DNA of 64,000 nucleotides from a virus, in the IMG/VR virus record IMGVR_UViG_3300044624_000801, positions 2,924 through 66,923 of that record, one strand, 5' to 3'. The notes beneath the pieces are model-generated. The model searched no databases, was not told the origin of the DNA, and worked only from the letters and a program-made list of their open reading frames with translations. Position 1 is the stretch's first letter. Every line of letters begins with the position of its first letter. The position numbers and the translations under genes were made by a program. Below, piece after piece: positions 1-64,000 of the stretch.

Positions 1-600
1 GATGCCGACCATGTTATTATCTCAACCGACAGCGACTTCGTGCAATTGATTGCGCCCAATGTTAAGCAATATAATGGTGTTGCAGAAACGTTGACTACGC
101 ACACTGGTATATTTGACAAAAAAGGTCGGCTGGTTGTAGATTCCAAGACTAAAGAACCCAAGTCTATACCCGATCCAGAATGGCTGCTATTTGAAAAATG
201 TATTCGCGGTGACACCAGTGACAATGTGTTTAGTGCATACCCCGGAGTGCGTAAAACCAAAATGAAAGAAGCATTTGAAGATCGTAACAGCAAAGGATTC
301 GCGTGGAACAATCTCATGCTTCAGAGATGGGTGGACCACGAAGGCAAAGAACACAAAGTTTTAGATGACTACAACCGTAATGTACAACTTATTGATTTAT
401 CTGCACAGCCAACAGCAATCAAGACTATAATTAAAGAAACTATAGATATACAGACAACAGATCCAAAAAATGTAGATCAAGTAGGAATTAGATTGTTAAA
501 ATTTTGTAATCTGTTTGATTTGCAACGTGTTGCAGACAACATTCAGCAGTATGCGCAACCTTTTCAAGCAAAATATGTATCAGACAACCCATCAGTATGA
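1..600 (+). CDS. rnh: RNase H / 5'-3' exonuclease (T4 rnh-like), 5'-truncated by window edge
   Basis: The frame is open from base 1 (DADHVIISTDSDFVQL). It carries the STDxDFxQL and GDxSDNV..YPG motifs of FEN/5'-nucleases and a C-terminal YNRNxxLIDL. Confidence 0.85.
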   Translation, partial: DADHVIISTDSDFVQLIAPNVKQYNGVAETLTTHTGIFDKKGRLVVDSKTKEPKSIPDPEWLLFEKCIRGDTSDNVFSAYPGVRKTKMKEAFEDRNSKGFAWNNLMLQRWVDHEGKEHKVLDDYNRNVQLIDLSAQPTAIKTIIKETIDIQTTDPKNVDQVGIRLLKFCNLFDLQRVADNIQQYAQPFQAKYVSDNPSV

Positions 601-633
601 ATACTACCGTGTAACTAAGGAAATAAAAAATAA

Positions 634-1110
634 ATGAATATAACAGCAAAACCCATTGTAGATGGTAAATTTTGGATAGTTGAAGAAGATGGTGAAAAAG
701 TGGCTACCTTGCACAAAAAAGAAAACAACAAATTTATGTTGAGTTCTAAAACAGGCGAAGCCACATTTAATAAAAAAGATGATCTAATAAGAAGATTTGG
801 CAAAGATTTTTTTCAATCTAAAATTAAAAGCGGGCCGCCTAGTGCGCAGGACAATGACGTACATACATTTCCCTCAGCGTCTAAGCCATATAATGCCATG
901 TACGATGTTCAGAGAAAATTGCCGCTGTATACCAAAAGTTCTCAAAGCAAAAGTTTATATTGTGCAGGATATTATGCCATTCAGTTTAACAAAGGATGGG
1001 TCAAAAGTTTTTGTCCTAAATTAATTACTGTAGAAAGATATCCTTACAAAGGACCATATCGAACAGAACTAGAATTAAAACAGGTGTTGAGCAATGTCAA
1101 ACCCGATTAA
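634..1110 (+). CDS. hypothetical phage protein
   Basis: 158-aa ORF with AAGGA upstream, tightly packed with its neighbours. Confidence 0.7.
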   Translation: MNITAKPIVDGKFWIVEEDGEKVATLHKKENNKFMLSSKTGEATFNKKDDLIRRFGKDFFQSKIKSGPPSAQDNDVHTFPSASKPYNAMYDVQRKLPLYTKSSQSKSLYCAGYYAIQFNKGWVKSFCPKLITVERYPYKGPYRTELELKQVLSNVKPD

Positions 1111-1339
1111 TACCTATCCTATAACGTCTCTAATACAACAGATAAAAGCAGCGGATATCAGCCAACAAAAAGAGATTAGAATAGACATAAAGAATGCAAA
1201 ATTGTTGTCTTATGCGTTGGGAGAAATTCTTAGCAAAGTCAATCAAGACTACGAATTGTTGTTAAAAAATCTACAAAAAAGCACAGGTGACACTGTTACT
1301 GTACAATTAGACGGGGGTGGGTTTTCTAATCAGCAGTAG
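1094..1339 (+). CDS. hypothetical phage protein
   Basis: 81-aa ORF overlapping the upstream gene. Confidence 0.65.
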   Translation: MSNPINTYPITSLIQQIKAADISQQKEIRIDIKNAKLLSYALGEILSKVNQDYELLLKNLQKSTGDTVTVQLDGGGFSNQQ

Positions 1340-1346
1340 ATAAATA
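1339..1346 (+). promoter_or_regulatory. T4-type late promoter variant (GATAAATA)
   Basis: 7/8 match to TATAAATA in the intergenic gap before the GGAG RBS of the ORF at 1370. Confidence 0.5.
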
Positions 1347-1369
1347 TATACGTAGTTTATGGAGAACTT

Positions 1370-1654
1370 ATGAGCAGACCAAAGCCACGTATATTATTAG
1401 AATATGTCAACAAGAAAAATTACAAGTGCGAGCAAATACTCGATGCTGATGCTATTTGGGCGGTGTTTTATAAAGAAAAACCATTTAACTTAAAAAGTTT
1501 TAACAGTTTAGTAAACTATCCTGGCCCAAAATATAAAAAAGTAAGTTTCAGCAATCCCGGACATGCTGTTAATCTTGCTAAAAAATTGAACAGTCAATTT
1601 CAATGTCAAGATTTTACTGTAGCGGTGCTGACCAGCGGCACCACACTTAAATGA
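1370..1654 (+). CDS. hypothetical phage protein (basic)
   Basis: 94-aa ORF with a GGAG RBS. Confidence 0.75.
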   Translation: MSRPKPRILLEYVNKKNYKCEQILDADAIWAVFYKEKPFNLKSFNSLVNYPGPKYKKVSFSNPGHAVNLAKKLNSQFQCQDFTVAVLTSGTTLK

Positions 1655-2046
1655 TTACTCAAGAACTTTATACCAAAATGTTCTTAAAAGAGTGGGGCAA
1701 AAGTGTTGACCCTGCAAATATTCGCTTGTACAAACACACATGGTGGTTCAACACTAGAACCAAAAAAGAAGGCGGACTACGCCTAACAGACAAGGGATTT
1801 GAGTTTTTAACCGATATATTAGAACTAGCATCCTACGAAGTTCCATTTACAGATCAGATTGAGTTAAGTCCCCAAATTATAATATTTTTGGACAAATTTT
1901 TGGATTGTCCATATTTTTTAGATTATGCAAGTCTAACCGTTTTTTCGGAAAAAAAATCTTTTGAACTTTACATGTTTTCCGACGATATCCGAAAATATGG
2001 GTTAATCAAAGCCATAAACAAACAAAAAAAATCTGAAGAGACTTAG
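1651..2046 (+). CDS. hypothetical phage protein
   Basis: 131-aa ORF with ATGA overlap to the upstream gene. Confidence 0.7.
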   Translation: MITQELYTKMFLKEWGKSVDPANIRLYKHTWWFNTRTKKEGGLRLTDKGFEFLTDILELASYEVPFTDQIELSPQIIIFLDKFLDCPYFLDYASLTVFSEKKSFELYMFSDDIRKYGLIKAINKQKKSEET

Positions 2047-2056
2047 CCAAAATAAG

Positions 2057-2085
2057 TTGACGGGCTCCGTGTTTTGTTATACAAT
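2057..2085 (+). promoter_or_regulatory. sigma70-type early/middle promoter
   Basis: TTGACG (2057-2062), a 17-nt spacer, then TACAAT (2080-2085). Confidence 0.7.
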
Positions 2086-2118
2086 AAGCACTTAAACAGT
2101 TTTTTACAAGGAGCTAGT

Positions 2119-3210
2119 ATGTCAGAAATATCCACCCGTACAGTAGGACCCAAGGCCGCTAAACGTGCCGTCCAAAAAGCATTTAAACATAATCGTCCTC
2201 TATTCTTGTGGGGCCCTCCTGGTATTGGCAAAAGTGAAATTGTTCATCAAATTGGCAAAACAATTGATGCTCACGTGATTGATATTCGACTGAGTCTATG
2301 GGATCCTACAGACATTAAAGGCATTCCTTACTTTGATTCAACTATCAACAAAATGGTATGGGCTCCTCCATCAGAACTGCCAGATGAACAGATGGCAAGC
2401 CAGTATAAAAATGTAATTCTTTTCATGGACGAAATGAATTCGGCTGCTCCTGCTGTACAGGCTGCGGCTTATCAATTGGTGTTGAATCGCCGAGTTGGTA
2501 CTTACAAATTGCCAGATAACGTGCTGATTGTGGCGGCTGGTAATCGTGAGGCAGACAAGGGTGTTACTTATCGTATGCCTGCTCCGTTGGCTAACCGCTT
2601 TATTCACTTGGAAATGAAAGTGGATTTTGACGATTGGTTTGACTGGGCTACTGCCAATCGTATTCACAAGGATGTTGCAGGATTTTTGCAATTCTCCAAA
2701 AAAGATCTGTATGACTTTGATCCTAAAAGTAACAGCAGGTCATTTGCTACACCTCGTAGTTGGACATTTGTATCCGATTTGTTGGCAGACGACGATGGTG
2801 ACGAAAACACTTTGGCAGATTTAATTTCTGGGGGTGTTGGAGAAGGCTTGGCAATCAAGTTTATGGCACACCGCAAGGTTTCAGGCAAACTGCCCAATCC
2901 AAGTGACATTCTTAAAGGTAAGGTTAAGAAAATGGACACTAAAGAAATCTCCGCTATGTATTCATTAACTGTGTCATTGTGTTATGAACTCAAAGACGCT
3001 GCCGACAAAAATGCCAAAGATTGGAACAATCAAGTCAATTGTTTCTTTGAATTCATGATGAATAACTTTGAAACCGAGTTGGTTGTTATGGGTACTAAAC
3101 TTGCATTAACTCAATATCAACTGCCGTTGGATCCGGACGAGATTACCTGCTTTGATGCCTTCCATGCCAAATATGGTAAGTACATTAGTCAAGCAACCGA
3201 ACGCCGCTGA
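2119..3210 (+). CDS. MoxR-family AAA+ ATPase
   Basis: Walker A GPPGIGKS, Walker B ILFMDE, sensor AAGN and arginine finger LANRF. Start set at ATG 2119 after AGGAG. Confidence 0.88.
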   Translation: MSEISTRTVGPKAAKRAVQKAFKHNRPLFLWGPPGIGKSEIVHQIGKTIDAHVIDIRLSLWDPTDIKGIPYFDSTINKMVWAPPSELPDEQMASQYKNVILFMDEMNSAAPAVQAAAYQLVLNRRVGTYKLPDNVLIVAAGNREADKGVTYRMPAPLANRFIHLEMKVDFDDWFDWATANRIHKDVAGFLQFSKKDLYDFDPKSNSRSFATPRSWTFVSDLLADDDGDENTLADLISGGVGEGLAIKFMAHRKVSGKLPNPSDILKGKVKKMDTKEISAMYSLTVSLCYELKDAADKNAKDWNNQVNCFFEFMMNNFETELVVMGTKLALTQYQLPLDPDEITCFDAFHAKYGKYISQATERR

Positions 3211-3226
3211 TCTAATTCAAAATCAA

Positions 3227-3255
3227 TTGACAGGACCTTAGGGTCCTGTTATAAT
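3227..3255 (+). promoter_or_regulatory. consensus sigma70 promoter with hairpin in the spacer
   Basis: TTGACA (3227-3232), a 17-nt spacer, then TATAAT (3250-3255) with an extended TG. The spacer contains the inverted repeat ACAGGACC-ttag-GGTCCTGT. Confidence 0.85.
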
Positions 3256-3280
3256 ATATACATTATACAAAGGAACAATT

Positions 3281-4462
3281 ATGTCTGAATTAGATCCCAT
3301 TGTCGATAAAATTGTTGTGGCTCGAATTGGTCTACTGCTACGTCATCCATTCTTTGGTAACATGGCTACTCGTTTGCGAATTGTAGATGGTAGCGAATGG
3401 TGTAACACTGCCGCAACTGACGGTAGATCATTATTTTACAGTCGAGAATTTTTCCAAGATCTTACTCCAAAACAAGTAGAATTTGTCATTGCACATGAAA
3501 TTTTACACAATGTTTTTGATCACATGATGCGTGTAGAAGGTCGCAATCGAAGCATCTGGAATGCCGCTGCCGACTACTGTGTCAATGGACAATTAGTGCG
3601 TGATAAAATTGGGGAAGTTCCACCTAAAATTAAAATTTTCCACGATCCTAAACATTACGGTAAAAGTTGTGAACAAGTATACGACGAAATTTACGATGAA
3701 GAAGATGAGAAAAGTCTTGCCGCATTGGGTCAATTGTTAGACGAACACATTGATTGGGAGAAAGACAGTGACGGCACTAACCGACCCCAACACAGCAAAG
3801 AAGAATTACGAAAAATTCGAGATGAAGTAAAAGATGCAGTGATGCAGGCAGCGAGTGCGGCAGGTGCTGGTAATATTCCGTCATCTGTGTCTCGAATGAT
3901 CAAAGACATGACCGAGTCTAAAATGAATTGGCGGCAAATTATTCGGCAGCAAATTCAAAGCACTATCCGTAATGACTATACATTTGCTCGTCCCAGTCGT
4001 AAGGGATGGCACATTGGTGCAATACTGCCAGGCATGAATTATCTCGAAACAATTGACATTGCAGTCAGTCTTGATATGAGTGGCTCTATTTCAAACGAAA
4101 TGGCACAGGACTTTCTCGGCGAGATTAAAAACATCATGGAAGAATTTAAAGATTACAAAATTAAATTGTGGACATTTGATACTCGTGTGTACAATGAACA
4201 AGACTTTGATGCTCACGGGGGTAGTGATCTTTTAGATTATGATATCCAAGGTGGTGGTGGAACAGAATTCGATGTTAACTGGGACTACATGAAGGAACAT
4301 GATATTAATCCTAAAAAGTTTATCATGTTCACTGACGGATATCCGTATGGTTCATGGGGTGATGAAAACTACTGCGATACTGTATTTGTCATCCACGGCA
4401 ATGAGTCAATTGTTCCGCCATTTGGCACTGTAGCATACTATGACGCAATTACTGAAGATTGA
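3281..4462 (+). CDS. putative metallopeptidase + VWA-like domain protein (DUF2201 type), MoxR partner
   Basis: TAATDG and HEILH (HEXXH) in the N-terminal half; MIDAS-like DMSGS, GGGGT and FTDG in the C-terminal half. Confidence 0.85.
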   Translation: MSELDPIVDKIVVARIGLLLRHPFFGNMATRLRIVDGSEWCNTAATDGRSLFYSREFFQDLTPKQVEFVIAHEILHNVFDHMMRVEGRNRSIWNAAADYCVNGQLVRDKIGEVPPKIKIFHDPKHYGKSCEQVYDEIYDEEDEKSLAALGQLLDEHIDWEKDSDGTNRPQHSKEELRKIRDEVKDAVMQAASAAGAGNIPSSVSRMIKDMTESKMNWRQIIRQQIQSTIRNDYTFARPSRKGWHIGAILPGMNYLETIDIAVSLDMSGSISNEMAQDFLGEIKNIMEEFKDYKIKLWTFDTRVYNEQDFDAHGGSDLLDYDIQGGGGTEFDVNWDYMKEHDINPKKFIMFTDGYPYGSWGDENYCDTVFVIHGNESIVPPFGTVAYYDAITED

Positions 4463-5021
4463 TGCGGATGCGTTCTCGGCGGGTCAAATTGAAAGTAAAA
4501 TTTGGGCCGCTGAGCAATTGGAATCGATTGTTAACGATCTCAATATTAGTCCGCTAAGAATGTATGTTCTCGGTGGCTGGTATTCTCTTTTGCATTTTAT
4601 TCTATCTGTTAGAAAAAACATTGATATTGAGTATTGCAGAAGTGTAGACCTAGATCCCATAGCGTCTTACAATGCCAATAAAATCAACAATGCATGGGAA
4701 ATCAAAGATTGGAAATTTCGTGCTTATCCGTCTGATGCTAATAAATTAGAATACACTTACGATACCGATAAAATTAATTGTGTTGTAAATACCAGCAGTG
4801 AACATTTTAAATCTAAATTATGGTATAGTTTAATTCCCAAGGGAACTTTAGTATTACTACAAGGCAATGATCTTAAAATATCAGATCATGTATCAAGACC
4901 AAAATCATTGAATGATTTTATCAAAACTTATCCATTAACTGATTTAAAATTTTCTGGAACAATGAATTTTCAATTTAAAAATGTGTCTTATAATAGACAT
5001 ATGATTATTGGTATCAAATGA
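4440..5021 (+). CDS. putative SAM-dependent methyltransferase-fold protein
   Basis: VLGGWY glycine motif, SVDLD acidic motif II and VVNTSSEH. Confidence 0.5.
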   Translation: MTQLLKIDADAFSAGQIESKIWAAEQLESIVNDLNISPLRMYVLGGWYSLLHFILSVRKNIDIEYCRSVDLDPIASYNANKINNAWEIKDWKFRAYPSDANKLEYTYDTDKINCVVNTSSEHFKSKLWYSLIPKGTLVLLQGNDLKISDHVSRPKSLNDFIKTYPLTDLKFSGTMNFQFKNVSYNRHMIIGIK

Positions 5022-5290
5022 ATAAACTCAAAGTAAATCCGTTAAATATTTTTGATATTAGACGTGTCCAATTTCCAGCACACCATTTTTTTTACACAGA
5101 CGAAGTTTCAACTACTAATTTAAAAAAAATAGATGACTGGATTTATCGACATCTTAAAGGAAGATATTTTACAGGCGATGGGCTTGTACTACATAACAAT
5201 ACCATTGAATATATCCATAAAATTGGATTTGAAGTTGAAAAAGAATTAAGTTTCTTCAAACTTGCCTGTCCGCATTTAGTACATAGATAA
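5018..5290 (+). CDS. hypothetical phage protein
   Basis: 90-aa ORF with ATGA overlap. Confidence 0.65.
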   Translation: MNKLKVNPLNIFDIRRVQFPAHHFFYTDEVSTTNLKKIDDWIYRHLKGRYFTGDGLVLHNNTIEYIHKIGFEVEKELSFFKLACPHLVHR

Positions 5291-5311
5291 TTAAAGTAAA
5301 GGAGATGTCAT

Positions 5312-5545
5312 ATGACTGAAAACACAACACAAGAACCAACACAACAACCAATCCCTCCAGAAGGTACTGCACCACCGGCTGACAACGATTTAAATATCAG
5401 CGATCTCAATGCTATGAAAATGATCATTGATGTTGCCAGTACACGCGGTGCCTTTAAGCCTAGTGAAATGGTCTTGGTAGGACAAACGTACAACAAACTA
5501 GTGAATTTTTTAAATTCCGCACAGAAAGGACCAGCAAATGGTTGA
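5312..5545 (+). CDS. hypothetical phage protein
   Basis: 77-aa ORF with a strong AAGGAG RBS. Confidence 0.75.
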   Translation: MTENTTQEPTQQPIPPEGTAPPADNDLNISDLNAMKMIIDVASTRGAFKPSEMVLVGQTYNKLVNFLNSAQKGPANG

Positions 5546-6107
5546 ACTTAAACATGTAGGCAGAGTCAAAGCCACAGGCAAAAAATGTCTTGTGGCCTAT
5601 CGAACACTGCCAGGCGATGCATATCACGCCGTTATTATTCCTACTGAAAATTTACCAGATAGTTATCACGATGCACTGATTCAACTGGTAGAATCTAGTT
5701 CAGCACAGGATAGTTATGAACTGGCTGATGTATTGAGCAGAACTAATTTTCCTGATGGTTCGACAATGTTGGCAGCACTACATACACAAGGCCGTATGGT
5801 TCGTGTTCCTACTAGCGATATCTCAATGACACCTACACTGAGTGAAAGCATTAATCTTGACGAACTCAATGCGTTAATTGCCGAACAACGTGGTATTGCT
5901 ATAGATGATCTTCATGTTAAATCTGAAAACTCACAAACTGAGATCAAAGAAATAGTAGAAGTAAAAGACATTACTCCTCCTAAAGATGAAGAACACATGA
6001 CTTCTGTTGATCGTGCAGCCAAATATAGAAGTGAGGCTGATAGATTATACAAAGAAGCAGCTAAACTTAGAAAAATGGCTTTAGAATTGGATCCAAAAGA
6101 AAAGTGA
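5538..6107 (+). CDS. hypothetical phage protein
   Basis: 189-aa ORF with AAGGA RBS and a C-terminal coiled coil. Confidence 0.75.
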   Translation: MVELKHVGRVKATGKKCLVAYRTLPGDAYHAVIIPTENLPDSYHDALIQLVESSSAQDSYELADVLSRTNFPDGSTMLAALHTQGRMVRVPTSDISMTPTLSESINLDELNALIAEQRGIAIDDLHVKSENSQTEIKEIVEVKDITPPKDEEHMTSVDRAAKYRSEADRLYKEAAKLRKMALELDPKEK

Positions 6108-6421
6108 TTTTAAAAAAAACTTTGCCTAAAGAAGTAATAGATCATTGGCCTGAAGTTTTTGGAGAAATTAATTTAAAAGTTATTCCAATAAAATATTTGG
6201 ATTCAATACTCATTAGTTTTAAAGACGGCAGATCCTGGAGTATCTCTGTGAGATCAAAACTTAGGGGCAATGATTCTTCGAAAGTAGAAGCAGAACTTCA
6301 AGAATTTTTCACTGCATACGACGATGCTATTAGTAATATTGATTTCAAACTAGATACCGAAAAAGTAAAACGTGATATATTAAAGATCACAGGTAAATTT
6401 TTAAAGAAAAGAAAATTGTGA
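6104..6421 (+). CDS. hypothetical phage protein
   Basis: 105-aa ORF with GTGA overlaps at both ends. Confidence 0.65.
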   Translation: MILKKTLPKEVIDHWPEVFGEINLKVIPIKYLDSILISFKDGRSWSISVRSKLRGNDSSKVEAELQEFFTAYDDAISNIDFKLDTEKVKRDILKITGKFLKKRKL

Positions 6422-7110
6422 AAATACAACTGGTAAGTCATAGTCAGCCAACTGCTGAATTTCAGAAACTAAAAATCAATGATGCACAAGATCTTGTAGC
6501 GTATTGTGCCAGAGTAAGTAATCCTGCTAATCAATTTAACACAGAAACCAGTGAAAAACTAATTGGCTACTTAATCAAACATCAGCACTGGTCGCCTCTC
6601 GAAATGGTCAGTATGTGTTTGGAAATCGAAACTACTAGAGACATTGCACGACAAATTTTACGCCATAGAAGTTTTTCGTTTCAAGAATTCAGTCAACGTT
6701 ATGCTGATCCCACAGCAGAGATGACCGAAGCGTTTGTTGTTCGTGAAGCAAGATTTCAGGACACAAAGAATCGACAAAACAGTGTTGAGTTTGATATGAA
6801 CGACGAAAGCCAACGTTTACTGGCTATTGAATGGGAACGTGCTCAAAAACGAGTATTATACACTGTTGAGAAAGAGTACAAATGGGCCATTGCTAACGGC
6901 ATTGCTAAAGAACAGGCTCGTGCTCTATTGCCAGAAGGACTTACTATGAGTCGTATGTATATGAACGGAACATTACGTTCATGGATTCATTATATTGAAC
7001 TGCGTAGTTCTAATGGCACACAGAAAGAACATATGGAAATTGCTAAAGAATGTGCAGCGGTAATCAGCACAATATTTCCGCTGGCTAAAAAATTGCTTAG
7101 TGAGCAATAA
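6418..7110 (+). CDS. thyX: FAD-dependent thymidylate synthase
   Basis: ThyX signature RHRSFSFQEFSQRY, plus HWSPLEM and KEQARALLP. Confidence 0.96.
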   Translation: MKIQLVSHSQPTAEFQKLKINDAQDLVAYCARVSNPANQFNTETSEKLIGYLIKHQHWSPLEMVSMCLEIETTRDIARQILRHRSFSFQEFSQRYADPTAEMTEAFVVREARFQDTKNRQNSVEFDMNDESQRLLAIEWERAQKRVLYTVEKEYKWAIANGIAKEQARALLPEGLTMSRMYMNGTLRSWIHYIELRSSNGTQKEHMEIAKECAAVISTIFPLAKKLLSEQ

Positions 7111-8110
7111 ATAATTTAGGATATGCTTCTTTAAACTGACTATGCAGCCATGCATAGTCATTTATTTTGGCTATTTTTAGTGTATCTAAACTATTAGATA
7201 ATGCATACTTATTGCCAGCCTTGGCTCCTAACACTGCATAGCCTCCATTGGGTTTAGAGAGACCTTTGGTCATCCAGATTTTTAATCTTTCTTGACTATC
7301 AGCGTCGTCTTGTAGTGTTAGTTTAACTGCTTCTCTAAATCCTGTGCGCCATGCAATATAGGGGCGGTTTCCGATACAATGTATGCTAGCTAATTCTGAT
7401 AAAATTTTTATCTGGTCACTTAGACTTGTAGTAATATCAACTTTGCCTGTGTGTTCAATATCAAATAAAAACTTTGGTAATAATTTAATGCCACCATTAC
7501 CATATACTGCATCATTGATATCGTTTTTACTGTGCCATATATGCACAACATCAAATTCTACAGGATCAACTTTATAAGTAAACTTAAAGTTTTCTAAAAC
7601 TATTGTATCAGCATCTACGACCCAGAAATGACTAGTTGACGACTTAATAGCCGCCACTTTATGAGCTGCATATATACCTTTTACACCGTCTACTCGTTGT
7701 GCAGTTGGGAATCGATTTTTTAATATGTGAAAATGTTCGTTAGCAAACGGTTCGCCGCAACTTATAAAAAAGATATCGTATTCTGGTTGTTTATAAAATA
7801 CTGATGTAGATTCTATAATTTTTTTATTTTCAAATTCGCCATACGAATCTTTTTTAAATTTGTATCTATAGGGAATTAAGTATAATCCTTTAACACCATT
7901 ATTTTCAAATTGATGTATGTAAGTTTCGTCCCACTCGTTGATAACAAACTTTAAAGAAAAGTTTACGTCTAAAGTAACATTATAATCAACATACCAACAA
8001 TATTTTGTAGAATAACAATCGTCAATTGATTCTACAGGAATTGCATTAGGATACTTTTCAAGTAGCATTGATGCCGCCTTGCTATTTTTTTGATAAAAAA
8101 TATCAATCAT
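7097..8110 (-). CDS. glycosyltransferase-like protein (GT-A fold), paralog of 8107-9027
   Basis: VVDAD DxD motif. Shares YDI..S..EP, GVKG..AAHK, YGNGG.KL and AWR.GFRE.VK with its neighbour. Confidence 0.6.
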   Translation of the reverse strand: MIDIFYQKNSKAASMLLEKYPNAIPVESIDDCYSTKYCWYVDYNVTLDVNFSLKFVINEWDETYIHQFENNGVKGLYLIPYRYKFKKDSYGEFENKKIIESTSVFYKQPEYDIFFISCGEPFANEHFHILKNRFPTAQRVDGVKGIYAAHKVAAIKSSTSHFWVVDADTIVLENFKFTYKVDPVEFDVVHIWHSKNDINDAVYGNGGIKLLPKFLFDIEHTGKVDITTSLSDQIKILSELASIHCIGNRPYIAWRTGFREAVKLTLQDDADSQERLKIWMTKGLSKPNGGYAVLGAKAGNKYALSNSLDTLKIAKINDYAWLHSQFKEAYPKLFIAH

Positions 8111-9027
8111 TCTTTTTCCAAAAATCCATAATTTGATCTATTAGAATTTTTAAAGACACCTTTGAAAAATTTACTGGCATCCGCATCTAGATCACAAATT
8201 TCAAGATCTAATCGTTTCTTCAATTCATTGCCATAAAAAGTAATTTTATCAGACAATTCTTCTGTTGTCATACCGTTGACTTCTTCATTCCAGAAATCTG
8301 TTAAGTATTCAAAGTCTCTAACTTGTATGTAATCCCAATCAGTGCAATTGGTCATATAGCAACCTTGACGAGCTCCTAATATAGCCCATTCACCGTTGTC
8401 AGAATCTTTACCGATGTTAAGCCACACTAATAAACGTTGCATATTTTTCCAATGTATACTGGTCTTGAATGTTCTATTTTCTAAACGAACACCTCTTTCT
8501 AATGACATCTTTACACCTTCACGAAATCCTGCTCGCCATGCTTGGAACGGACTAGCATTATTATAAACATCACTGAAGCATCTATTCATCTGTATGTATT
8601 CAGCATCCCAACAAAAATCCACCTGTGCATTAGGATCGTCGGCGGGTGCGTTTTCATGAGTTTTCATGTCTAAAACATATTGTTTTGGCCATAGTTTTAA
8701 TCCGCCGTTGCCATACATAAGTCCGTTGACTACATTATAACCTGCCCACGATATAACGCACTTTGATAAATCTTTGTGCTCATCAAAGTTTACTTCTTGA
8801 TTAAGGAAATCTTCTCGTATAACGTTATCACCATCTACAGTGACAAAACGATCTGTTTCACTGAGATTTGCACAGGCTTTGTGTGCGGCATCGCTGCCTT
8901 TGACTCCGTGGATACGTTTTGCCCAAGGCACTTTTGCCAACAAGTCTGCATAATTTTTTTCAGCGTTCGGTTCGTCGTAGCTGAGATAGATAATGTCGTA
9001 ATCAAGAATTTTAACTGTTTGAGTCAT
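8107..9027 (-). CDS. glycosyltransferase-like protein (GT-A fold)
   Basis: TVDGDN DxD motif following the GVKGSDAAHKAC helix, typical of GT2-like nucleotide-sugar binding domains. Confidence 0.6.
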   Translation of the reverse strand: MTQTVKILDYDIIYLSYDEPNAEKNYADLLAKVPWAKRIHGVKGSDAAHKACANLSETDRFVTVDGDNVIREDFLNQEVNFDEHKDLSKCVISWAGYNVVNGLMYGNGGLKLWPKQYVLDMKTHENAPADDPNAQVDFCWDAEYIQMNRCFSDVYNNASPFQAWRAGFREGVKMSLERGVRLENRTFKTSIHWKNMQRLLVWLNIGKDSDNGEWAILGARQGCYMTNCTDWDYIQVRDFEYLTDFWNEEVNGMTTEELSDKITFYGNELKKRLDLEICDLDADASKFFKGVFKNSNRSNYGFLEKE

Positions 9028-9641
9028 GGCGCAATTAATCCGTATGATTTAAAAAATGGTTTAGTATAAAATTTTATTTTGTTTGACGATTGTTCTGTCA
9101 ATGTGACGTGATCTATATATACAGTGTCATTGTATGCTAAATCAATAGTGTCAATTTTGATTGTACGTATTAGATAACTAGCATTCTTTAAAAATGTTAC
9201 ATAGAATTCTAACTTGGAATTAATCTTATATTTTTTTATATACGATTTTTCTTCTTCGTTGAGTTTAAATGCCCATTGTTTAGTATTGGTATTATTCTTA
9301 ATAGATAATGCACCAGCAAAAGATTTCAACACAGGGATTTGTAATAACACTCGTTGATCATCATTTTGTGCATCTTTTTGCACAATCTTAGATTCTGTAG
9401 GACTAGTATATGATACTCGATAGGTAGAATAATTTATTTTACCACTTAGAAAATCTTCAATATCCGTAGATGGAACTTCTATATGATGAGAATAAGCCGA
9501 GTTAACTTCATTTGTGATAGCGTAAATATCACCAGTAATGTTATCAAAATATATTTTATAAAGACCGTTGCTCTCAGTAGAACTAGAAATTCGAAGAATT
9601 TCTTCGTCTGTAATAATTGTGTTGTCGTGTTCAGCCAGCAT
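9024..9641 (-). CDS. hypothetical protein within glycosyltransferase cluster
   Basis: 205-aa ORF overlapping both neighbours. Confidence 0.7.
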   Translation of the reverse strand: MLAEHDNTIITDEEILRISSSTESNGLYKIYFDNITGDIYAITNEVNSAYSHHIEVPSTDIEDFLSGKINYSTYRVSYTSPTESKIVQKDAQNDDQRVLLQIPVLKSFAGALSIKNNTNTKQWAFKLNEEEKSYIKKYKINSKLEFYVTFLKNASYLIRTIKIDTIDLAYNDTVYIDHVTLTEQSSNKIKFYTKPFFKSYGLIAP

Positions 9642-10458
9642 GGTTGATATAATCTTCTAAAAATGAATTCTCTATATAATGCAGCACACCTGTTTGTTTA
9701 AATTGATTAATATATATCGTATCAAGATCAATTATTTCAACTTGTGCAACTTTGGTCCAATCGGGGTGAACACTGTGCCACCCCTGTATTAATGACTTCA
9801 TGTGAGTGAAACTACAAATTTGATTTGAATCAAAACAGTTTTCAAGTCCTAAAATTTTAGCCGCAATGCTTATTGTAACATCAAGACTGTAAAATTTTTG
9901 ATAATTTTTAGGACTAAATTCACCATAAAATTTTTCCCAGTTGTATGTTATAAATTCGACTAATTTCCAAAATTCTAAACTTTCATCTGATTTTTTAAAA
10001 TAACAAAATCCACTGTAAAGATTAGGCAAAGAATTTTCTATAAATGTTTTTCGATAAACTCGATCAGTGAGTATATCTCCCCTGAAGTTTTTAACTTGAC
10101 TGGTAAAATATAAATTTTTATCTTGCAACTGTTTCCAGACATTGTCTAAATCTGACAATATCAACATGTCTGCATCTAGTAAAATAGTGCGTTCATACGG
10201 TGTAGCATGATATGCTTTCCATCTATTTTGCACTTTCCATTCACTGTTTAGTGCATGGTCTTCAAATGGAATTTTAATTATTTTATCAAAAGCAGAAACA
10301 TACTCCGCAGGCACTGTGTCGTTAGTCATAAGTGATATGTTTTTTATAGTTGACTGGCTGCGGTTAATACTTTTGGCAAGATAGTATGCTTGTTTAACAT
10401 AGTCACAGTCTAACGAATTTTGTGCTACAACAAAAAATCCTTGATTACTTTCCGTCAT
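9631..10458 (-). CDS. glycosyltransferase-like protein (GT8/GT77-like)
   Basis: TPYERTILLDADML DxD motif and a late HxK. Paralog of 10445-11290. Confidence 0.65.
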   Translation of the reverse strand: MTESNQGFFVVAQNSLDCDYVKQAYYLAKSINRSQSTIKNISLMTNDTVPAEYVSAFDKIIKIPFEDHALNSEWKVQNRWKAYHATPYERTILLDADMLILSDLDNVWKQLQDKNLYFTSQVKNFRGDILTDRVYRKTFIENSLPNLYSGFCYFKKSDESLEFWKLVEFITYNWEKFYGEFSPKNYQKFYSLDVTISIAAKILGLENCFDSNQICSFTHMKSLIQGWHSVHPDWTKVAQVEIIDLDTIYINQFKQTGVLHYIENSFLEDYINHAG

Positions 10459-11290
10459 CGATTAACCTCAACAAACTATACTTGTTCATAACATGCACAT
10501 CTATCCCTTGAGTTTTTAACGCAATATATTCGCCTAGATATTTTTCTTTTTCTAACAAAAATTTAAACTTATCATCTGAAATGTCAATCATTACATCTTT
10601 ATCTAAAGTGTAAAACTTTTTGCCTGGCAAAATTGACACTACTGGGCTGTCAATGTTTCCGTTAAAAATATGTATTGCAATACTAAATGCAAAATCGTTT
10701 CTATACATTTTTGAATCAATTTTATAAAGCAATCTATAGTAGCCCCAATTTTTTCTAATGTGTTTTAACAACTCAAAAAATGATTCTGTAAATTTATTTT
10801 TTCTAAAAAATACAACTGTAGCCCAATAAAACGGAATACTCTGATCATTGATAAATTCAAATGATTCTACATTTCGCCATTGTGCTAAATCGTGACTATT
10901 TCTAAATAATGCTAAATCATTTTCGTGATCGAATTGGTGTGCAAGGTAATCGGAAGAAACAATGTAGTCACTATCTAAAATAATTGTTTCGTCATAGGGA
11001 CTTAGATCATATGCTTCCACCCTGGAAAGATTTTTCCAGACTAATTGTTTGCTGTATAAAGATCCATCACTAAATCTTCGTTGCTGTGTAGTGTCAGTGT
11101 ATGCTGTGATAATTTGATCAAATAATTCAACAGCATCTGGCTGACTAGTTAATAACCATTCCTTACTGTCAGTTACCAATGTGATTGGCAAATCAATGTA
11201 TTTCTTAAGACGACGGGCGCAAAATGTGGCGATCTTGCAGTAGTCAACATCAGAATTATTCTGAGCAAAAATTAAAAAACCTCTAGTCAT
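10445..11290 (-). CDS. glycosyltransferase-like protein (GT8/GT77-like)
   Basis: SPYDETIILDSDY DxD motif, RNDFAFSIA and HVMNK. Confidence 0.65.
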   Translation of the reverse strand: MTRGFLIFAQNNSDVDYCKIATFCARRLKKYIDLPITLVTDSKEWLLTSQPDAVELFDQIITAYTDTTQQRRFSDGSLYSKQLVWKNLSRVEAYDLSPYDETIILDSDYIVSSDYLAHQFDHENDLALFRNSHDLAQWRNVESFEFINDQSIPFYWATVVFFRKNKFTESFFELLKHIRKNWGYYRLLYKIDSKMYRNDFAFSIAIHIFNGNIDSPVVSILPGKKFYTLDKDVMIDISDDKFKFLLEKEKYLGEYIALKTQGIDVHVMNKYSLLRLIDDGK

Positions 11291-11631
11291 AGATTAATTA
11301 AATTAGAGATATTTCTTTGCTTTTTTATGTTGTTGTATTTGGCAAGATATTTCTCAGATTCTTTTTTGTATAATGTTAAACATTTATTCAAAAAATCTTT
11401 TAAATCTGCTACTTCCATAGGAATATTATTATTATCAACAACGATTGCAGATTCTTCATGCAAAGACAACATGTGAATTTTAGTTATTGTTTCTAAATCT
11501 GCAGTAAAACTACAACCATTTTGATAGAATATTAGACCTTGTTTAAATTCTTCAAAGGCAGTTTTGCGTGAAAGATTTAAAGTAGCCATAAAATTGGCTG
11601 TTTGAAATGCTTTTTCTAAGCGTTCATCCAT
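11287..11631 (-). CDS. hypothetical protein (possible fibre assembly chaperone)
   Basis: 114-aa ORF directly downstream of the fibre genes. Confidence 0.6.
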   Translation of the reverse strand: MDERLEKAFQTANFMATLNLSRKTAFEEFKQGLIFYQNGCSFTADLETITKIHMLSLHEESAIVVDNNNIPMEVADLKDFLNKCLTLYKKESEKYLAKYNNIKKQRNISNLINL

Positions 11632-11693
11632 AGAAATTTCCTAGATAGTTACAAGTAATTATCTAGAAAAAAATAGTGAGTGATTTGTTTTGA

Positions 11694-12659
11694 TTAAATC
11701 AGACCAGAGCCCGATGCTGTGGGCGTTGGTACTGACACGTTGGATCCTGATGGGCGAACTTGGCGGATTAAACTTTGCAAATTGCCATCAATATCTTCGT
11801 CGATATTTGGATTAGGACCTGCATCATCTTTGAATTGAATGGTAAGAATTAGTTGGGTAGACCCTGCATCTCTACGAGCATATACTTCATAATCATTGGC
11901 AGCGTAGTTGCCTGCAGGTGCTGCTTTGTTAAAAATCAGTTGGTCACTGGTAGACAGGTCGTACCATCCAATACCGTATGTTGTACCAGCAGATGATGCT
12001 GTGCCAACAACTGTGGTAGTAGCAGTATAGTTAAAAGATATAGTACCAAATCCACTAGGAGTAGTGCCGTCTCCTAACATTGTGGTCCACGTGATGTTTT
12101 TAGATGCTGACGTAGATCCGCCACTTTTTGCTGCACTGATTAAAATTTGGCCACCACCATTAAAAAATGCTCGTGCATGATTAACTGCACTGACTGTTAA
12201 CCCACCAGTGGTATATCCAGGAAAAGTTATTGTTACAGTGTGTGTTAATGTACCATTCCAACTGGCGGTTCTAGTTTGATTTACTAATGTTTCTGTAGAA
12301 CTGTTGCCTCCAGTGGTTGCTAATGTTAATCTAGACGATCTTACAAGATTAGCAAAAGTAAAATATTGATTGGCCAATGTGCTGTCGATACTGATAGCAC
12401 TAGATGCTAATGCCAAATTGCTGCTTTCACTTACTCCAGTTTGATGTTGCCTGGCTAGAATCATATCGGTACGCAATCTTGACCATTGAATAACTTGTGC
12501 AGTAGTGCCTGGAACAATCTGACTACTAACAATTTCTTGTCCGTACCCTTCATCTCCTGCACCTATACCCATTACTGCAGCTATGGTAGACTGTATGGTA
12601 TTATAATCGGCTGCAAAAATTAATTCGCCTGTTACTTTTGGAAATACACCAGATGGCAT
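11694..12659 (-). CDS. virion structural / tail fibre-associated protein
   Basis: Thr/Ser/Gly-rich, beta-type composition; last of the fibre gene series. Confidence 0.6.
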   Translation of the reverse strand: MPSGVFPKVTGELIFAADYNTIQSTIAAVMGIGAGDEGYGQEIVSSQIVPGTTAQVIQWSRLRTDMILARQHQTGVSESSNLALASSAISIDSTLANQYFTFANLVRSSRLTLATTGGNSSTETLVNQTRTASWNGTLTHTVTITFPGYTTGGLTVSAVNHARAFFNGGGQILISAAKSGGSTSASKNITWTTMLGDGTTPSGFGTISFNYTATTTVVGTASSAGTTYGIGWYDLSTSDQLIFNKAAPAGNYAANDYEVYARRDAGSTQLILTIQFKDDAGPNPNIDEDIDGNLQSLIRQVRPSGSNVSVPTPTASGSGLI

Positions 12660-12669
12660 CACTAATCCT

Positions 12670-14121
12670 TTATAATATTACACATTCAACTAGTTTGATA
12701 CCAGCATCTGCATTTGTTTCTAGAGCAATAGCAAACACATTTGAATTATGTGCTGCTGAAATAACAGCAGTACCATCATTGGCCGCTACCAATCTCTGTC
12801 CTTTGATCACAGTGCCTGCAACTTTTACAGGAACTCGTCCTTTCAAGGCAACATACACTCCTCCCTCTAAATCCTTGTTCATCATAAACGCTGGATTTTC
12901 ACTGATTACACCTATTGCTCTGTCACCCGAGTTACTGGCTGTTATTTCTTTGCTGCCACCGACCGACACAACAGTTCCTACAGAATATTCTGCATCTGGC
13001 AGATATTTTTCAGCCAAGTCAGCATATTGCGCAGAAGTTGCTGTTCCATTAAAAATATTAGCAGCCAGATTACCTGATCCGTCTCTTACTGCTACTGTGT
13101 TGATTGTAGCAGCAACTGCGGCTGTTCGATATGTTCCACCAACATTTAAACTGTCAGATTGCGTAGCAGGCCCGTTAAAACTGTTTGCATAAACAGTGGC
13201 AAATTTTAAAACTGAAGATCCTAAATCTGTAGTGTTGTCTACACCAGGTAACACATCTTCTGCTACTAATTTCAGCGGAGTTACTGTGGTGCTGGCTGAT
13301 GTGGTTTGGAAGGTAATAGTATTACCAACTTGGTTTTGAATCGTAGGAGTATCACCGCCTGAGACAAAAACTCGTAGATCATTATCGTTACCTACTCTAA
13401 AGCCCACGTCTGCAAAACTAACAAGACCGCTAAAGTTAGATGCCGATGCTAACACAAAATCACTAGAACTTAATCCGTTTAATTTTAAAGAATTACTAGA
13501 AGTTCCCCAATACACATGATCTGTTGATGTTATTCCCGAACTTGAATAAATTAAGGTAATTCCTTTTTTAACTAAACTATAGCCAGTAATTGCATTGCTA
13601 ACGTTCAAGGTAAATTCATCTGCAGAAATTATAAAAATTGTGACGCCATCGACGATGGATTCAATAACAGCATGACTATTACCCAGTGTATCTAACACAT
13701 TTCTAGATCGAAATTGTGTGGTACCGGCACCAGAAACCCCTAACGGACCTACTAGAACAAATGCGCCGCCGTCCCATGAGTACAATTGTTTATTAACATT
13801 GTCCCACCAAAAATCACCAGTAGTCAGTCCACTAGGAGCATTAGGGCCAACTTCGGCGCCACCCGTGGTTCTAAATTTGATGCCATCGTAAAATTTAAGT
13901 TTACTGTTGGAACTGTCAAACCAAAGTTGCCCGCTTAATGGCCGAGCAGGTGCATCGGCTCCTGAAAAGTTTTCTAATAAATGTACAAAATTTTCATTTT
14001 GTAACTCTCCATAACCGGCATAATTTTTACCAATTAATTTGATATCTAAACTACTATCAATGGTGCCGTCCTCAACTGTATAAGTTGCTGACCCGCGATA
14101 TCTATCTACACTATAGGACAT
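12670..14121 (-). CDS. tail fibre protein with C-terminal intramolecular chaperone (Peptidase G2/S74-like)
   Basis: Shared N-domain GKNYAGYG..NENF.HLLENF..GQLWFD. C-terminal ADLAEKY...GVISENPAFMMN...ALKGRVPVKV chaperone motif. Confidence 0.7.
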   Translation of the reverse strand: MSYSVDRYRGSATYTVEDGTIDSSLDIKLIGKNYAGYGELQNENFVHLLENFSGADAPARPLSGQLWFDSSNSKLKFYDGIKFRTTGGAEVGPNAPSGLTTGDFWWDNVNKQLYSWDGGAFVLVGPLGVSGAGTTQFRSRNVLDTLGNSHAVIESIVDGVTIFIISADEFTLNVSNAITGYSLVKKGITLIYSSSGITSTDHVYWGTSSNSLKLNGLSSSDFVLASASNFSGLVSFADVGFRVGNDNDLRVFVSGGDTPTIQNQVGNTITFQTTSASTTVTPLKLVAEDVLPGVDNTTDLGSSVLKFATVYANSFNGPATQSDSLNVGGTYRTAAVAATINTVAVRDGSGNLAANIFNGTATSAQYADLAEKYLPDAEYSVGTVVSVGGSKEITASNSGDRAIGVISENPAFMMNKDLEGGVYVALKGRVPVKVAGTVIKGQRLVAANDGTAVISAAHNSNVFAIALETNADAGIKLVECVIL

Positions 14122-14141
14122 TACCAAACCCCTTTATTCTA

Positions 14142-14149
14142 TATTTATA
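14142..14149 (-). promoter_or_regulatory. T4-type late promoter TATAAATA
   Basis: Perfect consensus on the minus strand in the intergenic gap. Confidence 0.8.
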
Positions 14150-14155
14150 TCAAAA

Positions 14156-16003
14156 TCACAGTCCGAGGCCCGTGGTATAGCCAGCACCACGTTCTATGGT
14201 CTTAGCCCAGACTCCGCTTTGTATTTGAAACTGCTTGAATAGTCGTGTAACTGTGATAGTAGCACTACCAGTAGGAACACTACCAATACTGAAATCTTCT
14301 AACACATTTTCTTGTGTAGAACCGTCTATACTTAATACGGCTTTGTAAGTTCTAGAAATCTGACTGGCTACATCAATAGCCGTAAACTGGGCTTGAGTGC
14401 TGGTACACAGCACTTCAGCAAGAGTTCCGTTTTGATAGGATCCAGGCGGATACAGTGCAGTTAAAATAATACCCACTTTAGTGTCAATATTACCCACTGT
14501 AAAATCACTACAATCAATTGTCACTGCAAGAGTTCTGCCTTTAACAAAAGTTTCTACAGAATTTTTAGTAGCTGCATCTTGTGCGCCAGACGGATCAGTA
14601 ACATTAATAATGCGGCTGGAAACAACATCGACAACTCCAGTGCCTTGAGGAGATAATATCAAATTACCATTAACGTCCGTAGTAGAAATAGTATTACCGT
14701 CTATAAGGATATTATCAACTGTTAGTTGTGTTTGTGGTCCAAAACTAGTAATACCAGGAGCACTGGTAATACTTGCTCCTAAACTTGTTGAACTTAATAC
14801 CAATTGTCCGTTTATGCGGATTTCTTTGCCAACCAATAAATTGACATTATCGCTGATATTAAATTGGCCACCACTGACTCCATTGTCTTTTTCCCATAAC
14901 ATAGAGTGATTTGGTGTACCTGTAACAATAAACCCGCCACCATCTGCATAATCTTCACTGGCAGTGCTGTCACTAGATTTTGCTAAAGTAATAACTCTAT
15001 CTTCAACAGTTAAATTAGTAGTTTCTATTGTGGTAGTTGCACCTTTAACTGTTAAGCTGCCGCTGATAAAAACATCGCCGCCCACATCCAATGTGGCCAC
15101 TGGGTTGGATTTATAGATACCTATTCTTTGATCAGTAGTACGGATTGTAAAAGCATCTTCTAAACCAGCACCTGTTTTGGTTCTAATTTTAAAATCTTGC
15201 CCTGTGTTGTTACTGATGTGTTCTATCAAAGTTAAACTGGTTCTAATTTCATTATTTTGATTAGGACCAAGTATTAAAGGTGTAGAGTTTTGAATTGTAA
15301 CAGTGCCTACTGTGCTGGTATTTTCTTCAGTAAGCATGAAACTGCTGGTAGTTTTTAATGCACCACTAGGTGCTACCAATGCATCAGCAGCAGATGCTGT
15401 AACGTAAAATTTCTGACCAGTTAATGTACCAGGATTAAATCCTCGTCTAATTTGTCCAGTAAATCCCGTGATCGGATTTAAAGGAGTATATGCAGTGTCT
15501 TTGCTGAAAATTCCAAGTAGACTATTACCTATCCATAGAAAAACCGCAGTGTGTTCAATCAGAAATGAATCTACTATTGTAATAACTTCAAAACCACTTT
15601 TTCCCTGAGTATCTTTATAGACTGGACCTGCCAATGTTAAATCGACACCATCATAAAAATATAGTTGTTTATTGATATTGTCGATCCAAAAGTCACCTTC
15701 GACAAAACTAGTAGGCTGTGATCCTGAAACAATAGGGCCACTGCCTACTCCAAAACCGGTACCGTTATATACTTTAAGACGTCCGCTTGTTGTGTCATAC
15801 CATAACTGTCCTGCTATGGGATTGTTGGGTTGTGTCGAACTGGCAAAATTTTCTAGAATTTTTATAAAATTTTCATTTATATATTCACCATACCCACTGA
15901 CGTTTTTACCAATTAAAGTAATATCAGTAGATGTTTGGTCAATTGCAGAATCTGCTACTTGTGCTAACAATGATCCATCAGTTTTGTTAATATTATACGT
16001 CAT
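14156..16003 (-). CDS. tail fibre / baseplate-fibre protein (paralog)
   Basis: Same N-terminal domain as its neighbours; beta-repeat GSLTVKGATTTIETTNLTVED. Confidence 0.7.
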   Translation of the reverse strand: MTYNINKTDGSLLAQVADSAIDQTSTDITLIGKNVSGYGEYINENFIKILENFASSTQPNNPIAGQLWYDTTSGRLKVYNGTGFGVGSGPIVSGSQPTSFVEGDFWIDNINKQLYFYDGVDLTLAGPVYKDTQGKSGFEVITIVDSFLIEHTAVFLWIGNSLLGIFSKDTAYTPLNPITGFTGQIRRGFNPGTLTGQKFYVTASAADALVAPSGALKTTSSFMLTEENTSTVGTVTIQNSTPLILGPNQNNEIRTSLTLIEHISNNTGQDFKIRTKTGAGLEDAFTIRTTDQRIGIYKSNPVATLDVGGDVFISGSLTVKGATTTIETTNLTVEDRVITLAKSSDSTASEDYADGGGFIVTGTPNHSMLWEKDNGVSGGQFNISDNVNLLVGKEIRINGQLVLSSTSLGASITSAPGITSFGPQTQLTVDNILIDGNTISTTDVNGNLILSPQGTGVVDVVSSRIINVTDPSGAQDAATKNSVETFVKGRTLAVTIDCSDFTVGNIDTKVGIILTALYPPGSYQNGTLAEVLCTSTQAQFTAIDVASQISRTYKAVLSIDGSTQENVLEDFSIGSVPTGSATITVTRLFKQFQIQSGVWAKTIERGAGYTTGLGL

Positions 16004-16008
16004 TTTTA

Positions 16009-18105
16009 TTATCTACCAGTGTAAATGATATAGTTAACTGTCATGTAGGGATTCATGATACTGAAAGCAACCCCTAGACTACCAGCAGTGTCAATGCCGC
16101 CACTAGTTGGAAGATATTGCCCAGTGCCGGATGCCGTAGGACCTTGTCCTGTGATATAGTTAGTATCAGGAATAACAGTGCTTGAGTTTCTAAATGCAAA
16201 AAACTGTGTTCCTGCATTGGCTCTTAAATCATGTTCGTGATCAGGAATATTAGACAATGTTAAAGATTTTTCAGCAGTACCAGACCCTGTACCCAGTGTA
16301 TCAGCAGAAACATCAGTTACTCTATCTGCGTTACCTCCGCCAGCATCAATTAATATAGTCGGGTCAGCAATACTAGGTACAGTGTTGCCGTTGTCCATAT
16401 TGTCTCTGCCCAATGCAAATCTTCCTCTTAAATCTGGAAGTGCAAAAGTGGCACTGCCAATAAGCAAAGATGTGGCTTTGAAGGTATAGCCTATAACTGC
16501 AAAAAGTTCAGGATAATCACCGATTCTAATTTCACTACCGTCACAGAACAAATAGCCCAACGGGGGTGCTGAACCACCAAAGCCCATAATTGTTCCAATT
16601 GGCATAGTTGCTACGCCTTGCAACAGTGTTGTCTTGGTGAGTTTTCTTAATCCTGTACCGGGTCGATTAATTAAAATTTCATCATTAAGTTGACTAGTAA
16701 GTGTTTCTGTTCGATTAGTTAAAAAATCTTGACTGATAGTAGTGGTAAAAGTTGCAAACCCTGCAGTACTTTGTCCATCAAAACTTACAGTGTTGCTGGA
16801 AACTTCGCCAGCAAGTTGAAAAACAGTAGGTGAACTTAATTTACTAGCAGATCCTGTAACATTACCAGTAACACTGCCTGTTAAATTGCCAACAAATTCT
16901 TGTGATAAAATTTGATCAGCATATATCCTACGCCATGCTTTGCCGCCAGTCAGCGGTTCTGTTCCTAAATCATAAGTTCCGTCGGCGTCTGGAATCACAT
17001 GATATGTAGTCGACGTGCCAGTGACTGCAAAATTACCACCTACTCTTAAATTTTTAGTTATGGCTGCGCCGCCTGCAGTCTTAATACTGCCCGTGACTAA
17101 ACTAGTAGAATCAGTAGTTCCTGCAACAATTAAACTGTCACTGATTCTGATGTTACCAGTAACGTCTAACGCTTCAGCAGGTGCTGTATTGTTAATACCA
17201 ACAGCCCGTGTGCTGTCGATACGCAGCACTGTAGAAGTTACTCCGTTATTGACTGTTTTAAAATCAAATGCTGATCCGTTGGCCTTGTTGTTAAATGTAG
17301 GGATATTACTGTCAATGGTGATACTTAATTCACCTGAACTACCAACAGTAAGTCCACTGGGGTTTCGAACGTTGAACTGAAAATTTGTTGTACTTGCTGT
17401 GTCGCCACGTAAAAAACTAGAAGCCGATACTGCATTTCCACCAATTACTAAAGAATCAGCCTTTTCACTAGTGCCCCAAAACTTGTTTGGTAAACTGTTA
17501 CTGTTAAAATCTTTACTAGATAGATTAAATCCTTGTCTAATTTCACTAAATCCAGAAATTGTAGATTTTGGAATAAATGCATCTTTACTGATAATGCCGA
17601 CTTTTTCGTCGCCAACAAACAAATTCAATACACTGTGAGTAATGTTACTTGCATCAACAACACTTTCAACTTCGGCACCAGTTCTTAATCCACTGCTAAA
17701 CTGTGGTCCAACCAATACCCAGTTACTGCCGGTGAACAAATAAAGTTGTTGATTATCAGTATCCGCCCACAAATCACCTAGATTGCTGTTGGCCACTGCA
17801 GGAGCAGTGTTAGATTTTTTAATACTACCAGCAGGAGCCCAAGTTGTGCCGTCATATACCTTTAATTGATTTACCCCAGCACTGTTATCATACCATAACT
17901 GTCCTTCAACAGGATTAGTGGGTGCAGAAGTTTTGGCAAAATTTTCTAAAAGATGTAAAAAATTCTCAGCAATAATTTGTGCATAGCCAACATAATTTTT
18001 TCCCACAAAAGTTACAGGTAATTGTTGGTTAAGAGTTTGATCCTCAACTGTTATATCTGGTTTTTGAGGATTACCTGTTTCAGTATATTTGATAGTGTAT
18101 GACAT
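16009..18105 (-). CDS. short tail fibre with phage tail-collar domain (gp12-like)
   Basis: Collar motif MPIGTIMGFGGSAPPLGYLFCDG...YPELFAVIG...FALPDLRGRF, HEH metal motif and C-terminal NPYMTVNYII. Confidence 0.85.
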   Translation of the reverse strand: MSYTIKYTETGNPQKPDITVEDQTLNQQLPVTFVGKNYVGYAQIIAENFLHLLENFAKTSAPTNPVEGQLWYDNSAGVNQLKVYDGTTWAPAGSIKKSNTAPAVANSNLGDLWADTDNQQLYLFTGSNWVLVGPQFSSGLRTGAEVESVVDASNITHSVLNLFVGDEKVGIISKDAFIPKSTISGFSEIRQGFNLSSKDFNSNSLPNKFWGTSEKADSLVIGGNAVSASSFLRGDTASTTNFQFNVRNPSGLTVGSSGELSITIDSNIPTFNNKANGSAFDFKTVNNGVTSTVLRIDSTRAVGINNTAPAEALDVTGNIRISDSLIVAGTTDSTSLVTGSIKTAGGAAITKNLRVGGNFAVTGTSTTYHVIPDADGTYDLGTEPLTGGKAWRRIYADQILSQEFVGNLTGSVTGNVTGSASKLSSPTVFQLAGEVSSNTVSFDGQSTAGFATFTTTISQDFLTNRTETLTSQLNDEILINRPGTGLRKLTKTTLLQGVATMPIGTIMGFGGSAPPLGYLFCDGSEIRIGDYPELFAVIGYTFKATSLLIGSATFALPDLRGRFALGRDNMDNGNTVPSIADPTILIDAGGGNADRVTDVSADTLGTGSGTAEKSLTLSNIPDHEHDLRANAGTQFFAFRNSSTVIPDTNYITGQGPTASGTGQYLPTSGGIDTAGSLGVAFSIMNPYMTVNYIIYTGR

Positions 18106-18716
18106 TATGCTACCTCACTCAGACCGGTTAAACTTTGAATACGCACAGTATAGTCAATTTGAATAAGTCGGTTTAATGATTTTTGCACAGGATGAAAAAT
18201 TACATGCGTCAATAACTTACTTTGACCCGTGGCGCTGTATGATTTCAGCCCTAGTTCGTCAAAAACAAAGGCACTGTCAGTGTTACTACTAGTATCAATG
18301 GCATCTTGGCCGCTAGGTTCGCCGTAATCTAATAGACAAGTGATAAACACATCCGTGTAGTTAGTACCAGTTACATGTCGTGTTTCAATTTTATTTCGTG
18401 TAGGATCAACATTGGCCACGGCTCTGTCGTCAATTACTTTGGTATAAGTTTGATTGTACAATGCTGCATTGGTGCCAACACTGTTGGGAGTCAAATAGGT
18501 AATTATACCGGTAGGATCAACGGCTGTGCCGCCGTTACCAAAGGCCATTTCGTAAATGAATCCCTGACCTGAATTGCCAATGCTATCTGCTAATGCTACA
18601 CTCATATTCTCATAATGAATGGCATTGCGTTTATTAATGGCAATTTCACCAGATTCGGGGTACCATATCTTGATGTGTCCCTCGATGTTTAATCCTGAAA
18701 AATCTCTGCTAAACAT
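18105..18716 (-). CDS. baseplate structural protein
   Basis: Lies between the giant wedge gene and the fibre genes. Motifs FDELGL and HPVQKSLNR.I.IDY resemble baseplate/fibre-attachment domains. Confidence 0.6.
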   Translation of the reverse strand: MFSRDFSGLNIEGHIKIWYPESGEIAINKRNAIHYENMSVALADSIGNSGQGFIYEMAFGNGGTAVDPTGIITYLTPNSVGTNAALYNQTYTKVIDDRAVANVDPTRNKIETRHVTGTNYTDVFITCLLDYGEPSGQDAIDTSSNTDSAFVFDELGLKSYSATGQSKLLTHVIFHPVQKSLNRLIQIDYTVRIQSLTGLSEVA

Positions 18717-18736
18717 AATTTGCTCTCATATTAATG

Positions 18737-18744
18737 TATTTATA
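18737..18744 (-). promoter_or_regulatory. T4-type late promoter TATAAATA
   Basis: Perfect consensus overlapping the TAA stop of the giant gene. Confidence 0.75.
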
Positions 18745-21700
18745 GTGGCCAAACACCGGGCGCTGACTTTATAAAATTAGCGATATTGTTGGTGCTATCC
18801 ACTAAACTGGTGTCAAGATCACTCCACATTTTTCCAATCTTTTTCACAACTACAATCTTGGTATCATCGGGCGGAGTTGTTGTGAGTCTTACTGTAGAAG
18901 TTTCACCGTCAACACTGAATTCTGATTCATATTGTACATCGCCTTCGGGACTTTCTAAATGCACCGTGATATCATGCAGTTTATAAGGAACTTTCTTCAA
19001 GCGATATCCAGCCACAAAAACTTCAATTTGATCACATTGACCAAAATTTGACGGAATAGTGTTTCTATACCAAGGAGTATATACAGTACTGCCGTCATCA
19101 ATAGTTGCCGGTGTTGCCTCTGGAACAAAGTTAGTGTGCAGTACATTACTGCTGTCAGTTGAAACAAAAGTTTCTATTACTAGTTCGTCCTTGTACGGAA
19201 TAGTTTCTGAAATACCAATATTGATAATATCTGTACCAGAACGATGCACAGTAGGTACACCTGTACCTAATGTACCTCTTCGCAATCTACTTAACACGTT
19301 GCCAGTTTTAGCAAAATATTCGATACGTTCACCGTTGATATACACAATACCTGGTAAATTTCCTTCAGGATTAGGATCGTCTAGTACACTAGCGTTGTCA
19401 ACTGTTATGCCTATGTCTGTTTGATTTAGATCATTTACAATAAACGTTTGCTTATTTTTATTCAATCGTTTGTAGTGTGTTCTATTCAGCATGTCTTTGA
19501 ACTGCATATAAGAGTATTGTTCTGTTACAGCAGTTGGATTATATCCTATCACTGACAATTTGTCATTAGGTAATACATCTTTAACTTCTATTGTTCTGCG
19601 ATCTGCTAACAATTTCCAGTCAACGCTGTGTGTTAACAAATTACCATTTTTAATTACCCAAACAAAATCATCAGACACAGTTGTCCTGTCTAAAACAAAT
19701 AGTCCTCTTTCTTTATTTCTAAAAGTAAAATAATCAACTGTACCTGCAGTCAAACTGATTGCCGATGTAATAGTATCCGACTTACGTTGAATATCCATAA
19801 CGTCGTGATTGTAAAAACTAACAATTTCAAATTCAGTTCCCGCTGGCCATACTGTGTTGACAAATTGAATAGTGCTGGCAGTCATTTTGTATTCTGCATC
19901 AGTATCAACTACTACAATTAATTTTCCGTTGTCAATATATTTACTACTGGTCAACACAACACTCACTGTGCCAAAATCAAAAATGTATTCACTACCAACA
20001 ATCAATTGTACTCCATTTAGATATACTTTTAAATTAATTGGGGCAAAAGAATACGGTGCAAATTTATGCTGTGGTAACGAATAAATTAAATTGTTGTTAG
20101 TCAGTGTAAAATATTCAGCACTAGATGATCGTAAAATTGTTTGTCCAGTACGTACTATAACATTATTTTCATATATGTCATTGAATCCCACAACGTTTGT
20201 TAAAGAATATACAGTTGTAGATCCGTCTGTAACAATAGTTTCAGATTTAACTACGCTTGTTTTTTGTAATTCTGTAGAGTCATCACTAAAAAATTGTCGC
20301 TGAATTAGATAATTTACAATACTGCCAGATGGTGGTGGTGAAACAAATCTTATTCCAACTCGATAAGCACTTTGGTATGTGATATCAGTTTGAAATAAAT
20401 CATAGTTTAATAAATCGCCGTTGACCAATACTATAGATGTAGCGCCAGCAATCCAACTAGTATTGGTAATAAATTCCATTGTACTACCATCTCCTACAAA
20501 ATAATCAAGATCTAAAATGCCTTCGCCATTGAATGAGAAACTAGATACGGCTACATCTGAATCCAGTACAGGAGGTACAGTAAACACTACATTTGAATTT
20601 TGCCAATCAACAGTATAATCAATGCTTTGTTCTTTGACGATGCCGTTGACTAATACTGTAATTGCCTGTTTAGAATTAGCATATTGTTTTAAACTAAAGT
20701 TTACATTAGTGCCATTGCCTTTGTAGTTGTTCCATTTAATTTTGGCACTGCCATCTCTGCTCATTGCATAAACTTTGATAGCCACTGCATCTAAAATTTG
20801 TCCAGGGACTAATTCTTCAGGACCATGGCTGGTATCAGGAGTAACAAAATTATCACCATCTAATATAATATCATCAGGTGCAATACCAGTAGCGGTAGTG
20901 TACGCTAAGTTTCCGCCTTGTAAAATAGTATCATATTCATTTTCATTAGGTAAGAAACTGCCGTCGCTTGTGCTCTTACGGAAAATAATCTTGTCCCCAT
21001 CGTTGATGTTTAATGGATACGGATCTGTTAGATTAGGTAAATCTATAACATTTGTTATTCCGTCTCCAATAAAGGTAGACATTACTACCCAATCTTGTGC
21101 TAATTTTCTACCGTTGGGTTGAATAGTTGAGCCATCATATAGATCAAAATATGGATCATCTATACGTAAACCATTTACATAGATGTTGATTTCTTGACCC
21201 AGTGTTGGGGTGTAAGGCAGAGTGAATACATAGGTGCTGTCGCCAACGGTTACTATATAATCATCAAAAGCAGCATCAAAGCCGTCCCACTGATCAGAAA
21301 ACCAAGGCAGTGCATCCCATCCTGCACCGGCACCAAATCCTAAACCAGTAACATTGACGCCGCCGTAATCAACACCTACTAAAAGTTGTCCAAGGTCGTT
21401 GCCTAACTGTCCTGTTGTAGGATTGTAAAAGAAATTAATTCTATCTGCCGCAGATAATAATGTAACATCTTTATAATAATTTACTGAAACTGTTTCTCCA
21501 ATGGCTGGGGCTTCATCCAAAGTAAGAACACTGTAATATGCAGTATATCCTCTAGTCACTGAAGATTTTTTAGTTATTGTATAATTTTCTCTCAGAATTT
21601 CTTGGCCTGCTACAGTTATTGTAGATTTACCAACTTTAACATCAGCGGGCCACTTTAATATAAACTGTTTTAAACTTCCAGATCCAGTAAATGTTTCAGT

Positions 21701-24700
21701 TTCTGTAAGTTCGGTGATATAATAATTTTTACTAGTTCTGTCAAACTTTACAGACACATGCATAGATCGTACAACTTCACTTTCTATAATAGCAACTGCT
21801 TGTGCAGCAACTCCGTTTTCAGCAAGGCCGCCATCTAATATCACTGTAGGCGCTGACAAGTAACCTGTACCAGGATTAATAATTTTAATTCTGTTTACTT
21901 TTCCGTTGGCAATAAATGCTGATGCAACTGCTCCAGTGCCGTTACCAGAAATTCTTACCACAGGTGGAATAACATAGCCGCTGCCACCGTTGACAATTTC
22001 TATAGATTTAATTTTAAATCCAACATTGTCGTACCAGTTTTTCCAAGGATATTCTAACACTTGAGAACTGTTATAAATTACAGTGTTATCAATATATCTA
22101 ACATTTATTGGTTCAATTTTTCCTTCGCTGTTATATACTTGAGGCAAATCAAAATCTGAAATCATTGACGGTGCACCATCTACTTTACTGTATGCACTGA
22201 TATATTCTCGAACTTTGGTTCTGTAAGGTTTAACTTCGTTAATATAATCTTCATAATTTTCAAGATTATCATTGTTGTAGTTTACTTTTTGCTTTAGTTC
22301 TCCAGCATTGTGTGTTGCTTTAATAAAACTAGTTTTCATTAGCCAGTCAAGATACGACTGTTCACTGAGTGCATATCTAAACCCAACAAATAATAAATCT
22401 AACCAGTATTGTCTATAGTTGTCAACGAATATCTTGTTCTTTAAAGTTTCTAAAATAATGCGTAATTCGATTGTGGCTGAATTGTCATAACTGTTATTGT
22501 CATATAATCCTCCATCGAAAGTCAGTAGACTGTTTGTTAGTTTATAAAGACTAGAACTAAATTCTATTGTGCCGCGTTGACGACCAATAACTTTATAACT
22601 CTGAGTATAATCTTGACTGTTTACCTGTGCATATTTTTCTAACAATAGCCAGCCACCAGTCCCAACGTTGAAAACTTTGACAGTCTCACCTATGTTTGAC
22701 TGTATCAATGGAATTTGATAAGTGTAATTTACACTGTAATCTATTTGAGTAAACTGATTGTATCCTTCAGCAAACCAATCAATATAATTCCAGAAATTAG
22801 TTACATCGTAACTTTGACTTTTTACACGACTCCAAGTTAGAGATCCAGTGTCATAAGCATATACACTCCATCTGTTTAGTGCTTGACTATCTGACGTAAC
22901 CAACACACTGTAAGGTCGCACTGACAGTGTAGTAGATGCCGTATAACCTATGCCACTGTTCAACACAGTCACTCCTGTTATTCTACCTTGTGCATCCAAT
23001 GTAGTTTTTAACGAAGCATCTATACCCTTGCCTGAAATTTTTACATACGGGGCATTAGTATATCCAATTCCAGAATCTATCACTGTGGCACCTATAATTT
23101 TTCCGTCAACAATGATAGGCGTCAGTCTAGCAGACCGTAATCCGTTTGTAGATATAAATCTAATTTCTGCATCAGTGTCTAATACTCTGTCGTATACTCC
23201 TCTGGATGCTGCAGGAATATTTTCTGCTTGTTGTAAATCTGTTAGATCAAAATCATCAACCACTAATAAATTCTGTAGTATGCTGTTGGTACGTTCAATA
23301 ACTTGTTTTAATGCTTCGTATCTATAGACAAACATACTTTGTCTTGGTCTAAATTCAATTCCATATTTTTTCTTAACTGGTAAATTGATATCTGGCACAA
23401 GTCTATCATTTTTGTCTTTTCCGACAAGACTGTCAATCCATTTATTTTCAATAGCAGCCGGCACAATGCAGTCTGCATCTTGTCGTATTAACTTCCACTG
23501 ACTGTGAATGTTTACAGTATCATTGGGTACTAGCCAATACTGTACATTTAATTTAACACTGTCTGCAGACAACAGATTTTTGCAATTAAACAAATGAATA
23601 CTATTTGCCGAACCGAATGCTACAAATTTGTAATTTTGAGATTTTGGATCAGAGATCAATCGACTTACGGCTAATGCAGAAAGTGTTCGACCCTCTATAT
23701 TTGCAGGAATAGTAGTTTTGTTTTTTACCCAAAAGTAATAACTGGTTTTGAAATTTTTAGTTTGCGTGTCATATCTACGCTTTGTGCTGACAATGTTATC
23801 ACCATATCTGGCTTGGCCACTAATTCCTTGCGCCAATCCTTCTTCAGTATCTGCAAGTTCATTCCATCGCGAAGGAGTAAATTTACTTTTTACCCATTCA
23901 AACACATCTATGCTGGCAGTTTCATACAGCGTGTTCCAGGTGGTATTTCTATATGCAACATCACTGTCGTAATGATCTAGAAACTTTGCACGAGTCAGAT
24001 CCCACCACAATGTGCCTACAAATTTATCAGTCCAATTGGCGCCATCATCTACTATTACACTGTCAATACCTGTGCTGTAAGTTGCAGGATCGTAATATGT
24101 TTTGTACTTTATTTCTTGATCTGCAACTCCTGCAATTTTTCCCCTAATAGGATCAATAGTATCAATATAACTGATTAATTGATTAGTATCAGCATTATAA
24201 AAATATAACTTTTTAATCTTATCAATGTCAACATAGTCCGCTTGCTGATGCAGAATAGACCAACTGTAACTAGTACCTGGACGATTATACAACCATATTG
24301 CACCGGCAGACGGTAAATTATTATAAGTTGCTAACGGCGCAGACACTAGAACATTGTATCTTGATGTTTCTATTACAGAACCATATCCATCATCTTGTAT
24401 TTCTAGATAAGTTTTTAAACTTTCACCATATACATAGTTGTTTAGATATTTGTCATAGATATCAACCCGGCCACTGTCAACGAATGTGTCTGTCAGCGAC
24501 ATGTTGTTTCCGTCGAACGTAGTTGGTGTGGCCAAACTGATATCAAACGTAATTGTTATTGAACTGTCGCCACGTTTGGCAAAAATTGCTAGAGATTTGT
24601 CGTCATCAAAAAATCTCACCGTGCTGCCAAATTGCTCAGCAACTTCTGCATATTTCTTTTTAATAATTTGTAAATCGTCAAATCTATTTAAAGTATTGTT

Positions 24701-27700
24701 GTAATTAAAAACAAACACCGCACCCTGATCTGATGTTTGATCATCATACAATATTGATCCCACTGCCAGTGTACTGCCAGATCGGGTTAATGAAACACTT
24801 TCGCCAAATCGGCACTGTTGGTCTATGTTGAAATCTCTACTGCTGAGAGTATCAATCAATTGAAAAGTGTCTTGGGTATAGGTGTACACAAACACTTTAC
24901 CCTTGTCAATTGCTGTTAAGTCTAAAGGTGTCCATTTATCATAATTGAAATTTCCAGCATTAAAAATTTTAGTAGAATCTTCTATTGCTGTGCTGTCACC
25001 TTCTTCACCATAAGGGCCTGTAAATTGCCAGTATTGACCATTATAAATTACTATTTCGCCAATAAAGTAGGCCATGTCACTACGGTATGGACCTTTGTAT
25101 CCGTCGTAATTGAGATTGTCACTGTGTGGGGCCGACGCAACCAACATTGATCCGTCTGTTGATAGATCAAACTCATAACCAAATTTGTCGCCGGCAAACA
25201 CAGACTCTACATTTTCTGATTGTAGTAAAGTTGTACTGCCATCGTTTATTACTTGTTCATCTATATCCAGTGTTGTTATCAATTTAGGAACAAAACATTG
25301 TATATTTGTGTTGTCTATTTCTTGCCATAAACTAGGATTGTTTTCAAAAGGATCTGTTGGCACTTGTGCAATTGCTTGGTATATCTTGAAATCATAATAC
25401 ACAATGTCACCGACATTATATTCAAATCCTGGATTATGATAACCACGATATGCTCTGTTGTAATCCATGTGCCACTCAAAGCCGCTGTCTACAGATACAT
25501 CGCCGTATCTAAAGAAATACAAGCGACCTTGATTGGCGTTGGTACCGGGGCTGCTAATTACCGCTAGATATTCACCATTGTTTTCTGTGATTTTTATTTT
25601 TGATCCAAACAATTCACTTTGTGCAGGGTACGGACTTACAATAGAGTGATTTAAAATGTAATTTCCAGTATCGTCTCGTTGGTAGATATACACCATACCC
25701 TGATTGGTCAATCCGCTGCCAGTGCCCGACAACTCAGCCTCAATTAATCTTGCTGGCTCCCAGTCGTCAAGAAATTCAGTAATAACAGCACTGTCTGCAC
25801 CTAAATTATACATTGCTCGCCAATGCGATAATCCGCTTTGTACTATTGCACCTTGTGGATAACTTTGTGGAAATTGAAGATTACCAACAAACTTTGTTTT
25901 AACATCCGTAGCAGTAGGTGCACCTACGAACAACCATCTAGCATCTTTACTTAAAGTCACAGATGCTCCAAATCTATTACCTGCTGCAGATAGATTTTGC
26001 AGTTGTTGAATTGTTTGTTTTTGTACCCAATTACCTTCAGGACTTTTTGCAAAAATAAACACAGATTGTAATGCAGTCGAAACTGCCATAGTATTTGCAG
26101 CGTCATCGATAGAAAAACTTGTTCCAAATTTTTGCTGTGCAACAGGCAAACCCTGATCCATTTGGTCTATTGAGAAAACTGAATTATTTTGCCAAACCGT
26201 CCATTTGTTGTTGTTGTCTGTCCACAACAACTCATTTCTTTTTAAATTTTCAGGAAGACGATCATTGGCGTCATCAATGTTGGTTTCTAATCTAGCAGAT
26301 ACAAATTTATAAACCAGTATCTGACTGCTGTCTCCAGCATCGTGAGTACCTTTGTTAGTATTTGTTAATGTTATTTTTCTTCCTACAATTTGAGAAATTT
26401 TGTAGAAACCGTTCAGACTAACAGTATTAGCAATGCCAATGATATCGCCCACTGCAAGATCTGTAAGTTTTGAAAAATCAAGTTGTACTGTTGTAGTAGT
26501 AGTTTCTATTACTTCAACGCTGTTGACTATTTTAGTATATCTATAAACGTTCCAATCTATGCCGTCAAACACTGTCCAAACATAGTCGCCTTCTTTCAAA
26601 GTCACAGACGAGTTTGCAGGCAACAATAAATCTGCCAACGAATCAATATTCAATGCCACATCATTATATCGCACATAGCCGGCATTTCTTAACAATTTCG
26701 AAGATGTTGTTAGTGTTGGCCAGAAATCATATGTAAAGTTTACTGGTTTTAAATATATGTCGTTGATATTTTGTCTAATTATAAAATCAACATTGTCAAC
26801 TGATGTGTTACTAGTCAGTTCAAGGCCTTGTGGATTTGTTTTAAATTGTTCTTCATCTAAAGTAAATTCAATTTCTTCATAGGCGGCACTGCCACCGTAT
26901 TGTCCTACACGAACTGCCCATTCTTCGTCAAGTGTTAAACTTTCTTGAGTAGTTGCACTTAAAACATCAAATAATTTATTGAATACATTTTCTGTACCCT
27001 TTTCAATAATCATGCCTTGATAAAATTTATATTGGCTGACATCGTCTTTGATTATGTTTTCAAGATAGGTACGCTTTTGATATCCAATAAGGTGTTGTGC
27101 AACCTTTTGCTGATTGGTATCAAAATTGTCAGTATTTAAATCGTAGAAATCATTAAACTGTTCGGCCTTGTAATCCCAGTTAGGCAATAGACCTTTTTGA
27201 GGCTTGTCTTCTAATATATTCCAATTGTCGTTGTCGAATTCTAAACTACCCGGAGTAAATTTCTTTGCTGCGTAGTAATATTGTTTATATTGTACAATGT
27301 CTCCTAGATAGTAATCAGTCCAAGATTTCCAAACTTCAACTTTGGCTTCGTCATATATAAATCCTGGAATGTTAAAACCACCATCCCAATTGTTGGAAAG
27401 ATATCCCAACACTTTAATTCTTTCTTGTCTGTATCCAGGTTGTAGATCATAAATCACATCATTAAACTGTGTGATATTATCTAACAACAATACATGTTCT
27501 TTTTGTATGAGATAAAAAGATGCACCATATATTCCTTGCCCAGTATTTTTTGGCGATAATGAGTAGACATTGTCTTCTCTATTAGTGTTGATAAAGTCAG
27601 CAGACAATGGCTGGCCGTCACTTTGTAAAATAGAGTAAGGATAAAATATATCAAAAATATTGTTAATTTGTGCAAGTTCTGTTCGCAAGGAAATTTTCAA

Positions 27701-30700
27701 TGCACTAGGACTCAAACACAATACTGTGCCAACAGTCCAATTCTGTGTTAACCAGAATGCAAACTCTTTAGCACTGGTTTCCCAGTTGGTTATTGTGTTA
27801 AGTGCAGAGTTGAAACTGTCAAAAATAAATCCTAATGTTTCTAAACGTTTACCGTAGCCGATTAGAAAATCTACAACATCTTGATACTCTGTAAATTTTG
27901 TTCCGTACGGTACTCTAGTAATAGAAGTTGCAAAAGACTTTTTAATCACAATGTCTCTGCCGCCAGAGATAGGCAAAGCACTCAGTCTAATAAACTTAGT
28001 TTGATCAAAACTGTCGGTACTGGTGTGTGAAACAGTGCATTTAAAAAATTGATTATTTTCTCTAACAATTGTTTGAATACGATAAACTTGGCCAGCTGAC
28101 CAATTTAGAAACGATTCACTTATACCCCCGATATTCACTACTCGGCCAGCACCTTGAGGTTGATAATAATCAAAATACGGATCATCAAAATTATATCCGC
28201 GGACTTCAAATCCGTCAACAGACTTTTGTATTACTACACCGCTATAATTTATTTTTTGTATTGGCGAGTTAGTGTTTAAGAAAATATCATAATTTTCGTC
28301 AGGCACAAATACATTTGATGTACTAGACGGACTCTTGCTATCTAACAGTAACCTAAATTTTTCTTTACTAGTGAATCCACCTAACTTACTAGTTAATCCG
28401 CATGTGATATTTTTAAGATCATATTTGTAACCATTGTAAATTTCAACATTAACTCCTGTTTGCGAATCTACAATCCAATTGATAATTCCAGCAGTATATG
28501 TTCTATCAGTAGACTGCACAGTTGCCGGCAAAATTATGTCTTTAAATTTTATTCTTAAATTAGTGTCAGCATAAACAAATTGTCCTGTAAGATTTTTTAC
28601 AGTACGTGATCTATCAAGATAAAGGCCTAATGTCTTATTAGGATACATCAACAATGCGGTTTGTATTACTGCAAATGCATAATAACTAGATCGTGACCAT
28701 GCAGTTTCTGTAGGGGCGCTGTCTCCGAACACAAAATCATTGTTAGCGTCAACTTGAATAAATCCAAAAATTGAATTACTCAGCAAGGGGCTTGTCAAGT
28801 TTCCATCCTGATCAACTGGGATTCTTGACAACAACCCGGGTCTTACAAATTTTTCTCGAGTAACTACAGGTGTATTAGGTTCTCTAACATAGCCGTTTTG
28901 CAAATCTTCCCAAAGAATTAAGTTATCCGAAGTATACGGTCTTGGACCGTATACTGATTGCCACCAACTAGGTTCTATACTAAATCCTAAACATTCCCAA
29001 GGATGAGTATGAGGCCTATCAGTGTCTAATAGATATCTGTAAATTCCTCTCCAAAATCCAGGACTGTCTTCCCCGTTAGGCAATTTATTTTGATTGTAAT
29101 TAAAAGTAAAAGGATCTAATCTATCAAAAAAATCATTTACGACAATATTATTATCTATTAATGATGCCCATCGATAAAAACTACCGCTCAAGATATCTAA
29201 AAATTCTTGACGAGAATATTCTGTTGCTCGAGAATACCCTGGAATAATATCATAGATATCTATGATTTCAGAATCATAGTTGACTTTTATATTATTGTAA
29301 ATTCGTTTTTCTAATTCTAATATTAAATCATCTCGGTAATCATTAAATGCCAAAGTTATACTACCGTCGTGACCTTGTATTACTCGAGTAGATTCTAAAT
29401 AGGTGTCATCATTATAAATTTCAGGAACAAATTTTGGATACAGTCCTAACTTAGACGGAGTAGATGGGATAAAACATCCGTCAGTAGAATCATATTCTGC
29501 AATGTCAATTGTATCACCTTCGGCTAAACTTATAAGAATGTTTACAAATCCCTGACTATTGAATTCATAATCTTTTGCAAAAATAAGTTGTTCGCCATTT
29601 AGATATACTAATACAGCATGATTCGACAGCGTCGACATATCAAAATTAAAAGACAAAGGATATGTTGAAATCTCAGAATCTAGTACAGTGAATTGATAAT
29701 TCTGTAAACCGGTATGAGGCACCATATCACTGAGATAATATTTTTCAGTATTAGATTTTGATTTATTAATTTCATTTAATACTAAATCTACAAAGTCTCG
29801 AGGAGTAGTGTCAATGCCGAGATTTTCAGCAGTCATTAAAAAATTTCTTTTGAATTTGCCGTAATCATCTCCCGCAGTATCAATTGCATTTACGGCGTTC
29901 GATGTTCTACTGCCAATATGATACAAACTGTTAACCAAGGGGCCGCTGTGTTGAATGAACCGTGTGCCGTACTGTGCAATTGAACCTAAATCTCGTAAAT
30001 TATTGTTTCCAGGAAATACTCCTTCAAAATTTGTAAGATTGTTGATAATGCTGTCAACATGATTATTAACTTGTCCCAATGTAAAAATGTTGACATTTTC
30101 ATTCAATGGATTGTTTTGTAGACTAACTGGTAACTCATAATATCCGTTGATGTTTTTTGCTTGAGTAGCCAATGTTTTTATCACAATAACATCATTGAGA
30201 TCAGCACTGACATTTAGTACAATGTATTTGAATTTGATACCATCTTCAATTACATATTGTGTATTTGATAATCTGATTCCATTTAGATATACACTGACTC
30301 TTAAATCTGCAAGATCATTTATATCATCATACACATCTATATTAAAATTATTTGTTTGGACTTGACCTTTATAAATTCTAATAACTCTTTGAAAATCGTC
30401 GTAGTAATTTGTTATCCATCCGTTAGTGTAAGTCTCAGTGTCATCTAACACAATTTTTAAATAATTTGTTGACACATCGACTGTTATTAATTCAGCGGCT
30501 TGTTTGTAAGAAAATTTATCTGTTGTATAATTAAAATTAAAAACCACATCTCCAATGTTGTTGATGTTTCTATATGTCAATGGAAATTTTAATACACTAT
30601 CATCAATTCCTGTACCTCGTTGATAGGAAAAAACTTTTGTACCTACAAACGTACTGCCTTCGTATTTGTTAATGTCCGATATACCAACGTTATCGTTGTC

Positions 30701-32398
30701 ATAAACATCAAATAATACATCTTGATTTATGCTGATTTTTTCTTGGCCTAATTTCCAAGTAGCACCGTCAAACCAATACATCTTGCCTTGATTGGTTCCT
30801 AGTTTAACCAATACTGTTTGATCCCGTTGAGGCTCTGTATCATCAACTTCGATTAATGTTATTTGTTTTTGACGACCTAATCCGAATTGTACTTCGATAA
30901 ATTTTACTTGAAAAATTCTACCCACTACTCTAATGTCAGTGTCAGCAGTAACTAACAATCTGTGTCCGTCGGCTAAATTAACTCCGTCTACATTATATCC
31001 TAAACTGCCTTCGATAGTACTGAAAACATCAGTAGTAAACGTATCAATCAAGTCGATATTTTTTTTGGCGTTGGTTCCAAAATTATAAAGTTTAATTCCA
31101 GCCGCAAATTCAATAATTGGTCGCTTGGCTCTTGCGCTCTGATCTAACTCTGTTGTTATTCCGTTGATCGTAGATGTAATATCTATAATGCCTTTATGAA
31201 ACCATCTGTTATAACGACTCCACGGATTTCTATCTGGGCTTGCTCGATTAACTGTAATATAGTCTTGATCTCCAGCAAATGCAGTAGCATCATCGAATGG
31301 TAATTCATCGAATGCTGTGTCATCAAACAACACTGATCTCTGCTCGCTGTAACCACTGACAATTTCTAAATCATCTGCAGACACTAAACGAATTTTATCA
31401 CCAACTCCCTCAACATACCAATATCCTAAAGCATATTTCGATGGCGATACCTCGCCAACAAAGTTTACTTTCATGCCATTACTAAGCGGATATCCATTAC
31501 CCATGGTATATGTTTTTTTGCCTATAATTTCTTCGTCAACATCAATTTCTGTATTCTCTTCTATATTTTGAATTTGTAATACGCCACCGACATTGACATC
31601 ATCTTCGCTGACATAGAATAAAACATTAGGGGCATCTAGCGGAATTTCAAAAGTCAATATTCCAGACTCTACAGCAGTTGCTCCACTATCATCAACTGAT
31701 ATACCCGAAGTATATCGACTCAGTGTTCCACCTATTCTCTGAGTTTTGATACTAAATGCTTGGTTTGGCGCTGTAACATTAAATTTGTATGTTTGGCCTC
31801 TGTATAATTTTAATACTGGATTTCGAGTCAGTCCATCAGGATTAAAAATATAAGCAAAATTATCTCCCTCGTCTACTAAACTTACAGTGTATTCGCTTTG
31901 AATTGTTTTTTGTTGGCCGTAAACTGGGATAGCAGCAGGTCCGTAAGGCAACCAATAGTATTGTTGAAAATTTACAAACTTATCCCAATCTATCAATGGA
32001 TTCCAACTGTAAAATTCTTGTTTGTTTAATCTACGATGATTATTTGTTATACCACCTTGCACACTAATATGGTTGATATGATCTAGATAATCTTTGTTAA
32101 ACACAACATTATCTAGATCATCTTTGATGATAGCACTGGGTTCTAATTGATAATTTTGTCTGTCAGTAGTAGAAGTTTGAACAAAGATATCATCAGCAGT
32201 GGTGGCTTTGCTGTCTTGACGACCAATAAATCCGTTGACTTTTTTTACAGTGCCAGGCTGTAACAATTGTTCTAATGTAGCGTGAACAAATTTTTTGTTG
32301 CTGTCAGATCTATAAAAACGAGGCAGTAGGCTAGAAATTTTTCTTGAAGAAGGATCTATCGGAACTGGGTATTCGTTTTGACTGTTGTCGTATGCCAT
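18740..32398 (-). CDS. giant (4552 aa) baseplate wedge / structural protein (gp7-position)
   Basis: Uninterrupted 13.7-kb ORF directly after gp6, with repeated VY(L/V)NG, SG.GY...P.V, FG-GAP-like and W...Y..G.IV modules. Confidence 0.75.
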   Translation of the reverse strand: MAYDNSQNEYPVPIDPSSRKISSLLPRFYRSDSNKKFVHATLEQLLQPGTVKKVNGFIGRQDSKATTADDIFVQTSTTDRQNYQLEPSAIIKDDLDNVVFNKDYLDHINHISVQGGITNNHRRLNKQEFYSWNPLIDWDKFVNFQQYYWLPYGPAAIPVYGQQKTIQSEYTVSLVDEGDNFAYIFNPDGLTRNPVLKLYRGQTYKFNVTAPNQAFSIKTQRIGGTLSRYTSGISVDDSGATAVESGILTFEIPLDAPNVLFYVSEDDVNVGGVLQIQNIEENTEIDVDEEIIGKKTYTMGNGYPLSNGMKVNFVGEVSPSKYALGYWYVEGVGDKIRLVSADDLEIVSGYSEQRSVLFDDTAFDELPFDDATAFAGDQDYITVNRASPDRNPWSRYNRWFHKGIIDITSTINGITTELDQSARAKRPIIEFAAGIKLYNFGTNAKKNIDLIDTFTTDVFSTIEGSLGYNVDGVNLADGHRLLVTADTDIRVVGRIFQVKFIEVQFGLGRQKQITLIEVDDTEPQRDQTVLVKLGTNQGKMYWFDGATWKLGQEKISINQDVLFDVYDNDNVGISDINKYEGSTFVGTKVFSYQRGTGIDDSVLKFPLTYRNINNIGDVVFNFNYTTDKFSYKQAAELITVDVSTNYLKIVLDDTETYTNGWITNYYDDFQRVIRIYKGQVQTNNFNIDVYDDINDLADLRVSVYLNGIRLSNTQYVIEDGIKFKYIVLNVSADLNDVIVIKTLATQAKNINGYYELPVSLQNNPLNENVNIFTLGQVNNHVDSIINNLTNFEGVFPGNNNLRDLGSIAQYGTRFIQHSGPLVNSLYHIGSRTSNAVNAIDTAGDDYGKFKRNFLMTAENLGIDTTPRDFVDLVLNEINKSKSNTEKYYLSDMVPHTGLQNYQFTVLDSEISTYPLSFNFDMSTLSNHAVLVYLNGEQLIFAKDYEFNSQGFVNILISLAEGDTIDIAEYDSTDGCFIPSTPSKLGLYPKFVPEIYNDDTYLESTRVIQGHDGSITLAFNDYRDDLILELEKRIYNNIKVNYDSEIIDIYDIIPGYSRATEYSRQEFLDILSGSFYRWASLIDNNIVVNDFFDRLDPFTFNYNQNKLPNGEDSPGFWRGIYRYLLDTDRPHTHPWECLGFSIEPSWWQSVYGPRPYTSDNLILWEDLQNGYVREPNTPVVTREKFVRPGLLSRIPVDQDGNLTSPLLSNSIFGFIQVDANNDFVFGDSAPTETAWSRSSYYAFAVIQTALLMYPNKTLGLYLDRSRTVKNLTGQFVYADTNLRIKFKDIILPATVQSTDRTYTAGIINWIVDSQTGVNVEIYNGYKYDLKNITCGLTSKLGGFTSKEKFRLLLDSKSPSSTSNVFVPDENYDIFLNTNSPIQKINYSGVVIQKSVDGFEVRGYNFDDPYFDYYQPQGAGRVVNIGGISESFLNWSAGQVYRIQTIVRENNQFFKCTVSHTSTDSFDQTKFIRLSALPISGGRDIVIKKSFATSITRVPYGTKFTEYQDVVDFLIGYGKRLETLGFIFDSFNSALNTITNWETSAKEFAFWLTQNWTVGTVLCLSPSALKISLRTELAQINNIFDIFYPYSILQSDGQPLSADFINTNREDNVYSLSPKNTGQGIYGASFYLIQKEHVLLLDNITQFNDVIYDLQPGYRQERIKVLGYLSNNWDGGFNIPGFIYDEAKVEVWKSWTDYYLGDIVQYKQYYYAAKKFTPGSLEFDNDNWNILEDKPQKGLLPNWDYKAEQFNDFYDLNTDNFDTNQQKVAQHLIGYQKRTYLENIIKDDVSQYKFYQGMIIEKGTENVFNKLFDVLSATTQESLTLDEEWAVRVGQYGGSAAYEEIEFTLDEEQFKTNPQGLELTSNTSVDNVDFIIRQNINDIYLKPVNFTYDFWPTLTTSSKLLRNAGYVRYNDVALNIDSLADLLLPANSSVTLKEGDYVWTVFDGIDWNVYRYTKIVNSVEVIETTTTTVQLDFSKLTDLAVGDIIGIANTVSLNGFYKISQIVGRKITLTNTNKGTHDAGDSSQILVYKFVSARLETNIDDANDRLPENLKRNELLWTDNNNKWTVWQNNSVFSIDQMDQGLPVAQQKFGTSFSIDDAANTMAVSTALQSVFIFAKSPEGNWVQKQTIQQLQNLSAAGNRFGASVTLSKDARWLFVGAPTATDVKTKFVGNLQFPQSYPQGAIVQSGLSHWRAMYNLGADSAVITEFLDDWEPARLIEAELSGTGSGLTNQGMVYIYQRDDTGNYILNHSIVSPYPAQSELFGSKIKITENNGEYLAVISSPGTNANQGRLYFFRYGDVSVDSGFEWHMDYNRAYRGYHNPGFEYNVGDIVYYDFKIYQAIAQVPTDPFENNPSLWQEIDNTNIQCFVPKLITTLDIDEQVINDGSTTLLQSENVESVFAGDKFGYEFDLSTDGSMLVASAPHSDNLNYDGYKGPYRSDMAYFIGEIVIYNGQYWQFTGPYGEEGDSTAIEDSTKIFNAGNFNYDKWTPLDLTAIDKGKVFVYTYTQDTFQLIDTLSSRDFNIDQQCRFGESVSLTRSGSTLAVGSILYDDQTSDQGAVFVFNYNNTLNRFDDLQIIKKKYAEVAEQFGSTVRFFDDDKSLAIFAKRGDSSITITFDISLATPTTFDGNNMSLTDTFVDSGRVDIYDKYLNNYVYGESLKTYLEIQDDGYGSVIETSRYNVLVSAPLATYNNLPSAGAIWLYNRPGTSYSWSILHQQADYVDIDKIKKLYFYNADTNQLISYIDTIDPIRGKIAGVADQEIKYKTYYDPATYSTGIDSVIVDDGANWTDKFVGTLWWDLTRAKFLDHYDSDVAYRNTTWNTLYETASIDVFEWVKSKFTPSRWNELADTEEGLAQGISGQARYGDNIVSTKRRYDTQTKNFKTSYYFWVKNKTTIPANIEGRTLSALAVSRLISDPKSQNYKFVAFGSANSIHLFNCKNLLSADSVKLNVQYWLVPNDTVNIHSQWKLIRQDADCIVPAAIENKWIDSLVGKDKNDRLVPDINLPVKKKYGIEFRPRQSMFVYRYEALKQVIERTNSILQNLLVVDDFDLTDLQQAENIPAASRGVYDRVLDTDAEIRFISTNGLRSARLTPIIVDGKIIGATVIDSGIGYTNAPYVKISGKGIDASLKTTLDAQGRITGVTVLNSGIGYTASTTLSVRPYSVLVTSDSQALNRWSVYAYDTGSLTWSRVKSQSYDVTNFWNYIDWFAEGYNQFTQIDYSVNYTYQIPLIQSNIGETVKVFNVGTGGWLLLEKYAQVNSQDYTQSYKVIGRQRGTIEFSSSLYKLTNSLLTFDGGLYDNNSYDNSATIELRIILETLKNKIFVDNYRQYWLDLLFVGFRYALSEQSYLDWLMKTSFIKATHNAGELKQKVNYNNDNLENYEDYINEVKPYRTKVREYISAYSKVDGAPSMISDFDLPQVYNSEGKIEPINVRYIDNTVIYNSSQVLEYPWKNWYDNVGFKIKSIEIVNGGSGYVIPPVVRISGNGTGAVASAFIANGKVNRIKIINPGTGYLSAPTVILDGGLAENGVAAQAVAIIESEVVRSMHVSVKFDRTSKNYYITELTETETFTGSGSLKQFILKWPADVKVGKSTITVAGQEILRENYTITKKSSVTRGYTAYYSVLTLDEAPAIGETVSVNYYKDVTLLSAADRINFFYNPTTGQLGNDLGQLLVGVDYGGVNVTGLGFGAGAGWDALPWFSDQWDGFDAAFDDYIVTVGDSTYVFTLPYTPTLGQEINIYVNGLRIDDPYFDLYDGSTIQPNGRKLAQDWVVMSTFIGDGITNVIDLPNLTDPYPLNINDGDKIIFRKSTSDGSFLPNENEYDTILQGGNLAYTTATGIAPDDIILDGDNFVTPDTSHGPEELVPGQILDAVAIKVYAMSRDGSAKIKWNNYKGNGTNVNFSLKQYANSKQAITVLVNGIVKEQSIDYTVDWQNSNVVFTVPPVLDSDVAVSSFSFNGEGILDLDYFVGDGSTMEFITNTSWIAGATSIVLVNGDLLNYDLFQTDITYQSAYRVGIRFVSPPPSGSIVNYLIQRQFFSDDSTELQKTSVVKSETIVTDGSTTVYSLTNVVGFNDIYENNVIVRTGQTILRSSSAEYFTLTNNNLIYSLPQHKFAPYSFAPINLKVYLNGVQLIVGSEYIFDFGTVSVVLTSSKYIDNGKLIVVVDTDAEYKMTASTIQFVNTVWPAGTEFEIVSFYNHDVMDIQRKSDTITSAISLTAGTVDYFTFRNKERGLFVLDRTTVSDDFVWVIKNGNLLTHSVDWKLLADRRTIEVKDVLPNDKLSVIGYNPTAVTEQYSYMQFKDMLNRTHYKRLNKNKQTFIVNDLNQTDIGITVDNASVLDDPNPEGNLPGIVYINGERIEYFAKTGNVLSRLRRGTLGTGVPTVHRSGTDIINIGISETIPYKDELVIETFVSTDSSNVLHTNFVPEATPATIDDGSTVYTPWYRNTIPSNFGQCDQIEVFVAGYRLKKVPYKLHDITVHLESPEGDVQYESEFSVDGETSTVRLTTTPPDDTKIVVVKKIGKMWSDLDTSLVDSTNNIANFIKSAPGVWPL

Positions 32399-32407
32399 TG
32401 TTTACCT

Positions 32408-35400
32408 TTAAGAACTAGAAATTTGATTTTTGTTTGCAATTTTTTCGGTTGTCGTAATTGCACCGATGGCTTTTATTTTACTTGCTGTAATACTGGATAC
32501 AATTTCGATATCATCAACTGTTGCTCCATTTACAAAAATTTCATCTTTTTCACATGTGATTTCAAACAAACTACCAAAATATAAATTGTCTGCTTTGGGC
32601 ACAATGACGAAACTCACTATAAACGGTGAAAGTTCTGCTAATACAAATGTTGATAATTCCCCGAAATAAAATGTATTTCCAAAATCCCAATTTTCAATTG
32701 AGAAAAATTTTGTTATAGAATTTAATATTCGTGTTTTAACATCATTGTCACTGATAACTTGTTCTGTGTTTTTTACCACTTTGAATGTGGCCTGCAAATC
32801 TATTTTTGCAAGACTGCCAAACAATATTTTAAATTTCACAGGATGATAAATGATTTCGTCACTTATAGATTTAATTTTTCTTAATGTAGGATGAAGATCA
32901 TTATATAAACTGTCACTGCTAGGAGGTAGCGGTTCTTCTTCGATTGAACCGTTGACATATTGTCTATATGCAGTGTCGTATTCTTTAGTTAAAATAAAAA
33001 TATCAATAATGTTTGTAATTCCAGGATCAATTCTAGTTTCATAATCTGCATTATGAATATACTGGAATTTTAATCTATCTCGACCAACTAATACTTTGTA
33101 TTGCAAACTTGGTATCAGCGTAGACGCAACTTTGTCTAATTTTTTTACTACATCAGTGTCAATAAAATAAAAATGTTGTGCTTCTACGTATTGAGAATAA
33201 GAAGAAATTGAGGTCTCTGACGGTAAAATTATAACTACAGGATTAGTTAAATCATTATAGATGTATCGATAATCTTCCTGACGATCACCGATAGTATATT
33301 TTTCTTGTATAATATATTTTCTCTGAAGGACTTCAAGATTTGTTTCTGTAACAGAAGGAGGATCAACAATATCATTAAAGATATCTGGATTATCTACAAC
33401 ACTGTCTTCGTCCGTATCGGTAAAAGTAATTTCAATTTTCTTAGTGTCAACGTATCCATCTAATCCACTGTATTCTTTGAGAATAGACCAATCTCTATCA
33501 AAAGTATAAGCAGAAGTCAATGGTGCGGGCGCAGTGTTTATACTTAAAACTTTTATCTTATCTTTGGCCACTGTGTTTGTTCTAGTGTCATAAATTTTAT
33601 CACTGCTGTCGTAATAAAATCTAATTTGTTGATCACTCTCAAATATGTAACGAAGTTTTCTAGAATTAACTGTGTAAAATTCATCGTCTGGTGTGAACAA
33701 AATTAACCAACTAGAATCTAACTTTTGATTAGATCTGTCACCTGCTTTACCTAGACTAAACAGATTAGACACATTTAAATTTTGTTCAAAAACAATTTTC
33801 CAAGTTCTAGTTGTTCTGTCATATCTCAGACCAAATGGTCTATTATCAAACACTAGATCAATAATAGTTGTAATTGTGCTGCTTTCGATTGTATTTTTAT
33901 ATTTAGGAATAATTCTAGATAATCTAGCATCATTAGGAACAATGTCATTTAATATAATAGGACCAAAACCGGTAGACAAAGTGCCGGTGTTGTTGGCAGT
34001 GCCGTCACCGGTCACAGATACAACTTTAGTCCATAATACTGTAGATCCGTTAGATGGAATTCCGCTTGACGGAATTGTTTCTAATTTATTATTGGAAGAT
34101 TTATTGAAATACTGACCAGTAGGCGCAGTAAATTTAACCAATGCTCCCGATTCAACATAAGTTAAATCAGTGCTGGTAAATTGTCCGGTTGCATACGGAA
34201 TAGTGTCTACTATATTTCCAAAATATCCAGTGCTTTGATTAGTGTCTACTGTCTTAGAATACCATCTTGAAATAATAGTTGCAGATGTATCAATTTCGTA
34301 ATTGGCATAGAAATAATTTTTTAAGTTATCATCTTTGATAACATTGAATAATTGATTATAAACTACAAACTCAATATCAGTTTTAGTCACATAAGAAAAT
34401 CTAAAACTGTCAGAATACAATTCTTTATAAACTACGCCGTCATCAGAAAATAAATTTGTTTTACTGTATTTTCCTGTAGGATCCACTAGATCAAAATAAC
34501 GACTTATTCCGCTGGAACTTCTATTAACTGCTTTGATCTTGAGAATTTCCTGACTCACTGCTAAAGGACTAATATTATAATCCTCTCCTGTGATCATTCT
34601 ATTTTGAGTGTAATAACTGGCCGGCGCATTAGTTTTGATACTGTCATTAGTTTCTGTGGCGGCTGCATTGACCACAGTGGACAACAAACTCATGTTAATT
34701 GTTAATACTTCAATTTGACCTGTATTACTGACATAAGAAATATCCACACTTACTGAACGAATGTCTTTGGGATTAATAGTGTAGGAAAATCCATTGCTGG
34801 TTCTATAGTAGATTCTAAAAGTGCCTAATGGCAACGTGCCGAATACTCCGTCAGAAAAATTCAAACTTATTCTATCACCAACACGGGTAATGACACTATA
34901 GATGTTTCTTATATTTTTTTCTAAACTGTTGTAAATGGTGTTGTTGCCTTTGAAATCAGATACCGGAGCCCAGTACTGAGATTCTCTACCGTTGTTGTCT
35001 AATTTGTATAGCCATACATCTGTGTTGTTGATGTTGGCAGCATCTATGTCAACAATTTCATTTGACCCTGGTTGATCTAGTGTAAATGTGCCGGTATTAA
35101 GTTGGCCCTGTCTAAAGTGAAAGAAAAATCCAGTGTTACTTGACCCAGTGCCCTTGCCATCATCCTTGTAGATAAAAGCAGGTGTTACGCCCAATGCTGG
35201 TGGCTCTTCTTTCACCACGGAATTCAACGTGTCTATAACTGTGCTGGTAATTTCAAATTGCATGTTTCGGCCATCAACTGCTTTAGTAAACCCAAACACT
35301 GGCACATCGGTGCTGATGCCTTTAAATCTATACTGCTCTGTAGGAACTCCTACTATGGTGGCCTTGGCATCAGGTTTACCAAATTGTCTGTTGGGTTCCA

Positions 35401-35890
35401 ATGCCGAATTAATTACTTTGATAAATTGCTCGTTCCAATTGGCGTTGGTGGGGTCATTCCATGCTACTGTGATGCCTGAAAGATTTCTGTTGTTAGAATC
35501 AATCACTGCTTCTGTAGTTTTTACGCTGGTAAATTTTAAAAATCCGTTGGCTGCTAAATTCCGCTTGGCATTGTAACTTAACAGTCTTGCTAATCTCAAT
35601 ACACTTTCGCGACGTTCTGCTAGTTCTAAAAAATTATCACGGGCATTTAAATCTACACGAAATGCTATGCTTTGTCCTAAAAACGCAATAAGATCTATCA
35701 ACGCTAGGTATTCAGAACTTTCAACATAGTCATTAAAATCTTCAGGGTAGTTTTCTCTAATGTAAGATATCATTACTCTGCGAAGATTTTCAAAGTCGTA
35801 ACTTTGGAAATCAGCATTTCTAAAAGTCTGATATATGCGTTTCCAGTCTTCAGCAACTAGTAATCGATTCTGACGATCGGTAGATGACAT
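32408..35890 (-). CDS. gp6: baseplate wedge subunit gp6-like
   Basis: DFQSYDFENLR...DFNDYVESS..LIDLIA, ESVLRLARLLSY, FSDGVFG and QNRMITGEDY motifs; follows gp25. Confidence 0.85.
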   Translation of the reverse strand: MSSTDRQNRLLVAEDWKRIYQTFRNADFQSYDFENLRRVMISYIRENYPEDFNDYVESSEYLALIDLIAFLGQSIAFRVDLNARDNFLELAERRESVLRLARLLSYNAKRNLAANGFLKFTSVKTTEAVIDSNNRNLSGITVAWNDPTNANWNEQFIKVINSALEPNRQFGKPDAKATIVGVPTEQYRFKGISTDVPVFGFTKAVDGRNMQFEITSTVIDTLNSVVKEEPPALGVTPAFIYKDDGKGTGSSNTGFFFHFRQGQLNTGTFTLDQPGSNEIVDIDAANINNTDVWLYKLDNNGRESQYWAPVSDFKGNNTIYNSLEKNIRNIYSVITRVGDRISLNFSDGVFGTLPLGTFRIYYRTSNGFSYTINPKDIRSVSVDISYVSNTGQIEVLTINMSLLSTVVNAAATETNDSIKTNAPASYYTQNRMITGEDYNISPLAVSQEILKIKAVNRSSSGISRYFDLVDPTGKYSKTNLFSDDGVVYKELYSDSFRFSYVTKTDIEFVVYNQLFNVIKDDNLKNYFYANYEIDTSATIISRWYSKTVDTNQSTGYFGNIVDTIPYATGQFTSTDLTYVESGALVKFTAPTGQYFNKSSNNKLETIPSSGIPSNGSTVLWTKVVSVTGDGTANNTGTLSTGFGPIILNDIVPNDARLSRIIPKYKNTIESSTITTIIDLVFDNRPFGLRYDRTTRTWKIVFEQNLNVSNLFSLGKAGDRSNQKLDSSWLILFTPDDEFYTVNSRKLRYIFESDQQIRFYYDSSDKIYDTRTNTVAKDKIKVLSINTAPAPLTSAYTFDRDWSILKEYSGLDGYVDTKKIEITFTDTDEDSVVDNPDIFNDIVDPPSVTETNLEVLQRKYIIQEKYTIGDRQEDYRYIYNDLTNPVVIILPSETSISSYSQYVEAQHFYFIDTDVVKKLDKVASTLIPSLQYKVLVGRDRLKFQYIHNADYETRIDPGITNIIDIFILTKEYDTAYRQYVNGSIEEEPLPPSSDSLYNDLHPTLRKIKSISDEIIYHPVKFKILFGSLAKIDLQATFKVVKNTEQVISDNDVKTRILNSITKFFSIENWDFGNTFYFGELSTFVLAELSPFIVSFVIVPKADNLYFGSLFEITCEKDEIFVNGATVDDIEIVSSITASKIKAIGAITTTEKIANKNQISSS

Positions 35891-35909
35891 CGTTTATCCT
35901 TGTTCAGTA

Positions 35910-35917
35910 TATTTATT
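35910..35917 (-). promoter_or_regulatory. late promoter variant AATAAATA
   Basis: 7/8 match in the gap upstream of the gp6 RBS. Confidence 0.55.
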
Positions 35918-35936
35918 TGTAAATTAAACTACGCAT

Positions 35937-36380
35937 TTAACTTATTAGACCATTGTCTTGATCAAATTTAAATTGCAAACTTTCACTTATATTGAAATTT
36001 AAATATACCAATTCACATTCAATTTGTATCCCACTTTCGTATTGATTTACAATGATTTGGTCGGCCTTGATCCGAGGATCGTAATTTATAATATCTTCAA
36101 CATTTTTTACAATGGCATTTCGAACTTCGGGAGTAAATGGTTCATACAATAGGTCCCAAATCACTGTGCCAAATGTTGGATTTTCTAACTTTTCGCCTTG
36201 GCGAATGTGAAAATGATTTACTATGTCTTGTTTGATCAATGCGAGATCATACAATCCAAAATTTTCAGTAGCATTACTAATTGTACTGAAACCTTTGTAA
36301 ATTTTTGTGTTGGGAGTTTGTTGAGATTGACCTGGTCCCTTGACTGTGATTCTATTATATAATCTGTTGTTGATTGTCAT
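35937..36380 (-). CDS. gp25: baseplate wedge subunit gp25-like
   Basis: IRQGEKLENPTFGTVIWDLLYEP and YDPRI motifs of the GPW/gp25 family. Confidence 0.9.
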   Translation of the reverse strand: MTINNRLYNRITVKGPGQSQQTPNTKIYKGFSTISNATENFGLYDLALIKQDIVNHFHIRQGEKLENPTFGTVIWDLLYEPFTPEVRNAIVKNVEDIINYDPRIKADQIIVNQYESGIQIECELVYLNFNISESLQFKFDQDNGLIS

Positions 36381-38332
36381 ATTTCGCTTGCTCCTGAAAT
36401 TTTAGCAAATGTATCTGTTCCAGTAGTGTATTTTTTCCAATATTCAGACGTATCGGCGATTGACGAACTATTTCCCTCGTTCCTATCATCGATATCCCTA
36501 TCAGTCTGATCAGGTTTAAATTTTACCGGGTCAAGATTTTCATGATGTGGCCAAGGCTCGTGTGTGGGTATTCTACGCATGATCGACTGCGTTAATTCAC
36601 TGCCTTCTTCATCTGGTAAACTGTGAGTTTTTAATTCTTTTGGTAGTTCTGCTTCGCTGGCCTCACTTGCAGAGTCGGCGCCGCCAGGTGCTGCGGCAAC
36701 TGCTGCCGTAACTGCTGTGGGTGCTGCTGGACCATTAAGATTAATTGTACCAGCACTAAGCACCAATGATGCTCCGCCAATGCTGGTTGCGCCACCACCG
36801 GTCCATCTACTGTCTCCGCCACTTTTAATATCTAGTGACCCGCCAGATGTGATTGCAGTGTTGCCGCCAGTATTAATATCTAAATTACCAGTAGTAGTAA
36901 TTTTTCTGTTACCTACTACAGTATAATCAATATTACCTGTTCTTTTAATAACTTCACTTCCAAAAATGGTAGAATTTACAGTTGCGCCGCCGCCAGACCC
37001 ACCGCCTACGTCCCAGTTGAGTCCTTGTTGAAAGTTCCAGTCTACTTGGCCTGTTACTTTATGTTTCCAGTTGGCATCGTACACCCAGTCTACATCGCTT
37101 TTTACATGATGTAGATAATTTGCATCAAACAAAATATTAACATCTTCTTTTACATGGTGAGTGTATGTTGTATCATATGTTATATCTACTGCTGCTTTAA
37201 TATGAATTTTTTGATTAGCATCAACGATTAAAATTTGATCTCCAATAACATGTGTGTGCATTTCACCTGCAACTTTAGTATTAAAATTTCGTCCTGCCTC
37301 AAAATTAATATCTCTATCGGCATAGAAATTTAAATCTTGTTTAGTGTGCAAACTTACACTATCTTCAGCATAGATATCTATTTTGCCATCACTGGTCATT
37401 TCAATCCAACTGGTGCCACGAGCATTGCCAATATAAATTAAATCTTCTGTATTGTGTAGCAGTATTTGATGACCTGTACGTGTTCTAAATCTTAATAAAT
37501 CATTGTGGGGTCTATAAACATCACCGTCAGTTTCATCTTGTTCAACTGCTGCGTATTCAGGAGGACCTTCTGACGGTGATGTCTTACGAAGAAATTTATC
37601 ATCACCGTCGTCCATAACAAAACTTGAGCCGCCAACTCTGCTGATAAATGCTTCGTTAATAGCATGCTCAAATTTTCCAACTTTTCCACGTGGACCTTTT
37701 TTATCAATTGGGCCAGGAGTCGATATGCCAAACACAGCACTGGGAATTTCTCTTCTAGCACTGGATGTGGTAATACCTCTAATGTCATCCTCTAACAGGC
37801 CTTGTTCAAGATATCTGTCTTGCAAAAATGGATGAAAAGGTTTCAACAATCGTGTGGTATCTTTAGCACTGATATCGTTTGCTTTTTTATTATATTCAGC
37901 AACGGGAGTTCTTGATTTATCGCCGTCTACATTAAATGATGTAGCAGCATACCCCGGTACCATAAAGTTTACATTAGGATCTAACACACACCCAATCCAA
38001 AATCCTCTTCTAGGATCCCCGTCTATAAAGATTACTACAACTGTGTTGCCAATATCGGGCGGCACCATCCACATGCCGTATGATTTTTGTGTGCTGTTGT
38101 ATTCGTTGTTTTCGTCCACATATGCCACACTGGTACTGCCAGCAAACGGACTTAGGTATTTGACCTGATGCACTTGGCCTTCTCTAGCATTTTGATTGCC
38201 AGACTCGTGTAACAGTTCCACTTCCAATGTGCCCATATAATAGGGATCAGTGATACTGACCACTCTGGCTAAAAAAGGTCCAGGACGAGAATCCGGTTTA
38301 GCGCCTTCTGCTAGTCTATCGTCATTACTCAT
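36377..38332 (-). CDS. gp5: baseplate central spike gp5-like (OB-fold + beta-helix, no lysozyme)
   Basis: N-terminal DPYYMGTLEV and GMWMVPPDIGNTVVVIF (gp5/VgrG OB fold), RTRTGHQI, and beta-helix repeats. Start at the TAATG overlap at 38332. Confidence 0.8.
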   Translation of the reverse strand: MSNDDRLAEGAKPDSRPGPFLARVVSITDPYYMGTLEVELLHESGNQNAREGQVHQVKYLSPFAGSTSVAYVDENNEYNSTQKSYGMWMVPPDIGNTVVVIFIDGDPRRGFWIGCVLDPNVNFMVPGYAATSFNVDGDKSRTPVAEYNKKANDISAKDTTRLLKPFHPFLQDRYLEQGLLEDDIRGITTSSARREIPSAVFGISTPGPIDKKGPRGKVGKFEHAINEAFISRVGGSSFVMDDGDDKFLRKTSPSEGPPEYAAVEQDETDGDVYRPHNDLLRFRTRTGHQILLHNTEDLIYIGNARGTSWIEMTSDGKIDIYAEDSVSLHTKQDLNFYADRDINFEAGRNFNTKVAGEMHTHVIGDQILIVDANQKIHIKAAVDITYDTTYTHHVKEDVNILFDANYLHHVKSDVDWVYDANWKHKVTGQVDWNFQQGLNWDVGGGSGGGATVNSTIFGSEVIKRTGNIDYTVVGNRKITTTGNLDINTGGNTAITSGGSLDIKSGGDSRWTGGGATSIGGASLVLSAGTINLNGPAAPTAVTAAVAAAPGGADSASEASEAELPKELKTHSLPDEEGSELTQSIMRRIPTHEPWPHHENLDPVKFKPDQTDRDIDDRNEGNSSSIADTSEYWKKYTTGTDTFAKISGASEI

Positions 38333-40803
38333 TATCCGTTCCAATCGCCTAGTGCGGCATTGTTATTTGTTATTTCTTGGTCGCTTATAGTAGATTCCGA
38401 ACCAACACTGTCTGCTTCAATATTAGCAATGGCCTGTTCATAATCAGGATCATCAGATTGCAGCGAAGTGTCGACTGGGGGACCAGCATCTTGGTTAACA
38501 CCCAGCGCAACTTCTGGTGCATTTCTGTCTACCAATTCTTGATGTACTTGTCTAATAATTTCTAATGTCTGCGTAAATTTGCCACCAGAAAACCTGCTTT
38601 CTACAAACTTTATCTTATAAAGCCCACTGAAACTTTGTACCAACATAGAACTAGATTGTAAATTTTTGTAAACGTTGGTACCTTCTTGAATGTCTGTAGG
38701 TGTTCTAAAATTAACAACTATATAGATTTCAGTATTCTGATAATTCATACTGCCGTCACTGTTGATCATCCTATAATTTGTTTCAGGACTGGTATAATTT
38801 CCAATTCCGCTATCACCAAGAAAATAAGGATCTCCATGAATTTTCAAATCTGTATTCACTAGATCCTGTCCCAACACCAGTGCATCCATAAAATTTCTAG
38901 CTATTCGTGTGGAAATATCTTCTTGGCCGCCGCCACCTTTTTTATCTGTACCACTTTGATCAGCAGTATATGACACTTGTCTTGTTGTAGCATTGGCAAT
39001 GTTATTAGCACCACTGTCAAATGTGGGCTCTTTGTCTACTTCTGTTGCATCTTGTCCTGTTTGTTGTTTAGTTTTAGTATCTTGAGATGATTTAAATCCG
39101 TCAGGGGCCACTGCTTTTCTAAAAGTAGCATCAAGATTAATTTGGAAATCAATTACTTCAGTATTCTTACCTGTGTAGATATAGTCATAAACTTTGATTG
39201 CTTCTTCTTTTAATTTCTTAGCACCTTTTGGTGCTGCACCGGGAGGTAACAGTATTGCCGAATTGACCTTGTATGCCACTACCCTGAACACTATCAATTT
39301 GGGAAGTCTGCCGGTTTTGCCTAAGTTTGCTGTGGTTTTCTTTTCGTATACTTGCGGATCAATACGCCACCACGGTATCATACCTGCATCATCAACCTGC
39401 CCGTCACGTAGAGCCTGTTTAGCGTAGTCACTCATTAACACCACTTGATTGATTACGTTGGTAATGTCAGTGCCTTGTAAAAATTTAAAATCGCTAGTGG
39501 TCACGTTGACTTCTAAATTTCCTCTTACGTAAACACCTTTTTCTTTATCGTAGATAGCATTGTCTTTGCCAAACGGACTGTCGCCTTGCCTCGCCGAAGT
39601 AAATCCCATGCTGGCTGATCCAACAGTGTTAACCGAACCTGTTTCTTGCACCTGAGTTTTGTTTAATTCTCCAGTGCTTCTTTTTAATTTTAATTTACTG
39701 TAGATGTCGTTGCTTCCAGCAGAGTTTTTAGGATTTTTTGTTGCAGCATTGATATCTTCAGCGGCTGATTGCAGGGGTGAAGACGGATCTTGTGGGAATA
39801 ATATCACAATTTCATCTGGTTCACGATTGTCAGTTTTTGCTTGTTCTATGAGATAATCATTAATCACACGTTGTAAACTTTTTTCTCCAGTTTGCAACAT
39901 TTCTTGAACTGTTTCTCCGCTGATGTTCGTATCACTTTGAATTACATGAAAACCTCTGTTAAATGCCTGTTGATTATGAGGATTGGCTACGATTTCATAT
40001 TCTGTGCCTTTGGTAGTAACTCGGGCATTGATTGTAGCAAAAGTAAAAGGATATAATCTTCTTTCTAGAGGCAACGAAGCAGCCAATTGATCTTCTGTGT
40101 GCCCAGCAAAGTCAATGGTTAATAAAAATGGTGTGTTGCTTAAGTAAGTTGAATATCCTGCGTCTTCAGCAGCAACTTGTAATGCCTGCGCAAATAATCC
40201 CATACTGTAAGGTTCAATAACTTTAAATCGAAATGTCATATTGTTGGTATTGACAGCGTCTTTGCTGAATGAACATGTATGTGGTATGGTTAAATCATCC
40301 ATAAAAAAATCATATTTTCCGAATGCCGTGTTGACTCGATTTTCTGGATTTATTGAGCCGCTGGCCAGCACCAACTGATTAAATCTTCCGGCGCGGTATG
40401 TAGAATCAGGAAAATTTATGCTTTGATTATCAAGACACGATATAGTAAAAATATAATTGTAACTGGCAAATTTACTTAGAATATTAGCAAATGGAGGTTT
40501 TTGAGAAATTGTGTTTTTTGTTTTTGCACCTTCAGCATTTTCATTGATATTACCAAGATTTACTTTTAACTCAGGAACAAAATTTCCCAAGGCACGCAAT
40601 ACTCCAGCACCACCTAGCAATTGTCCGGCTGCCGAGGCCAATTGATTACCTAGTTGTGGAACAATACTAGTTGGGTTGGCTATTGCTCCTGCAAGACTTT
40701 TTACAGCATTAACGCCTTGTACAATACTAGCACCGGTTAATACTGTTGAGACTGCCTTAGTTGCGGTGGTTGCACTTAATTTGTCAAGACCAAAATTAGA
40801 CAT
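38332..40803 (-). CDS. baseplate hub protein (gp27-like)
   Basis: Lies between gp53 and gp5. C-terminal LKIHGDP...FSGLYKIKFVESRFSGGKFTQTLEI is typical of hub proteins. Confidence 0.65.
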   Translation of the reverse strand: MSNFGLDKLSATTATKAVSTVLTGASIVQGVNAVKSLAGAIANPTSIVPQLGNQLASAAGQLLGGAGVLRALGNFVPELKVNLGNINENAEGAKTKNTISQKPPFANILSKFASYNYIFTISCLDNQSINFPDSTYRAGRFNQLVLASGSINPENRVNTAFGKYDFFMDDLTIPHTCSFSKDAVNTNNMTFRFKVIEPYSMGLFAQALQVAAEDAGYSTYLSNTPFLLTIDFAGHTEDQLAASLPLERRLYPFTFATINARVTTKGTEYEIVANPHNQQAFNRGFHVIQSDTNISGETVQEMLQTGEKSLQRVINDYLIEQAKTDNREPDEIVILFPQDPSSPLQSAAEDINAATKNPKNSAGSNDIYSKLKLKRSTGELNKTQVQETGSVNTVGSASMGFTSARQGDSPFGKDNAIYDKEKGVYVRGNLEVNVTTSDFKFLQGTDITNVINQVVLMSDYAKQALRDGQVDDAGMIPWWRIDPQVYEKKTTANLGKTGRLPKLIVFRVVAYKVNSAILLPPGAAPKGAKKLKEEAIKVYDYIYTGKNTEVIDFQINLDATFRKAVAPDGFKSSQDTKTKQQTGQDATEVDKEPTFDSGANNIANATTRQVSYTADQSGTDKKGGGGQEDISTRIARNFMDALVLGQDLVNTDLKIHGDPYFLGDSGIGNYTSPETNYRMINSDGSMNYQNTEIYIVVNFRTPTDIQEGTNVYKNLQSSSMLVQSFSGLYKIKFVESRFSGGKFTQTLEIIRQVHQELVDRNAPEVALGVNQDAGPPVDTSLQSDDPDYEQAIANIEADSVGSESTISDQEITNNNAALGDWNG

Positions 40804-40804
40804 A

Positions 40805-41113
40805 TCAAATTCCCAATGTTGAAACTAATCCAGATTTTTTAGGGATAAAAATCTGAGTACCTGCAATAAAATCAAACACAGGATCTTGTATTATATCTAG
40901 ATTTCGTTGTGCAAATACCCACCAAAGTTTGGATGTGCCATACAGATCAAACGACAACAGATCAGGTCTGTAGGTATATTGAGGTTCAATAGTGTAAAGA
41001 TAATCATCTTGTTCTGCAGACACTGGTCTAATTTTTAATATGTCAAGATAGTCCTTGGCAATTCTAGTAGAAAACCAAGGACTGGTGTTAGTATAGATGC
41101 TGTTAACTGACAT
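40805..41113 (-). CDS. gp53: baseplate wedge gp53-like (LysM-type)
   Basis: YRPDLLSFDLYGTSKLWWVFAQRN motif. Confidence 0.85.
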   Translation of the reverse strand: MSVNSIYTNTSPWFSTRIAKDYLDILKIRPVSAEQDDYLYTIEPQYTYRPDLLSFDLYGTSKLWWVFAQRNLDIIQDPVFDFIAGTQIFIPKKSGLVSTLGI

Positions 41114-42150
41114 TAGATATATCCTGTTCCGTTAGATTTAACATAGTCACCGTTGACGAATTTTTGTAGACTAAATGTTCTAGCACTGTCTCTACTGTAT
41201 ATTGGTTGCAATGAAATTGACATTGAACTTTTTGTAGGTACATACGTTTTGCTGCCGCTTGTGCCACCACCAGCATTGGCCAATTGACGAGCAAAACTGT
41301 TGGCTACGCCCGAAATCCCTTGTATAACATTGTTTGCTTTGCTTAATGCTGCTCCGGCTCTTGGATTTATTGCTCCCAGTATGCCCACTGTAGCGTCAGC
41401 TAATCCAAATGCTGCACCAAATGTGTCCACGTTGGCTGCTTCTGACATGTCTGTGGCAATATAATCGCTGGCAGCATCAAGATCCACACTGACATTGGTA
41501 ACCACTACTGGTATATTTTTAAAAACAAAATCACCATAGGCACTGAAATATAAAATTGGGGGCGGGTTACCTGCTAATGCATCTTGGCCGCTGAACATCT
41601 TAGTCACTGATCTTAAAAAATGCACCATAGATACCCAATATGCTGCTTGCACACTGTCTTCACAATAGAAAGGTGCAGTGATGTTAATTGAGTCTGCTTG
41701 ACTGTTTACATAACTTTGAAATGCAAAATTTTGATGTATTGGTTTGGTCGCATCATAATTTGCACTGTTACTGATTCTTATAGTAGGTGTATACGGGAAC
41801 ACTGCGCCGCCTGCGGCTCGTAACGGTGCCAGTATCGGACTACTGGTGAAACTGTCTATACTAGGAATACTTAATCGCACACGCCAGTCCGTATCACTAA
41901 ACGTAGCAGCAGCATTGTTTATTTTACCAGTAGGCTCACCTTTAGATGGAAGATTGATACTTCTAATTGAACTAATGATGCCGCCTACTGCTGCTAAATT
42001 ATTAAGAGCGCCGCTGAGTCTGTTGGCTGCGCCGCCAATGGCTCCAAGATTGCCTGTGGCTAGGCCCGAAATAGATCCAATAGATCTAGCCGCGGTTGCC
42101 AGTGTGGCAGCGCCGGATCCGAATCTGTTACTGTCAAAAATAGATGCCAT
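41113..42150 (-). CDS. baseplate-tail tube initiator (gp48/gp54-like)
   Basis: VFPYTPTI, PPPILYFSAYG..FKNIPVVVTNV and VPTKS.MSISLQP tube-fold motifs. Start at ATG 42150 after GGGAG. Confidence 0.65.
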   Translation of the reverse strand: MASIFDSNRFGSGAATLATAARSIGSISGLATGNLGAIGGAANRLSGALNNLAAVGGIISSIRSINLPSKGEPTGKINNAAATFSDTDWRVRLSIPSIDSFTSSPILAPLRAAGGAVFPYTPTIRISNSANYDATKPIHQNFAFQSYVNSQADSINITAPFYCEDSVQAAYWVSMVHFLRSVTKMFSGQDALAGNPPPILYFSAYGDFVFKNIPVVVTNVSVDLDAASDYIATDMSEAANVDTFGAAFGLADATVGILGAINPRAGAALSKANNVIQGISGVANSFARQLANAGGGTSGSKTYVPTKSSMSISLQPIYSRDSARTFSLQKFVNGDYVKSNGTGYI

Positions 42151-42170
42151 GTGTACTCCCAATATCATCA

Positions 42171-42178
42171 TATTTAGT
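42171..42178 (-). promoter_or_regulatory. late promoter variant ACTAAATA heading the baseplate operon
   Basis: TAAATA core about 20 nt upstream of the ATG at 42150. Confidence 0.55.
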
Positions 42179-42206
42179 TGACAAAATTAACTGTATAGTT
42201 TAAAAT
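42178..42206 (+). promoter_or_regulatory. sigma70-type promoter for gp55
   Basis: TTGACA (42178-42183), a 17-nt spacer, then TAAAAT (42201-42206). Confidence 0.8.
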
Positions 42207-42224
42207 AGCATAAGGAAAGATATA

Positions 42225-43046
42225 ATGAAAATAAATTATTTGAACAATAAAGACATTTTAGAAGAGATACATCGCAGTAAAAATTCATTTAGTTCTTATA
42301 CACAACCAGAATTTCATCAATACGATATTATTTTACCAACTGTAGAAAAGATCAATATTCGTACTGTTGCAGAGGCTAAACGTGCTAAAGCAAAACGATT
42401 AGGGGATGCTGAATATCATCGACGTAAAGCAGCCGGTGAAAAAGTCAAACAAGTAGACACAGAAGTCGATTATAAAAAAATAGCAAAGACTGATGTAATT
42501 TTTAGAATCATGACCTATGAGCATATTCCTGCAAATTCTACTAGAAAACGCAATCCAAAGAGTGAAGCAGATAAAAGAGATCGAGTAAATTTTCCGGCGT
42601 TCCAGCATTGGAAATTCGATGAAAATGATCAATTAATATGTGTGGGCAAAAGTCATTGGCAAGGCGCATTAGACACTGGGCATTTTAATAAAGATCACGG
42701 ACAAATTACACCCACATTGGCACGTATGTTTTTGAAACTGTGTGAACGTTATGCCACTCGCGGCAATGTGCGTGGTTATACTTACAACGATGAAATGCGT
42801 GGACAGGCTATTTTGCAATTGACGCAGATCGGCCTACAGTTTGACGAATCAAAATCAAACAATCCGTTTGCCTATTACACTGCTGCCGTAACTAACAGTT
42901 TTGTTCGAGTTATTAATATTGAAAAACGTAATCAAAGTATTCGTGATGATATTTTAGAAATAAACGGAATGAATCCTAGTTATTCAAGAACTGGGGCCGG
43001 TGAACACGCTGCTGCTATCAAACGATTTGACGAAACAACCGATTGA
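42225..43046 (+). CDS. gp55: late transcription sigma factor gp55-like
   Basis: N-terminal NYLNNKD; YTYNDEM..A...L....FD..KS.NPFAYYT....NSF.R.I..EK; directly upstream of gp47/gp46 as in T4. Confidence 0.88.
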   Translation: MKINYLNNKDILEEIHRSKNSFSSYTQPEFHQYDIILPTVEKINIRTVAEAKRAKAKRLGDAEYHRRKAAGEKVKQVDTEVDYKKIAKTDVIFRIMTYEHIPANSTRKRNPKSEADKRDRVNFPAFQHWKFDENDQLICVGKSHWQGALDTGHFNKDHGQITPTLARMFLKLCERYATRGNVRGYTYNDEMRGQAILQLTQIGLQFDESKSNNPFAYYTAAVTNSFVRVINIEKRNQSIRDDILEINGMNPSYSRTGAGEHAAAIKRFDETTD

Positions 43047-43071
43047 TCTCTGTTGGTCATTGTTGTATAAT
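43043..43071 (+). promoter_or_regulatory. sigma70-type promoter for gp47/gp46
   Basis: TTGATC, a 17-nt spacer, then TATAAT (43066-43071). Confidence 0.65.
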
Positions 43072-43089
43072 AGCAAAAAGGAATTTACA

Positions 43090-44103
43090 TTGAGCAATCT
43101 TTTTAAAAAAGTAGCGTGTTTTACAGACATACATTTTGGTCTTAAAAGCAATTCATCAGTCCACAATCAAGATTGTGAGGACTTTGTTGATTGGTATATA
43201 CAAAAAGCCAAGGAGCAAGGATGTGACACAGGTATTTTTATGGGCGATTGGCATCACAACCGCAATAGTCTTAATATTACAACTATGGACTACTCCCTTC
43301 GAGCACTGGAAAAACTCGGACAGGCTTTTGATCAGTTTTATTTCTTTCCTGGTAATCATGATCTTTACTATAAAGATAAGCGTGATATCCACTCTGTAGA
43401 ATTTGGCAAATATATTCCTGGCATCACTGTGGTGCATAAACCTATGACTCAAGGCGATGTTACACTGTGTCCTTGGCTTGTTGGAGAAGAATGGCGACAT
43501 ATTGGCAAGAAGGGTGGCAAGTATATCTTTGGACATTTTGAATTGCCCAGTTTCTTTATGAACGCCATGGTGCAGATGCCGGATCATGGAGAAATAAATC
43601 TTGAAAGTTTCAAAGGTTATGAATTAGGGTTCAGTGGACATTTTCATAAACGTCAACAACAACGTAATATGATCTATATTGGCAATGCATTTCCTCACAA
43701 CTATGCAGATGCATGGGACGACGAACGTGGTATGATGATATTAGAGTGGGGTGGACAACCAGAATATATCAATTGGCCTGACTGTCCTAAATTTAGAACT
43801 ATCAAACTAAGTCAACTTATTGATCAAGCAGACAATTTGTTAAGCAGTAAGATGCATCTTCGAGTTACATTAGATATTGATATCAGTTACGAAGAAGCCA
43901 GTTTTATCAAAGAAAAATTTGTTAATGATTACGACATTAGAGAACTTACACTTATTCCAGAAAAGAAAGAAGTTGAGATGAACACTAGCATTGATGTTCA
44001 AAGTTTTGAAAGTGTTGATCAAATTGTTAGTAAACAATTGATAAACATAGAAAGTGATACTTTTGATACCAAAGTACTATTGAGTGTATATAATAATTTA
44101 TGA
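43090..44103 (+). CDS. gp47: recombination endonuclease subunit gp47 (Mre11/SbcD-like)
   Basis: Metallophosphoesterase motifs TDIHFG, GDWHH, GNHD and GHFH. TTG start at 43090 after AAGGA. Confidence 0.93.
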   Translation: MSNLFKKVACFTDIHFGLKSNSSVHNQDCEDFVDWYIQKAKEQGCDTGIFMGDWHHNRNSLNITTMDYSLRALEKLGQAFDQFYFFPGNHDLYYKDKRDIHSVEFGKYIPGITVVHKPMTQGDVTLCPWLVGEEWRHIGKKGGKYIFGHFELPSFFMNAMVQMPDHGEINLESFKGYELGFSGHFHKRQQQRNMIYIGNAFPHNYADAWDDERGMMILEWGGQPEYINWPDCPKFRTIKLSQLIDQADNLLSSKMHLRVTLDIDISYEEASFIKEKFVNDYDIRELTLIPEKKEVEMNTSIDVQSFESVDQIVSKQLINIESDTFDTKVLLSVYNNL

Positions 44104-45878
44104 TTCGTATAAAAGATCTAACTGTAAAAAATTTCATGAGTGTGGGTAATCAGACTCAGGCTGTAAACTTTGATCGAGAACAACTGACATTGGTACTAGG
44201 TGAAAACTTAGATCAAGGCGGCGACGACAGCGGCAGTCGCAATGGAACTGGTAAAACTACCATTGTAAATGCATTAAGTTTTGCATTGTATGGTCAGGCA
44301 CTAACTAATATCAAAAAAGATAATTTAATCAACAAAATCAACAACAAAAACATGTTGGTCACGTTGACATTTAACAAAGACGGTGTTGATTATCGTGTAG
44401 AGCGTGGGCGTAAACCCAACGTTATGAAATTTTTTGTTAATAATCAAGAGCAGGCATCTGAATCATCTGACGACAGTCAAGGCGACATGCGAGAAACTCA
44501 GAAAGATCTAGACGAATTGTTGGGTATGAGTCATACCATGTTTCGACATATACTGGCTTTAAACACATATACCGAACCGTTTCTGTCGATGAAAACCAAC
44601 GAGCAGAGAGAAATTATCGAACAACTGTTAGGCATTACTCTACTCAGTGAGAAAGCAGAATCTCTTAAAGAACAAATACGCATTAGTAAAGACAGTATCT
44701 ATCAAGAAAATGCTGATATCGAGGCTGCTAAAAAATCAAATGAAAAAATTCAGATCAGCATTACTGGTTTAGAAACCAGACAAAAAGCATGGTATAGTCA
44801 ACAGAAAGACGATTGTGCAAAAATTATACAGAGTATTGCCGAACTGCAGAGTGTAGACATTGAAAAAGAATTAGAACAACATGCTAAACTTAAAGTTTAT
44901 GATGAGCAGAGTGCTAAGATTAAGAGTCTTAACAAAGAAAAAGCCACATTAGAAACAGCAGTAGTTCAAGCAGATAAGTCTGTAAACAAATATTCTAAAG
45001 AAGTTGAACAGTTAAAGAATAAGACATGCCCGGCATGTGAACAAGAACTGCACACGCACAAGCATGAAGAAATGACTGCTGGTGCTGAAAAGAACTTGAT
45101 CGATGCACAAACTTATCTTGATAAAGTCAGCAACGATTATGCTGCCGTTGTTTTAGAGTTAGAGACTATTGGTGATATCAATGGTAGACCTAAAATATAC
45201 TATGATTCGTTAGAAGCGGCATTGAAACATCAAAATAATCTTGCAAGTTTAGAATCAGCACTGTCTAGTAGACAAGTTGAAGTAGATCCTTATCAAGAAC
45301 AAATTGATGATTTGAAACATACTGCTATTCAAGAGATCAATTGGGATAATATCAATGCCATTACCACATTGAAAGATCATCAAGAGTTTCTTTTAAAGTT
45401 ATTAACCAGTAAAGACAGTTTTATTCGTAAGAAGATCATTGATCAAAATCTTGCCTATCTAAACAATCGGTTAACTTATTATCTTGACAAGATGGGATTA
45501 CCGCATCAAGTTAATTTTCAAAACGATCTCAGTGTAGAAATTACACAGTTGGGTCAAGATTTAGATTTTGACAACCTAAGTAGAGGCGAACGCAATCGTT
45601 TAATTTTAGGATTGTCATGGAGTTTCCGTGATGTATGGGAAAGTCTATATCAAAATATCAACTTGTTGTTTATTGACGAATTAATCGACAATGGTTTAGA
45701 TTCTGCAGGTGTTGAAAGTGCATTGAGTGTTTTGAAAAAGATGGCTCGAGAGCGCAACAAAAATATCTATCTAATCAGCCACAAAGACGAATTGATAGGT
45801 CGTGTTACTAATGTTCTCAAAGTTATCAAAGAAAACGGATACACTTCATACAGCAATGACATTGAAATAGTAGAATGA
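44100..45878 (+). CDS. gp46: recombination ATPase subunit gp46 (Rad50/SbcC-like)
   Basis: KNFMSVGN, Walker A NGTGKT, coiled coil with a CPAC zinc hook, signature LSRGE, Walker B FIDE and ISH. Confidence 0.95.
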   Translation: MIRIKDLTVKNFMSVGNQTQAVNFDREQLTLVLGENLDQGGDDSGSRNGTGKTTIVNALSFALYGQALTNIKKDNLINKINNKNMLVTLTFNKDGVDYRVERGRKPNVMKFFVNNQEQASESSDDSQGDMRETQKDLDELLGMSHTMFRHILALNTYTEPFLSMKTNEQREIIEQLLGITLLSEKAESLKEQIRISKDSIYQENADIEAAKKSNEKIQISITGLETRQKAWYSQQKDDCAKIIQSIAELQSVDIEKELEQHAKLKVYDEQSAKIKSLNKEKATLETAVVQADKSVNKYSKEVEQLKNKTCPACEQELHTHKHEEMTAGAEKNLIDAQTYLDKVSNDYAAVVLELETIGDINGRPKIYYDSLEAALKHQNNLASLESALSSRQVEVDPYQEQIDDLKHTAIQEINWDNINAITTLKDHQEFLLKLLTSKDSFIRKKIIDQNLAYLNNRLTYYLDKMGLPHQVNFQNDLSVEITQLGQDLDFDNLSRGERNRLILGLSWSFRDVWESLYQNINLLFIDELIDNGLDSAGVESALSVLKKMARERNKNIYLISHKDELIGRVTNVLKVIKENGYTSYSNDIEIVE

Positions 45879-46108
45879 CAGACAGTCACGACGAGTTATA
45901 TCGAGCATTTCAACAATACTTTAAGTATAATCAAATTTGGGTCACTAGGGGAACCAAAAGAAGTGCTATGGATACTCGTTACTGGCTCAGTGAGATAAGA
46001 AGAATATGCAGTCAACGTCGTGTAGAAATACAAGATTGGCGGCATGAAAAAGATAAATTTAAGGCAATTCAAAAGGCAGAGCAGTCTGAAGATAAAGACA
46101 CTAACTAG
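45875..46108 (+). CDS. hypothetical protein
   Basis: 77-aa ORF with ATGA overlap to gp46. Confidence 0.65.
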   Translation: MTDSHDELYRAFQQYFKYNQIWVTRGTKRSAMDTRYWLSEIRRICSQRRVEIQDWRHEKDKFKAIQKAEQSEDKDTN

Positions 46109-46111
46109 TTA

Positions 46112-46537
46112 ATGTCATGGACTTATCAGAATGAAATTATCGAAACACTTCCCGAAGAGTGTATCGGATTTGTATATCTTATAACCAATGTCATCTCTGG
46201 CAGAAAATATATAGGCAAAAAACTTGCAAAATTCTCTAAGACTACGGTTAAAACTGTAAAACTAAAGAACGGTACCAAGAAGAAAAAGAAGATTAGAAGC
46301 AAAGTCGACAGCGACTGGCGTGACTATTACGGAAGTAGTCCTAATCTTCAAAAAGACATAGACGAATTAGGCAAAGAAAATTTCACAAGAGAAATCTTAT
46401 ATTACTGCAACTCAAAGGCGCAATGCTCTTACATCGAGGCCAGAGAACAATTCTCCCGTAAAGTATTAGAATCAGACGAGTATTACAACGGACACATACA
46501 AGTTCGTGTACATGGCTCACATATATTAAAATCTTAG
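46112..46537 (+). CDS. compact GIY-YIG family endonuclease (Seg-like catalytic domain only)
   Basis: GFVYLITN...KYIGKK, YYGSS, F.REIL and catalytic E in YIEAREQ, ending YYN. Lys-rich insert. No NUMOD/HTH tail. Confidence 0.8.
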   Translation: MSWTYQNEIIETLPEECIGFVYLITNVISGRKYIGKKLAKFSKTTVKTVKLKNGTKKKKKIRSKVDSDWRDYYGSSPNLQKDIDELGKENFTREILYYCNSKAQCSYIEAREQFSRKVLESDEYYNGHIQVRVHGSHILKS

Positions 46538-46940
46538 GCTCATTTAATCTAACACCCAAGGTTGGCGGGCCAGTTTGTAATACCGCTGTGGAAAAACCGG
46601 GGAATAACCGGACACGTAACATATTGATGCACTCCCGTGGAGGTAATCCACTATGCTGAAAAATTGCAAGAGAGTCTAAGGGTTCGAACCATACGCCCAA
46701 CGCATTGATATAGTATGAATGTTAGCATACGAAAAACCGTGCTATAAAAACTTAAACACTAGGAACGAGGTTTAAGACGCTGTAATAAGCGAGTCGATGT
46801 AGGTTGGGAAAGATCAGAGCCCATTAGCATTACGGTAAAACACCTATTTCCAACGTCTCGGCTGTGACAACTCACATGAAGACAAAAAGATGGAACCGTG
46901 CAAAACGGTTCCGTCTGACTGAAACAATCTACATGAATTT
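46538..46940 (+). ncRNA. putative large structured non-coding RNA (family unknown)
   Basis: ORF-free region in an otherwise gene-dense genome, with about 10 stems found by eye (several with G-U pairs on the + strand), A-rich linkers and long-range pairings. Confidence 0.6.
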
Positions 46941-46941
46941 A

Positions 46942-47015
46942 AACTACTTCGTAGTTATTGTTCTAAGAATAATGTGTTGAGCGTTAGCGAAAACACAGAC
47001 GAACTTAGTTCGTCT
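46942..47015. repeat. array of four abutting short hairpins
   Basis: AACTAC-ttc-GTAGTT, ATTGTTC-taa-GAATAAT, TGTGTT-gagcgttagcgaa-AACACA and GACGAAC-tta-GTTCGTC. Confidence 0.75.
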
Positions 47016-47017
47016 CA

Positions 47018-47025
47018 TATAAATA
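47018..47025 (+). promoter_or_regulatory. T4-type late promoter TATAAATA
   Basis: Perfect consensus 5 nt before the ATG at 47031. Confidence 0.8.
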
Positions 47026-47030
47026 TGTAC

Positions 47031-48068
47031 ATGAAAGTCTATGAAATTTTATCAGAAACCACGACATTGCAAGAAGCACTGGCTAATGTGATTAAAACTG
47101 GATTCATGAAATATCAGGTAATGAAACCTAATGGTGTTTTAGATCCCAAGATCTTTAGATCGGCTAAAGGTGCTATTCAACACAAGTCACGATTTTACAT
47201 GACTAAATCTCAAAGAGATGCTAAGATAGCCGCTAAACAACGTCAAGGTGCTGGCGGAGAAGCGCCGCTGATCAAAGGTGCCAAGGACAAAATCAGTCCT
47301 ATTAAGAGAGCACCTAACGGTAAAATTTACACTATGGTAGACGGACAACGTCGATACTATTCAAGTTACGCTGACTACATTAGAAAAAGCAAAATCTGGG
47401 GACCCGGTGTTGCAGCCGCAAGCAAACGTACTGCCGCATTTTGGGAGAAATCTTGGGTAGGATCAACACTGTTGGGTCTTGGTGCCAACTTGGCTGTACC
47501 TATCTTAGAATGGCGCAGTGAAGTAGATGCCATTCATGCAGGATACGTTAATGGAGAATTTAGCAAAGAAGATGCTGAGTGGCAAATCAAGGACATTACA
47601 GATTTAACTATTGCCAAGTTTGTTACAATATTTTTAGGTCTAGGCGCAGCAAGATTAGTTGCTGCAAAATTTCCAATAGATAAAATACTGACATGGGTGT
47701 ATGGAAAAATACCCGGGGGTTCTTGGATTGCCGCACTAGACAAACCTGCATTGACTTTGCTAGTTCAATCAGTGTTAATGAAACAACCTATAGTTGAGGA
47801 TCTTGCTAGAGCAGCGTTGCGACTTATTTATGAATACACACCATATGAAGAATACAGTGATAATTTTTGGTATCAATTATTTCGAGTCACTGGTTATGAA
47901 ATGGTCAACGGTGAATTAGACAAACAACGTATTGCTAGCACAGGATCCACCGCAGGTACCACTTCTGGGCAGACCAAACCACCAGTTGCTAAACCAGAAG
48001 ATAACGACATTGATTTTGGGGTTCCTGGAACTGCCGATAGATTGATCAAGCAGTTTGGTCTAGACTAA
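47031..48068 (+). CDS. putative internal head (packaged/ejected) protein
   Basis: Start MKVYEILSE...LQE resembles T4 capsid-targeting propeptides. Late promoter upstream; basic N-half and hydrophobic helices in the C-half. Confidence 0.5.
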   Translation: MKVYEILSETTTLQEALANVIKTGFMKYQVMKPNGVLDPKIFRSAKGAIQHKSRFYMTKSQRDAKIAAKQRQGAGGEAPLIKGAKDKISPIKRAPNGKIYTMVDGQRRYYSSYADYIRKSKIWGPGVAAASKRTAAFWEKSWVGSTLLGLGANLAVPILEWRSEVDAIHAGYVNGEFSKEDAEWQIKDITDLTIAKFVTIFLGLGAARLVAAKFPIDKILTWVYGKIPGGSWIAALDKPALTLLVQSVLMKQPIVEDLARAALRLIYEYTPYEEYSDNFWYQLFRVTGYEMVNGELDKQRIASTGSTAGTTSGQTKPPVAKPEDNDIDFGVPGTADRLIKQFGLD

Positions 48069-48286
48069 AGCGGCAACTTGGTTTTTTGTATAGTTTCAAT
48101 GTTGTCTTTGATTAAAGAACTTAACAACATCCTGTCTTCGTAAGAATATATGTGAAACAGTTCTTGTGCGGATACACCCCCACGCATATACCAACTGATT
48201 TTAAAAATTTCTTCTTTGATACCCTTGACAGTAGATTCTAGTCGCTCAACATATTTGCCTATGTCAGAGTTCGACATAGTCGTCAT
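48065..48286 (-). CDS. small tail/baseplate assembly protein (probable -1 frameshift extension of upstream gene)
   Basis: 73-aa ORF in the -1 frame behind a T TTT TTC site. W..RGG.S..E......EDR resembles the second ORF of tail-chaperone pairs and gp51. Confidence 0.65.
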   Translation of the reverse strand: MTTMSNSDIGKYVERLESTVKGIKEEIFKISWYMRGGVSAQELFHIYSYEDRMLLSSLIKDNIETIQKTKLPL

Positions 48287-49110
48287 TTTCTTACGAAAAA
48301 ACTTGCTTGATCCATGGTGATTTCCAAGTCAGCGGCAGTGCCGCAGTTACTACATTGAGATTTTACTGCGGGCAGTTTCCAATTTTTTCTATTGTTTTCT
48401 ATACAATCTTTAATTTTTTCAAACAATTCTGATTCACTGTTGGTAATCCATTCTTTGATATAAGCCTGTTGATTGACCACAGCATCGGGAATTTCTACAC
48501 TGTCGATACTTTGAATAAACACTTCAGTTTGCAGTGCGGCTATTTTGGTGTACAAATCGTTGACAGTTTTTTGATTTTCAGGGTTGTCAAAATTTTGTGC
48601 AGACTGGATCAACATTTTTTGCAGTGTGTAGTTTTCTAAATTAAAAGTGGTCATCTCTTTATAGGTTAAAGGTCTAATTTTTACTTTGACATCACCAAGA
48701 TCCACAGTGTCATGAAACTCTACATGATTGAAATGATCATTTAACAAGCCTAGATCAATCTCATATTCATTTTCGGTACTGCAATTGCCACAGGTATGTT
48801 CAATAGTCATCATGTTGCCATATGTGGCAATCCTGATAGCAATCAATAGATGGTCTAAATCAACAGCATTTATTTGCCAGCCATCGGTAATGGTAGCACA
48901 ACAACTTTGAATAACTTTCACTGTGGATTCACCGTTGAACAATGCATCGGGAGTTTTCAACAGAATTTCATCCATGCCGGTCATAGAATACACTGGGATC
49001 TGTGTAGGATCTCCTTCAACAACATCTGGTGCAGTATACAAACCTTTACTGGGCAATGACACATACAGTTTGGGTTGTCTAAAATATTTTTGCAATGGAT
49101 TTTGGCTCAT
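48283..49110 (-). CDS. gp26: baseplate hub assembly / tail chaperone gp26-like
   Basis: NPL..YFRQPKLYVSLPS.G..Y, MTG.DEI..K, D.D.LL.AIR.ATYG, and two CxxC pairs (CGNC, CSNC). ATG at 49110 after GGAG. Confidence 0.75.
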   Translation of the reverse strand: MSQNPLQKYFRQPKLYVSLPSKGLYTAPDVVEGDPTQIPVYSMTGMDEILLKTPDALFNGESTVKVIQSCCATITDGWQINAVDLDHLLIAIRIATYGNMMTIEHTCGNCSTENEYEIDLGLLNDHFNHVEFHDTVDLGDVKVKIRPLTYKEMTTFNLENYTLQKMLIQSAQNFDNPENQKTVNDLYTKIAALQTEVFIQSIDSVEIPDAVVNQQAYIKEWITNSESELFEKIKDCIENNRKNWKLPAVKSQCSNCGTAADLEITMDQASFFVRK

Positions 49111-49120
49111 ATTAACTCCG

Positions 49121-49128
49121 TATAAATA
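49121..49128 (+). promoter_or_regulatory. late promoter TATAAATA (tape measure/head operon)
   Basis: Perfect consensus. Confidence 0.8.
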
Positions 49129-49137
49129 TAACATAGG

Positions 49138-49145
49138 TATTTATA
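49138..49145 (-). promoter_or_regulatory. late promoter TATAAATA (gp26)
   Basis: Perfect consensus on the minus strand. Confidence 0.8.
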
Positions 49146-49169
49146 TACGTAGTTTTTAGGATAGAAATT

Positions 49170-52100
49170 ATGACGGCATTGACCAAAGATGATTTAGTAG
49201 ACGCACTTAGACAAGTAGCTCGTAGTGCTCCTGCCGCGGCGCCAGTAAATTTGGGTCCTGGAGGCGGAAAAGATTTTCTAAAAAACCTAAGCGAAGGTGC
49301 TAACATTGCCGGCGGCGCACTGAGAGGAGTCATAGAGGGCGGCGTTAAGTTCGGCGATACTGTAGGTGGTGTTGGACAATTAATTGGCAGAATAGGCGAC
49401 AAAAGTAAAATTGCAGGCGATGCATTGTCTTACATGGGTCAATATGCACAACAGTCAGTTGATGCCATGCGAAATTTTGGTAAATTTGGTGCTGGATTCA
49501 ACGGCGATGCTATTGCTATGCGCAGTAGTATTGCACAAACCAATATGAGTTTAGAAGAATACGGCAAATTTTTAAACAAAAATACCAGTATTCTCAATGC
49601 TATGGGCGGATCTGTTACTCAAGGTGTTGCAAGATTCAATGAGTTCAGTCAGGCATTCTTTGATCAACAGGCTAAACAAGGAGATTCATTTGGATCTGTT
49701 AGTGATCAGTTAAGAAATTTAGGAATGACATCAGAAGAAATCAATGGCACACTGGCCATTGAACTGGCGTCAAGACGATTTCAAAACATGGAAGATACCA
49801 AAAGTAGAGAAGATGCCATTGCATCGGCTGCATCAATGGCTACGGAGATGGATAAAATTGCCAAATTAACTGGCAAAAGTAGAGAAACACAACAGGCAGA
49901 AATGGCACTATTAGAAAAAGACGGCCAGTATCAAGCCAACTTACGTATGCTCCAACGTCAAGGCAATACATTTGCCGTCGAAGGCATGACGAAAGCCATG
50001 ACCAGTATGCAACAATTTGGTCCAGGCGTTCAAAATCTAATGAAAGATTTTCTAGCATTTGGCACAGCCACTAAAGAGACACAGGATACATTGGCGGGAT
50101 TGGGACCAGCGGGTACCGAATTGCAAAATGCCATACAAATGGTCAAGTCGGCAAAAACAGAAGAACAAAAAATTGCTGCAGAAGCAGCAGTGAAACGTGC
50201 AGAAGAAGCGATCAAATCTCAAATCCTTAGCGATGATTTTACAGCGGCGGCTGGAATGAATACCAAAGGCTTTAGGCAATTAGCAGACCAGACAACTACT
50301 ATAGCCGCAGGTATGGACAAAGTGGCTACAGCAAACAACTTGAATCTAAGTTTGGAAGCAGATCGCCGTAAAGCTAATCAAATACTAAATGCACAGGCTA
50401 AACAACAACAAGACGATGCAAGAACACTGGCAAAGCCAGGTGAAGCAGATGCTGGCAAAGCCACAACCCAAGCAGTGGTACAGTTTGAAAAAGTCATGCA
50501 GAATGCCACTGCTGCGGTTCAAGATCAGTTTGTCAACAGATTGAACGGCGAAATTGCGACAGGCATGATTGAATTTACAAAGTTTTTGAAAGCGCCAGGA
50601 TTCAGTAGAGAACGTATGGCGGGTGGTGTAGAAAAAGGCTACACTGGAATTAAAGAAGCATTTAATAACCCAGGCAGTCTAATTCCAGGAAAAGATCCTA
50701 ATAACCCCGATGCTAACCGTAGACCAGGAAGGCCAGAAGAGCGCTCAGAGGGAACCTACGGTGCTGGAAAAATGTTTGAAAATGTTGGATCAATACTAGA
50801 AATTACCAAACCCGGTGAAGTTGTACTGAACGGCGAACAACAAATGAATCTAGCCAAAGGCATGATGGACAAAGGTGCTGCCACTGCATTTAATAACTTG
50901 TCAAAGAATTTAGATCTTAGCAAACTGTCAGCAGGCATGCCCAAGTTTGAAATGCCTAAGTTTGAAATGCCTAAGTTTGAAATGCCTAAGTTTGATGCTT
51001 CGGCACTTAAAGGCACAATAACTGAAAACGGTAAGACTAGAGAAATGTCTCAGGCAGATTTAAGCAAGGCCACAAATGATATTAGCAAGATGATGGGCAA
51101 TCTTGATTTGACTCAACTGAGTAAAAAATTTACTACTGAGATTAGTTCGGTTACTGGTGGCGGCGCCAGCACAGTCAAAGGTCCAGACATAAAAGAATTA
51201 TCAAAACCTTTTGAAAAATCTTTTGCCGATATGCCCGCAACAGGTTCACAATTGACACAATCAGCATCTGTTGAAAAACTTGCACAAGAACAGGCATTGG
51301 CATCAAAGAAACAACAAGCAGAAGCCAGTGTTGAATCTGCTAAAATTTACAAAGACTCGTCTGAAAAATTTGTTTCTTTCTTAGAAAAAGATATTGCAGC
51401 CAAAGAACAAGAACTGGCTGCTACTGACAGTGAAAGAACAAAACGTCGATTAGAAAATGAGTTGACAACTCAGCGAACCAAGTTAGATGGTGCAAAATCT
51501 CAAGTGATTGAAGACACTAAAAATTTATTAACTGCTGAAAAAGAGTTGGCCGATGCTCAACAACAATCTGTCGCTGCAGAAGCCAGCATACGAGAAGAAA
51601 CTATTCAGCAGACTAATAATATTGCAGAACAGACACAGTCAATGTTGGCAACTAAAAAAGAGTTTTCTGATTCTGAACTACAACAAATTGGACACGAATT
51701 ATCTACTCTGGCTGACGAAAAGCAAGTGCAATCAATACGACAAGCCAGTGTTCAGACTAGCCTAGATAAATTACAAGCACAAAAAGATATCTACGAAAAT
51801 AATCAACGGTATGAAGAAAAAGATCTTGCAGAGTCTAACGAAGAATTGGCTATGCTGCGCAATAGAATTGACAATTCAGAATCAGCAGCAGAAATTCAAG
51901 AACTACAAGCGCAAATAGCCGATGAAGAAAGTATAAATCTATCTTTGCAAAATCGTATTGCTGAACGAAATCAAAACATTTTAAATGCCACTGCTGATAT
52001 TGCAATAAAAGAACAAGAACTGCAAGATCTCAAAGAAGAAATGGCTGACACTGAGATTGCCATTCAAGACAAACAGTCTAAACTGTTAGATCATGTCAGC

Positions 52101-52649
52101 AACCAAGGCGAAATAGTAACAGAGTCTGATGAAGACTTAGCATTGTATGGTGCTAATCAACCGGAAATTACTGAAGAGTCTCCTGAAGATTTGGCATTGT
52201 ATGGCGCTAATCAGACACCTCGTGACACTGAGTTTGGTGATCTAGCAGGTGCTATTGCAAAAAATAAAACTCAGACTACCACAGGACGAGATCCATTTGC
52301 CAGCATGCTGGATAGATTTATGGGTCCAATGGCAGGACCTGCCAGTGCTACTGCCGGTGTTGATGCTGCTAAGAATTCAGCAGTGAAAGATGCTGAGAAA
52401 AAAGATGCAGAGGCCAAACAACAGGCGCAGACTGCTAAAACCGCAACTGCAACTGCAACTGATGCCAAACCAAAAACTACCGCAGGTGCCGGCAAAGAAA
52501 CAACCTTATCTGATGTAGTGGCCAGCCTAGATACGTTAAATATGCAAGTAGGCAAACTGTCTGGTGAAATGTCCAAGTTGCCAAATTTAATGGAAAAAGC
52601 AGTGTCAGCAACCAAATCGTTGAATGGCAATCTTAATATGAGAGCATAA
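49170..52649 (+). CDS. tape measure-like protein (gp29-like)
   Basis: 1159 aa, Ala/Gln/Glu-rich helical coiled coil, next to the tail-chaperone genes. Confidence 0.65.
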   Translation: MTALTKDDLVDALRQVARSAPAAAPVNLGPGGGKDFLKNLSEGANIAGGALRGVIEGGVKFGDTVGGVGQLIGRIGDKSKIAGDALSYMGQYAQQSVDAMRNFGKFGAGFNGDAIAMRSSIAQTNMSLEEYGKFLNKNTSILNAMGGSVTQGVARFNEFSQAFFDQQAKQGDSFGSVSDQLRNLGMTSEEINGTLAIELASRRFQNMEDTKSREDAIASAASMATEMDKIAKLTGKSRETQQAEMALLEKDGQYQANLRMLQRQGNTFAVEGMTKAMTSMQQFGPGVQNLMKDFLAFGTATKETQDTLAGLGPAGTELQNAIQMVKSAKTEEQKIAAEAAVKRAEEAIKSQILSDDFTAAAGMNTKGFRQLADQTTTIAAGMDKVATANNLNLSLEADRRKANQILNAQAKQQQDDARTLAKPGEADAGKATTQAVVQFEKVMQNATAAVQDQFVNRLNGEIATGMIEFTKFLKAPGFSRERMAGGVEKGYTGIKEAFNNPGSLIPGKDPNNPDANRRPGRPEERSEGTYGAGKMFENVGSILEITKPGEVVLNGEQQMNLAKGMMDKGAATAFNNLSKNLDLSKLSAGMPKFEMPKFEMPKFEMPKFDASALKGTITENGKTREMSQADLSKATNDISKMMGNLDLTQLSKKFTTEISSVTGGGASTVKGPDIKELSKPFEKSFADMPATGSQLTQSASVEKLAQEQALASKKQQAEASVESAKIYKDSSEKFVSFLEKDIAAKEQELAATDSERTKRRLENELTTQRTKLDGAKSQVIEDTKNLLTAEKELADAQQQSVAAEASIREETIQQTNNIAEQTQSMLATKKEFSDSELQQIGHELSTLADEKQVQSIRQASVQTSLDKLQAQKDIYENNQRYEEKDLAESNEELAMLRNRIDNSESAAEIQELQAQIADEESINLSLQNRIAERNQNILNATADIAIKEQELQDLKEEMADTEIAIQDKQSKLLDHVSNQGEIVTESDEDLALYGANQPEITEESPEDLALYGANQTPRDTEFGDLAGAIAKNKTQTTTGRDPFASMLDRFMGPMAGPASATAGVDAAKNSAVKDAEKKDAEAKQQAQTAKTATATATDAKPKTTAGAGKETTLSDVVASLDTLNMQVGKLSGEMSKLPNLMEKAVSATKSLNGNLNMRA
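50937..50996 (+). repeat. 15-bp tandem repeat x4 (MPKFE)
   Basis: ATGCC(C/T)AAGTTTGA(A/T) repeated four times in frame. Confidence 0.95.
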
Positions 52650-52651
52650 CT

Positions 52652-54376
52652 ATGTCGTGGAAAAAATATTTTACCCCTGTTAATACTGGTGCGTTAACTG
52701 ACGGCACGTGGAGTCCTATGAGCAGCCAGAACTCCAGCAGACCAGGACCTGCTAGAACAAACTACAGTAGTTTTTTGCCGGATGTCTATACAGGTAGCCC
52801 CAACAGAGTCGAACGATATCTGCAGTATGACACAATGGATATGGATCCAGAAGTAAATGCAGCGTTGGATATTTTAGCAGAATTTTGCACACAGAAGAAC
52901 AAAGAAAACAATACACCGTTTAATTTATTTTTTAAAAACAAAGCAACCAATACAGAAATACGTATTCTAAGAGAATATCTACAGCAATGGTCAAAGTTGC
53001 AAGAATTTGACACACGAATTTTTAGAACTATTCGTAATCTTTTCAAATACGGCGATGCATTTTTTGTACGTGATCCAGAAAATCAAAAGTGGATGTATAT
53101 AGATGCTGGTAAAATTACCAAGATCATAGTAAACGAAAGTGAAGGCAAAATGCCTGAACAATATGTAATCAAAGACCTCAATATCAATTTAAAAGATCTT
53201 GCAGTGACGATGATACATCCCAACACTACTAATACACAAAATAGAGGAACTACCTATGCTGCCGGCGGCAGTAACGGCAGTGCAGGCCCTGGTGGTGCAT
53301 ACAATGTTTCAACTGGATCTAGATTTGAATTAACACAGATGGAAGAAGCAGTAAATGCTGAACATGTGATTCATCTCAGCCTCAGTGAAGGACTAGACAA
53401 CAACTATCCGTTTGGCAACAGTTTGTTAGAACAAGTATTCAAAGTATTCAAACAAAAAGAGTTATTAGAAGATGCTATCATTATCTATCGTGTACAACGT
53501 GCGCCAGAACGCCGAGTGTTCTATGTTGACGTAGGTAATATGCCCAGTCACTTGGCTATGGGATTTGTTGAGCGTGTTAAAAATGAAATACATCAACGTA
53601 GGATTCCCAGTAGCACTGGCGGTGGTACTAACGTTATTGATTCAGCATACAATCCGCTGAGTATTAACGAAGATTACTTCTTTCCACAAACTGCTGAAGG
53701 ACGTGGAAGTAAAGTTGAAACTTTACCAGGAGGAACGAATCTTGGTGAGATTGACGACTTAAAATTCTTTACAAACAAGTTGTTCCGTGGTTTAAGAATT
53801 CCCAGTAGTTATTTGCCCACAGGCGCAGACGACAGTCAAGCGCAGTACAACGATGGCCGTGTGGGCACAGCGTATATTCAAGAATTTAGATTTAACAAAT
53901 ATTGTGAAAGACTACAGAGTTTAGCAGCCAGTATATTTGACGAAGAATTTAAATTATATCTACACAACAGAGGAGTCAATATTGATTCCAGTTTGTTTGA
54001 ATTGAAACTACAACCTCCAATGAACTTTGCAGCATATCGTCAAAGTGAAGTAGATGGCCAGCGTATCAATACATTTAATACTATTCAAGCAGTACCGTTC
54101 ATCAGCAAACGATTTGCACTAAAACGTTTCTTAGGACTGAGTGAAGAAGAGATGGCAGAAAATGAATTGTTGTGGAGCGAAGAACAAGGCAAGAGTGATC
54201 CAATACCCACAGACAGCAGTGGAGAACTAAGATCTATTGGCCTAAGTCAAGGAAATATTGCTGCTGATGTTGATGCTGCTACTGATACTGAAGGTACACC
54301 CGAACAATCTGATGCAATACCAGAACCTGGAACTGAACCGTTACCAGTAACCCCCGCAACTCCGCCAACAGCATAA
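52652..54376 (+). CDS. gp20: portal vertex protein gp20
   Basis: LLEDAIIIYRVQRAPERRVFYVDVGNMP, EDYFFP...GRGSKVETLPGG.NLGEIDD and LRIPSS. Confidence 0.97.
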   Translation: MSWKKYFTPVNTGALTDGTWSPMSSQNSSRPGPARTNYSSFLPDVYTGSPNRVERYLQYDTMDMDPEVNAALDILAEFCTQKNKENNTPFNLFFKNKATNTEIRILREYLQQWSKLQEFDTRIFRTIRNLFKYGDAFFVRDPENQKWMYIDAGKITKIIVNESEGKMPEQYVIKDLNINLKDLAVTMIHPNTTNTQNRGTTYAAGGSNGSAGPGGAYNVSTGSRFELTQMEEAVNAEHVIHLSLSEGLDNNYPFGNSLLEQVFKVFKQKELLEDAIIIYRVQRAPERRVFYVDVGNMPSHLAMGFVERVKNEIHQRRIPSSTGGGTNVIDSAYNPLSINEDYFFPQTAEGRGSKVETLPGGTNLGEIDDLKFFTNKLFRGLRIPSSYLPTGADDSQAQYNDGRVGTAYIQEFRFNKYCERLQSLAASIFDEEFKLYLHNRGVNIDSSLFELKLQPPMNFAAYRQSEVDGQRINTFNTIQAVPFISKRFALKRFLGLSEEEMAENELLWSEEQGKSDPIPTDSSGELRSIGLSQGNIAADVDAATDTEGTPEQSDAIPEPGTEPLPVTPATPPTA

Positions 54377-54379
54377 ATA
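54372..54379 (+). promoter_or_regulatory. late promoter variant CATAAATA
   Basis: 7/8 match, 4 nt before the ATG at 54384. Confidence 0.6.
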
Positions 54380-54383
54380 TCAT

Positions 54384-54623
54384 ATGATTCTAAGAGAACT
54401 GTTTTACGTTGACAATGACAAAAAATCTCTGTCCAATGACATGAGATACGAACCTCGCCGAGACAAAACCGCAATATCTAAAAACGACACTAGAAAAACT
54501 AGATTAACATTGGGTCAAATTAATCAATTGAGAAAAACTAGTGAAGCACACATCTTAGAACAAGAACAAGAATTGCAATTTGTAAAAATAATGTACGGTG
54601 CGCCACCTCCGGCACCACAATAA
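54384..54623 (+). CDS. small prohead-associated protein
   Basis: 79 aa directly after portal, with a MILRELF propeptide-like start. Confidence 0.6.
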   Translation: MILRELFYVDNDKKSLSNDMRYEPRRDKTAISKNDTRKTRLTLGQINQLRKTSEAHILEQEQELQFVKIMYGAPPPAPQ

Positions 54624-54657
54624 AATCTCTTTGATAAATTAATACAAGGAGATTAAT

Positions 54658-55239
54658 ATGCGTTGTTTTGTGCTAGGCAACGGCAAAAGCCGTCTTGCAA
54701 TACAGCCCCCAGATCTAAAAGCATACGGAAAAATATACGGATGCAATGCTTTATATAGAGAATTTGATCCAGATTTTTTAATTGCAGTAGATCCCAAAAT
54801 GGTTATGGAACTAAACAGTGTCGGTTATCAACACCAGCATTCAGTGTGGACCAATGGCAATGCTAGATACAAAGCATTTAGGGGATTCAACTATTTTATT
54901 CCCAGTCTAGGATGGAGTAGCGGACCAACAGCATTGGATATGGCTTCTCGATCAGGTGTAGACGAAATATATATTTTGGGGTTTGACTATGAAGGTGAAA
55001 ATGGCAAACTAAACAATGTCTATGCCAACACAAAAAATTACAAACTATCTAGTGACGTGGCCACTTACTATGGTAACTGGATGCGACAAACAGAAAAAGT
55101 TATTCGAGACAACAAGCATATAAAATATTATCGACTAGTTGGTGATAAATATTTTGACACAAATTGGCACTTCTCAAACTTTAAAAATTTAAACTACACA
55201 GAATTTAAACAAATATCCAAGACTTGGCCTAAAAACTAG
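54658..55239 (+). CDS. GT29/GT42/MptE-like (DUF115-type) sugar-transferase-fold protein
   Basis: VLGNGKS, YGCNALYR, SSGPTA and IYILGFD motifs of the sialyltransferase/Maf-like Rossmann fold. Confidence 0.55.
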   Translation: MRCFVLGNGKSRLAIQPPDLKAYGKIYGCNALYREFDPDFLIAVDPKMVMELNSVGYQHQHSVWTNGNARYKAFRGFNYFIPSLGWSSGPTALDMASRSGVDEIYILGFDYEGENGKLNNVYANTKNYKLSSDVATYYGNWMRQTEKVIRDNKHIKYYRLVGDKYFDTNWHFSNFKNLNYTEFKQISKTWPKN

Positions 55240-55277
55240 CATTTTAAGGCCATTTCACCCCATTTATTACAATTAAA

Positions 55278-55285
55278 AGTAAATA
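55278..55285 (+). promoter_or_regulatory. late promoter variant AGTAAATA
   Basis: TAAATA core upstream of the AGGAG RBS of the ORF at 55320. Confidence 0.5.
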
Positions 55286-55319
55286 TATCAACAGCCTTGT
55301 AACCATAGGAGACAAAACA

Positions 55320-56210
55320 ATGACTGATCGAAACAAATTTGAACAGATGCTTGAGTCTTTGGTCAATGACGACCAAGCCAGAGCAAAGGAATTATTCCAC
55401 CAAATCGTGGTAGAAAAATCACGTGAGATTTATGAAAATCTTCTTGCTGAAGAATTTGACGAAGACGTTGAAGAAACTAGAGAAGATAATGACATGGAAG
55501 AATCTATGGCAGATGAAGACATGGAAGAATCTATGGCAGATGAAGACATGGAAGAAGGCATGGACGAAGAAACTGAAGAAGGTTTTGACATGTCTATGGA
55601 AGCCGAAGACGACGAAATGCCAATGGATGGCGACAAAATGTCATCAATGGACAAAAGCGATGATTTCATCGATGATGTCACTGGTGATACAGGTAGCCCA
55701 CAGGAAGTAGTTGCTGACATTGGTGCAGCAGTTGATGACTTAGATGCATTGGTTGCTGAATTAGAAAACGCTATTGCAGCATTTGATGGCAGTAAAGAAG
55801 ATAATGCAGAAATGGATGATGAAGATGATATAATGTCCAAAGAACAGTATGCATTTGAAGATGAGCAAATGATGCGTGAGTATGTAGAAAAAGTAGGCGA
55901 AGCCTACAAAGGCGGCAAAGTTGCTAGCACAAGCGAAGCAGGCGGCGCCAATACAAAAAGTATCTTAGCCAAGAAGAATGACATGGGCGGCACAACTGCT
56001 AACATTGCCAAGGGCGGTGAAGGCGGCGGTAACAAAACCAGCCTACCAGGTCATGCAAACGCCAAGACTGAAAATCTTGGCAACATAAATGTTCCAGGCG
56101 GCAAAGCTGGTGTGAAGCATCTTAAGGGTGTGCCAGCAGGTCACGGAGCAGAAAAGAAAGGCAGTGGCGACACTGCTACCAATAAGAAAAGTATAATTGG
56201 ATCTAGATAA
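55320..56210 (+). CDS. acidic prohead core protein (gp67/gp68 position)
   Basis: Very Glu/Asp-rich, between portal and protease, with many Glu sites suited to gp21 cleavage. Confidence 0.65.
   Translation: MTDRNKFEQMLESLVNDDQARAKELFHQIVVEKSREIYENLLAEEFDEDVEETREDNDMEESMADEDMEESMADEDMEEGMDEETEEGFDMSMEAEDDEMPMDGDKMSSMDKSDDFIDDVTGDTGSPQEVVADIGAAVDDLDALVAELENAIAAFDGSKEDNAEMDDEDDIMSKEQYAFEDEQMMREYVEKVGEAYKGGKVASTSEAGGANTKSILAKKNDMGGTTANIAKGGEGGGNKTSLPGHANAKTENLGNINVPGGKAGVKHLKGVPAGHGAEKKGSGDTATNKKSIIGSR
55491..55571 (+). repeat. 27-bp tandem repeat x3 (DMEESMADE)
   Basis: GACATGGAAGAATCTATGGCAGATGAA twice exactly, plus one degenerate copy. Confidence 0.9.
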
Positions 56211-56842
56211 TGTTATTACTTCGTGAAAACCTTTCGTTTACACAAGCCGGTATCGTTGTTGAATCAACTGACAACGAGACTGGCGGTAAAAGTTTGTACA
56301 TGAAAGGTATTTGCATACAGGGCGGCATTAAAAACGCTAACCAAAGGGTATATCCTGTGGACGAGATTGGCAGGGCTGTTAAGACTCTAAACGATCAGAT
56401 TGCCAATGGTTATTCTGTATGCGGTGAAGTAGATCATCCAGACGATCTAAAAATTAACCTAGACCGTGTCAGCCACATGATTACCTCAATGTGGATGGAC
56501 GGTCCAAATGGTTATGGCAAAATGAAAATATTACCTACCCCTATGGGCATGCTGGTCAAAACTATGTTAGAAGCCGGCGTTAAATTAGGTGTAAGTAGCA
56601 GAGGTTCCGGAAACGTCCGAGATGACGGGTCTGGTCACGTCAGCGACTTTGAAATCATTACGGTGGATATAGTTGCTCAACCAAGTGCTCCCGGTGCGTA
56701 TCCTACACCAATTTACGAAAATCTCATGAACACTCGTGGCGGTTTAAGTAGCCTTCGTATAGCGAAGGAGGTGCAGGGCGACCCGAAAGCGCAGAAGTAT
56801 CTCAAGGAAAGCCTATTAAGAATAATAGGCGGTCTCCAATAA
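56210..56842 (+). CDS. gp21: prohead protease gp21
   Basis: KNANQRVYP, GEVDHP, LPTPMG, LGVSSRGSG and VDIVAQPSAPGA. Confidence 0.96.
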   Translation: MLLLRENLSFTQAGIVVESTDNETGGKSLYMKGICIQGGIKNANQRVYPVDEIGRAVKTLNDQIANGYSVCGEVDHPDDLKINLDRVSHMITSMWMDGPNGYGKMKILPTPMGMLVKTMLEAGVKLGVSSRGSGNVRDDGSGHVSDFEIITVDIVAQPSAPGAYPTPIYENLMNTRGGLSSLRIAKEVQGDPKAQKYLKESLLRIIGGLQ

Positions 56843-56854
56843 TAGGAGGAATAC

Positions 56855-57946
56855 ATGTTGGATTCGTTAAAAACTTTGTTTGAAAACAATGTGATTTCTG
56901 AGGAGATGAGAGCAGAAATTGAACAAGCATGGGATCGCAGAGTTGTTGAAAACCGTCAAGAAGTTACACAACAATTACGCGAAGAATTTGCTCAACGCTA
57001 CGATCATGACAAACAAGTCATGGTAGAAGCCATGGACAAAATGATCAGTGAACACTTAGCTGTTGAAATTCAAGAGTTTAAGGAAGACAAGGCACAATTG
57101 GCAGAAGCAAAAGCCAAGTATGCTAAGAAGATGAAAGACGATGGCAAGAAGATGAAAGAATTTATGGTTCATCAACTGGCTAAAGAAATTTCAGAACTAC
57201 ACGAAGATCAGAAACAGTCAGCAGATAAATTCCAAAAACTTGAACAATTCATTATAGATGCTCTATCTGAAGAAATTGCAGAGTTTTATCAAGACAAGCA
57301 AGACCTGGCTGAAGCCAAGGTCAAATTAGTCAAAGAAGGTAGAGAACAGATTTCTGCATTAAAACAGAAATTTGTAAAACGTGCAGCAAGCATGGTAGAG
57401 TCTATGATCGGTAACAACCTATCTAAAGAAATTACCCAACTCAAAGAAGATATTGAGAGTGCTCGTCGCAACGACTTTGGACGTAAATTATTCGAAGCTT
57501 TTGCTTCTGAATACCAAGCAAGTTACCTAAACGAGAAATCTGAAACTTCAAAATTACTCAAGGTCATAGACCTGAAAGATCTAGCCATTACTGAAGCAAA
57601 AACTGCGGTAATAGCGACACAAAAGATTTTAGAAAGTAAAGAGTCAGAAGTCAACCGTTTACAAGATGCTATGCAAAGACAGACCACAATGGCTGAACTT
57701 TTTGCTCCACTGAGCAAGGATCAGAAAAACATTATGTCTGAGCTGTTAGAAAGTGTGCAAACACCAAAATTACAAAATAGTTTTGAAAAATATCTACCAG
57801 CGGTAATTGCCGGCGAAACAAAACCAAAACAAAAACAGGCACTAGTAGAGGCAAAAGAAATTACTGGAAATAAGGTTTCCAGTACTCAAGTTAGTGGCGA
57901 GTACGATTCTAATATCAGAAGTATTAGACGTCTTGCTGGATTATAA
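56855..57946 (+). CDS. gp22: prohead core scaffold gp22
   Basis: Long coiled coil between gp21 and gp23. Confidence 0.85.
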   Translation: MLDSLKTLFENNVISEEMRAEIEQAWDRRVVENRQEVTQQLREEFAQRYDHDKQVMVEAMDKMISEHLAVEIQEFKEDKAQLAEAKAKYAKKMKDDGKKMKEFMVHQLAKEISELHEDQKQSADKFQKLEQFIIDALSEEIAEFYQDKQDLAEAKVKLVKEGREQISALKQKFVKRAASMVESMIGNNLSKEITQLKEDIESARRNDFGRKLFEAFASEYQASYLNEKSETSKLLKVIDLKDLAITEAKTAVIATQKILESKESEVNRLQDAMQRQTTMAELFAPLSKDQKNIMSELLESVQTPKLQNSFEKYLPAVIAGETKPKQKQALVEAKEITGNKVSSTQVSGEYDSNIRSIRRLAGL

Positions 57947-57966
57947 AGTTTAAGGAGAAAAACTAA

Positions 57967-59142
57967 ATGTCAGATCTACTAAATGGTCGTTGGCAAGAGA
58001 CCAAAGAGGCTCTATTAGAAGGCCTAAACGGTACCCGTAGAAGTTCGATGTCTGTAACTCTAGAAAATACTCGCAAGTATTTGGCTGAGTCAGCATCCGC
58101 AGGTGCTACCTCTGCCGGTAATGTCGCAACACTAAACCGTGTGATATTGCCAGTTATTCGTCGTGTCATGCCAACCGTTATCGCTAACGAGTTGGTTGGT
58201 GTTCAGCCAATGACAGGTCCAGTTGGACAAATTCACACTCTACGTGTGCGTTATTCAGATACATCAGCAGGCGCTGGTGTTCTAGCAGGTGAAGAGGCTC
58301 TAAGCCCATTCAAAATTGCTGCTAGTTATTCTGGTAACGAGACAGCAGCAACACCCCGAGCAGGTAGCACCGCTACTTTAGAAGGTGCTGCTGGTAAGCG
58401 TATGAGCATCCAGATCCTAAAGCAAGTAGTTGAGGCTAAAACCCGTAAACTAAGTGCTCGTTGGACATTTGAAGCTGCGCAAGATGCACAAGCCCAACAA
58501 GGCATTGACATCGAAGCAGAAATCATGGCTGCTTTGGCACAAGAAATCACTGCTGAAATTGATCAAGAAATCTTAGGATCTCTACGTTCATTAGCAGGCA
58601 CAGCCGTTGAAACATACAACCAGGCTGCAGTTTCTGGTACAGCAACATTCGTTGGTGATGAGCATGCCGCATTGGCAGTTCAAATCAACCGTGCTGCTAA
58701 CTTGATCGCTCAGCGTACACGTCGTGGTGCTGGTAACTACGCAGTGGTTAGCCCAATGGCATTGACAATTCTTCAAAGTGCTACAACTAGTGCGTTTGCT
58801 CGTACTACTGAAGGTACTTTCGAAGCACCTACAAACACCAAGTTTGTTGGTACATTGAACAGTGCAATGCGTGTTTATGTTGACAGTTATGCTAGCGACA
58901 GCACAGGCGTATTGATTGGTTACAAAGGTTCTAGCGAATCTGATGCACCAGCATTCTACTGCCCATACATTCCATTGATGAGCAGTGGCGTTGTGTTAGA
59001 TCCATCAACATTCGAGCCAGTCGTGTCATTCATGACACGTTATGGTTATGTTGAACTAACCAACACAGCATCATCTCTTGGTAATGCTGCTGATTACTTG
59101 GCTAACGTTGCTATCACAAACGCAAACGTTCGATTCAGTTAA
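57967..59142 (+). CDS. gp23: major capsid protein gp23
   Basis: LPVIRRVMP..IA.ELVGVQPMTGPVGQI, VEAKTRKLSARWT.EAAQD, TRRGAGN, FYCPYIPL and FMTRYG. Confidence 0.98.
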   Translation: MSDLLNGRWQETKEALLEGLNGTRRSSMSVTLENTRKYLAESASAGATSAGNVATLNRVILPVIRRVMPTVIANELVGVQPMTGPVGQIHTLRVRYSDTSAGAGVLAGEEALSPFKIAASYSGNETAATPRAGSTATLEGAAGKRMSIQILKQVVEAKTRKLSARWTFEAAQDAQAQQGIDIEAEIMAALAQEITAEIDQEILGSLRSLAGTAVETYNQAAVSGTATFVGDEHAALAVQINRAANLIAQRTRRGAGNYAVVSPMALTILQSATTSAFARTTEGTFEAPTNTKFVGTLNSAMRVYVDSYASDSTGVLIGYKGSSESDAPAFYCPYIPLMSSGVVLDPSTFEPVVSFMTRYGYVELTNTASSLGNAADYLANVAITNANVRFS

Positions 59143-59166
59143 TCAAATCTTTTTTAAAAGAAAAAC

Positions 59167-59194
59167 AAAGCGGGTGGCAACATCCGCTTTTTTT
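59167..59194 (+). terminator. rho-independent terminator after gp23
   Basis: AAAGCGGGTG-gcaa-CATCCGCTTT stem with a GNRA loop, followed by a T-run. Confidence 0.9.
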
Positions 59195-59211
59195 ATGACT
59201 TGAGCAAAATG

Positions 59212-59219
59212 GCTAAATA
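59212..59219 (+). promoter_or_regulatory. late promoter variant GCTAAATA
   Basis: TAAATA core just after the terminator. Confidence 0.55.
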
Positions 59220-59307
59220 TCATGTCTAAAAATGATTTTGTTTACCAGCAAAACTTATGCAGTAACCCCACTGCGTAGACCTAGAACGTCAACATAAGGA
59301 GAAACAA

Positions 59308-59688
59308 ATGGGACGTCCATTAAGAAAAGATGTATTAGGTACTGATGTTATCGGCACCCCGGTCAGCGACACTGGCATCAAAGTTCAGTCACATGATGGC
59401 AGCACTCTAAGTGCAGCTTCGTTTATTATTAAGCAGCGCGGCGCAAAAACGTTTGTTATTACAACTAACGGAACAGATCGTCAAACTTGCGTGTTACAAA
59501 GTACAACACCGGCCGCAGCAGGCCAAATGTTAATGATGGGATTTACACAACCTTATCAAGCAGATGCAAATGCAGTACCTATCGCTAAAATTACCAAACG
59601 TGTTGCTACTGATTTTAGCGGTGTTCGTTATACATGGTATTTAGAAAATGATTCGTCAACTGACGTTATTGTGCTGACAGCAATCTAA
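59308..59688 (+). CDS. virion protein (possible capsid decoration protein)
   Basis: 126 aa with a strong TAAGGAG RBS, directly after the major capsid gene. Confidence 0.6.
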   Translation: MGRPLRKDVLGTDVIGTPVSDTGIKVQSHDGSTLSAASFIIKQRGAKTFVITTNGTDRQTCVLQSTTPAAAGQMLMMGFTQPYQADANAVPIAKITKRVATDFSGVRYTWYLENDSSTDVIVLTAI

Positions 59689-59702
59689 TTTAGGATACTG
59701 CG

Positions 59703-60704
59703 ATGAAAGTTGTTCACGTCAAAGATGGTGGCTATAAAGTAATAGTGCAGTCTGGTGGTACTATTGTTCTAGACACCGGTTCTACGATTGGTAATGTGTT
59801 GGTCACTGGTAATCTCACAGTCAACGGCACTACTACCACTATTAATTCTTCTACTTTGACTGTGGACGACAATATCATAGTAATCAATGAAGGCGAAGGC
59901 GGTGCTGGAATCACATTGGTGCAGGCAGGTATTGAAATTGATCGAGGATCATTGCCTAATGCAGAAATATTTTTTAACGAATCAATAAGTCATTACAGTC
60001 CTACATTGGCAACTACAGTGTCGGGAACTTTTGTTTTTAGAAATCAATCAGGCACTTTGTTGGGTCTAAGAACCAACAGTATCATGACCGGTGGTAGTAA
60101 TTTAGCATTGGTAGGATCAGGTTCAGGTGTTATCACAGTGCAGGGCACTACTAACTACGAACAAAATGTATTAGATTATAGTGATCCTTTAAAACAACCA
60201 ATAAACGGGGATTTCATTCCCAATGCACAAGCAATGGTGGACTATGTTACTGCTTCGTTTACAGGAATTTTGCAACCTGGTATTGAAGATGGTGATACCA
60301 GTGTGCGTACCAAAGATCAAAGCAATTTGAATAATCCATTGCCCAGCGTTATTGAATTTAAAGTAGACAACGTGTTGATTGGTGAAATTAACTCCAGCGG
60401 ATTAGAAATTGGTAATATTGTCATCGGCGGCGATACCATTACTGATAGCAGTGTTAACAATTTGACCATTACCAGTAACACCGGTGAAGTGGACATGGAT
60501 GCTGTGTTAAGTTTGTTGGATCAATCAGACCCAACACCCACAGCAGGCGCTTGCAAAATTTATACAAAAACAGCAGTGGGCAGCGGCAACACTGGCCTGT
60601 ATTATGTCAATACAAAAATTGACTTTGATGGTTCAACTGTGATAAATTTACAAGACGAGTTGGTAAGTAAAAATCGTGCGTTATTGTTTAGTATGTTATT
60701 TTAA
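59703..60704 (+). CDS. virion structural / fibre protein
   Basis: VTGNLTVNGTTTTINSSTLTVDDNII beta-repeat, also seen in 14156-16003. Confidence 0.65.
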   Translation: MKVVHVKDGGYKVIVQSGGTIVLDTGSTIGNVLVTGNLTVNGTTTTINSSTLTVDDNIIVINEGEGGAGITLVQAGIEIDRGSLPNAEIFFNESISHYSPTLATTVSGTFVFRNQSGTLLGLRTNSIMTGGSNLALVGSGSGVITVQGTTNYEQNVLDYSDPLKQPINGDFIPNAQAMVDYVTASFTGILQPGIEDGDTSVRTKDQSNLNNPLPSVIEFKVDNVLIGEINSSGLEIGNIVIGGDTITDSSVNNLTITSNTGEVDMDAVLSLLDQSDPTPTAGACKIYTKTAVGSGNTGLYYVNTKIDFDGSTVINLQDELVSKNRALLFSMLF

Positions 60705-60713
60705 GGAAAAATC

Positions 60714-61046
60714 ATGGCGGTTCAGAGTGTAGTAATCAACAATACAAATACAAACTTGTTTGTGTCATCTGGCAACAATGCCGTGACAACAATTATGATT
60801 TGTAACAGAATACCGTTTGATCCGTTAGACCCAGCAGCAGATCAAACATATCTGTATTTGCACATTGTGGCCAATGGCGACGGAGTGACAGATACTAATC
60901 TAGTGGTCAATAAACTGTTGGTGCCAGCAGGTGAAACAGTGACATTTGACACTGAAAAAATAGTGTTGGCTAACGGAGATAGACTCGTGGCCAACACAGA
61001 GTTGCCTGCAAATTTAGTAGCCACAGTGAGTACATTGGTGTTGTAA
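60714..61046 (+). CDS. small virion structural protein
   Basis: 110-aa beta-rich ORF (EKIVLANGDRL) with AAGGA RBS. Confidence 0.65.
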   Translation: MAVQSVVINNTNTNLFVSSGNNAVTTIMICNRIPFDPLDPAADQTYLYLHIVANGDGVTDTNLVVNKLLVPAGETVTFDTEKIVLANGDRLVANTELPANLVATVSTLVL

Positions 61047-61558
61047 TGCGATATCTACAAAGACAATTGTTGAACAAACGCCAAGTGATAGACTTTGGCA
61101 TAGCCGTGGGCATCGGCGGAGACGTTGTTATCAATTCTACCAACAACGTGTTGTTGCCAAAAGGCACCACGGCAGAACGGCCAATAACACCCGTTGTGGG
61201 AATGATACGTTTCAATACTACAACAACAGAAGTTGAAGTATATCAAGGCAGTGCTTGGCGAAATTTAAGATTCAAAGAAGCAGCCGCTATAACTTTACAA
61301 AGTCTAGGATTCGGCGACGGATCTTCCACATTGTTTGGCCCACTGAGCCCTGTTCCTCCTAGCGTTATAGAAAGCGGCAGCACATGGGGCGGCCAGCACT
61401 TGATAGTGTTAGTAGAAAACGTCATACAGATATTCAATACAAATTACACAATCGTACAAAATCCTGGTGGAGGATATGCTGCTGGATATTATATTCAATT
61501 TACTGGACCGTCAATTCCCAATAAACCTATCAATGTACTACACGGATTTGATCGTTAA
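61046..61558 (+). CDS. virion structural protein
   Basis: LPKGTTAERP....GMIRFNTTTTEVEVYQGSAW fibre-junction motif. Confidence 0.7.
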   Translation: MRYLQRQLLNKRQVIDFGIAVGIGGDVVINSTNNVLLPKGTTAERPITPVVGMIRFNTTTTEVEVYQGSAWRNLRFKEAAAITLQSLGFGDGSSTLFGPLSPVPPSVIESGSTWGGQHLIVLVENVIQIFNTNYTIVQNPGGGYAAGYYIQFTGPSIPNKPINVLHGFDR

Positions 61559-61571
61559 ACAAGGACAATAA

Positions 61572-63680
61572 ATGGCACTGGTACTAAAAGACAGAGTTAA
61601 AGAAACAACAATCACAGTGGGAACTGGAAGTTTTCAACTGCAAGGCCCTGCGGCTGGCTTTAGACCTTTCAACGACATAGGTGACAGCAACACCACTTAC
61701 TATGCGGCGGTTACAGACAGTAGCATTGGTGAGTTTGAAATTGGCCTAGGTCAATTTAATTCAACCACTCAACAAATATCAAGAAGTCAAATTATTTCCA
61801 GCAGCAACAGTAACAATATTGTAAACTTCAGTGCTGGCGTCAAAGAAATCTTTGTGACATATCCAGGACCCAAGGGATTGTTTTTAAATTCTACCGGATT
61901 GGCAGAATTGCCAGCAGGCAGTTTAGTAGGCGGCACACCCATTGGTGGTGTTGGACCTACCGGACCCGTTGGACCTACTGGAGCATTTGGCGGCCCGACT
62001 GGACCAACTGGACCTACGGGACCCACTGGACCTACTGGACCAACTGGACCTACGGGACCACAAGGTAATAAAGCAGGTTTAAAATATACTTTCAGCACAA
62101 CAACTGCGATGGCTGATCCAGGATTAGGAATTGTAAGGTTCAACAATGCTGCTGTGGCCAGTGTAACTGCCATTGCTATCAGTGACATCACATATGATGC
62201 TGCCGATCTCAGTTCATACATGTTGACTTGGGACGACGGCACTCCTGTGGTCAAGGGATATTTAATTTTTAGAAGCAACAGCAACGCCAGTGCTACTCAT
62301 GCAATCTTTCAACTGACAGCAGTCACAGACAACAGCAGTTGGTTACAATTCACAGTGGCATATGTTTCAGGTATACTGCCCAGTAATCTAGACGAACTCA
62401 CTGTTGATCTAACTCGTACAGGCGATGTTGGCCCTACAGGACCAACCGGCCCTACTGGACCCACAGGCCCTACTGGCCCAACTGGCCCACAAGGCGACAA
62501 AGCCGGATTAAGATATAACTTTAGTACTACTACTACCATGGCTGATCCAGGGGCCGGGCAAGTAAGATATAATAATGCCACAGTAGGCAGTGTTACTGCA
62601 ATTGCCATAGATGACATAACTGCTGAAGGTACAGATGTTGAAAGTTATTTGTTAACCTGGGATGACGGCACAGCAAGTCCAAAAGGTTATATCTATTTTA
62701 AGAGCAATTTAAATTCCACGTCAACTGCTACTATCTTTGCTGTTAACAGTCTTACAGATAATGCTGGGTGGGTAGAATTAGCAGTAACTTATATAAGCGG
62801 AGTATTACCATCGGGTAGCCAGCAGTTAGTTGTAGATCTCAATAAGACTGGAAATATTGGGCCTATAGGACCGACTGGACCAACCGGACCTACAGATGCC
62901 AACAACTTGTTTGGCGGTGGTACAGGTCAAATTCCATATCAAACTGCTGCTGGTGCTACTGCATTTGACGCTGACCTAACATGGGATGCAACCACTAACA
63001 GACTAACAGTTAATACAGTGCAGATTGGTAGAGGCAATGCCGGCGACAATACAACTACCGCAGTTGGCAGAAATGCATTAAATGCAGTGACTTCCGGAGT
63101 TCAAAACACTGCTGTTGGCGCCCTAGCACTAGAAGATGCCAATGGCACTAATAATGTGGCTGTTGGTTTTAGTGCGGCACTCAATGCAGCAGTTGGTGAC
63201 AACAACGTGGCAGTGGGTGCAAATGCACTGTTTACATCTGCATCAGGCAGCAGTAATATTGCTATTGGTGCAAATAGTTTATACACAGTTACTGGAGCAG
63301 GTGGCAATGTGGCTATCGGTGACAGCGCATTGTATACTATAGGCAATCAAGCCGACAACAATATTGCTATTGGATTTTTTGCAGGATACGATTTAACAGG
63401 CAACGTTGATGGTAATGTGTTGTTAGGCAACTTTACAGGCAATGCTGACGGATTAGACATTTCTACATCCACCAACACTGTTACAGTGTCTAACGGTGCT
63501 GGCAATGTAAGACTGCACTATACTGCTAATGGTAACTTTGTAACTAAAATTCATACTGCTTCAACAACATTATGGGCCAACAATTTCTTAGAAATTTTTG
63601 CAACTTCTAATACTAGTCTAACTTTTAGATATAGAGGTAGCGACGGAACTACCCGCTCAGCGTCAATAACATTGTCTTAA
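61572..63680 (+). CDS. collagen-like fibre protein with duplicated domain and YadA-like head repeats
   Basis: Three (GPT)n tracts, two copies of a roughly 120-aa domain, and N.A.G..AL repeats near the C-terminus. Confidence 0.8.
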
Positions 63681-63707
63681 TCCGAATCACAACATCATAC
63701 TATCTCA

Positions 63708-63715
63708 AATAAATA
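63708..63715 (+). promoter_or_regulatory. late promoter variant AATAAATA
   Basis: 7/8 match, 4 nt before the ATG at 63720. Confidence 0.55.
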
Positions 63716-63719
63716 GTAT

Positions 63720-64000
63720 ATGTTAGGATTTTCACCTTTAAGTTCATCCCCGCTGGGCACACCCGCACCTGGCTCCCCAATAGGTACTGGCGTTGGCAAA
63801 ATATCAGGGCCTTTGTTGGCTCCTAATTTAGAGCGAAGCGGTACAGACTTCAGTGTTGATACAGATTTATTATACTTAAATGTCAACGATCAACGTGTAG
63901 GTTTTGGCACAGATGTACCAGATGCAACATTGGCTGTTGACAATTTTGTTGCAACAAGTTTAATAATAGATGATGTAGGCAATATTGGTGATCTACAATA
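63720..64000 (+). CDS. virion structural protein, 3'-truncated by window edge
   Basis: Open frame MLGFSPLSSSPLGTPAPGSPIGTGVGKISGPLLAPNLERSGTDFSVDTDLLYLNV... running off the end; absent from the ORF track. Confidence 0.7.
   Translation, partial: MLGFSPLSSSPLGTPAPGSPIGTGVGKISGPLLAPNLERSGTDFSVDTDLLYLNVNDQRVGFGTDVPDATLAVDNFVATSLIIDDVGNIGDLQ

What the first reader, a model, noticed from the sequence alone, without database searches (positions are those of the whole stretch)
46112..46940. Minimal GIY-YIG nuclease followed by a ~400-nt highly structured non-coding element: candidate nuclease-RNA (possibly RNA-guided) system
Seen: the 141-aa GIY-YIG ORF is only a catalytic core with a Lys-rich insert (KTTVKTVKLKNGTKKKKKIRSK) and no C-terminal DNA-binding module. 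Directly after its stop lies the largest ORF-free gap in the window (46538-47030). The gap is packed with stems: TGGCGG/CCGCTG (46563-88), CCGG/CCGG (46597-611), GTGGA/TCCAC (46637-51), TAGCA/TGCTA (46723-44), CTTAAAC/GTTTAAG (46751-76), CGCT/AGCG (46778-91), AGTCGA/TCGGCT (46792-863), GTGA/TCAC (46864-75) and GATGGAACCGT/ACGGTTCCGTC (46889-915). G-U pairs on the + strand and A-rich linkers favour an RNA structure. Known: GIY-YIG homing endonucleases (I-TevI, Seg) rely on extra DNA-binding domains, and nuclease-adjacent large RNAs such as HEARO/omegaRNA with IscB supply specificity. Inference: the RNA may be a scaffold or guide for this nuclease, or an independent large phage ncRNA or ribozyme co-transcribed with it.
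Basis: partly seen in the sequence, partly recalled or inferred. Interest (0 to 1): 0.85.

Follow-up and report, generated by a model that had tools for sequence, protein, structure and literature searches.

The report
Twin-box phage RNA beside nuclease gene
The gene-free stretch behind a small GIY-YIG nuclease gene of this uncultured giant T4-like lake phage encodes a real, knotted non-coding RNA of about 470 bases that carries one 7-letter word twice; it is not the nuclease's dedicated guide and its job is still unknown.

Summary
Window 46549-47015 (+) encodes a large pseudoknotted RNA. In 71 non-identical viral-contig homologues, 94.3% of cells pair, against 32-42% for slid controls. 43 of 91 pairs show compensatory changes. 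G-U cells outnumber A-C cells 506 to 64, so the + strand folds.

No Rfam family matches, even at E<=10. Sister phages carry a Polynucleobacter-1-containing RNA (RF01718) at the same locus. Both types share a 3' module: two about 30-nt units ending in an identical 7-nt word (here ACATGAA, 46874-80 and 46931-37) around a hairpin, then three small hairpins.

The guide idea is not supported. Twenty-six of 138 RNA loci have no GIY-YIG gene, and these sit among tail genes of other phages. In nine loci the gene order is reversed. No complement of the word lies nearby, and the word is not depleted in the phage's own DNA.

The protein is an I-TevI/Seg-type catalytic domain with a conserved basic beta-hairpin.

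This scan has already found this "twin-box" family many times on other DNA. My results agree with those reports. Its function is still unknown.

The parts
46112..46537 (+). Stand-alone GIY-YIG nuclease gene (141 aa). It is a Seg/I-TevI-type catalytic domain with a conserved basic beta-hairpin insert (residues about 40-66) and a conserved but low-confidence C-terminal tail (127-141).
46549..47015 (+). Whole non-coding RNA element ('twin-box' RNA, window type). It runs from the conserved CTAACAC to the end of the terminal hairpin.
   Evidence: Conservation begins at CTAACAC. Covariation. No Rfam match at E<=10.
46560..46920 (+). P0, a long-range closing helix, GGTT 46560-63 with GACT 46917-20.
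   Evidence: 99.3% of cells paired, with GU<->GC one-sided changes only and no compensatory change. Plausible but not proven.
46564..46587 (+). P1 hairpin GGCGG/CCGCT with a 14-nt near-invariant loop GCCAGTTTGTAATA.
   Evidence: 100% paired, 3 of 5 pairs compensatory.
46590..46851 (+). Type-specific 5' domain closed by P2 (GGAA 46590-93 / TTCC 48-51). It contains:
- P3 46597-611
- P4 46621-30 / 46702-11
- P5 46631-34 / 46672-75
- P6 46637-51
- P7 46654-68
- P8 46680-98
- P9 46713-30
- P10 46751-76
- P11 46778-91
- P12 46799-803 / 46843-47
- P13 46805-23
   Evidence: Per-helix counts: 96-100% paired for all but P11 (77%). Compensatory pairs occur in P3, P4, P5, P6, P7, P8, P10, P11, P12 and P13. 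P2 and P9 are invariant.
46796..46815 (+). Pseudoknot PK1: GAT 46796-98 pairs with ATC 46813-15 in the P13 loop.
   Evidence: 3 of 3 pairs compensatory, 99.5% paired.
46736..46836 (+). Long-range helix P14: GCTA 46741-44 with TAGC 46825-28, plus ACCG 46736-39 with CGGT 46833-36. It crosses P12, which makes a second pseudoknot.
   Evidence: GCTA/TAGC is 99.3% paired with 1 compensatory pair (AU 62, GC 8, CG 1). The ACCG/CGGT part is only 48% paired in the MAFFT alignment because of a register shift.
46874..46880 (+). Twin box 1, ACATGAA, at the end of repeat unit 1 (about 46854-46880).
   Evidence: Identical to box 2 in 71 of 71 aligned RNAs across 8 haplotypes. MI equals the column entropy.
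46889..46915 (+). P15 hairpin between the boxes, GATGGAACCGT/ACGGTTCCGTC. The 3' strand GGTTCCGTCTGAC is invariant.
   Evidence: 98.6% paired, 4 pairs with one-sided G-U changes.
46931..46937 (+). Twin box 2, ACATGAA, at the end of repeat unit 2 (about 46911-46937).
46942..47015 (+). 3' extension shared with the Polynucleobacter-1-type RNAs. It has a small hairpin 46942-56, a hairpin 46974-78/46992-96 enclosing GAGCGTTAGCGAA, and a terminal hairpin 46997-47015.
   Evidence: GAGCG..AGCG is present in 80 of 118 unique sequences. The terminal hairpin has 6 of 7 pairs compensatory in 48 sequences of both types.

Best explanation
The gap is a gene for a stand-alone structured non-coding RNA of about 470 nt on the + strand.

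Shown:
- It has about 19 helices and two pseudoknots.
- It has a modular build: a type-specific 5' domain (46560-46851) joined to a 3' module that is common to this RNA and to the RNAs whose first third is Rfam's Polynucleobacter-1 motif.
- The 3' module holds two about 30-nt units that each end in the same 7-nt word, separated by a hairpin and followed by three small hairpins.
- The word differs between phages but is the same in both copies.

Inferred:
- The RNA is made by read-through from the late-sigma (gp55-like), SbcD-like, SbcC-like, GIY-YIG operon. It starts 12 nt after the stop codon, and no terminator or promoter signal lies in between.
- The terminal hairpins stabilise it.
- It works as an RNA or RNP of its own. 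Its invariant loops, and above all the two identical single-stranded words, would be docking sites for a two-fold (dimeric or two-site) sequence-specific reader that has not been identified.
- The GIY-YIG gene is a separate gene (an I-TevI/Seg-type catalytic domain with a basic beta-hairpin arm). It sits next to the RNA because both occupy the same conserved slot behind the SbcC-like gene in giant T4-like phages.

My odds: real RNA gene 0.97; works without needing this nuclease 0.75; the words are read by a protein rather than by base pairing about 0.5.
For: Structure. On 71 sequences under 97% identical, 94.3% of cells pair, against 32.5-42.5% with the partners slid. 43 pairs have compensatory changes, against 6-12 when slid. 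0 of 500 shuffles reach the observed values. RNAalifold on its own gave 33 of 73 pairs compensatory.

Strand. G-U 506 cells against A-C 64 cells.

Not catalogued. No Rfam hit in 45800-47300 at E<=10.

Same locus, other RNA. 64 of 75 GIY-YIG loci with >=250 nt downstream cluster into another gap type. Four of the six loci of that type that were scanned match RF01718. The five loci with an ORF directly after the GIY-YIG gene hold that RNA about 1 kb further on.

Shared 3' module. The match is collinear by nhmmer, E 0.005-0.05. Twin boxes occur in both types. The GAGCG..AGCG hairpin and a covarying terminal hairpin occur in both types.

Independence from the nuclease. 26 of 138 loci lack GIY-YIG. 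Their neighbours include a podophage adaptor (PF23148, E 8.9e-19) and tail-fibre-like genes. Nine loci have the order RNA then GIY-YIG.

No terminator-like or promoter-like site on the + strand between the ORF and the RNA.

RNA-library contigs of relatives cover 46558-46881 in 3 of the 4 runs laid.
Against: Adjacency to GIY-YIG is strong: 103 of 138 loci have it directly upstream and 9 have it downstream. It survives a change of gene order, which pure synteny explains less well.

In other loci a small Zn-ribbon-like ORF sits directly upstream of the RNA, so some small protein partner encoded in cis is possible.

No reader was found and no function was shown.

Expression evidence is weak. The evidence is low-depth contigs of relatives from RNA libraries, in which DNA carry-over cannot be excluded.

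The 150 RNA loci are not de-replicated, and some come from the same contigs as the protein-anchored loci.
Confidence: 0.6

Rival explanations
1. Nuclease-RNA system. The RNA binds the minimal GIY-YIG protein and supplies its specificity, with the two 7-nt words acting as short guides.
For: 112 of 138 RNA loci have the GIY-YIG gene adjacent on the same strand, in two different orders. The protein has no DNA-binding domain. It has a conserved basic hairpin and a conserved, low-confidence C-terminal tail that could hold a partner. The words vary between phages inside a constant scaffold.
Against: 26 of 138 loci have the RNA without the gene. Melnitz has the gene without an RF01718 RNA, and only a 150-nt gap lies behind it. 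No complement of the word lies within -900..+700, with at most 11 of 167 hits in any 10-nt bin. The reverse-complement count in 711 kb of flanks was 43, against about 43 expected. The phage's own word is not depleted in its own flanks compared with phages that carry other words. Seven nucleotides is very short for a guide. As recalled, GIY-YIG enzymes such as T4 EndoII work without extra domains.
Confidence: 0.1
2. Decoy or processed RNA. The two identical words are cleavage or binding sites of one sequence-specific endoribonuclease, host-encoded or phage-encoded. The model is the repeats of type III antitoxin RNAs (ToxI, recalled). The unit between the words would be released or would trap the enzyme, for example as an anti-defence RNA.
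For: The two units are direct repeats that covary position by position while keeping their own fixed differences. That pattern fits one external reader of both. The words change between RNAs that are 86-91% identical elsewhere.
Against: No ToxN-like or other endoribonuclease gene was seen beside the RNA. The large, conserved 5' domain is not needed for such a decoy. There are only two repeats. No raw-read ends were available (laid contigs only).
Confidence: 0.12
3. Cis-acting part of an mRNA, either a 3' UTR element of the GIY-YIG operon or a 5' leader of the next gene. Weinberg et al. 2010 list the related Polynucleobacter-1 motif as a possible cis-regulatory element.
For: The RNA starts 12 nt after the stop codon with no terminator in between. 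The table row for Polynucleobacter-1 in PMC2864571 reads 'y y ?' (column meanings recalled).
Against: The downstream gene differs from locus to locus and is often on the other strand. The upstream gene differs in 26 loci. The size and the pseudoknotted complexity exceed those of known UTR elements. A TATAAATA box lies after the RNA, not before it.
Confidence: 0.08
4. DNA-level element, such as a replication origin or recombination site. The twin words would serve as iterons or crossover cores, and the hairpins would form in single-stranded DNA.
For: Direct repeats that must be identical recall recombination cores and iterons (recalled). Nuclease genes lie nearby.
Against: G-U outnumbers A-C 506 to 64, so the structure is strand-specific. 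There are 43 compensatory pairs, including two pseudoknots. Contigs from RNA libraries cover the element. The word is not repeated elsewhere in the window in its extended form.
Confidence: 0.04

Closest known systems
Polynucleobacter-1 RNA motif (Rfam RF01718; Weinberg et al. 2010, PMC2864571)
   Same: It occupies the same genomic slot in sister phages, behind the same GIY-YIG gene. It has the same 3' continuation with twin boxes, a GAGCG..AGCG hairpin and a terminal hairpin. By eye there are local look-alikes: a first hairpin with a GGCCA..U loop, and ACTATCC-loop-GGA. Its function is likewise unknown.
   Different: The Rfam model (141 positions) does not match the window even at E<=10. The 5' domain here has a different helix topology. 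The Rfam entry covers only the first third of the related RNAs and not the shared 3' module.
HEARO / omega-RNA with IscB, and TnpB omega-RNAs (RNA-guided nucleases; recalled)
   Same: A large structured RNA is encoded next to a small nuclease gene.
   Different: The nuclease fold is GIY-YIG, not RuvC/HNH. There is no Rfam HEARO match. There is no terminal guide. RNA and gene occur apart.
Free-standing GIY-YIG homing endonucleases of T4 (Seg proteins) and the I-TevI catalytic domain
   Different: There is no C-terminal DNA-binding module. There is an extra basic beta-hairpin. The protein is 72-87% identical across loci where the SbcC-like neighbour is 45-85% identical, which is unlike a decaying selfish gene.
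Large ornate phage-associated RNAs GOLLD and ROOL (recalled; both in Rfam)
   Same: It is a large, multi-domain, pseudoknotted RNA of unknown function, found in phages and in environmental DNA.
   Different: No sequence or structure match to either Rfam family. It is smaller. The twin-box module has no counterpart that I know of.

Membership tests
Polynucleobacter-1 RNA (RF01718) | Scores at or above the family's gathering score (37 bits) with the Rfam covariance model | tested here: not met
   No RF01718 match in window 45800-47300 at E<=10, nor in the whole window at gathering. L006 scores 109.8 bits at the same locus.
Polynucleobacter-1 RNA (RF01718) | Same genomic slot and same 3' continuation as RF01718-bearing RNAs (not part of the Rfam definition) | tested here: met
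RNA-guided nuclease systems (IscB/HEARO, TnpB omega-RNA) | RNA and nuclease gene always occur together | tested here: not met
   26 of 138 RNA loci have no GIY-YIG gene. Melnitz has the gene and no RF01718 RNA.
RNA-guided nuclease systems (IscB/HEARO, TnpB omega-RNA) | Variable guide segment at one end of a constant scaffold | tested here: not met
   Both ends are conserved or are hairpins. The only lineage-specific segment is an internal 7-nt word present twice.
RNA-guided nuclease systems (IscB/HEARO, TnpB omega-RNA) | Protein binds the RNA and cuts targets complementary to the guide | not testable with these tools
   This needs a pull-down and a cleavage assay. The indirect tests were negative: no complement nearby and no self-avoidance.
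Free-standing GIY-YIG homing endonucleases (Seg type) | GIY-YIG catalytic domain | tested here: met
Free-standing GIY-YIG homing endonucleases (Seg type) | C-terminal DNA-binding domain | tested here: not met
   The protein is 141 aa and the catalytic-domain profile covers residues 3-129. The tail 127-141 has pLDDT about 41.
Free-standing GIY-YIG homing endonucleases (Seg type) | Sporadic presence among close relatives | tested here: inconclusive
   Loci L003-L082 were found with the protein, so they all hold it by construction. In the RNA-anchored set the 26 loci without it come from other genomic contexts.
Type III antitoxin RNAs (ToxI-like) | Tandem repeats processed by an adjacent endoribonuclease toxin | not tested
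   Two repeat units are present. No toxin gene was looked for beyond Pfam, PHROGs and PADLOC scans of the immediate neighbours, and those found none.

The most novel reading that the evidence does not exclude
The two identical 7-nt words are programmable specificity elements. On this reading the RNA is the recognition subunit of a phage RNP, with the GIY-YIG enzyme or with another small nuclease or Zn-ribbon protein in other phages. The RNP would read one short nucleic-acid word twice, for example the two halves of a repeated DNA site or two copies of an RNA loop. The variable 5' domains would be interchangeable heads.
Probability: 0.08. Interest if true: 0.9.

Novelty: new variant of a known kind. 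Interest (0 to 1): 0.6.

Why it matters
Large, intricately folded RNAs with many invariant loops are rare. Those that have been explained turned out to be ribozymes, RNP cores or guides.

This one is widespread in uncultured aquatic phages. The RNA crosses phage types. Only a distant relative's first third is catalogued, as an orphan motif.

Two features give concrete handles for experiments. One is the modular build, with interchangeable 5' domains on a constant 3' module. The other is the pair of words, which always match each other. Both could be tested by word swaps, pull-downs and end mapping.

If the words prove to be read by base pairing, this would be a new kind of programmable phage RNP. 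If they are read by a host enzyme, it may be a new RNA-based counter-defence.

Tried and rejected
Known RNA families. Rfam at gathering score on the whole window gave only freshwater-2 at 59236-59310. The E<=10 scan of 45800-47300 gave two chance-level rows, StyR-44 and Gut-1. ARAGORN found no tRNA or tmRNA.

- ATGTAGGTT/AATCTACAT: only the GTAGG/TCTAC core is compatible. It breaks in the 9 sequences where P12 covaries.
- Loop TCAGA with TCTGA, and the P10-loop GGAAC with GTTCC: these are invariant, so they cannot be tested.

Codon or stop-codon reading of the word (NNA + TGA/TAA). I raised this from the 11 haplotypes and dropped it when one search showed the words ACATCAA, TCAGAAT, ACGAAAT, GGAAAT and ATCATCAA. 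The regex kept only pairs with <=1 mismatch, so its 162 perfect of 167 is biased. The unbiased figure is 71 of 71 in A2.

The word as a general promoter or other signal. The extended motif occurs only twice in the window. ACATGAA occurs 10 times against 19.6 expected. I do not read anything into this, because CATG-containing words are often avoided. A third copy at 47029-35 overlaps the next ORF's ATG and is not recurrent in other loci.

Upstream promoter. There is only a weak A/T-rich box at -8..-1 before CTAACAC.

Bacterial copies. One 20-mer scan of genome contigs found nothing. A 17-mer scan gave 43 loci, of which only L265, the end of a 1.6-kb MAG contig, holds the RNA. The rest are chance matches in coding DNA.

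Cultured phages. blastn found no match.

Custom covariance model of the Polynucleobacter-1-type 5' part. I abandoned this because the 47-sequence alignment split into at least three subtypes (309 columns, 40% identity).

- No Pfam or PHROGs family.
- PtuB hit only at E 9.1e-4.
- PDB profile search gave only LIM fingers, at E 0.075.
- Atlas scores were under 0.9.

Sequence and fold searches for the GIY-YIG protein. phmmer against the PDB gave nothing. Foldseek pdb gave nothing at E<=0.001.

Reads. In the 4 RNA runs laid, no contig covers 46907-47241. One X1 contig ends at 46881, just after box 1, and X3 and X7 contigs begin at 46558. These are single low-depth contigs of relatives. I draw no conclusion on RNA ends or on absence of the 3' module.

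Literature.
- 'Polynucleobacter-1' found 1 paper, PMC2864571. I saw the listing and one table passage.
- 'GIY-YIG + noncoding RNA + bacteriophage + covariation' found 1 unrelated preprint, listing only.
- A third search found 2 unrelated papers, listings only.
- Supplements were closed. Weinberg 2010's supplementary motif description may say more about the gene context of Polynucleobacter-1.

Not used: complex prediction, the search for homologous proteins, the search of protein representatives.
Full report
CONTEXT. The window is 64 kb of a 66.9-kb IMG/VR virus record. CheckV rates it 19% complete, which points to a giant phage. Upstream of the finding lie four ORFs:
- a late sigma factor (phrog_12791, E 1.7e-74);
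- an SbcD-like nuclease subunit (phrog_100, E 1.7e-66);
- an SbcC-like subunit (phrog_77, E 1.7e-103);
- a 77-aa ORF without a family.
In T4 terms, which I recall, these are gp55, gp47 and gp46. The nearest cultured relatives of the GIY-YIG protein are the Methylophilales phages Melnitz (50% identity) and T4-like cyanophages.

THE PROTEIN. ORF 46112-46537 (141 aa) matches Pfam SegE_GIY-YIG over residues 3-129, against profile positions 1-123 of 123 (E 7.3e-33). It also matches phrog_447 end to end (E 6.5e-37). That family carries the name 'NAD synthetase', which I take to be a propagated misnomer.

An AlphaFold model from 32 homologues has mean pLDDT 84.1. The Lys-rich insert is a long beta-hairpin (strands 40-50 and 56-66). 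The last 15 residues are of low confidence although they are conserved.

THE GAP. The region is the largest stretch of the window free of any ORF of >=50 aa. The + strand folds with z -4.05 and the - strand with z -2.84. Rfam has nothing here even at E<=10, and there is no tRNA or tmRNA.

HOMOLOGUES. A protein-anchored scan of IMG/VR kept 80 loci with GIY-YIG proteins 72-87% identical, nearly all behind an SbcC-like gene. Most loci with enough downstream sequence have an ORF-free stretch of about 390-515 nt right behind the stop codon, whatever the next gene and whatever its strand.

The gap sequences of the 75 loci with >=250 nt downstream fall into these clusters:
- a large cluster of 64 loci;
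- the window's own cluster of 6, counting the window;
- 5 loci with an ORF directly after the gene.
Those last five hold the large-cluster RNA about 1 kb further on.

Two exact-pattern scans with invariant stretches of the window RNA brought 151 further loci, and 150 of them hold the RNA by blastn. These loci are not de-replicated, and a few are the same contigs as before.

STRUCTURE. I aligned 71 full-length RNAs that are under 97% identical to each other (A2). RNAalifold predicted 73 pairs, 33 of them with compensatory changes. An APC-corrected mutual-information scan added two features:
- a 3-bp pseudoknot, 46796-98 with 46813-15;
- a long-range helix, 46741-44 with 46825-28 and 46736-39 with 46833-36, which crosses P12.

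My 91-pair model was counted on A2:
- 94.3% of cells pair, against 32.5-42.5% for partners slid by 1-3 columns;
- 43 pairs have changes on both sides, against 6-12 when slid;
- 0 of 500 shuffles reach the observed pairing, covariation score or number of compensatory pairs.

G-U cells outnumber A-C cells 506 to 64, so the + strand is the folded strand.

TAGCA/TGCTA, AGTCGA/TCGGCT and GTGA/TCAC are not.

RELATION TO POLYNUCLEOBACTER-1. In the large cluster, RF01718 matches about 20-160 nt after the stop codon in L006 (109.8 bits), L016, L044 and L008. That is 4 of the 6 loci of that cluster scanned. None of the four 'ORF-first' loci scanned matched, and none of the three window-type loci did. 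That cluster itself contains at least three different 5' domains.

All types share the 3' part. An nhmmer profile of the window type matches the other type collinearly at profile positions about 320-411, with E 0.005-0.05. After box 2, both types have the following:
- a small hairpin, often with a TTCG loop;
- a hairpin enclosing GAGCG..AGCGA (80 of 118 unique sequences);
- a terminal hairpin with 6 of 7 pairs compensatory.

Many loci, including the window at 47018-25, then show TATAAATA, which I recall as the T4 late-promoter consensus.

I therefore read the element as 46549-47015. It is a type-specific 5' domain on a constant 3' module.

TWIN BOXES. ACATGAA occurs at 46874-80 and at 46931-37. 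Each copy ends an about 30-nt unit that begins CGTCT. In A2 the two words are identical in 71 of 71 sequences, across 8 haplotypes. The mutual information between corresponding columns equals their entropy. Further upstream positions of the two units also covary.

A regex scan found the module in 167 of 232 sequences, with 11 word types. That scan is biased, because it kept only pairs with at most one mismatch. Most of the remaining loci show twin words by eye, including ACATCAA, TCAGAAT and ACGAAAT.

Words differ between RNAs that are 86-91% identical elsewhere.

I looked for a partner and found none:
- No column of the RNA covaries with the words.
- No complementary heptamer lies at a consistent place within -900..+700, even allowing G-U pairs. 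The maximum was 11 of 167 in any 10-nt bin.
- Reverse complements in 711 kb of flanks number 43, about the number expected for a 7-mer.

IS IT THE NUCLEASE'S RNA? Of the 138 RNA-anchored loci with >=600 nt upstream:
- 103 have the GIY-YIG gene directly upstream on the same strand. In 52 the gap is under 60 nt. In 49 there is a 200-330-nt interval, which in the cases I looked at holds an 88-92-aa ORF. Two more abut the RNA.
- 9 have the gene downstream of the RNA.
- 26 have none.

The 26 loci without the gene sit in other contexts. Neighbours include a podophage fibre-tail adaptor (PF23148, E 8.9e-19), a glycosyltransferase and tail-fibre-like proteins.

Melnitz has the protein (50% identity) but only a 150-nt gap behind it, and it has no RF01718 match in its 141.5-kb record.

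If the words guided a DNA nuclease, the phage should avoid its own word. It does not. ACATGAA occurs at 8.8 and 5.3 per 100 kb (the two strands) in flanks of ACATGAA-type phages, against 10.5 and 4.0 in AGATAAT-type phages. AGATAAT occurs at 10.5 and 14.5 in its own type, against 6.7 and 8.4 in the other.

These results argue against a dedicated guide. They do not exclude a looser partnership, because adjacency survives a change of gene order.

EXPRESSION. Twenty-three public runs, 18 of them on record as RNA and mostly freshwater metatranscriptomes, hold 5-13% of the sampled words of 45900-47100. I laid contigs of four runs from four studies at >=82% likeness. Contigs of relatives cover parts of 46558-46881 in X1, X3 and X7, and 46686-46770 in X6. 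Depths are low, the tool cannot exclude DNA in RNA libraries, and contigs cannot give ends. I take this only as compatible with transcription.

MECHANISM. What is shown is an RNA-level, strand-specific, pseudoknotted fold with a modular build and two words that must match each other. What is inferred:
- transcription by read-through from the early/middle operon, since no + strand promoter-like or terminator-like site lies between the ORF and the RNA;
- stabilisation by the 3' hairpins;
- action as an independent RNA or RNP whose twin words are read by a two-fold reader.

The fixed differences between the two units (..CTC-word against ..TCT-word) persist while the words change together. That pattern argues for selection by one external reader rather than for homogenisation by gene conversion. 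This is inference.

Rivals, with my odds:
- word-guided nuclease RNP, 0.10;
- decoy or substrate of a sequence-specific RNase, 0.12;
- cis-acting UTR element, 0.08;
- DNA-level site, 0.04.

NOVELTY. The window-type RNA is in no Rfam 15 family. My three answered literature searches found only Weinberg et al. 2010 for the related motif. Earlier agents of this scan described the same 'twin-box' family on many other genomes, with the same open question. My results were obtained before I read those notes and they agree.

New here, as far as those notes show:
- the own-word depletion test;
- the finding that the stop-codon-like pattern of the words does not hold;
- the per-stem verdict for this window.

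LIMITS. There is no cultured host, no raw reads and no full-length covariance model. Helix P0 and the pairings of invariant loops cannot be tested by covariation. The counts of loci include redundant samples.

Noticed in passing
window 59236-59310 (+): Rfam freshwater-2 RNA (RF02980) matches at 52.5 bits (gathering score 49.9), ending in AAGGAGAAAC..ATG. It lies in the second-largest ORF-free interval of the window, 59143-59307.
   Followed up: no
window 47018-47025 and 47029-47035: TATAAATA (the T4 late-promoter consensus, recalled) follows the terminal hairpin directly, as it does in many related loci. A third ACATGAA overlaps the ATG at 47031 of the next ORF. That ORF (345 aa) has no Pfam, PHROGs or PADLOC family.
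   Followed up: partly
L092:2885-3151 (-), L167:2375-2641 and similar loci: In loci where 200-330 nt separate the GIY-YIG gene from the RNA, an 88-92-aa ORF (MTKL..NPKTGFDK..H..H..CxTC) ends at or inside the first bases of the RNA. PHROGs finds no family for it.
   Followed up: partly
L187:3228-3683 (-), L151:6173-6562, L158:12803-13279 and 9 more: A small CxxC..HWRxxCxxC..NPxTGxF protein lies 210-730 nt upstream of the RNA in 12 unique loci, among them podophage-like contigs and loci where the RNA precedes the GIY-YIG gene. It shares an NPxTGxF motif with the 88-aa ORF. Neither a fold nor a function was found.
   Followed up: partly
L025, L041, L046, L047, L055, L059-L062, L067, L072, L076 (first 180 nt after the GIY-YIG stop): These loci carry a third kind of 5' domain (ACTCTGTG..CCATTGAGGA..). 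It is neither the window type nor recognised as RF01718, yet it is joined to the same twin-box 3' module.
   Followed up: partly
window 46892-46912 (-): Read on the minus strand, the P15 hairpin followed by ATCTTTTTGT scores as terminator-like. The A-run on the + strand is not conserved in homologues.
   Followed up: partly
L265:1493-1586: The only hit in species-representative bacterial genomes is the end of a 1.6-kb contig binned into a freshwater Flavobacteriales MAG. It is probably phage DNA in the bin.
   Followed up: no
window 46112-46537 versus 44100-45878 across L003-L082: The small GIY-YIG protein is 72-87% identical across loci in which the SbcC-like neighbour is only 45-85% identical. 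That is unusually strong conservation for a homing-endonuclease-type gene.
   Followed up: no
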